In this document: piece after piece, positions 1 to 33,367 of the stretch | Position numbering within the stretch: position 1 is the stretch's first letter | Layout: each line of letters begins with the position of its first letter | Assembly: GCA_937922825.1 (NCBI GenBank) | Contig: CALAJS010000217.1 | Span: forward strand, 1 to 33,367 | Reading direction: 5' to 3' | DNA: 33,367 bases | Origin: an uncultured Bacteroidia bacterium | Lineage (GTDB): Bacteria > Bacteroidota > Bacteroidia > J057 > CALLMJ01 | Notes under the pieces: generated by a model | The model's input: the letters and a program-made list of their open reading frames with translations, nothing else | Databases searched by the model: none | What the model was told of the DNA's origin: nothing | Position numbers and translations under genes: made by a program

Positions 1-9071: not shown

Positions 9072-9953
9072 TCAGAAATAGAACCAATGCCATCGTAGAT
9101 AGTGTTTGTTCCATTCTAATGCAGGCAAAGGCAAATGAATTGTATCCAAAACAAAAAATAAAATTTTAAGTACCTTTTTATTAGTAATAATTTTAGAGCA
9201 ATTCACATCGGGAGCGAAGTACCATTGTCTAAATTCTCTTTGGAGAATGATTTTTTTGTCTATTTTTCCGTATTCACCTTCTAGCCCATGAGCACCGTAT
9301 CCTACTGCAAAGTTAAGCCAACGAGGGAAACGGTTCGTTTGATTTAGAAAAGCAGGTATATCTACAACTAACCAGTAGGTTTGCCCGTTGTAATCTTTAA
9401 AGATGGAAGTAATTCCTTTACCAAAAAGATGAGGGTATTGATTGGCATAAGCGGTTCTATGAAAGGAGAATTTCCATTGAATACGTTGTTCATTAAAAGC
9501 CCAAACATTCACTGCGGATAGTAAGGAACCTGATGCATTGGCTATTAAATCTGTCCAGGAGGCACCCCATTTTTCAGTGAAACCATCAAAAATTTCTAAT
9601 GGTGCTTGAAAAGTAAACCCTGCTAGAGCTGTAACTATCCCTCTTGTACTCCGTTTATGCCCTGCCCAAGCCAATAATTCATTGACCATTTTAGATTGAT
9701 GATAGGCTGTCCATGCATGCCCTACTTTATCTACTTGTTTCCACTCTTTAGAATCATCAAAAAAATGAAACTTTGTTTTCGGTACATTAGCATACCATGA
9801 AATCCCTGTATACGTGTATAACCCCCCAACTACTCCAATACTTGTACCTGCAACAATCCAAGTTTTGTTAGCATTGGGCATAGTGTCGTTATCCCAAAAC
9901 CCTTGACCCATTATCTTAAATGGCATTAAAAAAAATAGTATATATAACTTCAT
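9072..9953 (-). CDS. Secreted hypothetical protein (possibly DUF2279-like periplasmic protein).
   Basis: N-terminal signal peptide MKLYILFFLMPFKIMGQG. Aromatic-rich 293 aa protein. The family assignment is tentative. Confidence 0.45.
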   Translation of the reverse strand: MKLYILFFLMPFKIMGQGFWDNDTMPNANKTWIVAGTSIGVVGGLYTYTGISWYANVPKTKFHFFDDSKEWKQVDKVGHAWTAYHQSKMVNELLAWAGHKRSTRGIVTALAGFTFQAPLEIFDGFTEKWGASWTDLIANASGSLLSAVNVWAFNEQRIQWKFSFHRTAYANQYPHLFGKGITSIFKDYNGQTYWLVVDIPAFLNQTNRFPRWLNFAVGYGAHGLEGEYGKIDKKIILQREFRQWYFAPDVNCSKIITNKKVLKILFFVLDTIHLPLPALEWNKHYLRWHWFYF

Positions 9954-10384
9954 TTTTCATAGGTTTTGATTTTGATTAAACGGACTTGCGTAGTAATACT
10001 ATCTTTTGTTCGAGAAAATACTAAAATATCAGGTTTTAGAGTATCTATGTTCAATGGAATTTCAAAGTTTGTTTCGCTTTTATGGGTGTACAATTTTTGA
10101 GTTTCTGTATCTATTCTCCATTTGCCTTTTTCTAAACTACCATTCAATTGGATTTCGTAGGTGTTGTCTTTATTAAAAAGGAAATAGGAATTAGGTCTTA
10201 ATTTTTGTATTTCTTCTTGTAATCGGTCGGTATCAACAGACTTTGTCATTCCATGAATTCTATAATTATCAACAAGCCATTTTCCGTGTAGAAGTTTCTC
10301 TTGTGAGGAATGTTCATTACAGGCACATAAAAATAAAATAAAATAAACACAGAGTATACTTCGGGGCAACATATTTTTATGCAA
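9950..10384 (-). CDS. Hypothetical lipoprotein.
   Basis: Signal peptide followed by a lipobox-like LCAC. 144 aa. 4-bp overlap with the downstream gene. Confidence 0.45.
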   Translation of the reverse strand: MHKNMLPRSILCVYFILFLCACNEHSSQEKLLHGKWLVDNYRIHGMTKSVDTDRLQEEIQKLRPNSYFLFNKDNTYEIQLNGSLEKGKWRIDTETQKLYTHKSETNFEIPLNIDTLKPDILVFSRTKDSITTQVRLIKIKTYEK

Positions 10385-10401
10385 AAGTAAAGATTTTATT
10401 A

Positions 10402-11160
10402 TTACTTACTCCATTCCCAAGCCAAAATTCCACATGCTATGGCTACATTCAAAGACTCAGCTTTACCTGATTGAGGAATGCTTATGCTTTGTGGTATTTT
10501 TGGGTTCCATTCGGAGATTAGACCACTCGCTTCATTTCCCAACACAATAAATTGGTATTGTTTTATAGGAATTTGCGTAATAGGAATGCCTGAAAGTTCT
10601 GATTTTAACATTTTTGAACTATATTGCTTGATTATATTTGGAACAGAAACATAATAAAAAGGAACGCGAAATATAGCTCCCATGCTTGCCCTCACTACTT
10701 TCGGATTGTAAATCTCTACACATTCATGTAAAATGACCCCATCAATATTAAATGCGTCGCAAATTCTTAATATTGTCCCCAAATTACCAGGGTCTTGGAC
10801 ATGGTCTAATACAAAAAATTTTTTGTTGTGAATATCTTGGGGGAAGGTATGTTCAATTTTCGCAGCAACTGCTAATACTCCTTCCGAATTTTCTAACTGG
10901 CTTAATCTCTTAAATTCATTCTCTTTACAAATATATCCTTCGATCATCGTACCTAAATCTTCAAGATTATGTAAATCTAATTTTTCTGATATTACGACTG
11001 CCCGCAAAGGAACTTTTTCTTTGATTGCTTCTGCCAACAATTTTTTCCCTTCTAACAAAAAAAGACCTTCCCGTTCTCTATCTTTTTTGTTTTGAAGCCT
11101 CGAAAAATATTTTAATTTATTTTGACTGATAGGAATAAACGGCATGTTTTGAATAAACAA
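10402..11160 (-). CDS. TrmH/SpoU-family RNA 2'-O-methyltransferase.
   Basis: SPOUT motifs GNLGTILRICDAFNIDGVIL, VLGNEASGL and ESLNVAIACGILAWEW. Confidence 0.8.
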   Translation of the reverse strand: MFIQNMPFIPISQNKLKYFSRLQNKKDREREGLFLLEGKKLLAEAIKEKVPLRAVVISEKLDLHNLEDLGTMIEGYICKENEFKRLSQLENSEGVLAVAAKIEHTFPQDIHNKKFFVLDHVQDPGNLGTILRICDAFNIDGVILHECVEIYNPKVVRASMGAIFRVPFYYVSVPNIIKQYSSKMLKSELSGIPITQIPIKQYQFIVLGNEASGLISEWNPKIPQSISIPQSGKAESLNVAIACGILAWEWSK

Positions 11161-11212
11161 TTTTACAAATTTAGAACCTTTAAGACGAAAAATTTGTAAT
11201 TTTGCAAAAAAA

Positions 11213-13039
11213 ATGGAAATGAGAAATTTACTTTTTATTGTTCTCGTTGGGATACAATTAGGGTACAGCCAACATAATAAAATAAAATTAGAGCCCGTCT
11301 CGTTATTAAATGTAATTCATATTCAAGAACTTAAAGATGAGCCGAGTATAACTTTAAAAAATATAGAAATTCACGAGCCAGGGATTAAGGAAAGTAAACA
11401 AAAGCAACAAACACAAAAAAAGGCTTCAGAAGCGGATAGTACTTCTTATACTCGAATAAAAAAAACAATGGTAAATGAACCGATTTTGGAAGGTACTTAT
11501 CCAGGTAACATTGCGGGTTCAGGCATACCATTAGACAACCACCTTGCAATATCCAAGGCAGGCAAAATTGTGGCGGTGCAGAACTCCAATTTTGGGGTCT
11601 ACAACACCTCAGGGCAATCACTACAACAAAAAACATTAGATGCTTTGTCACAAAGTTTAGGTTTTAACAACGCAAAATATGACCCCCGAGTGATTTATGA
11701 TCCCCTTCATGACCGCTTCATTATAGTGTACTTAAATGGTTCATCAGCAAATAATTCTCGAATTATAGTGGGGTTTTCAGCTACCAATGATCCAGCTGGT
11801 GCGTGGTTTATGTATGCTCTTTTAGGAAATCTAAAAGATAACCTGCTCATTACAGAAGATGTTTGGACAGACTACCCATCAATAGGTATTTCTACAGAAG
11901 AACTTTTTATAACAGGAAATTTATTCACAGATGCAGGCGTATTTAAAGGTGCAGGTATATGGCAAATCCCTTTAAGTGAAGGTTATATGGGAACTACCCT
12001 CAACCCCGTTGTTTACATTACTTATTATTTTTCTTTGATGCCTGTCACAGGTGCTACCCAACCTTACGGTCCCGATATGTATTTTATTCGTACAAACATA
12101 GGCAATGGTAACCAAATTCATATACATTATCTAACCAATTCCGAAGCGAATGGGGGCGTGTTAAACCCTCCCGTTACTATACCAACTATGCTTAATTACA
12201 GCATGCCACCTGATGCCCCCCAAAAAGGTACCACCCTAAAATTAAGTACTAATGACAACCGCATCCAAACTGCTTATTTGGAAAATAATATTATCGTGTA
12301 TGCTTTCAATACCGGACTAAACGGGCGTTCCTCTATCTATTACGGAACTATCTACCTGAATAGCATGGGATTAAGTTTTGCGTTCGCTGACGCTATCTAC
12401 ATTACAGATTCCCAGTACTCTATTGCTTTTCCGTCGGTGGTGTATGCAGGTTGTGGAAGCCCCGCAGGTAATAATTCTTTACTTTTCGTGGATTTCTCCT
12501 CCCCAAATAACCGACCAGGAATTGGGGCTTTTGCTATTGATGCAAATGGGGATTATTCGGATATGTTAATTGCTTTTGAAGGGACAGGGCAAATCGGATT
12601 CGGTACCAATAGCCCTTACCGTTGGGGAGACTACTCAGGCGGCGCATTACGTCAAGATGGTTCTAATCAAATTTGGTGCTATGGAGCAGTCGGTTCTGTA
12701 ACTGGTTTTAATACAGGTAGACTAGCGCATTTCTCCACAGACCTATGCCAATCTACTAACATTCAACCTAATACAACTACTCATCAAGAATTATCAGTTT
12801 ATCCTGTGCCATGTTACAATGAAGTAACGGTAACTTTTCCTGTTGAGAAAACAGGTGAACTATCGGTAAATTTATTAGATATCCACGGCAGATTCATCCG
12901 TAATCTAGTGACCGATAAATTATACCAAGGTACTGCCCAATTTACTATGTCTGTCAATGAACTTCCCAAAGGAACTTATATTCTTCAAGTTCAAAAAGAT
13001 AATAAAATTTTAGCAAAAAAGAAGATTGTAAAGGAATAA
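11213..13039 (+). CDS. Secreted protein with a type IX secretion system C-terminal sorting domain.
   Basis: N-terminal signal peptide. The C-terminal ~80 aa (LSVYPVPCYNEVTVTF...GTYILQVQKDNKILAKKKIVKE) fit the Por secretion-system CTD pattern. The body is of unknown function. Confidence 0.65.
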   Translation: MEMRNLLFIVLVGIQLGYSQHNKIKLEPVSLLNVIHIQELKDEPSITLKNIEIHEPGIKESKQKQQTQKKASEADSTSYTRIKKTMVNEPILEGTYPGNIAGSGIPLDNHLAISKAGKIVAVQNSNFGVYNTSGQSLQQKTLDALSQSLGFNNAKYDPRVIYDPLHDRFIIVYLNGSSANNSRIIVGFSATNDPAGAWFMYALLGNLKDNLLITEDVWTDYPSIGISTEELFITGNLFTDAGVFKGAGIWQIPLSEGYMGTTLNPVVYITYYFSLMPVTGATQPYGPDMYFIRTNIGNGNQIHIHYLTNSEANGGVLNPPVTIPTMLNYSMPPDAPQKGTTLKLSTNDNRIQTAYLENNIIVYAFNTGLNGRSSIYYGTIYLNSMGLSFAFADAIYITDSQYSIAFPSVVYAGCGSPAGNNSLLFVDFSSPNNRPGIGAFAIDANGDYSDMLIAFEGTGQIGFGTNSPYRWGDYSGGALRQDGSNQIWCYGAVGSVTGFNTGRLAHFSTDLCQSTNIQPNTTTHQELSVYPVPCYNEVTVTFPVEKTGELSVNLLDIHGRFIRNLVTDKLYQGTAQFTMSVNELPKGTYILQVQKDNKILAKKKIVKE

Positions 13040-13085
13040 TGGCACAAAATTTGAACGCATAACTAACATATTAAAAATTATAATT

Positions 13086-13958
13086 ATGAAACTTTTAGTT
13101 CTTTGCATTTTAATGAGTTTTAATTTTACAATATTTGCGCAAAGTTTTTCATTTATTGCAGTAAATGGAGACGTACAATATGAGGAAAAAGGTACTTGGA
13201 AAAAGCCTTTATCAGGGACCAAACTACCTGACGGCGCTAAAATTAAGTTAGGAAAAAACGCTTATGCCGCTTTGTCACACCAAAATAAACAAACAATCGA
13301 ACTGAAAAATGAAGGAAGCTATGCTTTCAATGATTTACAAGCGCAAGCTAATAAGCAACTTTCCAGTATAACTTCTAAATACGTAAATTACATCGTTAAT
13401 AATGCTACTGCAAGAGACCATATCAACACAATGTCTAACAAAGGTATGGTCTATCGAAAACTTGGTAACAACGCTAGTATTTTTTTATATCAACCTCCCG
13501 CACAATCTTTTATTCTAGAAGATATGGTCACTTTTGTCTGGTCACACAATAAAAATATTAAAGAATATATATTTGTGTTGTCTAATGATGAAAAGGAAAT
13601 TTTGCAAAAAGAAATAAAAGATACTATCCTAACCTTGAATATTCAACCTTATAACCTTAAACCTAATGAATGTTACTTCTGGAAAGTTATTCCAAAAGGG
13701 CATGAAGATTTAGAATCCAATGAAGCTTGTATCAAACGATACTCTCAAGAACAGAAAAATACTATCTACCAAGATGTTCAATCCATACAGAATGATTTAG
13801 GAAATACAACCCTTGCTAAAGTTGTTTTAGCAAATTATTATGAAGATAAAAAATTGTATATTGAAGCGTTAAATTTGTATAAGCAAGCGGCAGATAGTGG
13901 TATCCAAGAATATGTTAAATTGTATTATGACTTTCTATCCAAAATTGCAAGGAAATAA
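13086..13958 (+). CDS. Hypothetical secreted protein.
   Basis: Signal peptide MKLLVLCILMSFNFTIFAQS. 290 aa. No recognisable catalytic motif. Confidence 0.45.
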   Translation: MKLLVLCILMSFNFTIFAQSFSFIAVNGDVQYEEKGTWKKPLSGTKLPDGAKIKLGKNAYAALSHQNKQTIELKNEGSYAFNDLQAQANKQLSSITSKYVNYIVNNATARDHINTMSNKGMVYRKLGNNASIFLYQPPAQSFILEDMVTFVWSHNKNIKEYIFVLSNDEKEILQKEIKDTILTLNIQPYNLKPNECYFWKVIPKGHEDLESNEACIKRYSQEQKNTIYQDVQSIQNDLGNTTLAKVVLANYYEDKKLYIEALNLYKQAADSGIQEYVKLYYDFLSKIARK

Positions 13959-13966
13959 TTTTTAAT

Positions 13967-14890
13967 GTGTTGTATATTGAAAATGAGTATCTAAAAGCCG
14001 ATTTTCGTTCTTTAGGGGGTGAGTTAATCGCATTGTGGGATAAAAAAACGCAAACACATCGCTTAAAGGTTGGTAATAAATATTGGTCTTACTATGCACC
14101 AACTCTATTCCCTATTGTTGGTAGAAGTTATAATGATACAATATGGGTAAATGGCGATGCTTTTCCTATGGAGAAACATGGATTTTTAAGAAAAACGAAA
14201 TTGTCAACAACAAATTCTCTTAATCCCCACCAAATTACTTTTGAATTAACTTATAACGAACAAACTCTAAAAGTTTTTCCTTATTATTTCAAAATTTTAT
14301 TAGATTATAAACTTAACCAAAATACTTTAGAAGTAAGCTATCAAATACAAAATATCGTTCCTACTTATGAATTGAATGAAAGAAACGCTATTTTTCCATG
14401 TCAGGTTGGGGGACATCCCGCATTTAATCTTAATGCTTTTGAAGATTTATCCATTCAAGATTATTACCTACAATTCGATAATGAGGAACAGAACACTCGC
14501 CATTTAATCAATAAAGAAGGATATTTCACAGGGCAAACTGAAAAAATACCTATCTATGATAAGAAACTTGTTCTCAATGATAGTTTTTTTGAAAAAGATG
14601 CAATCATTTTGAAAAACGTTCTTTCCCGTTTTGTAGAGTTAAGGAATACAAAAAATTCACATGGAATACGAGTTCAATATAAAGATTGCCTCCAATATTC
14701 AACAAGTATTCAAAATTTTGTTCATTTAGGGCTATGGAAACCTGTACAAGCAGATTTTTTATGTATAGAGCCTTGGTATGGTTGTGCTGACCCAGTAGAT
14801 TTTAATAAGCCCTTTGAACAGAAAGAAACCGTATTATTGATAGAAAAAGGTTCTACGGTAAAACTTACTTATTTTATTACGGTTTTTTAA
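13967..14890 (+). CDS. Aldose 1-epimerase family protein (galactose mutarotase-like). Apparent GTG start.
   Basis: Pattern LFPIVGRS...FPMEKHGFLR...W typical of YihR/aldose-epimerase-like proteins. The start codon at 13967 is GTG. Confidence 0.5.
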   Translation: MLYIENEYLKADFRSLGGELIALWDKKTQTHRLKVGNKYWSYYAPTLFPIVGRSYNDTIWVNGDAFPMEKHGFLRKTKLSTTNSLNPHQITFELTYNEQTLKVFPYYFKILLDYKLNQNTLEVSYQIQNIVPTYELNERNAIFPCQVGGHPAFNLNAFEDLSIQDYYLQFDNEEQNTRHLINKEGYFTGQTEKIPIYDKKLVLNDSFFEKDAIILKNVLSRFVELRNTKNSHGIRVQYKDCLQYSTSIQNFVHLGLWKPVQADFLCIEPWYGCADPVDFNKPFEQKETVLLIEKGSTVKLTYFITVF

Positions 14891-14934
14891 GTTTTATTAA
14901 GAAACTAAACATATTCTTTTTACGTAGAATTTTT

Positions 14935-15591
14935 ATGGAAAGTAAACAATCTCATACGCTTGCTTATATTTTAGGGTTTGCAATGTTGCTCTTTTTGATA
15001 CAATTTATTCAATTTTTGACTCATTGGGATTTTTCTATTTTGGGGATTTATCCGAGAAGTTTTACGGGTCTTATTGGGATTTTTTGGGCTCCTTTGTTGC
15101 ATGGGAGTTTTGGGCATTTCAGTTCTAATTTGTTAGTACTATCCATTGGGCTTTTTATTTTATTTGAATTTTACCGAAAATGGGCTTGGGAAATCTTATT
15201 ATGGATTTGGATTGTGGGCGGTTTGATGGTATGGGCTTTTGGACGTGAAAGTTATCACCTTGGTAGCAGTGGCTTAATTTACGGTATCAACTTCTTTATT
15301 TTAACTACGGGAATTATACTACGAAATTTTAAAACGGTTGCGCTAGCTTTAGTTATTATTCTGATGAATCAAGGGATGTTTTGGGGGCTCTTCCCCACTG
15401 ATACGCAGGTTTCATGGGAAGCGCATCTTTTTAGTGCTATTATAGGTATAAACTTGTCATTGCTCTTGAAGAAAGAGATTAAGCAGGATTTAATCTCTAA
15501 TCAACCTGAAACAGCAATAAATGAAGAACTATCAGAAGAGGTGTGGAACTATCCTAAGCATTATTATCACCATAAAGGATTAGAAGAATAG
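14935..15591 (+). CDS. Rhomboid-family intramembrane serine protease.
   Basis: Six TM segments. Catalytic GxSG motif (GSSGLIYG) and a downstream His in a TM segment (AHLFSAIIG). Confidence 0.7.
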   Translation: MESKQSHTLAYILGFAMLLFLIQFIQFLTHWDFSILGIYPRSFTGLIGIFWAPLLHGSFGHFSSNLLVLSIGLFILFEFYRKWAWEILLWIWIVGGLMVWAFGRESYHLGSSGLIYGINFFILTTGIILRNFKTVALALVIILMNQGMFWGLFPTDTQVSWEAHLFSAIIGINLSLLLKKEIKQDLISNQPETAINEELSEEVWNYPKHYYHHKGLEE

Positions 15592-15593
15592 AA

Positions 15594-16385
15594 TCATTGG
15601 TAATTGGGTTTTCTTTTCTCAGAGACAGCGGCAATCATTTCCATAAAATCGGGGTTTATTAAATTTTCACTGTTCCATTTAGCGATATAAGCAAGACCTT
15701 CCTCGGGAGTTTTATTCCATTGATAATTAAGGAGTTGTTTAACTCCGGTAAGAATAAATTGCGAATTTTGTCCAATTTTTTGAGCAATTTTGATTGTTTC
15801 CTGGATAAGAACTTCCTGATTTTCATATATAGCAGAGATTAGTCCCCAGGAATAAACTTTTTCTGCGGAATAATCATCACCAGTAAAAGCCATGAGGCGA
15901 GTATGATTTTGCCCAATAATAGCAGGTAATCGATTTAAGGACCCTAAATCCGCTACAATAGCCATTTGGGTTTCCCGTAAAGAAAAGAAAGCGTCTTTGG
16001 AAGCAAAGCGCAAATCACAAGCTGATATAAAATCTAATCCACCTCCTACACAAGCTCCATGCACTGCCGCAATATGAACCTTTTTACTGTTCGCAATTTG
16101 AATAAAAGGTTTTTGTAATTCCGTAATTAACCGGTTAATTGCTTCCGAATCTTTTGAAAACAATAGCGATTGATAGTTGATAAAAAAATCCATCAAATCC
16201 AAACCTGCGGAAAAACCTTTTCCCCTTCCAGCCCATACAATCACTTTAAATGCAGAATTTTCCAATTCGTCTAATAAAGTAGCAATCTCGCTCCAAAAAA
16301 CTTTATTCATAGCGTTGATTTTATGGGGACGGTTAAAATAAATCAGCGCTACGTTTTCATGGGGTTCAACTTCAAAAAATTCCAT
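15594..16385 (-). CDS. Enoyl-CoA hydratase/isomerase (crotonase) family protein.
   Basis: Oxyanion-hole region AVHGACVGGGLDFISACDLRFAS and typical length. Confidence 0.8.
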   Translation of the reverse strand: MEFFEVEPHENVALIYFNRPHKINAMNKVFWSEIATLLDELENSAFKVIVWAGRGKGFSAGLDLMDFFINYQSLLFSKDSEAINRLITELQKPFIQIANSKKVHIAAVHGACVGGGLDFISACDLRFASKDAFFSLRETQMAIVADLGSLNRLPAIIGQNHTRLMAFTGDDYSAEKVYSWGLISAIYENQEVLIQETIKIAQKIGQNSQFILTGVKQLLNYQWNKTPEEGLAYIAKWNSENLINPDFMEMIAAVSEKRKPNYQ

Positions 16386-16386
16386 T

Positions 16387-16902
16387 TTATTCTTTGATGG
16401 TTTCGCCGTTGGCTACTTTTTTAATTAGCTCATAAAGTTTTTCTTCATCACCATTCGTATAGGAATTATGGTCCCAGACAATATTTTTGTTGCCATCTAT
16501 CAAAAAAGTATGAGGAACATTATTCACTCCTAATTCCCGTTTAAAGTCAGAATTTACGTCTAAATAAACTTCATATTTCCAGTCTTTTCCTTTCACTATA
16601 CTGGGAACTTTTGCAGTATTTCTAGCATCATCAATAGAAATGGCAATCAATTTTACACCTGTTTCTTTTTGCCATTCTTCATAAACTTCAGCTATATTCA
16701 CTAATTCCTGAATACATGGTTTACACCAAGTTGCCCAAAAAGAGAGAATGATAGGCTTGCCATTATTATCAAAGTCTTTAGTATTAAATGATTTACCGTC
16801 TAGTGTTTTAATATTTACAGAAGGTATCGGTCTTTTACTCTGAGCAAGTAGTTGTAAGCCGATAAAAAATAACATTAGAATAATTAAAAAATTTTTTTTC
16901 AT
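16387..16902 (-). CDS. TlpA-like thiol:disulfide oxidoreductase (thioredoxin fold), secreted.
   Basis: Signal peptide followed by the WATWCKPC active site. Confidence 0.8.
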   Translation of the reverse strand: MKKNFLIILMLFFIGLQLLAQSKRPIPSVNIKTLDGKSFNTKDFDNNGKPIILSFWATWCKPCIQELVNIAEVYEEWQKETGVKLIAISIDDARNTAKVPSIVKGKDWKYEVYLDVNSDFKRELGVNNVPHTFLIDGNKNIVWDHNSYTNGDEEKLYELIKKVANGETIKE

Positions 16903-17045
16903 ACTATTCTCGATTTTTTGAATTGATACGCAAAAATAAAGCCAAATATTAATAAAAAAAACAATTCTACGTATTTTAATCGTAAGTTTATCATGGAAAA
17001 CAGTAACTTTTTCAATGTTAGTAAGTAAAACTTAAAATTGTATCT

Positions 17046-17504
17046 TTGCGTTTTTTGTTAAAAGTAATGGAACAATATCAACAAATATTCATTCAGGTTA
17101 TTGAGGAGATGATTCCTTTTAATAAATTTTTAGGATTTCAATTAGAGGAGATTAGAGCGGGATTTGCTAAGATACGAGTTTCATTTAGGGAGGAATTTAT
17201 TGGGGACCCGCGTAATCGTAGGTTACATGGGGGATTATCAGCGACCTTAATTGATACGGTAGGAGGAGCCGCCGCCTTAACTACTCTTACTTCTTTTGAT
17301 GACCAAATCGCTACCATTGATATGCGTGTAGACTACCTAAAACCAGCTAAAGCAGAAGACCTTATCGCAGAAGGACAAATATTAAGAAGCGGAAATCGTA
17401 TTGTTGTATGTGAAATGAAAGTTTATCAACCTTCAAGTAAAGAGATTATTGCCGCAGGAAAAGCGGTTTACAATGTTATTAGGAAAAATCCCAAATCAGA
17501 ATAA
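17046..17504 (+). CDS. Hotdog-fold (PaaI-type) acyl-CoA thioesterase.
   Basis: HGG motif (LHGGLSATLIDTVGG) characteristic of the PaaI/YbgC thioesterase family. Confidence 0.7.
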   Translation: MRFLLKVMEQYQQIFIQVIEEMIPFNKFLGFQLEEIRAGFAKIRVSFREEFIGDPRNRRLHGGLSATLIDTVGGAAALTTLTSFDDQIATIDMRVDYLKPAKAEDLIAEGQILRSGNRIVVCEMKVYQPSSKEIIAAGKAVYNVIRKNPKSE

Positions 17505-17527
17505 TTTCTAATTCTTTTAACTAAAAA

Positions 17528-17559
17528 GCTATTGAAAGATTAAAATATCTTTCAATAGC
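17528..17559. terminator. Hairpin between convergent genes (13-bp perfect stem, 6-nt loop). Likely terminator for hpf and possibly bidirectional.
   Basis: GCTATTGAAAGAT-taaaat-ATCTTTCAATAGC. On the minus strand it is followed by TTTTTAGTT. Confidence 0.55.
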
Positions 17560-17579
17560 CTCTCAAGAACTTTGGATAC

Positions 17580-17882
17580 TTAATTGCGGATTTTTTCTTT
17601 GTATTTAATGATTTGTTTCTTTAAAGAATCCACACAAATATCCGTGGCTTCCTCAAAAGTTTTACATTGTTCTTCTGCAAACAGCGTTTTTGAGGGAACA
17701 AAAACTTTAATTTCCACGATTTTGTTACCATCTTCTTTAATTTTTGTGTTTTGAAGTTTTAGTAACACTTCAACGTTCACAATACCATCAAAGAATTGCG
17801 TTAATTTTTGGCATTTTTCGTTAATGAACTGCAGTAATTTTTTGTCTGCGTCAAAGTGGATGGATTCAATGTTTACTTTCAT
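17580..17882 (-). CDS. hpf: Ribosome hibernation-promoting factor / ribosome-associated inhibitor A.
   Basis: 100 aa. N-terminus MKVNIESIHFDADKKLLQFINEK and overall pattern typical of the RaiA/HPF short form. Confidence 0.75.
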   Translation of the reverse strand: MKVNIESIHFDADKKLLQFINEKCQKLTQFFDGIVNVEVLLKLQNTKIKEDGNKIVEIKVFVPSKTLFAEEQCKTFEEATDICVDSLKKQIIKYKEKIRN

Positions 17883-17911
17883 ATCCGTAAAAATTTAAAA
17901 GTTAAATATTA

Positions 17912-18811
17912 CTACGATTTAGGATGTGCTTGTTTATAAATCGATTTCAGTTTGCTAAGGGTATTATGGGTATAAATTTGTGTTGCCGCTAAATTTGCGT
18001 GACCGAGCATCTCTTTTACGGCGTCAATTTCAGCGCCATGATCTAATAAATGCGTTGCAAAAGTATGCCTTAATATGTGTGGTGAATTCTTGGCTAGTTT
18101 GGTATATGCAAGCAACGCATTCTTAACTATTCTATACAATAGTTTATCGTACATGGGCATCCCGTTCTTTCTTACTAACAAAACCTGATTTTTTATACCA
18201 TGATTTTGACAATACGCTTCATATTTCTGTATGCAATTTTTCGTACTTTCATTAAAAGGGACTATACGAGTTTTATTACCTTTCCCCGTGACTCTCACTA
18301 ATTGATTATTCAGGTTTATATCTTTCCATTGAACATTTAATAATTCTGACCTACGTAAACCTGAAGAGTATAAGAACTCTATAATCAACTGATTACGAAG
18401 TTGTTCAAATTCAGTTTTCCACTGAATATTATTGAGTAAATTTTCCATATCTCGTTCAGGGACAAAGTGAGGTATCCTTTTAGGTTTCTTGGGAGACAAC
18501 AATTTCCGCGTAGGATTATGCGTTAGGTTCCCAATTTTTTGTTGATACTTAAAAAAGTTTTTTATGCTTGCTATTTTTCGGCGTATCGATGAAGCATGCA
18601 AACCCTCTTCGTATAACTTTCTTAACCATAGCTTTAAATGATTGTGGTGAAGATTTTGAATATTTGAAAGCTCAAAAAAATCTTGGGGGTTTCTATTTGC
18701 GGATAGAATACGTGCAAATTGCATTAAATCTGATTCATAAGCAGTTAGAGTATGCTCTGAACGTTTTTTTTCGTATTGTAAGTATCGGAGAAATGGCTCA
18801 ATTGTATTCAT
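17912..18811 (-). CDS. Tyrosine site-specific recombinase, XerC/XerD type.
   Basis: C-terminal catalytic box HILRHTFATHLLDHGAEIDAVKEMLGHANLAATQIYTH with the catalytic Tyr. N-terminal SAM-like domain. Confidence 0.8.
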   Translation of the reverse strand: MNTIEPFLRYLQYEKKRSEHTLTAYESDLMQFARILSANRNPQDFFELSNIQNLHHNHLKLWLRKLYEEGLHASSIRRKIASIKNFFKYQQKIGNLTHNPTRKLLSPKKPKRIPHFVPERDMENLLNNIQWKTEFEQLRNQLIIEFLYSSGLRRSELLNVQWKDINLNNQLVRVTGKGNKTRIVPFNESTKNCIQKYEAYCQNHGIKNQVLLVRKNGMPMYDKLLYRIVKNALLAYTKLAKNSPHILRHTFATHLLDHGAEIDAVKEMLGHANLAATQIYTHNTLSKLKSIYKQAHPKS

Positions 18812-18912
18812 ACAGCGTTTCGTTTAGGAATGCAATGTAAATTTAATCAATATTTTTACAAAATGTCAAGTTATAATCTATCAAAAAATCAAAAAACATT
18901 GAAAATCAATAG

Positions 18913-18963
18913 AAAAAAATTAGTCGTTGGCTTGATTTGATAAAATATCTTTTTCCCAACGAC
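18913..18963 (-). terminator. Rho-independent terminator of the csm operon.
   Basis: On the minus strand, stem GTCGTTGG...CCAACGAC (8 bp) is followed by TAATTTTTTTCT, 22 nt after the csm6 stop. Confidence 0.5.
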
Positions 18964-18984
18964 CTTCTTTTGGCTACTAATACT

Positions 18985-20511
18985 CTAGTATTTTGTTACA
19001 AATCTACTTTCTCTCGCTTTGGTAATCCCCGTATCAATATACTCTATAATCTTGTGATTGAGCTTCTCATATATATCTTCCTCAATTTTTAATATTTTTC
19101 TAAACTCACGAAAAAGTAAATTAATCTCATCTATATTGTCTGGGTAAATTTTCTTTTTAGCTTTTTTTAGTTTTTTGATGATTGTTGTATGGGAAAAAGA
19201 ATCCACTCCATGCGCAGCGATAGATTCATTCCGTAAACTTTTCAAATCTTTTACGTAATTTTTAAAATTCATTTTTTGTTTGAACTCAGGGGAATTCTCT
19301 AATTCTTTATCATGTTCAATAAAATAATTCAGCAAATTTTCTGTAAGATAAGTAGTAGGATTATCCTCTAAATACCTTATTTCTTTTTTTTCTAAATAAA
19401 GTTTTAAATCTTCTTTATCAATTCTTTGATTTTCCTTGTCATTTAAATATTTTTCAAATTCTTGCTTCCAATCGTTTTGTTCAGGATAATTTATTCCAGT
19501 AATGTTGATAACTTCTTGTAATTGTAACATTTCTATAAATCGGAAGATTCTCAAAAGGAAATCATCATAATCACCTTGTTGAAACTTTATGAAACAACTG
19601 TAATACAATTGTCTCATCGTAAATTTTTCTTTGTCCAAATCTTTAACATCATTAATGAGTAGTTCAATAAAGCTATCCTCGGATTTTGGGAAATGTTTTT
19701 GGTTATTTTCTAATGTTTGAATGGCTTTTTCAGGTTGAAAAATCAATCGGTTGTGGGCGTATTCTGCGAGCGTTCGGATTTTAATATCAATCGAGTGGAG
19801 TTCCAGTATAGCGGCATAGTTATATTTTTCAACAAACCTACGAGCAAATTTATATTCTAAAACCGTATAAAAACGTGTTTTTATATCTATTTTAAAACTT
19901 TGTTTTCTTTTTTCATCTACCATTACCTCCACCAAAGACTTATCTTGGGAATATAGATGTAGTACTACAAAACGAACGGCGTTATTGATAGCGTCTATAC
20001 CACCAACTAAATGTAAGTATAAATTTTCACTTTCAAAAATTTTTTCTTTAAAAGGAGAAGTGGATAGTTTTTCTAACATGAAATCATACATATCATGCAG
20101 ACTTATTACGTTTTCATGGACAGGTAAATGATAGACCTTAACATTTGGATACTTTTTTATGAGAAATTTTTCTAATACCATTCCAAAATAAACGGTATCT
20201 TGATTGTGTTTTTCGTATTGGTCTGTTGCTACCAAAACCACATTATCCAATGTAATTCCTTCCTGCTCAACCATTTTAAGAGTAGGTGTAACAATTGGGA
20301 AGTCAATGTAATCTAGAAAAAAACTAAAATAACGATAAAGAAATTCTCCCAATACTCTTGCAGGAATATTATAAATAGATTTATTACTATTAGTTTCCTT
20401 TTTTAGTTGAGTATATTCCTCTAGGATTTGCGGAGGAATATTGGTATGAGTAAAATCTTCTGTTTTTAATTGTATGTCTCGGGTTCCAAGTGTTATAATT
20501 AATGTATTCAT
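18985..20511 (-). CDS. csm6: Csm6-type CARF-HEPN ribonuclease.
   Basis: The N-terminal Rossmann-like CARF pattern (IITLGTRD...VVLVATDQ...LHLVGGIDAINNA) resembles Csm6/Csx1 LGTS and TSGTK motifs. The C-terminal HEPN motif R-x6-H reads RNESIAAHG. It is the last gene of the csm operon. Confidence 0.65.
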   Translation of the reverse strand: MNTLIITLGTRDIQLKTEDFTHTNIPPQILEEYTQLKKETNSNKSIYNIPARVLGEFLYRYFSFFLDYIDFPIVTPTLKMVEQEGITLDNVVLVATDQYEKHNQDTVYFGMVLEKFLIKKYPNVKVYHLPVHENVISLHDMYDFMLEKLSTSPFKEKIFESENLYLHLVGGIDAINNAVRFVVLHLYSQDKSLVEVMVDEKRKQSFKIDIKTRFYTVLEYKFARRFVEKYNYAAILELHSIDIKIRTLAEYAHNRLIFQPEKAIQTLENNQKHFPKSEDSFIELLINDVKDLDKEKFTMRQLYYSCFIKFQQGDYDDFLLRIFRFIEMLQLQEVINITGINYPEQNDWKQEFEKYLNDKENQRIDKEDLKLYLEKKEIRYLEDNPTTYLTENLLNYFIEHDKELENSPEFKQKMNFKNYVKDLKSLRNESIAAHGVDSFSHTTIIKKLKKAKKKIYPDNIDEINLLFREFRKILKIEEDIYEKLNHKIIEYIDTGITKARESRFVTKY

Positions 20512-20523
20512 GATAAAAATTAG

Positions 20524-21645
20524 TTAAAATAATGTAAATTTAACAAAACCAAGTGGTGTTCCATCTGATAAGTATCTACGAGTTTTGGGATAAATATCTT
20601 TGTAATGGGCTCTTGGGTCAATTTTTTTTATTTTATCGGATTTATTTTCAATGAAAGAAAAATCTAACCAACCACCGGTCATACCGATATAGCCTAAACC
20701 AAAACCTACACGAATATAAAATTCATTGGGTTTCTTATTATTCATTTTATGAATTAAATCATTAAGTTTATCTAAATATTTTTCAATGGTACTATCACGG
20801 TTTTTATCTAATTGTTCATAATCTTTTTTACATATTTTGATGGTTTGGTCGTGCATGATTTGTAAAAAGGTTTCAGTATTTTCTATTTTGGAGAATACAT
20901 TAACATTATCTGGATAATTTCCTTTTAATAATAATTCGTTATTTTTTAGATATTTATAGGCTGTTATTTCATTGGGAGTTTGTAAATCTACTAAATAGGA
21001 TTGTTTAGGCGAGATACATTCAATAGGTTGCATAACGTTAGGTCTTCCTTTGATTTGGTATTTCCATTCACTACCATGTTTATTTGCAATTTGGACGGAA
21101 TAAATTTGGGTATTTTCAAAATGGGCGTCGTAAATTCTTAAAAACTTCATGAGATTGTTTTGAGTTTTATTAAAGAGATAATCTAAAAGCGGAGCATCCT
21201 TAGGTTTATCGGATTCAAAGCATTCATCAAGTTTTTTTAGAACATGGGTATCTTTTCCAGCGATAGATTTACGAACAATAAGCGTTCTTAAAGCGCCTTT
21301 CAAGCTAGAGCCAGGGATATAAGGTTTTCCCATACCGTTACGAATATTAGATTTAATTTCTTTTTGATAGAGTTTACCGACAACAGGAATTTCACGTGAT
21401 GCTATCTCTTTAGGGGATATACTTCCTGAGATACCTTTGATAAGATTTACGATATTAGTGGAGTCTTCTATGGCGTCTACCCATCGGTCTATGTTATTTT
21501 CTCCAATGTAATGATATACTTTTTGGGGGTCTATGATATAAATTTTTTGGGCTTTCTCGTCATAGAGATAGTCTAGATTTTCATATAATTTTTGCCCTGA
21601 ACCGATATGGACGGGCGTAATGGTTTCAATTTGAATTTTCGTCAT
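20524..21645 (-). CDS. csm5: Csm5 (RAMP, Cas7 group).
   Basis: N-terminus IETITPVHIGSGQKLYENLDY matches the Csm5 consensus. G-rich loop YIPGSSLKGALRT. Confidence 0.75.
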   Translation of the reverse strand: MTKIQIETITPVHIGSGQKLYENLDYLYDEKAQKIYIIDPQKVYHYIGENNIDRWVDAIEDSTNIVNLIKGISGSISPKEIASREIPVVGKLYQKEIKSNIRNGMGKPYIPGSSLKGALRTLIVRKSIAGKDTHVLKKLDECFESDKPKDAPLLDYLFNKTQNNLMKFLRIYDAHFENTQIYSVQIANKHGSEWKYQIKGRPNVMQPIECISPKQSYLVDLQTPNEITAYKYLKNNELLLKGNYPDNVNVFSKIENTETFLQIMHDQTIKICKKDYEQLDKNRDSTIEKYLDKLNDLIHKMNNKKPNEFYIRVGFGLGYIGMTGGWLDFSFIENKSDKIKKIDPRAHYKDIYPKTRRYLSDGTPLGFVKFTLF

Positions 21646-22681
21646 AATTTTTTAAATAAATTTTAAGGAATAACGATTTACCACAACGAGGAATAGGATG
21701 TCCTACATTTTCATCAGGTCTTAAATCTACAATTTTTCCTGATAGTTCATTTGGTGAAAAAAACAAAGAACCTTCTTTGAACATATAAACGCTTTTTTTT
21801 CTTTTACCTGCCCAATATTTATGAGTAGTGCTACTAATATAACCGCCGCATTTGATAAAATCGTAATTAGCATTTTGCAAAATTCCTTGTTGTACTTCTT
21901 CTATGGTTGGGCAGTACAAAGATAAATTGATTGCAAAGTTTGTATTTTCGGGATACTCAAAAGATACAGCGGAAGGGATATATTCAAAATCAAAAGTTCC
22001 CCAGCCGTAAGTTCTATCTCCCCCAAGACCATTATCCCCAAGCAACCTAAAAACGGATTCTATCTCTTTGTTGTAAACATTCGGATTTAACAAACAATAT
22101 AAACCTGCTTCTGGCATAAATTGTAGAGATTGCGTGTAGTAAGGAACGGACATTTGAACCATTTCATGGTTAACTTCACTTACTGAAATGCTTGCTCTTT
22201 GGTATTCAGCTAATTTAAATAGGGGTTTTATAGGTTCTGAATTCTGAGACGAAAGAGTTAGGAATAATTCGTCTTTACTAAATGCGTTCAGGGGAATTTT
22301 TATAGAAGTTTGGGGATTTAAAAGAACGTATTGCATAGCGTATTGGTCCAAAAATTGGAGGTTTTTAAATTTTTTGTGATAGGATATATCAGGAGTACTT
22401 TCTGCAATCTCGAAAGGCAAGCGGATAAAAGGTTTAGGGAAAAATAATTGGTCTTTATAGAAGGGGAAAGCACTACTGATTTGGGCGAGTTTATTTTGCC
22501 ATTCGATATTTTGTTCGGCTTGCCAAGGACCGAATAGTTCTAACGCTAAATAATAAAGGGCGGCTTTCAAAGTATCAGAGTGAACTACATGAAAAAGTTG
22601 GCTTTGGTCTCCTTTAGCTATACTTAATTGTAGAGGCTGCCGAAAATGTAGTTTTACTACATCAAACGTTTGCTTTTTCAT
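21626..22681 (-). CDS. csm4: Csm4 (RAMP, Cas5 group).
   Basis: N-terminus KLHFRQPLQLS...HSDTLKAALYYLA fits the Csm4/Cmr3 pattern (xSDTLFSAL). C-terminal glycine-rich region. Overlaps csm5 and csm3 as in compact csm operons. Confidence 0.7.
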   Translation of the reverse strand: MKKQTFDVVKLHFRQPLQLSIAKGDQSQLFHVVHSDTLKAALYYLALELFGPWQAEQNIEWQNKLAQISSAFPFYKDQLFFPKPFIRLPFEIAESTPDISYHKKFKNLQFLDQYAMQYVLLNPQTSIKIPLNAFSKDELFLTLSSQNSEPIKPLFKLAEYQRASISVSEVNHEMVQMSVPYYTQSLQFMPEAGLYCLLNPNVYNKEIESVFRLLGDNGLGGDRTYGWGTFDFEYIPSAVSFEYPENTNFAINLSLYCPTIEEVQQGILQNANYDFIKCGGYISSTTHKYWAGKRKKSVYMFKEGSLFFSPNELSGKIVDLRPDENVGHPIPRCGKSLFLKIYLKNYDENSN

Positions 22682-23399
22682 AGTTAGTAAATAAATTGCG
22701 TAAGGTTTCGTTTTGGGGTATGGGATAGTCTTTTTCTTGTTCTTGGAATTTATAGAAACCTGCTGTTCTTTCTTTTATTTCTTGAATGAAAAACTTTACT
22801 TTTCCGTAACCTCTTGAACCACAGCCACCTAAATAGTCATTTTCGATTAACAATAGCCCCGCAAACGTATCATTTACTAATTGTTTTTCGTCATCAATAT
22901 CAAAGATATTGAGCACCATATTCAAGCGGAAACGAGCTTCTGCTGGAACACGCTCAAATGTTCTCGGAGTTGCGGCAGAAGTAATTCTATCTATTACTAC
23001 TTCTGTTTTACTTTCCGTGTAGGGCAAATCCGTATTTACGAAATCTTTATCGTCATTTAACAAATCCGCATCATACACTATAATACGTGAAGATCTTTGT
23101 TTTTCATCTCCTGACGAGCATCCAAATAATTTAGAAGAGTTCGTATTCGGATTTTCGGATGGTCCGTTATTTACTTTTCCCATAGATTTATTACCAATTG
23201 TTCCGTCACGAATCTCAATTAGACTACGCATTTTTCCTTTAATGGAACTTCCAGGAATATAAGGCTTGTTTGTCAAGGGGTTACGAATCACAGGACTATC
23301 TACTCCCCCAATGGATAACACCGAGGAACTTCCCCCCACTCTTATGCCACTCAATGCTTTAATTTCACCTTTGATAATAATTTTTTTTACTAACTTCAT
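22662..23399 (-). CDS. csm3: Csm3 (RAMP, Cas7 backbone subunit).
   Basis: ALSGIRVGG...PYIPGSSIKGKMRSLIE is the canonical Csm3 G-rich loop. 245 aa. Confidence 0.8.
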   Translation of the reverse strand: MKLVKKIIIKGEIKALSGIRVGGSSSVLSIGGVDSPVIRNPLTNKPYIPGSSIKGKMRSLIEIRDGTIGNKSMGKVNNGPSENPNTNSSKLFGCSSGDEKQRSSRIIVYDADLLNDDKDFVNTDLPYTESKTEVVIDRITSAATPRTFERVPAEARFRLNMVLNIFDIDDEKQLVNDTFAGLLLIENDYLGGCGSRGYGKVKFFIQEIKERTAGFYKFQEQEKDYPIPQNETLRNLFTNYEKANV

Positions 23400-23414
23400 A
23401 TCTTATGCTATTTT

Positions 23415-23837
23415 TTAATTTCCACCATGTGCTTTGTGATACGCTAATATTGCTTCTAATAAGTCTACGTAATTCTTAAACTTTTTTTCTAAGTTTTCTT
23501 CATTCGAAATTACGGCTTGATGTGCTTTACTCATTAAATCTTTGAAAAGGTCTAGCCCTGGCTTATTTGCACGTTTAGCTGTGTAAGCTAATTTGGGCTT
23601 TAGCATGTAGAAGGCATTTTTTTCGCTTTGAATACCTTTCATTTGAATGCGCTTAACCTCACCAAAGAAATTTCGTATTTGCGAGGTAGTTAAATCTCCA
23701 TTTTTGATTTCTTTTGCGAAATTTTCACAATACTCAATAGTTTGGGAATCAAACCCATCGGTTATCCAACTGGATTTAAAATCCTCCAATATTTTTCTAT
23801 TGTTGGTTTCTTTGTTTTTTGTTGGTTTTGAGTTCAT
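23415..23837 (-). CDS. csm2: Csm2 (Cas11 small subunit).
   Basis: 140 aa with a helical composition, sitting between cas10 and csm3. The conserved small-subunit segment TSQIRNFFGEV is present. Confidence 0.65.
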   Translation of the reverse strand: MNSKPTKNKETNNRKILEDFKSSWITDGFDSQTIEYCENFAKEIKNGDLTTSQIRNFFGEVKRIQMKGIQSEKNAFYMLKPKLAYTAKRANKPGLDLFKDLMSKAHQAVISNEENLEKKFKNYVDLLEAILAYHKAHGGN

Positions 23838-23852
23838 ATTATTATTGAATTT

Positions 23853-26123
23853 TTAATTTTCGGAACGAATTTCTAATTCTGCCCAGCGAGCGGCTACGCC
23901 TACTAAATCTATATAATCATAGTCGCTGTATGATTTACTACTATTTAATAAGCAATCTTTTTGTAATTGCTCTAAAAATAATTTTAGGTCTTGGTTATGA
24001 CGGTTTGAGTCAATCATTCTTTTGATGTGATAGGCTAGCAACCATTTCCATTGTGGATTTTGTTTTTTTTCTGTGAGTTCTTTTTTTAGTTCGTAGAAAT
24101 TCATTAGTTTGGTTATCAAGGATTTATTTATATTTTGTACGGTAATAAAATTAACGAACTTATTTTTTAATTCTTTGACTTTAGGGAATTCTTTTTCCCA
24201 GTTCATAGGGAAATCTAAGAAGGTGATAGCGTTTTTTTCTTGATCTTTACAGCGGTGTTTTTTAGATTTTTTTTCTGCTTCATGGGATAAATTGGCGGCT
24301 TGAAGGATGGGATATTTATTATTGACGAGTACTATGCCGCCTGATAAAGTAAAATAGGGATTATGGGCAACCCATTGCTTAAATTCTGTATAGATTTGTT
24401 CTGCGAACAGGACTACTTGTTTCCAATCGCCAATTACAAAAAGGTCATCTCCTCCTGCATACAGGATATTGATATGATTTTTATATTCATTTTGTTCACG
24501 TAGGAGATAAAGGTAACCTCGGAAAAAGTAATCGAGGCTTCTACTGATATTGGATAAGCGTACGATAGTTTTTTGGGATCCACTTAAACCGTTCATAAAA
24601 ATTTGCCCTAGGTTGTCCACGTCCATACGTAGTATTCCTAAACGTTTCAAACTTGTACTTGCAAGTAGGTTTTCAAAACTAGTTACTTTTTGGCTTTTGC
24701 TGTAATTCCATTTTAATCTGGATTGGAAATTTGTGGGCACTTTTTCGTGAAAATGAATATAGCGTAACGTATCCATGGATAGGGGTTGTCGGGGTATATT
24801 ATCATATACTTTACAGCCCCAACCAGAAAAGGGGCTTTTTATCGTGACGTCTCGGGGTAACGTTTTATGCATCAAATGAATTTCTTTCATGTCCACTAAA
24901 CATTCCCCTAACTTAATTAAGCGTTTGGTTTGCTCCGATAATATTAAATTTTCACTTTCTCCGTATTCTTCTACTTCTTCGCCTGTGATGCGGTCTATTT
25001 CGCTTTCTATATTTCCCCAAGGCTCAAAAAAGCTAACATAATTTTTTTCTATGATGAGATGGTATTTTCTACGTTTTTTTGCATTTAAAATTTCTGATAA
25101 ATTACGCCATTTTTCGTGGATTTTGTATTGTTTTATATCTAATGGTGATAATGTAGTATATCCTAACGAAAGATATAACTGCATTTTGTGGATACTTAAT
25201 AGATCTTGTTGTATTTTTTTTTCTATTTCATGAAACTCTGAACGTATCTTTTCCGTATTCGGTGCTAATAAATAAAAGCCTCCTCCCGATACATAAACAA
25301 TGTGGGATTGCGTTAAATCTAACGTACGGATGAGTTCTTGTACTGCCCATTCCGTGATTAACTGTAAATAATAGGAACGTCCTTTTAGATTTTTTCCTGC
25401 TGATTTATTGATTACATCATATATAAATGCTTGTATGCCCGATAAATCTCCTCCAATCAACAAAAATACGGGCAGGTCTTCTTTTAAATTTTCTATTAGG
25501 TCTATATTTCCTAACTCACTGACCACGTAATCATAAATACTCAAACTTATACCATTGAAGAATTGTAAGTAATCATAATAAGAAATATCGGTAGGTGCAG
25601 TAGTGTAAGGTATAAAAGAAGTATATTTTTGTAGTAAACTTAGCAGATTATCATTAAAATATAGCAGGTTCGGGCTTGATACATTTTTACATTCTTCCCT
25701 AAATTCTGACCATATTATCTGATAATCGGTTTGTATGGTATCTATTTTTCTTTCTTTTAGTTTTTTGGGGAATATTCGTTGTTGAAAACTAAATATTTCT
25801 GATGGGTAATAGTATTTTTCGGTAGTTTTTTTATCCCATTCCTTTACACTTTGAGCGACTGGTATCAAATAATTATCTTTTGTTTGCTCTGATATAGTTT
25901 CTGTTACTACCAATCTTTTTGACCATTCTTGTAACGTTTTGTACCATTTAGAATTATAGATATTTGATACTTGATATTGTATTTCGTTCCACTTTGGTTC
26001 GAGGCAACTTTCCATTAATGTTTTTACCTCTTCTGTGTTCTGGTTTGCCCTTTTACACAAGCCTTCAATATGGCTAATTTGATTACGTAAATATAAATAA
26101 TTTTTTTCGTTTTCTGGTATCAT
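23853..26123 (-). CDS. cas10: Cas10/Csm1 large subunit. It carries Palm/GGDD cyclase domains but no recognisable N-terminal HD motif.
   Basis: Palm1 reads LLIGGDLSGIQAFIY (the GDxxGIQxFI pattern) and Palm2 reads ILYAGGDDLFVIGDW (GGDD). No H-D dyad could be found in the first ~150 aa. Confidence 0.8.
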   Translation of the reverse strand: MIPENEKNYLYLRNQISHIEGLCKRANQNTEEVKTLMESCLEPKWNEIQYQVSNIYNSKWYKTLQEWSKRLVVTETISEQTKDNYLIPVAQSVKEWDKKTTEKYYYPSEIFSFQQRIFPKKLKERKIDTIQTDYQIIWSEFREECKNVSSPNLLYFNDNLLSLLQKYTSFIPYTTAPTDISYYDYLQFFNGISLSIYDYVVSELGNIDLIENLKEDLPVFLLIGGDLSGIQAFIYDVINKSAGKNLKGRSYYLQLITEWAVQELIRTLDLTQSHIVYVSGGGFYLLAPNTEKIRSEFHEIEKKIQQDLLSIHKMQLYLSLGYTTLSPLDIKQYKIHEKWRNLSEILNAKKRRKYHLIIEKNYVSFFEPWGNIESEIDRITGEEVEEYGESENLILSEQTKRLIKLGECLVDMKEIHLMHKTLPRDVTIKSPFSGWGCKVYDNIPRQPLSMDTLRYIHFHEKVPTNFQSRLKWNYSKSQKVTSFENLLASTSLKRLGILRMDVDNLGQIFMNGLSGSQKTIVRLSNISRSLDYFFRGYLYLLREQNEYKNHINILYAGGDDLFVIGDWKQVVLFAEQIYTEFKQWVAHNPYFTLSGGIVLVNNKYPILQAANLSHEAEKKSKKHRCKDQEKNAITFLDFPMNWEKEFPKVKELKNKFVNFITVQNINKSLITKLMNFYELKKELTEKKQNPQWKWLLAYHIKRMIDSNRHNQDLKLFLEQLQKDCLLNSSKSYSDYDYIDLVGVAARWAELEIRSEN

Positions 26124-26124
26124 T

Positions 26125-26820
26125 TTAATGAACTTTTGTAATCGGCTCTTTTATTACTGCTTTCTGAACGGTCCCGTATCCTATACTTGCTAATTTACCA
26201 ATATTCACATCTATTGGTAAGGTCATATTCACTGAAAAGTCAATATCTAAATTATACAATTTGATACCTTTATAGTTTATCCATCGTTCTTTTCTTATAT
26301 CTTCTATTACTGCTTTTATAGGGGATTCTAAGGTATATCGAATACCTTCCGCAAAATTGATGATATGGGCTACTAGGATTCTTTCTAACATTTCTACCCG
26401 AGCTTTTAACGAATAGGTCTTAAAATACATTTCATAATTTTTGGAGTTTAGGGGCAACCAATTCTTTAAACGATATCTTACTTGCTCGTCCCATACTTGG
26501 ATAACTATGGGTTTTAAATACATATTTTCTATATTTAACTCTCTTCTTTTGCCATGGAAGTCTATGTATAAAGGGGGATTTCCTATATGAGATAGTAAAC
26601 AATCACTAGCTTCTTCTAAACATACTAAATGGGCTTTTTCGTCTTTTGTATTAAACTGTGCCAAAGGATAACGAAACCGTTTACTTCCGTCTTCTAAATG
26701 ATGATGAAAATACTCTGCTCCTTCTTGTATCTCTTTTGAAAATGCATAACGGAATGCTCGTATTTCTTCGGAGTTAATCCCTAAATCAAAAGTTAGACCT
26801 ATATATTTCAACTTTTTCAT
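26125..26820 (-). CDS. cas6: Cas6 crRNA-processing endoribonuclease.
   Basis: First gene of the operon, 231 aa. The C-terminal G-rich loop NIGKLASIGYG compares with GIKTSLGMG in characterised type III Cas6. Confidence 0.55.
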   Translation of the reverse strand: MKKLKYIGLTFDLGINSEEIRAFRYAFSKEIQEGAEYFHHHLEDGSKRFRYPLAQFNTKDEKAHLVCLEEASDCLLSHIGNPPLYIDFHGKRRELNIENMYLKPIVIQVWDEQVRYRLKNWLPLNSKNYEMYFKTYSLKARVEMLERILVAHIINFAEGIRYTLESPIKAVIEDIRKERWINYKGIKLYNLDIDFSVNMTLPIDVNIGKLASIGYGTVQKAVIKEPITKVH

Positions 26821-26870
26821 CTTTTGTTTTATTTTTACGTTTTTATCTGCAAAAATAAAATAAAGTTTTT

Positions 26871-26917
26871 TATACGAAAATTTTTTTTACTTAATTGTAA
26901 AAAAAATTTTCGTATAA
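26871..26917. promoter_or_regulatory. Near-perfect 47-bp palindrome in the cas6/csm promoter region. Candidate operator.
   Basis: TTATACGAAATTTTTTTTAC-TTAATT-GTAAAAAAAATTTTCGTATAA. The arms differ by a single T. It lies 50-100 bp upstream of the cas6 ATG. Confidence 0.4.
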
Positions 26918-27018
26918 ATTTGTAAGCAATTAAAGTTCTTTGAAATCAAGGGATATTATCTAAAAATATAGGTGCTGTGAAGCACTAATCTTAAATTTTA
27001 AATTCTAATTACTATTAA

Positions 27019-27472
27019 GTGTATATACTATCTATTAAGCGGTGTTTTCTGCAACTTATTATCTGTTTCATGAAAAGTGTATACACTATTGAAATTATAA
27101 ACAAGAAATTGTTTATGACTTCGTTACCACAATAAGCGTAGCAACACCAAACCTTTTAATAAGTTAAGTTGCTACGCTTTATTCTTTTATAGGAGATTAT
27201 TTCCAATTTGTTCTTTGATAGTTAAACTAATTTTTATACTTTTGCTAAATATTAGAATTCAAAAATTGAGCTTTTACATAAAAAAACAATGTAAAAAAGT
27301 GTTAAAAATAAAAAAAAAGGAGAAATAACCATTTGATATTGAGATAGTTATGAATTATCGGTGTATATACCATCTAATTAATAGGAGTTCACAACTTAAA
27401 AATATGGCATACGATGAGATCATTGGGTGTATCCACCATCTGATCAGTAGGTGTCCACAACTATCCACATAT
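27019..27472. repeat. Cluster of four degenerate copies of a 36-45 bp direct repeat upstream of cas6. Possible vestigial CRISPR array.
   Basis: Copies begin at 27019, 27077 (partial), 27361 and 27427, each starting GTGTATATAC(C)ATCTA. Copies 3 and 4 match at 29 of their first 36 positions and lie 66 bp apart, as expected for a 36-nt repeat plus a 30-nt spacer. Confidence 0.35.
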
Positions 27473-27492
27473 CGTTATGCTTGTCTTTTTGG

Positions 27493-27942
27493 TTAAATAT
27501 CTAATATAGCCATTGTTAGGCGACTAATACAGGTAAGTTTGCCTTTTTCATTAGTGATTTGGATATCCCAGACGTGTGTAGTTTTTCCTAGATGGATAGG
27601 GGAGCATTTGCCAAATACATATCCATGAGTTTCAGAGCGAATATGATTGGCGTTGATTTCTAAACCTACGCATTTTTTGGTAAGTCCAAGATGAGTAATA
27701 TAAAGTCCTGAGGCAGTTGAGCCAATAGATTCCGCTAAAACTACGGACGCTCCCCCATGTAGTAAACCGAATGGTTGTTTCGTTTTAGCGGTCACAGGCA
27801 TTCTTGCCACTAAATAGTTAGGTCCAATTTCTATAAATTCAATCTCTAAAAATTCTATCATGCAACCTTTTGAAAAATCGTTTAATTGTTTCGGAGTAAC
27901 TTCTGGAAAAATTTTTTCTGTCATATTTTTTGATTTAAACAA
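27493..27942 (-). CDS. Hotdog-fold thioesterase (PaaI/DHNA-CoA hydrolase-like).
   Basis: GLLHGGASVVLAESIGSTA motif. 149 aa. Confidence 0.7.
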   Translation of the reverse strand: MFKSKNMTEKIFPEVTPKQLNDFSKGCMIEFLEIEFIEIGPNYLVARMPVTAKTKQPFGLLHGGASVVLAESIGSTASGLYITHLGLTKKCVGLEINANHIRSETHGYVFGKCSPIHLGKTTHVWDIQITNEKGKLTCISRLTMAILDI

Positions 27943-28003
27943 TAAAACTAGATGTAAAGTTTAAGATTCTTCGTAATTTATATAAAAAAAGTAATTTTGT
28001 GTA

Positions 28004-33367: not shown

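Follow-up and report, generated by a model that had tools for sequence, protein, structure and literature searches.

The locus considered here lies in a 33,367-nt window (positions 1 to 33,367 of contig CALAJS010000217.1 of an uncultured Bacteroidia bacterium) and raises the question of whether a type III-A CRISPR-Cas operon lacking adaptation genes is an orphaned effector module or a defence system provided with its own guides. The initial annotation found seven cas and csm genes with neither cas1/cas2 nor an array nearby, and it concluded that the effector complex either borrows crRNAs from an array elsewhere in the genome or is orphaned or decaying. The analysis presented here indicates instead that the locus is very probably a complete III-A (Csm) module for interference and signalling, provided with a CRISPR array of its own.

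The ORF list confirms seven minus-strand ORFs, tightly packed or overlapping, at exactly the coordinates originally annotated (Table 1). Six of the seven proteins give strong profile matches (Cas6b_N/C, Cas10/Csm1, Csm2, Csm3, Csm4 and Csm5) and the seventh is a CARF-HEPN protein; the gene identities and the III-A classification both hold on these matches. The Csm2 small subunit, the feature that distinguishes III-A from III-B, scores 66.7 bits with TIGR01870 (cut-off 30.6), and the RAMP subunits Csm3, Csm4 and Csm5 all exceed the cut-offs of TIGR02582, TIGR01903 and TIGR01899. The GGVDSP motif of Csm3 aligns with GGIDNP of solved Csm3 proteins, indicating that the catalytic Asp is retained. 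All seven ORFs are intact, and their catalytic motifs are conserved except those of the Cas10 HD domain. The terminator proposed at the end of the operon is present as a minus-strand hairpin with a nine-pair stem (GGUCGUUGG/CCAACGACU) followed by UAAUUUUUUU.

Table 1. Features of the III-A operon and the adjoining CRISPR region, in window coordinates.
Feature	Coordinates	Strand	Description	Evidence or remark
Terminator-like element	18913..18963	-	Hairpin and T-run at operon end	z = -2.35
Csm6-family CARF-HEPN gene	18985..20511	-	Ancillary RNase, 508 aa	PADLOC Csx1 2e-42, CARF_HEPN models; Pfam Csm6 HEPN
csm5	20524..21645	-	Cas7-like, 373 aa	TIGR01899 1e-25
csm4	21626..22681	-	Cas5, 351 aa	TIGR01903 6e-55; Pfam Csm4_C
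csm3	22662..23399	-	Cas7 backbone RNase, 245 aa	TIGR02582 7e-61; GGVDSP motif
csm2	23415..23837	-	Cas11 small subunit, 140 aa	Pfam Csm2_III-A 3e-24; TIGR01870
cas10/csm1	23853..26123	-	756 aa	TIGR02578 482 bits; GGDD present, HD motifs lost
cas6	26125..26820	-	Cas6b-type crRNA-processing endoribonuclease, 231 aa	Pfam Cas6b_C 4e-28, Cas6b_N 2e-14; PADLOC Cas6 1e-33
Inverted repeat	26869..26918	.	Perfect, 22-nt arms	Just upstream of likely cas operon promoter
Degenerate repeat pair	27019..27111	+	Two strongly degenerate repeat copies (~27019-27055, ~27077-27111) around a 21-nt segment	
Hairpin and T-run	27134..27179	+	12-bp hairpin, perfect 12-nt arms, between relic repeats and leader	z = -4.2
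CRISPR leader	27190..27359	+	AT-rich	Bacteroidetes-type promoter match
CRISPR repeat 1	27360..27395	+	Perfect, 36 nt, GGTGTATATACCATCTAATTAATAGGAGTTCACAAC	7 copies of same repeat in contig L001
Spacer	27396..27425	+	30 nt, trailer-end, starts TTAAAAATATGG	Identical in four assemblies
Degenerate terminal repeat	27426..27461	+		29/36 identical

The protein encoded last in the operon scores 31.8 bits with the Pfam Csm6 HEPN model (cut-off 27), and full-length PADLOC CARF_HEPN and Csx1 matches identify an N-terminal CARF sensor domain. Its C-terminal HEPN motif R427-N428-x5-H434 (R427-NESIAA-H434) is invariant among 61 homologues, as are the CARF motifs. The AlphaFold model (pLDDT 93.9) shows alternating beta and alpha elements over residues 1-208, and its fold is closest to the solved St Csm6', Ei Csm6 and Tt Csm6 (TM ~0.5-0.6 at 12-15% identity), the matches including both Csm6 CARF domains and CARF ring nucleases. 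The NCBIfam Csm6 models do not match this protein, and searches of PDB chains with the protein itself (phmmer) and with a profile of the 61 sequences return none at E<=1; kinship to solved Csm6 proteins is visible only at the level of the fold. The top fold matches mix cA6-binding proteins (St Csm6', Ei Csm6) with cA4-binding ones (Tt Csm6, Csx1-Crn2). A weak NCBIfam match (E = 0.007) to a monooxygenase subunit had raised the idea of a membrane-associated effector; this reading was discarded, since the predicted structure is soluble and consists of a CARF domain and a helical HEPN domain.

Cas10 exceeds the cut-off of the TIGR02578 equivalog by a wide margin (482 bits against 170) and also matches Pfam Cas10-Cmr2_palm2 and Csm1_B. 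In an alignment with HD-bearing relatives its AGGDD and SGGGFY motifs are retained. The HD motifs are not: QISHIEGL stands where the relatives have LLHDIGKF, IYNSKW takes the place of QKADH and a deletion has removed the HKHV segment, such that every one of the HD motifs (H, D, HKH, HH and D) is replaced or deleted. Pfam HD gives no match to this Cas10 even at E<=10, whereas an HD-bearing relative used as control matches at 7e-8. The HD-bearing relatives, at ~850 aa, are ~100 aa longer, and the nearest of them are only ~35-39% identical to the Cas10 described here. Among 5.8 billion proteins only two Cas10 sequences above 40% identity were found. A 78%-identical homologue exists, and it too lacks the HD domain. 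The loss is shared with this relative and is a trait of the lineage rather than decay of this copy. The HD domain is the sole degenerate part of the protein machinery, a point overlooked in the initial annotation. The HD nuclease of Cas10 is typical of III-A but does not define it. In a published survey a recognisable HD domain is absent from 35% of III-A Cas10 proteins (65% of III-A loci having one), and the cyclase is nearly universal (PMC11229360).

The claim that the window holds no bona fide CRISPR array could not be maintained. A small array sits directly upstream of cas6 and runs divergently from it, and the repeat-like unit quoted in the initial annotation is the first repeat of this array. 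The leader contains a match to the promoter pattern TTTG-N-TAnnTTTG at 27214-27244. A degenerate last repeat, such as that found here, is normal in CRISPR arrays. Transcription of the array from the minus strand was considered and rejected, since plus-strand transcription agrees with the leader and its promoter match, with a degenerate repeat at the distal end, with the variation of leader-proximal spacers and with a 3' end in ...ACAAC. The array-less, orphaned reading of the operon stemmed from failure to recognise this two-repeat array, and probably also from sequences having been joined at the CRISPR repeat during assembly.

Other assemblies bear on such a join. Contig L001 matches the window at 99.9% identity across 13.5 kb and carries this leader too, with one 1-base difference in an A-run; at least seven perfect repeats follow there, separated by 30-nt spacers that are all unique. 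The 36-nt repeat is also where five other contigs break, contigs from three other samples end in the first or last good repeat, and the interval 27360-33367 of the window equals a contig, L002, whose end falls exactly at the start of the repeat. Because the L001 array is multi-spacer and five contigs break inside the repeat, the one-spacer array of the window would have arisen either in assembly, by a join across the repeat, or by deletion of the internal spacers. That this strain truly has a one-spacer array, with internal spacers lost by recombination between repeats or with a single spacer kept for one dedicated target, is possible if somewhat doubtful. The contig does run without a break from the leader over repeat and spacer into the terminal repeat, and the terminal spacer recurs unchanged in four assemblies; however, the junction coincides exactly with the 36-nt repeat that contigs of the L001 and L002 types share at their ends, which is the product expected from a repeat-mediated mis-join, every other assembly breaks at the repeat, and the spacer has no self-target in the window.

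Between the operon and the leader lie further elements. The perfect inverted repeat is a candidate operator. The degenerate repeat pair is probably the relic of an older array position; it is absent from the 78%-identical relative, where the distance from cas6 to the start of the array is ~315 nt, some 115 nt more than to the degenerate copies here. An Rfam search of the intergenic region gave no family above threshold, with only tRNAs elsewhere in the window. It might be proposed that the pair and the downstream hairpin and T-run form a CRISPR-derived regulatory or safeguard RNA, akin to a CreR/CreA mini-array, given that the two degenerate repeats flank a 21-nt segment, that the region folds strongly (z = -4.7) with the 12-bp hairpin and T-run following on the same strand, and that the element has the cas promoter on one side and the leader on the other. 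This proposal is very improbable. A search of the window allowing up to 3 mismatches gives no partner for the 21-nt segment, promoter evidence for the candidate element is lacking, the second copy matches the repeat over only about its first 20 nt, and the relative does without the element altogether; moreover, the logic of promoter binding by which known CreR/CreA systems work would not transfer directly, given that type III complexes act on RNA.

With regard to adaptation the initial annotation was correct: no Cas1 or Cas2 profile matches any of the scanned ORFs of at least 60 aa in the window, a set exclusive of overlapping shadow ORFs. Outside the window, the 4.5 kb that adjoin its right end likewise have no cas1 or cas2 among their called genes, and the array lies inside the window. 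The presence of cas1-cas2 in the locus is optional for type III systems. A decaying effector module, a remnant without immunity whose two repeats are array debris, could be argued from this absence together with the single spacer and degenerate second repeat of the contig, the further degenerate copies at 27019-27111 and the lost HD motifs of Cas10. Such decay is nevertheless extremely improbable, given the intact ORFs with RNA-cleavage, cOA-synthesis and HEPN RNase motifs in place, the ordinariness of a degenerate last repeat, the multi-spacer array of the 99.9%-identical contig, and the fact that the relative sharing the HD loss carries at least 11 perfect repeats.

The other half of the original interpretation, that the complex relies mainly on crRNAs from the arrays of another CRISPR-Cas system in the genome, which would also supply Cas1-Cas2, draws on the local absence of these genes, on documented cases of type III systems that share arrays and adaptation modules with others and on the format of the array (repeats of 36 nt, spacers of 30 nt, ACAAC as the leader-distal end), which resembles that of Bacteroidota II-C and VI-B repeats (PMC8092290). 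It is unlikely, in that a dedicated array with a leader and promoter match, of a repeat family compatible with Cas6b, adjoins cas6 here and in 3/3 array-bearing relatives. In the MAG of the 78%-identical relative, moreover, the repeat family is confined to this locus, no other array of the family having been found there. Arrays elsewhere in the genome may still be used in addition to the adjoining one.

Searches for targets and for further arrays gave little. Protospacers were found for none of the 18 spacers tested. The 18 concatenated spacers gave only chance 20-nt matches (E = 9) against cultured phages, and four exact spacer or spacer-core queries of IMG/VR returned nothing. A pattern covering both repeats of the window found nothing in GTDB species representatives, nor did a relaxed repeat-family pattern in JGI metagenomes; a second relaxed pattern recovered from GTDB the locus of the relative alone. 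Because the pattern searches were empty beyond that locus, neither a second array nor a cas1/cas2-linked array of the family was located.

Comparison with relatives places the locus among known systems. The 78%-identical relative (contig CALLMJ010000030.1 of a MAG classified as 'uncultured Bacteroidia bacterium') has the same seven genes, and its array, also divergent, has a repeat 30/36 identical to that of the window. Two more distant loci, one Emticicia-like and one in a Thermoflavifilum MAG, share the order cas6b-cas10-csm2-csm3-csm4-csm5-CARF/HEPN and have no cas1/cas2 within 10 kb, but both differ in having an intact HD domain in a Cas10 ~100 aa longer. The Thermoflavifilum locus likewise has a 36-nt GGTGT...ACAAC repeat and 30-nt spacers, in an array of ~33 repeats that, unlike the one here, lies downstream and is co-oriented. 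The Emticicia-like locus differs in an extra AAA_14/DUF4143 gene and adjoins relaxase and integrase genes.

Solved III-A systems, whose Cas10 and Csm3 are the nearest of known structure to those described here, likewise comprise Cas10/Csm1, Csm2, Csm3, Csm4 and Csm5, a Csm6-type CARF-HEPN fold and a Cas6 in the locus, with the GGDD cyclase and Csm3 Asp motifs. In contrast to them, the present locus has a Cas10 without HD motifs, a Cas6 of the Cas6b family, a divergent array and no cas1/cas2; the III-A loci of S. epidermidis and S. thermophilus carry cas1-cas2. HD-less type III systems (among them the NucC-associated III-B system of Vibrio metoecus and most of III-D) resemble it in pairing a cyclase-only Cas10 with a cOA-activated ancillary nuclease (PMC8682760; PMC11229360), although they are built on Cmr or III-D complexes and use other effectors, whereas here a Csm complex is combined with a Csm6-family RNase.

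From these features the locus is apparently a working and ordinary III-A defence system without spacer-acquisition genes and without the Cas10 DNase domain. In the predicted mechanism, Cas6 would cut the 36-nt repeats to yield crRNAs with the 8-nt 5' tag UUCACAAC, which would load into the Cas10-Csm2-Csm3-Csm4-Csm5 complex. Upon binding of a complementary foreign transcript, Csm3 would cleave the RNA and the Palm/GGDD site of Cas10 would make cyclic oligoadenylate (cOA), which would switch on the Csm6-family RNase. Since the HD nuclease site is lost, the lineage is expected to be without the ssDNase arm of Cas10 and to rely on RNA cleavage and cOA signalling.

New spacers would presumably be installed in trans by Cas1-Cas2 encoded elsewhere in the genome. 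A precedent is the VI-B locus of Flavobacterium columnare, also an RNA-targeting Bacteroidota locus without cas1/cas2, with a strain-variable array and 36-nt repeats, for which trans-adaptation has been demonstrated experimentally, spacers being gained via the Cas1-Cas2 of a II-C system (PMC8092290). The leader-distal repeat end of the present array, ACAAC, reads on the opposite strand as GTTGT, a motif described in that study (PMC8092290). The parallel is incomplete in that the F. columnare effector is Cas13b rather than Csm, no II-C locus is known here, and adaptation in trans is demonstrated there and presumed here. The shared cas6b-csm-csm6 order, 36-nt GGTGT...ACAAC repeats and 30-nt spacers suggest a broader proposal, namely a Bacteroidota III-A clade, including the HD-less sublineage, whose strain-variable arrays lack their own adaptation genes and are fed in trans by heterologous Cas1-Cas2. 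The most plausible donor would be a co-resident II-C system, because II-C repeats share the leader-distal GTTGT/ACAAC end. This proposal is offered tentatively and as it stands is somewhat unlikely; if true, the cooperation between II-C and VI-B in Flavobacterium would extend to a type III system.

The main value of the analysis lies in correcting the view of this operon as an array-less orphan. The locus represents a known kind of system and leaves current understanding unchallenged. To a lineage of Bacteroidia that is sparsely sampled it adds an HD-less, cyclase-only Csm system whose Csm6-family RNase is divergent, and together with its relatives it provides a candidate set for establishing how type III arrays without cas1/cas2 in Bacteroidota obtain their spacers.

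The seven ORFs on the minus strand at 26820–18985, separated by short gaps or overlapping, are a real type III-A operon, correctly typed as such in the initial annotation. Profile searches match six of the proteins to Cas6, Cas10 and Csm2–Csm5, and the Cas10/Csm1 and Csm2–Csm5 matches above cut-off bear out the typing. A hairpin of nine pairs with a T-run after it is present at the predicted terminator site.

Features of the cas operon, the CRISPR array and the region between them
Feature	Position	Strand	Remarks
cas6		minus	Cas6b family; Pfam Cas6b_N/C; PADLOC Cas6 1e-33
cas10/csm1		minus	TIGR02578, 482 bits (cut-off 170)
csm2, csm3, csm4, csm5		minus	each above curated profile cut-off
Seventh protein, 508 aa		minus	PADLOC Csx1 and CARF-HEPN models, full length, 2e-42
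Perfect inverted repeat, 22-nt arms, 6-nt gap	26869–26918		49–98 nt upstream of cas6 start codon
Two much more degenerate repeat copies	~27019–27055 and 27077–27111	plus	flank 21 nt
Perfect 12-bp hairpin and T-run	27134–27179	plus	follows degenerate repeat copies
Repeat 1, 36 nt, GGTGTATATACCATCTAATTAATAGGAGTTCACAAC	27360–27395	plus	unit quoted in the initial annotation
Spacer, 30 nt	27396–27425	plus	
Degenerate repeat	27426–27461	plus	29/36 identical to repeat 1

The seventh protein matches the Pfam Csm6 HEPN model with a score barely over the cut-off, and a profile search gave no NCBIfam Csm6 match. At E ≤ 0.001, an exhaustive profile search gives 1,117 cluster representatives, and most of the 150 matches listed are 430–530 aa long. 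In an alignment of 61 sequences, R427, N428 and H434 (R-N-x5-H) do not vary, nor do glycines of the CARF region. Neither a sequence search nor a profile search detects a solved structure; the solved structures nearest to the AlphaFold model (pLDDT 93.9) are S. thermophilus Csm6', E. italicus Csm6, T. thermophilus Csm6 and Csx1-Crn2. Given the PADLOC and Pfam matches, the invariant motif and a fold nearest to Csm6 structures, the label csm6 is acceptable at the level of family and fold.

A search of 5.8 billion proteins found a single close homologue of the Cas10, with 78% identity; those that come next are at most 39% identical over most of their length. This closest relative's locus (L005/L010), from a MAG with the label 'uncultured Bacteroidia bacterium', carries the same seven genes. 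In an alignment of both Cas10 proteins with six HD-bearing relatives, the two share the replacement of LLHDIGKF by QISHIEGL and of QKADH by IYNSKW, the loss of the HKHV segment through a ∼36-residue deletion, and a missing HH motif. The window Cas10 has no HD profile match even at E ≤ 10, whereas the N-terminus of a control relative scores 7e-8. The Palm domain keeps its motifs SGGGFY and AGGDD, and GGVDSP of Csm3 aligns to GGIDNP of solved Csm3 proteins, a motif type in which the Asp is catalytic. Because the Palm and Csm3 motifs are kept and the HD motifs lost, the system would be expected to cleave target RNA and to signal via cyclic oligoadenylate to the HEPN RNase, and would lack the Cas10 ssDNase arm. 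A recognisable HD domain is missing in 35% of III-A Cas10 proteins and the cyclase is present in 92% of Cas10 proteins (PMC11229360); the HD-less, cyclase-positive combination is common.

The claim that the window lacks a bona fide array is wrong: the unit quoted in the initial annotation is repeat 1 of a small plus-strand array with a leader. This leader is AT-rich and contains the only match to a Bacteroidetes-type promoter (TTTG-N-TAnnTTTG, 27214–27244, plus strand) in that part of the window. Where the leader lies, the degeneracy of the distal repeat, the variability of the leader-proximal spacers and the 3' end ...ACAAC all indicate that the array is transcribed on the plus strand, divergently from cas6. 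The repeats of the window, of L005 and of a Thermoflavifilum MAG (L012) have in common a short 5'-terminal stem-loop and an unstructured 3' part; the stem-loop is GGUG-N4-yACC in the window and L005 and is shifted by one base in L012, three sequences being too few for covariation.

On the cas6 side, L001 (assembly ERZ6863929) is 99.9% identical to the window over 13.5 kb, the alignment ending exactly at the end of repeat 1; past this point it carries a further six perfect repeats, with seven different spacers (29–31 nt), a lower bound on the repeats since the array runs off the contig end, where the last spacer is cut off. Three contigs from the thioesterase side and from three samples (L002, L003 and L004) share the terminal spacer and degenerate repeat, and each of them breaks off within the last good repeat; two cas6-side contigs start inside the first repeat. 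A multi-spacer, population-variable CRISPR array typically comes apart in assembly in this manner. Because the window equals an L001-type left flank, one shared repeat and an L002-type right flank, its one-spacer array either was joined at the repeat during assembly or is a genuine variant produced by deletion. Cultured phages gave no credible match to any of 18 spacers, and four exact searches of IMG/VR gave no target.

The element at 27019–27179 (plus strand) lies after the cas promoter and before the array leader. L001 shares it except for a single SNP, located in the loop of the hairpin, and it is absent from the 78% relative, in which the array starts ∼315 nt from cas6, ∼115 nt further out than the degenerate copies. 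The degenerate repeat pair is interpreted as a remnant of a former array start. Its region folds strongly (z = -4.7), and a CreR/CreA-like regulatory RNA encoded by the pair is a low-probability alternative; no partner of the 21-nt segment was found in the window. The inverted repeat adjoins a TAnnTTTG-like -7 box of the probable cas promoter on the minus strand, and could be an operator for regulation of the cas operon.

Elsewhere in the window, an 819-aa protein (1008–3467, minus strand) shares domains with the eukaryotic Major Vault Protein (MVP_shoulder 7.5e-28, Vault_3 9e-9, SPFH/Band_7); a vault-like protein is unusual in a bacterium and merits separate attention. At 5610–5859 (plus strand), a tandem pair of identical tRNA-Lys(TTT) genes comes immediately before tRNA-Leu(GAG). 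A 413-aa protein (7629–8870, minus strand) with a Peptidase_S74 domain (tail-fibre or endosialidase chaperone) contains three 51-nt internal tandem repeats (8282–8423), and a further protein has a T9SS Por_Secre_tail domain. This domain, together with the Bacteroidia MAG in which the closest relative's locus was found, assigns the window, a complete metagenomic contig of 33,367 nt, to a Bacteroidota organism.

The reported lack of cas1 and cas2 holds for the other substantial non-overlapping ORFs of at least 60 aa in the window (Pfam or PADLOC scans) and for the called genes, none of them cas genes, in the 4.5 kb (DUF6580, cytochrome b5, obg, rpoC) by which L002, 99.98% identical to window 27360–33367, reaches further. 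Neither gene occurs in the 10 kb read of L005/L010, where the array, likewise divergent, contains at least 11 repeats (GGTGTTATCACCATCTAAATAAAAGGAGTTCACAAC, 30/36 identical to the window repeat) with ∼30-nt spacers. Since the downstream neighbours of the L005 module differ from those of the window, the module sits at different genomic sites in the two species; directly downstream of the window operon are a Xer-type tyrosine recombinase and a ribosome hibernation factor (17580–18811, minus strand). Two HD-bearing relatives of ∼35% identity, the Emticicia-like L011 and L012, have the same cas6b-cas10-csm2-5-CARF/HEPN order, again with no cas1 or cas2 within 10 kb of the module; L012 has a ∼33-repeat array (GGTGTGCACACTGTCCATTTGAATAAGGATTACAAC) in the same 36/30 format. 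In L011, tyrosine integrase, primase-like (BT4734/PriCT) and relaxase genes lie immediately upstream of the module (264–9134), an arrangement which suggests that the module rides on an integrative mobilisable element.

Because leader-proximal spacers differ between near-identical contigs, spacers have been either gained or differentially lost; gains, if any, would need Cas1-Cas2 acting in trans, and adaptation is presumably supplied in this way. In Flavobacterium columnare, a VI-B array without cas1/2 acquires spacers by II-C machinery in trans, the systems having in common a leader-distal GTTGT motif and 36-nt repeats (PMC8092290). The window repeat, with its ...CACAAC end (reverse complement GTTGTG) and 36/30 geometry, resembles these, a likeness that is a lead to trans-adaptation rather than a test of it; the repeat family occurs only once in the MAG of the 78% relative. 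The suggestion of an orphaned or decaying module is not borne out: an array is present, and since all relatives inspected are likewise without cas1/cas2 nearby, the missing adaptation module is a shared trait and not a sign of decay here. The window locus is an HD-less III-A system of known type with a divergent Csm6-family effector, neither array-less nor decaying.

Follow-up and report, generated by a model that had tools for sequence, protein, structure and literature searches.

The type III-A (Csm) systems of L. lactis, S. thermophilus, Enterococcus italicus, and Staphylococcus epidermidis are built from cas6, cas10, csm2-5, and csm6, and in each of them Cas10 has an active HD ssDNase. This nuclease is not universal, as a published survey could recognize an HD domain in no more than 65% of III-A Cas10s, reported that most type III Cas10s overall are without one, and showed HD-less, cyclase-positive Cas10s to be frequent (PMC11229360). 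Two naturally HD-less Cas10s have been characterized, both in type III-B systems: VmeCmr of Vibrio metoecus, which works with NucC (PMC8682760), and the Cmr system of Bacteroides fragilis, which works with CorA (PMC10600005). In both, immunity is delegated to a nucleotide-activated effector, signaled by cA3 in the former and by SAM-AMP in the latter. The locus described here resembles them in its HD-less Cas10 and its reliance on a nucleotide-activated effector, but is of type III-A and differs in effector and signal, employing a CARF-HEPN RNase. Since the survey shows about a third of III-A Cas10s to be without a recognizable HD, the combination of HD-less Cas10 and Csm6 is common, already documented, and not novel.

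We analyzed a 33,367-nt stretch (the window) of contig CALAJS010000217.1 from an uncultured Bacteroidia bacterium, in which an earlier note had described a Cas10 without HD nuclease, with both Palm domains, and paired with a CARF-HEPN Csm6. The window was found to contain a complete type III-A CRISPR-Cas operon in the order cas6b-cas10-csm2-5-csm6:

26125-26820, minus strand: cas6b, crRNA-processing endoribonuclease of 231 aa (Pfam Cas6b_N 1.6e-14, Cas6b_C 4.3e-28)
23853-26123, minus strand: cas10/csm1, 756 aa, without HD, cyclase-competent by sequence (TIGR02578, PF22335, PF18211)
23415-23837, minus strand: csm2 (Cas11 small subunit), 140 aa (PF03750 3e-24, TIGR01870 66.7 bits)
22662-23399, minus strand: csm3 (Cas7 backbone), 245 aa (TIGR02582 205.7 bits)
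21626-22681, minus strand: csm4 (Cas5), 351 aa (TIGR01903 186.8 bits, PF17953)
20524-21645, minus strand: csm5, 373 aa (TIGR01899 90.8 bits)
18985-20511, minus strand: csm6/csx1-family CARF-HEPN effector, 508 aa (PF09670, PADLOC, Foldseek)

The gene set is thus shared with the four systems named above, all four of Csm2, Csm3, Csm4, and Csm5 scored above their NCBIfam cut-offs, and the Csm6 gene is the last of the csm operon, as in the characterized Csm6/Csx1 systems compared. The Cas6 differs from those of canonical solved III-A systems in being of the Cas6b type. The csm3 product contains the motif GGVDSP with D34 (GVDS at nt 23295-23306), which we take to be the counterpart of D32 of SeCsm3 and D33 of StCsm3, the target-RNA-cleaving Asp of characterized Csm3. 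An Rfam scan of the window returned three tRNAs and nothing else. Two thioesterase genes lie on either side of the cas/xerC/hpf block, one at each flank, and were considered as insertion-marking duplicates, an idea ruled out by the lack of similarity between them.

Cas10 is a full-length Csm1, matching the TIGR02578 equivalog over residues 27-753 at 482 bits (cut-off 170), and Pfam recognized Cas10 palm2 and Csm1_B (PF22335, 120.6 bits). Both Palm signatures were verified by translation, as had been read from the DNA, and they lie downstream of an N-terminal module that occupies the position of the HD domain:

25794-26123, minus strand: N-terminal module of Cas10 (aa 1-110), located where relatives have the HD domain, without HD residues
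25422-25451, minus strand: Palm1 motif GDLSGIQAFI, aa 225-234
24444-24455, minus strand: Palm2 cyclase motif GGDD, aa 557-560

Palm1 residues G224, S228, G229, and Q231 and the Palm2 GGDD are invariant in 118 aligned relatives, as are the KNLKGRS and SGGG positions, all of which are present in the window protein. On alignment to solved Cas10 proteins, Palm1 corresponds to FDMSGVQNFIY of L. lactis and GGDD to YAGGDDLF. The AF2 model (pLDDT 88) shares the fold of the solved, ATP- or cOA-bound Csm1 structures (Foldseek TM 0.75-0.81; chains 9ash_A, 6ifn_A, 9g9j_A, and 7v01_F), which are also of similar length (~757 vs 756 aa), although sequence identity to them is only ~20-22%. With Palm1 and Palm2 intact, Cas10 is predicted to be a cOA synthase.

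At the N-terminus of Cas10, approximately 100 of the 118 relatives carry the pattern LLHDIGKF...HKH...HH...ADH..DR, whereas of the 10 H/D columns conserved in the HD domain the window protein keeps not one. Deletions have removed both HKH and HH, Tyr185 stands where relatives have the conserved His of DVSLYDH, and MAFFT alignments place S17-H18 (nt 26070-26075) opposite the HD dyad. H18 is the only His in residues 1-220, the dipeptide HD does not occur in the N-terminus, and 223 residues precede Palm1 as compared with a median of 273. No match to the HD family PF01966 was found in Cas10, not even at E<=10 when the N-terminal 220 aa were searched in isolation, while three relatives used as positive controls matched above the cut-off (27-32 bits). 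An HD HMM specific to the clade, built from 96 HD-intact relatives, gave the N-terminus 2.1 bits, which is at the level of 200 shuffled controls (up to 6.1 bits), and hhalign aligned only aa 84-123, which correspond to the segment following the HD domain. These alignments and profile searches confirm that the HD ssDNase active site has been lost, in agreement with the earlier note.

The closest sequence relatives of this Cas10 are the HD-intact III-A Csm1 proteins of a Bacteroidota clade that includes a Thermoflavifilum MAG (locus L006), Emticicia, Spirosoma, Fibrisoma, and Phaeodactylibacter. These are 830-890 aa long, contain the HD pattern given above, and match PF01966; the window protein is 33-38% identical to them overall and at most 42% from Palm1 onward, is ~50 residues shorter ahead of Palm1, and has replaced every residue of that pattern. 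The HD-intact clade has the same operon order, cas6b-cas10-csm2-5-csm6, and the same Csm6 family. The proposed pairing of Cas10 with Csm6 was therefore borne out, although, since an HD-intact relative has a matching Csm6 family in the matching position, it is ancestral rather than an adaptation to the loss of HD. Among the 118 Bacteroidota III-A Cas10s, HD decay has occurred independently at least 10 times.

The assignment of the last gene of the operon also held. The ORF at 18985-20511 encodes a CARF-HEPN protein of the Csm6/Csx1 family, and its catalytic motif is:

19210-19233, minus strand: HEPN catalytic motif RNESIAAH, aa 427-434

Among 66 family members, R427 and H434 of this motif are invariant and N428 is nearly so. 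The Pfam Csm6 HEPN model PF09670 matched at 31.8 bits (cut-off 27), and the PADLOC profiles "Csx1" (2e-42), "Csx1/Csm6 CARF+HEPN" (4e-32, over the full length), and "CARF1--CARF_HEPN" (8e-29) also matched, those containing CARF doing so from residue 1. In the AF2 model (pLDDT 86), alternating beta-alpha elements span aa 2-208, consistent with the CARF-like N-terminus that had been noted. The best Foldseek matches were EiCsm6 (6tug), StCsm6' (8pe3), and TtCsm6 (5fsh, 8jh1), with E ~4e-7 and probability 1.0, and all have, like the window protein, an N-terminal Rossmann-like CARF domain and a C-terminal helical HEPN domain with R-x(4-6)-H; Csx1, ring nucleases, and other CARF proteins were matched as well. 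The resemblance to solved Csm6 is one of fold (TM 0.4-0.5), not of detectable sequence similarity: identity is 12-15%, the protein is longer (508 vs 380-460 aa), and searches of the PDB with either the single sequence or the 66-member profile returned no match. Word-indexed searches found 4-6 homologs and an exhaustive search 1447 representatives at 50% identity. Both cA6-bound and cA4-bound Csm6 are among the top fold matches, and the product of Cas10 could differ from cA4/cA6.

From these results we infer both the enzymatic activities and the phenotype, namely that immunity likely proceeds through RNA cleavage by Csm3 and cOA activation of Csm6, with no contribution from a Cas10 ssDNase. Cas6b would process the array transcript, and the Csm complex would bind complementary invader RNA, which Csm3, having kept Asp34, would cut. 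Target binding would switch on the Palm1/Palm2 (GGDD) cyclase of Cas10, and the resulting cyclic oligoadenylate would be sensed by CARF in the neighboring Csm6-family protein, whose HEPN RNase (R427...H434) would be activated by this binding. Collateral RNA degradation would then lead to growth arrest or abortive infection, while Cas10 itself would cleave no ssDNA. The same mode of immunity, signaling and RNase activity in place of Cas10 ssDNase, had been suggested at the outset, and none of the three refuting tests proposed there (HD motif, GGDD/Palm, and CARF/HEPN) spoke against it. The locus leaves current understanding unchanged and adds one further natural III-A example, from a barely sampled Bacteroidia lineage, that should defend purely via RNA cleavage and cOA-Csm6 signaling. 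More generally, HD-less III-A systems offer natural separation-of-function variants in which immunity by Csm6 alone, and how cells leave dormancy when Cas10 has no DNase, could be studied, the issue of dormancy exit having been treated previously (PMC11708336), and they could serve as a DNase-free chassis for Cas10-based RNA diagnostics.

The claim that Cas10 lacks HD requires one qualification: the HD residues are gone, but the N-terminus is not simply missing, as ~110 aa remain that are folded and under purifying selection. Residues 6-72 were modeled as a confident four-helix bundle (helices 6-25, 31-41, 45-57, and 59-72; pLDDT >90), and aa 1-110 are 68% identical to the sister locus with a dN/dS of 0.15. 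We considered aa 1-80 as a recognizable HD vestige and rejected this, since neither hhalign nor the clade HD HMM detected significant similarity; it is for this reason that we speak of a module that occupies the HD position rather than of a vestigial HD fold. No similarity of the module to any Pfam family was detected either. Together, these properties would fit a helical module of ~110 residues that replaced HD and became neofunctionalized, for example as a docking or regulatory surface, and is not dead scaffold, which we regard as possible but unlikely. A broader version, in which the module has acquired a new role in nuclease or regulator docking, non-HD catalysis, or ligand binding, so that defense at the DNA level may persist by other means, appears slightly less likely again. 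Since HD packs against the remainder of Cas10 in solved Csm complexes, a module with nothing but a structural role should be under purifying selection just as much; furthermore, the operon contains no candidate partner gene, the module offers a single His and few clusters of acidic residues that could bind metal, and this HD-less version is known from two sequences only, too shallow a sample for covariation or motif analysis. If neofunctionalization were true, the module and the repeated HD losses would together suggest that Bacteroidota have been selected, time and again, against the DNase activity of Cas10.

Less probable than either, and in our view improbable, is that the locus no longer functions and is in decay, the loss of HD being part of a general erosion. 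What might suggest this is the lack of cas1/cas2 in the 33-kb window, where no ring nuclease was found either, and the state of the CRISPR array:

27426-27461, minus strand: degenerate terminal CRISPR repeat GTTGTGGACACCTACTGATCAGATGGTGGATACACC, adjoining a thioesterase gene, 66 nt start-to-start to the next repeat
27396-27425, minus strand: single 30-nt spacer CAATGATCTCATCGTATGCCATATTTTTAA
27360-27395, minus strand: cas-proximal CRISPR repeat GTTGTGAACTCCTATTAATTAGATGGTATATACACC, with 0 chance matches expected
26821-27359, no strand assigned: AT-rich intergenic region from the array to cas6b, putative leader/promoter, with a perfect 22-nt inverted repeat at 26869-26918

The array of the window thus consists of two repeats only, one of them degenerate, and we infer that the intergenic region is the leader because the degenerate repeat lies at the cas-distal end. 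Searches of viral contigs gave no exact match to CAATGATCTCATCGTATGCCATATTTTTAA and no protospacer for any of three spacers, and a search of JGI metagenomes with the CRISPR repeat gave no match. However, type III loci without an adaptation module of their own are common. The 66-nt repeat period is that of the arrays of L001 (at least 11 repeats) and of L002, a sister contig of the same strain on which at least seven repeats are identical to GTTGTGAACTCCTATTAATTAGATGGTATATACACC; since this same-strain contig carries at least seven perfect repeats, the array of the window was most likely collapsed to two during assembly. Moreover, all seven ORFs are intact and overlap or abut their neighbors, and each of the seven genes shows purifying selection when compared with the sister locus, a diverged ortholog of 78% identity (dN/dS 0.07-0.24, dS 0.4-1.5). 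Also intact are the cyclase and HEPN residues and the Asp of Csm3.

Lastly, that an HD domain is present after all, hidden by a mis-set start codon or encoded nearby in cryptic or split form, is hardly credible: no HD-family Pfam match occurred among the neighboring ORFs scanned, which are those at 13967-18811 and 27493-33235, an N-terminal extension is impossible, as the cas6b stop precedes the cas10 ATG by 1 nt and two in-frame stops lie 11-12 codons upstream, so that the longer ORF upstream of 26123, already deemed unlikely, does not exist, and the sister locus has the same cas10 start and a likewise HD-less N-terminus.

The type III-A cas genes of the window form a compact minus-strand operon, in which csm1 to csm5 each score above the NCBIfam equivalog cut-off:

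26125-26820, minus strand, cas6b
23853-26123, minus strand, cas10/csm1 (TIGR02578, 482 bits, residues 27-753 aligned)
23415-23837, minus strand, csm2
22662-23399, minus strand, csm3
21626-22681, minus strand, csm4
20524-21645, minus strand, csm5
18985-20511, minus strand, csm6-like gene encoding a 508-aa protein

Upstream of the operon lies a 540-bp AT-rich spacer region, followed by CRISPR repeats and then housekeeping genes; downstream are genes for a XerC-like recombinase and HPF. Since neither cas1 nor cas2 was found in the 33-kb contig (1-33367), adaptation machinery, if any, would be encoded elsewhere in the genome; ring-nuclease genes were likewise not found there. The sister locus L001 matches the window in all seven genes and in their order. 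The 3' neighbours of the cassette are xerC-hpf in the window (17580-18811) vs. a gene for an fn3/PhoD-like secreted protein in L001 (9078-13971), so the seven-gene module has a different genomic setting in each of the two MAGs.

The earlier note had claimed that this Cas10 lacks the HD nuclease domain, and several analyses bear this out. Residues 1-220 contain a single His (H18) and no HD dipeptide. Pfam matched the Cas10 palm2 and Csm1_B domains and no HD domain, and the isolated N-terminal 220 aa gave no HD match even at E<=10, in a run in which three relatives, serving as positive controls, matched PF01966 at 27-32 bits (cut-off 22). A longer ORF had been thought unlikely and, indeed, since only one base separates the cas6b stop from the cas10 ATG and the cas10 frame holds two stops 11-12 codons upstream, the start codon is not movable. 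In a 118-sequence alignment of relatives, ~100 of which carry the pattern YLAALLHDIGKF...HKHV...HH.P...QxADHxSSGxDR, no HD motif emerged from the N-terminus. Conserved columns were defined as pre-Palm1 columns with H or D common to at least 70% of sequences; of the 10 within the HD domain proper, both the window Cas10 and P0002, its counterpart at L001, retain none (0/10 each). The HD dyad of the relatives aligns with S17-H18, a deletion takes in the HKH and HH motifs, and the A-D-H...D-R block is replaced. In the DVSLYDH motif just before Palm1, Tyr185 of the window Cas10 takes the place of the conserved His; the pre-Palm1 region of this protein measures 223 aa vs. a median of 273. A clade HD-domain HMM built from 96 intact relatives gave aa 1-110 only 2.1 bits, compared with up to 6.1 bits for 200 control shuffles and 11-50 bits still reached by several other degenerate relatives, and hhalign aligned only aa 84-123, which matched the stretch following the HD domain. 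Considering that no column is retained, that the HMM scores no better than shuffles and that hhalign finds only post-HD similarity, the HD domain is, at the sequence level, gone rather than merely mutated.

The cyclase signatures, also predicted earlier, are both present (GDLSGIQAFI, aa 225-234; GGDD, aa 557-560; coordinates verified on the translation), and the GGDD assignment stands in the TIGR02578 and Pfam palm2 searches. The window Cas10 has the Palm1/Palm2 positions that are invariant in all 118 relatives (G224, S228, G229, Q231, K247-S250, G280-G281, and G557-D560). Csm3 keeps the aspartate of GGVDSP, which we take to correspond to the catalytic Asp known from other Csm3 proteins that have been characterised. 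Codon alignments of the window with L001 yielded dN/dS values of 0.07-0.24 for every one of the seven genes, and within Cas10 of 0.15 for aa 1-110 and 0.10 for the Palm2 region, at dS values (0.4-1.5) that are partly saturated. An AlphaFold2 model of Cas10 (118-sequence alignment as input; mean pLDDT 88, pTM 0.91) begins with four confident helices (residues 6-72), beyond which the chain is less regular up to Palm1, and as a whole resembles solved Csm1 chains from L. lactis, S. thermophilus, and E. italicus (TM 0.75-0.81). As modelled, a conserved, non-HD helical module is kept at the N-terminus, a refinement of the earlier note, and its role is a point of some interest; the bundle may be either what structurally remains of the HD fold or a replacement for it.

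The 508-aa protein had been read as a CARF-HEPN Csm6, and this reading holds. It passes the Pfam Csm6 HEPN model (31.8 bits; cut-off 27) and matches the PADLOC profiles "Csx1" (2e-42), "Csx1/Csm6 CARF+HEPN" (4e-32, residues 1-490) and "CARF1--CARF_HEPN" (8e-29, residues 1-492). Judged by an exhaustive HMM search, its family is large, with 1447 representatives at E<=1e-3 and 439 at E<=1e-30. Among 66 members, G9 and D12 (after strand 1), Q98, D105, and G171 (GGIDAIN loop) are invariant, as are R427 and H434 of the R-x6-H HEPN motif (RNESIAAH). No PDB relative was detectable by sequence. In the AlphaFold2 model (pLDDT 86), alternating beta and alpha elements make up an N-terminal domain and helices a C-terminal one; the model's best Foldseek matches are E. 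italicus Csm6, S. thermophilus Csm6', and T. thermophilus Csm6 (E ~4e-7, probability 1.0, TM 0.4-0.5), with Csx1 and CARF ring nucleases behind them, and the top matches include cA6-binding and cA4-binding proteins alike. The 70%-identical ortholog at L001 (P0122, 7305-8807) has a two-residue deletion within the HEPN motif (RNEVVHG vs. RNESIAAHG in the window, 19210-19233), by which R-x6-H becomes R-x4-H.

A search of 5.8 billion proteins for homologs of the window Cas10 returned one identical protein and the 78%-identical P0002; all further relatives were 31-38% identical to it and mostly 830-890 aa long. Most HD residues are lost in 15 of the 118 relatives, and Fitch parsimony on a neighbour-joining tree of the Palm-to-C-terminus region gives a rough estimate of at least 10 independent HD changes. 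In a survey of 1113 type III loci, a recognisable HD was found in only 39% (65% of III-A loci), as against cyclase motifs in 92% (Hoikkala et al., PMC11229360), and HD-less complexes have been biochemically characterised from Vibrio metoecus (PMC8682760) and Bacteroides fragilis (PMC10600005). The HD-less, cyclase-positive arrangement is thus not unusual; the window system adds a new and quite divergent example to a configuration already known and common. In a Thermoflavifilum MAG (L006), an HD-intact Cas10 belongs to the same operon, whose last gene encodes a homolog from the window's Csm6 family (26% identity, E 8e-21). The Csm6 pairing is therefore older than the HD loss: it is ancestral, not an adaptation to that loss, which further refines the earlier note. 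Two other relatives were found in different settings. P0024 (L005, 9001-11448), with a partly decayed HD (LLHD kept, other motifs missing), is encoded by a solo cas10 without csm2-5 neighbours in a type I restriction-modification/Fic/EVE-domain defence island. The HD-less P0119 belongs to a locus (L004, 2443-16090) that also includes MJ1673/MJ1674-like genes, cas1, and genes for an HTH regulator and a PIF1-type helicase, with a CorA-family gene upstream; the 468-aa protein next to P0119 showed no homology to the window Csm6.

The best-supported scheme is one of RNA cleavage and cyclic-oligoadenylate (cOA) signalling, as proposed from the sequence alone and judged correct here. crRNAs processed by Cas6b would load onto the Csm complex; once a complementary transcript is bound, Csm3 would cut that RNA and the bound target would also switch on the Cas10 cyclase, whose cOA would activate the Csm6-family RNase, with no part for a Cas10 ssDNase. 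The scheme joins observed gene identities, motifs, folds, and selection to enzymatic activities that are all presumed from well-established type III-A behaviour. Without the Cas10 nuclease, a cell would need nucleases of the host or some other means of clearance to leave Csm6-induced growth arrest (PMC11708336).

Directly upstream of cas6b, L001 has an array of at least 11 repeats (36-nt CRISPR unit, 30-nt spacers), while the window array has only two (27395-27360 and a degenerate 27461-27426) around one spacer. L002, a contig from the same sample with an identical Cas10, is base-for-base identical to the window up to the cas-proximal repeat and then continues with at least seven perfect repeats and spacers unlike the window's (1-470 compared). 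Therefore, the mini-array (27360-27461) probably arose when a longer array was collapsed in assembly. Since the degenerate repeat marks the cas-distal end, the layout suggests a leader between array and cas6b, with array and cas operon transcribed in divergent directions. About 50 bp upstream of cas6b lies a perfect inverted repeat of 22 nt around a 6-nt loop (TTTATACGAAAATTTTTTTTAC / GTAAAAAAAATTTTCGTATAAA, 26869-26918), which could serve as an operator or as a terminator; reading through the matching stretch of L001 revealed no evident counterpart. At ~27015-27104 and 27130-27175, the putative leader also holds two sequences that resemble the CRISPR repeat's 3' half (..ATAGTGTATACAC and ..GATAGTATATACAC) and a 12-bp-stem hairpin (AAGCGTAGCAAC...GTTGCTACGCTT), which could be old repeat relics or regulatory elements. 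Elsewhere in the window, a tandem duplicate of tRNA-Lys(UUU), its copies identical over the tRNA, is directly followed by tRNA-Leu(GAG) (5610-5859), and a 40-nt unit occurs in three direct copies at 51-nt spacing (17-codon period; 8282-8423) inside ORF 7629-8870, the product of which is probably a repeat-containing protein.

Follow-up and report, generated by a model that had tools for sequence, protein, structure and literature searches.

The intergenic region upstream of cas6 in the stretch of bacterial DNA analysed here (33,367 nt, referred to below as the window) raises the question of what the short, related sequence units that it contains represent: a CRISPR array decayed by mutation beside an intact effector operon, as the first-pass annotation proposed, a set of regulator binding sites, which it offered as the alternative, or a different arrangement altogether. 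All four units are present at the positions at which they had been reported (27019, 27077, 27361 and 27427), and the reading that we consider highly probable is that the locus comprises a CRISPR array, belonging to a type III-A (Csm) system on the chromosome of an uncultured Bacteroidia bacterium, together with the fossil trailer of an older array. The units lie between positions 26821 and 27492, in the intergenic region separating cas6 (on the - strand) from the 3' end of a hotdog-fold thioesterase gene; the genes concerned are:

26125-26820, - strand: cas6 (Cas6b family), Pfam Cas6b_N PF17955 and Cas6b_C PF17262, named in the order reported; PDB 4z7k, E = 2.9e-12
18985-26123, - strand: type III-A effector operon (NCBIfam, Pfam)
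23853-26123, - strand: cas10/csm1, TIGR02578, 482 bits (cut-off 170)
23415-23837, - strand: csm2, TIGR01870, 66.7 (cut-off 30.6)
22662-23399, - strand: csm3, TIGR02582, 205.7 (cut-off 90)
21626-22681, - strand: csm4, TIGR01903, 186.8 (cut-off 55)
20524-21645, - strand: csm5, TIGR01899, 90.8 (cut-off 38.3)
18985-20511, - strand: csm6-like HEPN protein of 508 aa, Csm6-type HEPN match
27493-27924/27942, - strand: hotdog-fold thioesterase gene, converging on the array

Judged by profile scores, the operon is type III-A (Csm), with all five effector subunits above their NCBIfam equivalog cut-offs; the earlier description of an intact effector operon beside the repeats was therefore correct. Cas10 contains the GGDD motif, while its N-terminus reads SHIEG where the HD motif would be expected. 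The structure matched by Cas6, 4z7k, is the solved Cas6b of M. maripaludis, and the start of cas6 lies 539 nt from the first of the strong repeats described below. The neighbouring genes are chromosomal housekeeping genes: a xerC-like recombinase, hpf, tRNAs and a gene for a T9SS-tailed protein.

The two strong units, at 27361 and 27427, enclose a single spacer, whereas those at 27019 and 27077 are considerably weaker and are referred to below as the psi units. A repeat search of the window returned the strong pair as a 37-nt direct repeat (27360-27396 / 27426-27462, 81% identical, spacing 66), the unit at 27019 as a 16-nt match (15/16) and that at 27077 as a weaker, 23-nt match. Counting from 27361 and 27427, we recovered exactly the agreement that had been noted earlier, with 29 of 36 positions identical and 66 nt from start to start. 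The limits of the repeats were set from seven perfect copies in a sister contig (L001, see below), which gives 36 nt for each:

27360-27395, + strand: R1, the leader-proximal CRISPR repeat, 36 nt, GGTGTATATACCATCTAATTAATAGGAGTTCACAAC, equal to the array consensus
27396-27425, + strand: the single spacer, 30 nt, TTAAAAATATGGCATACGATGAGATCATTG
27426-27461, + strand: degenerate terminal repeat, unlike R1 at 7 of 36 positions, with the final 6 nt (CACAAC) retained

The 16-mer GTGTATATACCATCTA occurs at four sites in the window when up to three mismatches are allowed, against 0.28 expected, and none of 100 shuffled sequences reached four; the site at 6961 is probably a chance match. Within the window there are only two repeats of 81% likeness, which alone would fail a standard CRISPR caller, and no further CRISPR arrays were found across the 33 kb. 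An Rfam scan of 26700-27600 with E values up to 10 gave no CRISPR-DR match on any of the four units, only noise. At the RNA level neither strand of the repeat folds better than its shuffles, with a 4-bp mini-hairpin at the 5' end (GGUG/YACC) as the sole recurrent feature.

The nature of the strong pair became clear from sister contigs, which were found by exact-protein look-up in ENA ERZ6863929 (the same metagenome) and in the Logan assemblies ERR9287621, ERR9287890 and ERR9287625. L001 (36,185 bp) matches the window exactly in cas6 and almost exactly in the 540 nt upstream of it, and carries, at the point of R1 in the window, seven perfect 36-nt copies of GTTGTGAACTCCTATTAATTAGATGGTATATACACC, the reverse complement of window positions 27360-27395, and hence of R1; these copies follow one another with a period of 66-67, are parted by unique spacers of 30-31 nt (a length found in L004 too, and one with which the 30-nt spacer of the window agrees) and run into the end of the contig. 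Approaching from the thioesterase side, L009 (92,642 bp) and L010 remain identical to the window past the degenerate repeat and up to the end of the spacer, and then stop in the consensus repeat, that is, in R1 reached from the opposite flank, with the end point of L009 falling exactly at the end of this repeat. From the cas6 side, L002, L003 and L005 all end inside the first repeat. In total 18 spacers were extracted, which are 27-31 nt long and all different. The strong units open and close a genuine array, one as its consensus first repeat and the other as its degenerate last repeat; in the sampled population this array has at least nine repeats and carries at least seven repeat-spacer units beyond those seen in the window. 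The locus displays repeats at a fixed period, unique spacers of similar length, an AT-rich leader at one end with a degenerate repeat at the other, and adjoining cas genes. The converging thioesterase gene has its stop codon 31 nt from the degenerate repeat, whose position on this side marks the trailer end of the array, where a degenerate last repeat is normal. The spacer next to it, which opens with TTAAAAATATGG, is identical in L009 and L010, both arriving from the thioesterase side, and is the trailer-end, presumably also the oldest, spacer of the array.

These comparisons divide the earlier proposal of a decayed CRISPR array into parts that fared differently. The units do belong to CRISPR, and decay is a fitting description of those at 27019 and 27077; the main array, however, is not mutationally decayed, since R1 is identical to the multi-spacer consensus of the sister contigs and the last repeat alone is degenerate. 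The first-pass annotation had named the lack of any intact array with a related repeat as a refuting result, and such arrays do exist: seven perfect repeats in L001, 11 copies in L004/L012 and 15 in L021. Because contigs from both flanks stop in the repeat, there are two ways to read the window, as an assembly collapse or as a spacer-loss variant: its direct R1-spacer-degenerate repeat junction represents either a short-cut taken by the assembler or a strain that has lost the interior spacers, a loss that, if real, would have occurred through repeat-repeat recombination. The second option can be taken further, to a strain in the window that truly retains only a one-spacer remnant array on its way to being lost, which would preserve a weaker form of the decayed-array proposal. 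We regard this as a possibility to be taken seriously, albeit not the one that we favour. The window and L001 haplotypes show two upstream differences (the length of a T-run and a T/G change in a hairpin loop), which implies that several strains coexist, and such strains could vary in array content; moreover, the end of L009 fits a next base that differs among strains, a leader-adjacent variant included, and cas1/cas2 were not found nearby. Against a remnant speak the perfect consensus sequence of R1 and the intact operon, neither of which bears any sign of mutational decay, together with the contig breaks within the repeat, which come from both sides and are what an unresolved array classically produces; the collapse of leader-R-...-R-S-Rdeg to leader-R-S-Rdeg is, furthermore, a legal walk through the assembly graph.

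The array of the window is one of several of its kind. L004, the same contig as L012 (CALLMJ010000030.1, from a MAG described as "uncultured Bacteroidia bacterium"), encodes a Cas6 that is 82% identical to that of the window and has, at the same position upstream of cas6, 11 copies of GTTGTGAACTCCTTTTATTTAGATGGTGATAACACC, one of which is cut by the contig start. Comparing the repeats of the window and L004, the last 13 nt are identical, and the positions that differ are concentrated in the 5' and central parts. L006 (Cas6 43% identity) contains an array of the same family, GGTGTGCACACCATCTATTTGAAAGGTAATTACAAC, which starts after the csm6-like gene and is co-directional with the Csm operon. L021 (Cas6 34% identity) holds a complete array of 15 repeats of AGTGTATGACACCTCCATTATAACAAGGATTACAAC, also co-directional with the operon: the six cas-proximal repeats are perfect, repeats 7-15 contain point mutations and, past a two-gene insertion, there follows a trailer in which a partial repeat is succeeded by a 30-nt spacer, a degenerate repeat and, last, a GC-rich terminator hairpin. 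On sequence similarity, three type III-A lineages (Cas6 82%, 43% and 34%) share one repeat family with the window. A strict repeat pattern gave no matches in GTDB genomes or in JGI metagenomes, and with a looser family pattern the L004 MAG contig was the sole match in GTDB, while neither JGI metagenomes nor IMG/VR contained any. The polarity of the L021 array, perfect on the cas-proximal side, mutated on the distal side and closed by a trailer, indicates that the transcribed form is 5'-RGTGTAT...ACAAC-3', which corresponds to the + strand of the window; in agreement with this orientation, the window array has its degenerate repeat at the thioesterase end and its AT-rich leader at the cas6 end, and it is the last 13 nt of the repeat, read on this strand, that are unchanged between the window and L004. 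The spacers give no assistance here: the 18 spacers, searched as a concatenate, had no match among INPHARED phages and PLSDB plasmids, and the 22-nt cores of four spacers had none in IMG/VR. As the host is uncultured, this absence of matches is uninformative, and with no protospacers the strand bias of targets is unusable for orienting the array. Cas1 and Cas2 families gave no match among the scanned window ORFs of at least 60 aa, and cas1/cas2 are not annotated in L004, L006 or L021; the absence of these genes from the loci, combined with strain-level spacer turnover, suggests that acquisition takes place in trans.

Between cas6 and the array, the window contains the following candidate control elements:

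27186-27359, + strand: leader of the live array, AT-rich, 174 nt
27237-27244, + strand: Bacteroidota -7-type box TACTTTTG, consensus match only
26821-27017, no strand assigned: divergent promoter region, with boxes and inverted repeat
26850-26857, - strand: -7 box of cas6, TATTTTTG, consensus match only
26869-26890/26897-26918: perfect 22-nt inverted repeat within the divergent promoter region
26915-26922, + strand: -7 box TAAATTTG, pointing at the psi units, consensus match only

The leader is identical in L001-L003 except for the length of the T-run, and similarity to the L004 or L006 leaders was not detectable. The cas6-proximal ~150 nt, including the TAAATTTG box, are homologous to the leader region of L004 (z = 6.4). 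A sigma-70 promoter scan showed no enrichment, and the Bacteroidota -7 motif occurs at sensible places without being enriched across the window. The live array starts at 27360, directly after the leader, and from this layout would be transcribed from the + strand, divergently from cas6. The Cas6b-family Cas6 would then cut the pre-crRNA within each repeat, 8 nt from its 3' end, and the resulting crRNAs, predicted to bear the 5' tag UUCACAAC, would load into the Csm complex; binding of a target RNA would switch on the Cas10 cyclase and so activate the Csm6-like HEPN protein. The last 8 nt of the repeat read TTCACAAC on the + strand or TATACACC on the - strand. Characterised Cas6b enzymes leave the 8-nt tag AUUGAAAC (PMC3479195), from which the last 8 nt of the repeat differ, the predicted tag being UUCACAAC.

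The weak units are part of a structured segment that precedes the leader:

27018-27055, + strand: psiR1, full-length degenerate copy of the repeat, AGTGTATATACTATCTATTAAGCGGTGTTTTCTGCAAC, with a 1-nt deletion and a 2-nt insertion
27056-27075, + strand: psi spacer (psiS), short spacer-like segment between psiR1 and psiR2
27076-27090, + strand: psiR2, truncated, with the 5' 15 nt alone kept, AGTGTATACACTATT
27093-27120, + strand: hairpin after psiR2, 10-bp stem; 44-nt segment with z = -3.5
27134-27189, + strand: terminator-like hairpin, 12-bp stem AAGCGTAGCAAC/GTTGCTACGCTT reaching to 27178, 22-nt loop, followed by the T-rich TATTCTTTT

The earlier observation that the copy at 27019 has indels and that the copy at 27077 is truncated agrees with these boundaries. 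In a gapped local alignment, 27019-27047 aligns to repeat positions 2-30 with 24 of 29 identities and one gap. The score of 31 compares with a null maximum of 16.3 +/- 2.2 in simulated AT-rich sequence of 540 nt, in which 1 of 300 simulations reached 30; by this alignment psiR1 is significantly repeat-derived. psiR2 (27077) on its own scores 16 against the repeat consensus, which is not above chance; it shares AAGTGTATA[T/C]ACTAT with psiR1 (14/15), and this match to the start of psiR1 identifies it as a truncated relative of that unit. Both psi units open with AGTGTATAYACT, and in both the outer G..C pair of the mini-hairpin of the live repeat has become A..T, which points to a common variant origin. 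In the predicted fold psiR2 also pairs with the 5' part of psiR1, to which it is complementary, in a stem of 12 bp, and the + strand as a whole folds well below its shuffles between 26925 and 27195 (z = -4.4). A simple terminator scanner did not call the hairpin at 27134, the loop of which exceeds 8 nt; an analogous hairpin follows the degenerate terminal repeat of L021. The order of elements, namely degenerate repeat, spacer, more degenerate repeat and terminator, is that of the L021 trailer, and by this analogy we infer that an earlier array, for which the conserved divergent promoter provided transcription, left 27018-27189 behind as its fossil trailer, and that a newer leader and array were subsequently set up just downstream. 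The psi units are absent from L004 (82% Cas6 identity), and the remaining copies occur only in near-identical strains.

A degenerate mini-array within a cas locus is also the defining anatomy of CreR, and psiR1-psiS-psiR2 (27018-27090) has this anatomy; either this unit or R1-spacer-degenerate repeat could encode an RNA of the CreR/CreA/crlRNA type, by which the effector would be directed to the transcript or the promoter of cas6 for autoregulation. The psi unit is placed between the conserved + strand -7 box (26915-26922) and the terminator-like hairpin, within a strongly structured segment, and the array spacer is complementary, as an inverted match, to the start-codon region of cas6 at 20 of 30 positions. 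This match has p ~0.0015 only if the comparison is restricted post hoc to that 70-nt region, whereas 17% of shuffled spacers reach 20/30 somewhere in the 8-kb operon; its polarity is, moreover, wrong for pairing between a + strand crRNA and the cas6 mRNA. The psi spacer shows no match above null to the operon, the array spacer concerned is an ordinary trailer spacer of a normal array (L009, L010), and the psi units are missing from the relative of 82% identity, L004. The systems in which CreR has been documented are of types I-B, I-E and V-A, which bind DNA, and not of type III (bioRxiv 10.1101/2023.03.10.532045). Known CreR/CreA/crlRNA mini-CRISPRs thus resemble the locus in having a degenerate repeat-spacer-repeat in the cas locus near a cas promoter, and differ from it in that the spacer-promoter complementarity is not significant here, the system is an RNA-targeting type III and the unit resembles the L021 trailer. 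With these points taken together, we consider a guiding role improbable. We give an equally small chance to a related proposal: the psi unit (27018-27189) could be expressed from the 26915-26922 box as a structured RNA of ~250 nt that is recognised by Cas6 or Csm and acts as a type III crRNA-like regulator or as a decoy. In such a case, Cas6 or Csm would recognise the repeat-derived 5' mini-hairpins, the RNA would end at the terminator-like hairpin, and its presence would tune cas6-csm expression or crRNA loading. If true, this would give an RNA-targeting system its own analogue of CreR, of which the literature consulted contains no description, type III being without mention in bioRxiv 10.1101/2023.03.10.532045.

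The alternative of regulator binding sites, offered in the first-pass annotation, finds no support apart from the palindromic 10-mer GTGTATAYAC, which could serve as the operator of a dimeric regulator or as the site of a repeat-binding protein. At 27077 the sequence GTGTATACAC forms a perfect palindrome of 10 bp and the remaining copies are nearly palindromic; two of the copies are located in the interval that separates the array from the divergent promoters. The likeness among the strong copies and psiR1, however, spans 29-36 nt and thus extends well past the palindrome, relatives contain the 36-nt unit 7-15 times in alternation with unique spacers, and a regulator gene was not found in the locus, so that we judge an operator to be very unlikely as the explanation for the four units. 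Least credible of all is a dispersed, non-CRISPR repeat family or a MITE: a weak inverted repeat of 39 nt and 72% identity (26987-27025 / 27235-27273) does bracket the psi units and the terminator, yet the rest of the 33-kb window is free of additional copies, and the pattern scans of GTDB genomes, JGI metagenomes and IMG/VR gave only arrays beside cas6. A pattern made from the terminator stem was likewise absent from IMG/VR.

Returning to the array of a type III-A system with a fossil trailer beside it, comparison with known systems reveals both common and divergent traits. Staphylococcus epidermidis RP62a possesses a type III-A (Csm) CRISPR system, with which the window shares the gene set (cas10/csm1, csm2-5, csm6 and cas6), a 36-nt repeat, spacers in the low-30s, cyclic-oligoadenylate signalling (suggested here by the GGDD motif) and Cas6-dependent processing, predicted in our case, to an 8-nt 5' tag ending in AAC. 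Unlike that system, the window has an unrelated repeat sequence, a Cas6 of the Cas6b family, no adjacent cas1/cas2, an array that is upstream of cas6 and divergent from it, and SHIEG at the N-terminus of Cas10. CRISPR-2 of Flavobacterium columnare, an example of the Bacteroidota arrays that have no neighbouring adaptation genes, is a type VI-B system. Its repeat (PMC5395568) is also 36 nt long and ends in 3' ...ACAAC, its spacers are 30 nt and cas1/cas2 are not beside the array, but only the last 5 nt and scattered positions align and the effector here is Csm and not Cas13b: the resemblance is loose and does not amount to membership. The type I-B Cas6b repeats of Methanococcus maripaludis and Clostridium thermocellum (PMC3479195; PDB 4z7k) are comparable in the Cas6b Pfam domains of the enzyme, in their length of 36-37 nt and in their weak folding, and differ in their tag (AUUGAAAC as opposed to UUCACAAC here) and in the effector, which is type III-A in the window.

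Our findings leave the current understanding of CRISPR unchanged. They do provide a note of caution, in that what looks like a two-repeat "degenerate" array in a metagenomic contig can consist of the two ends of a live and diversifying array brought together by collapse, which is betrayed by sister contigs ending inside the repeat. What they add is a 36-nt repeat family, 5'-RGTGTAT...ACAAC-3', which is absent from Rfam and, in uncultured Bacteroidia, serves a Cas6 of the Cas6b type alongside type III-A effectors.

The Cas10 protein of the type III-A operon (23853-26123) exhibits the GGDD motif, whilst at the position expected for the HD motif its N-terminus reads ...QISHIEGL... and no HD domain was reported by Pfam. 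Going by its sequence, this protein may be a cyclase-only Cas10. In the relatives with 43-44% identity (L006-L008), Cas10 is longer and displays faint HD matches. A further related type III-A lineage (L021-L024) possesses an unusually short Cas10 of 483 aa. The protein encoded at the csm6 position (18985-20511, 508 aa) showed a weak HEPN match that was confined to residues 299-442, with neither NCBIfam matches nor sequence relatives in the PDB being found; its N-terminal ~300 aa, where a sensor domain would be expected, are without domain assignment.

The region upstream of cas6 contains a perfect inverted repeat (26869-26918) with 22-nt arms (TTTATACGAAAATTTTTTTTAC / GTAAAAAAAATTTTCGTATAAA) separated by a gap of 6 nt, on either side of which a -7 box is found:

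26850-26857, minus strand: -7 box of cas6, flanking the 22-nt inverted repeat
26915-26922, plus strand: -7 box on the side of the degenerate repeat copies psiR1/psiR2, at the other side of the 22-nt inverted repeat

This inverted repeat is a candidate element that could act as an operator or as a bidirectional hairpin; its equivalent in L004, a related type III-A contig, is palindromic only in part. Upstream of the cas6 promoter, a terminator-like hairpin is present on the minus strand (GTGCTTCACAGCAC followed by CTATATTTTT, 26972-26985), which, as predicted from its sequence, would block antisense read-through coming from the side of the array. When reverse-complemented, the array spacer (27396-27425) matched the cas6 start-codon region (26809-26838) at 20/30 positions: this agreement reaches a p of about 0.0015 only under a search space restricted post hoc, and over the whole operon it is not significant, being seen in 17% of shuffles.

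Elsewhere in the window, an 819-aa protein (1008-3467, minus strand) matched the shoulder and repeat domains of the Major Vault Protein (PF11978, PF17795), with an additional weak match to Band_7 (SPFH); as judged from these matches, it is a bacterial MVP-like protein. Two identical tRNA-Lys(TTT) genes lie in tandem 88 nt apart and are followed by tRNA-Leu(GAG) (5610-5859). Three direct repeats with a period of 51 nt (8282-8423; 68-90% identity to the first copy) fall within a 413-aa ORF bearing a Peptidase_S74 chaperone domain.

Amongst the related loci, the main array of L021 is split from its trailer by an inserted two-gene cassette (8780-10690), the products of which are:

Product 1, 456 aa: faint HEPN_RiboL-PSP match
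Product 2, 118 aa: MJ1673-family protein

The trailer itself runs in the order partial repeat (10555-10585), spacer, degenerate repeat and terminator. In L008, a tandem repeat with a 127-nt unit (6770-7404; about 5 copies, 92-97% identity) is located downstream of the related Csm operon and is not CRISPR-like, since unique spacers are absent.

No cas1/cas2 adjoining the type III-A loci was found in the whole window, L004, L006 or L021, yet spacers are wholly different between lineages. Assemblies are also interrupted at these arrays, a sign that they vary from strain to strain. In these loci, spacer acquisition presumably occurs in trans.
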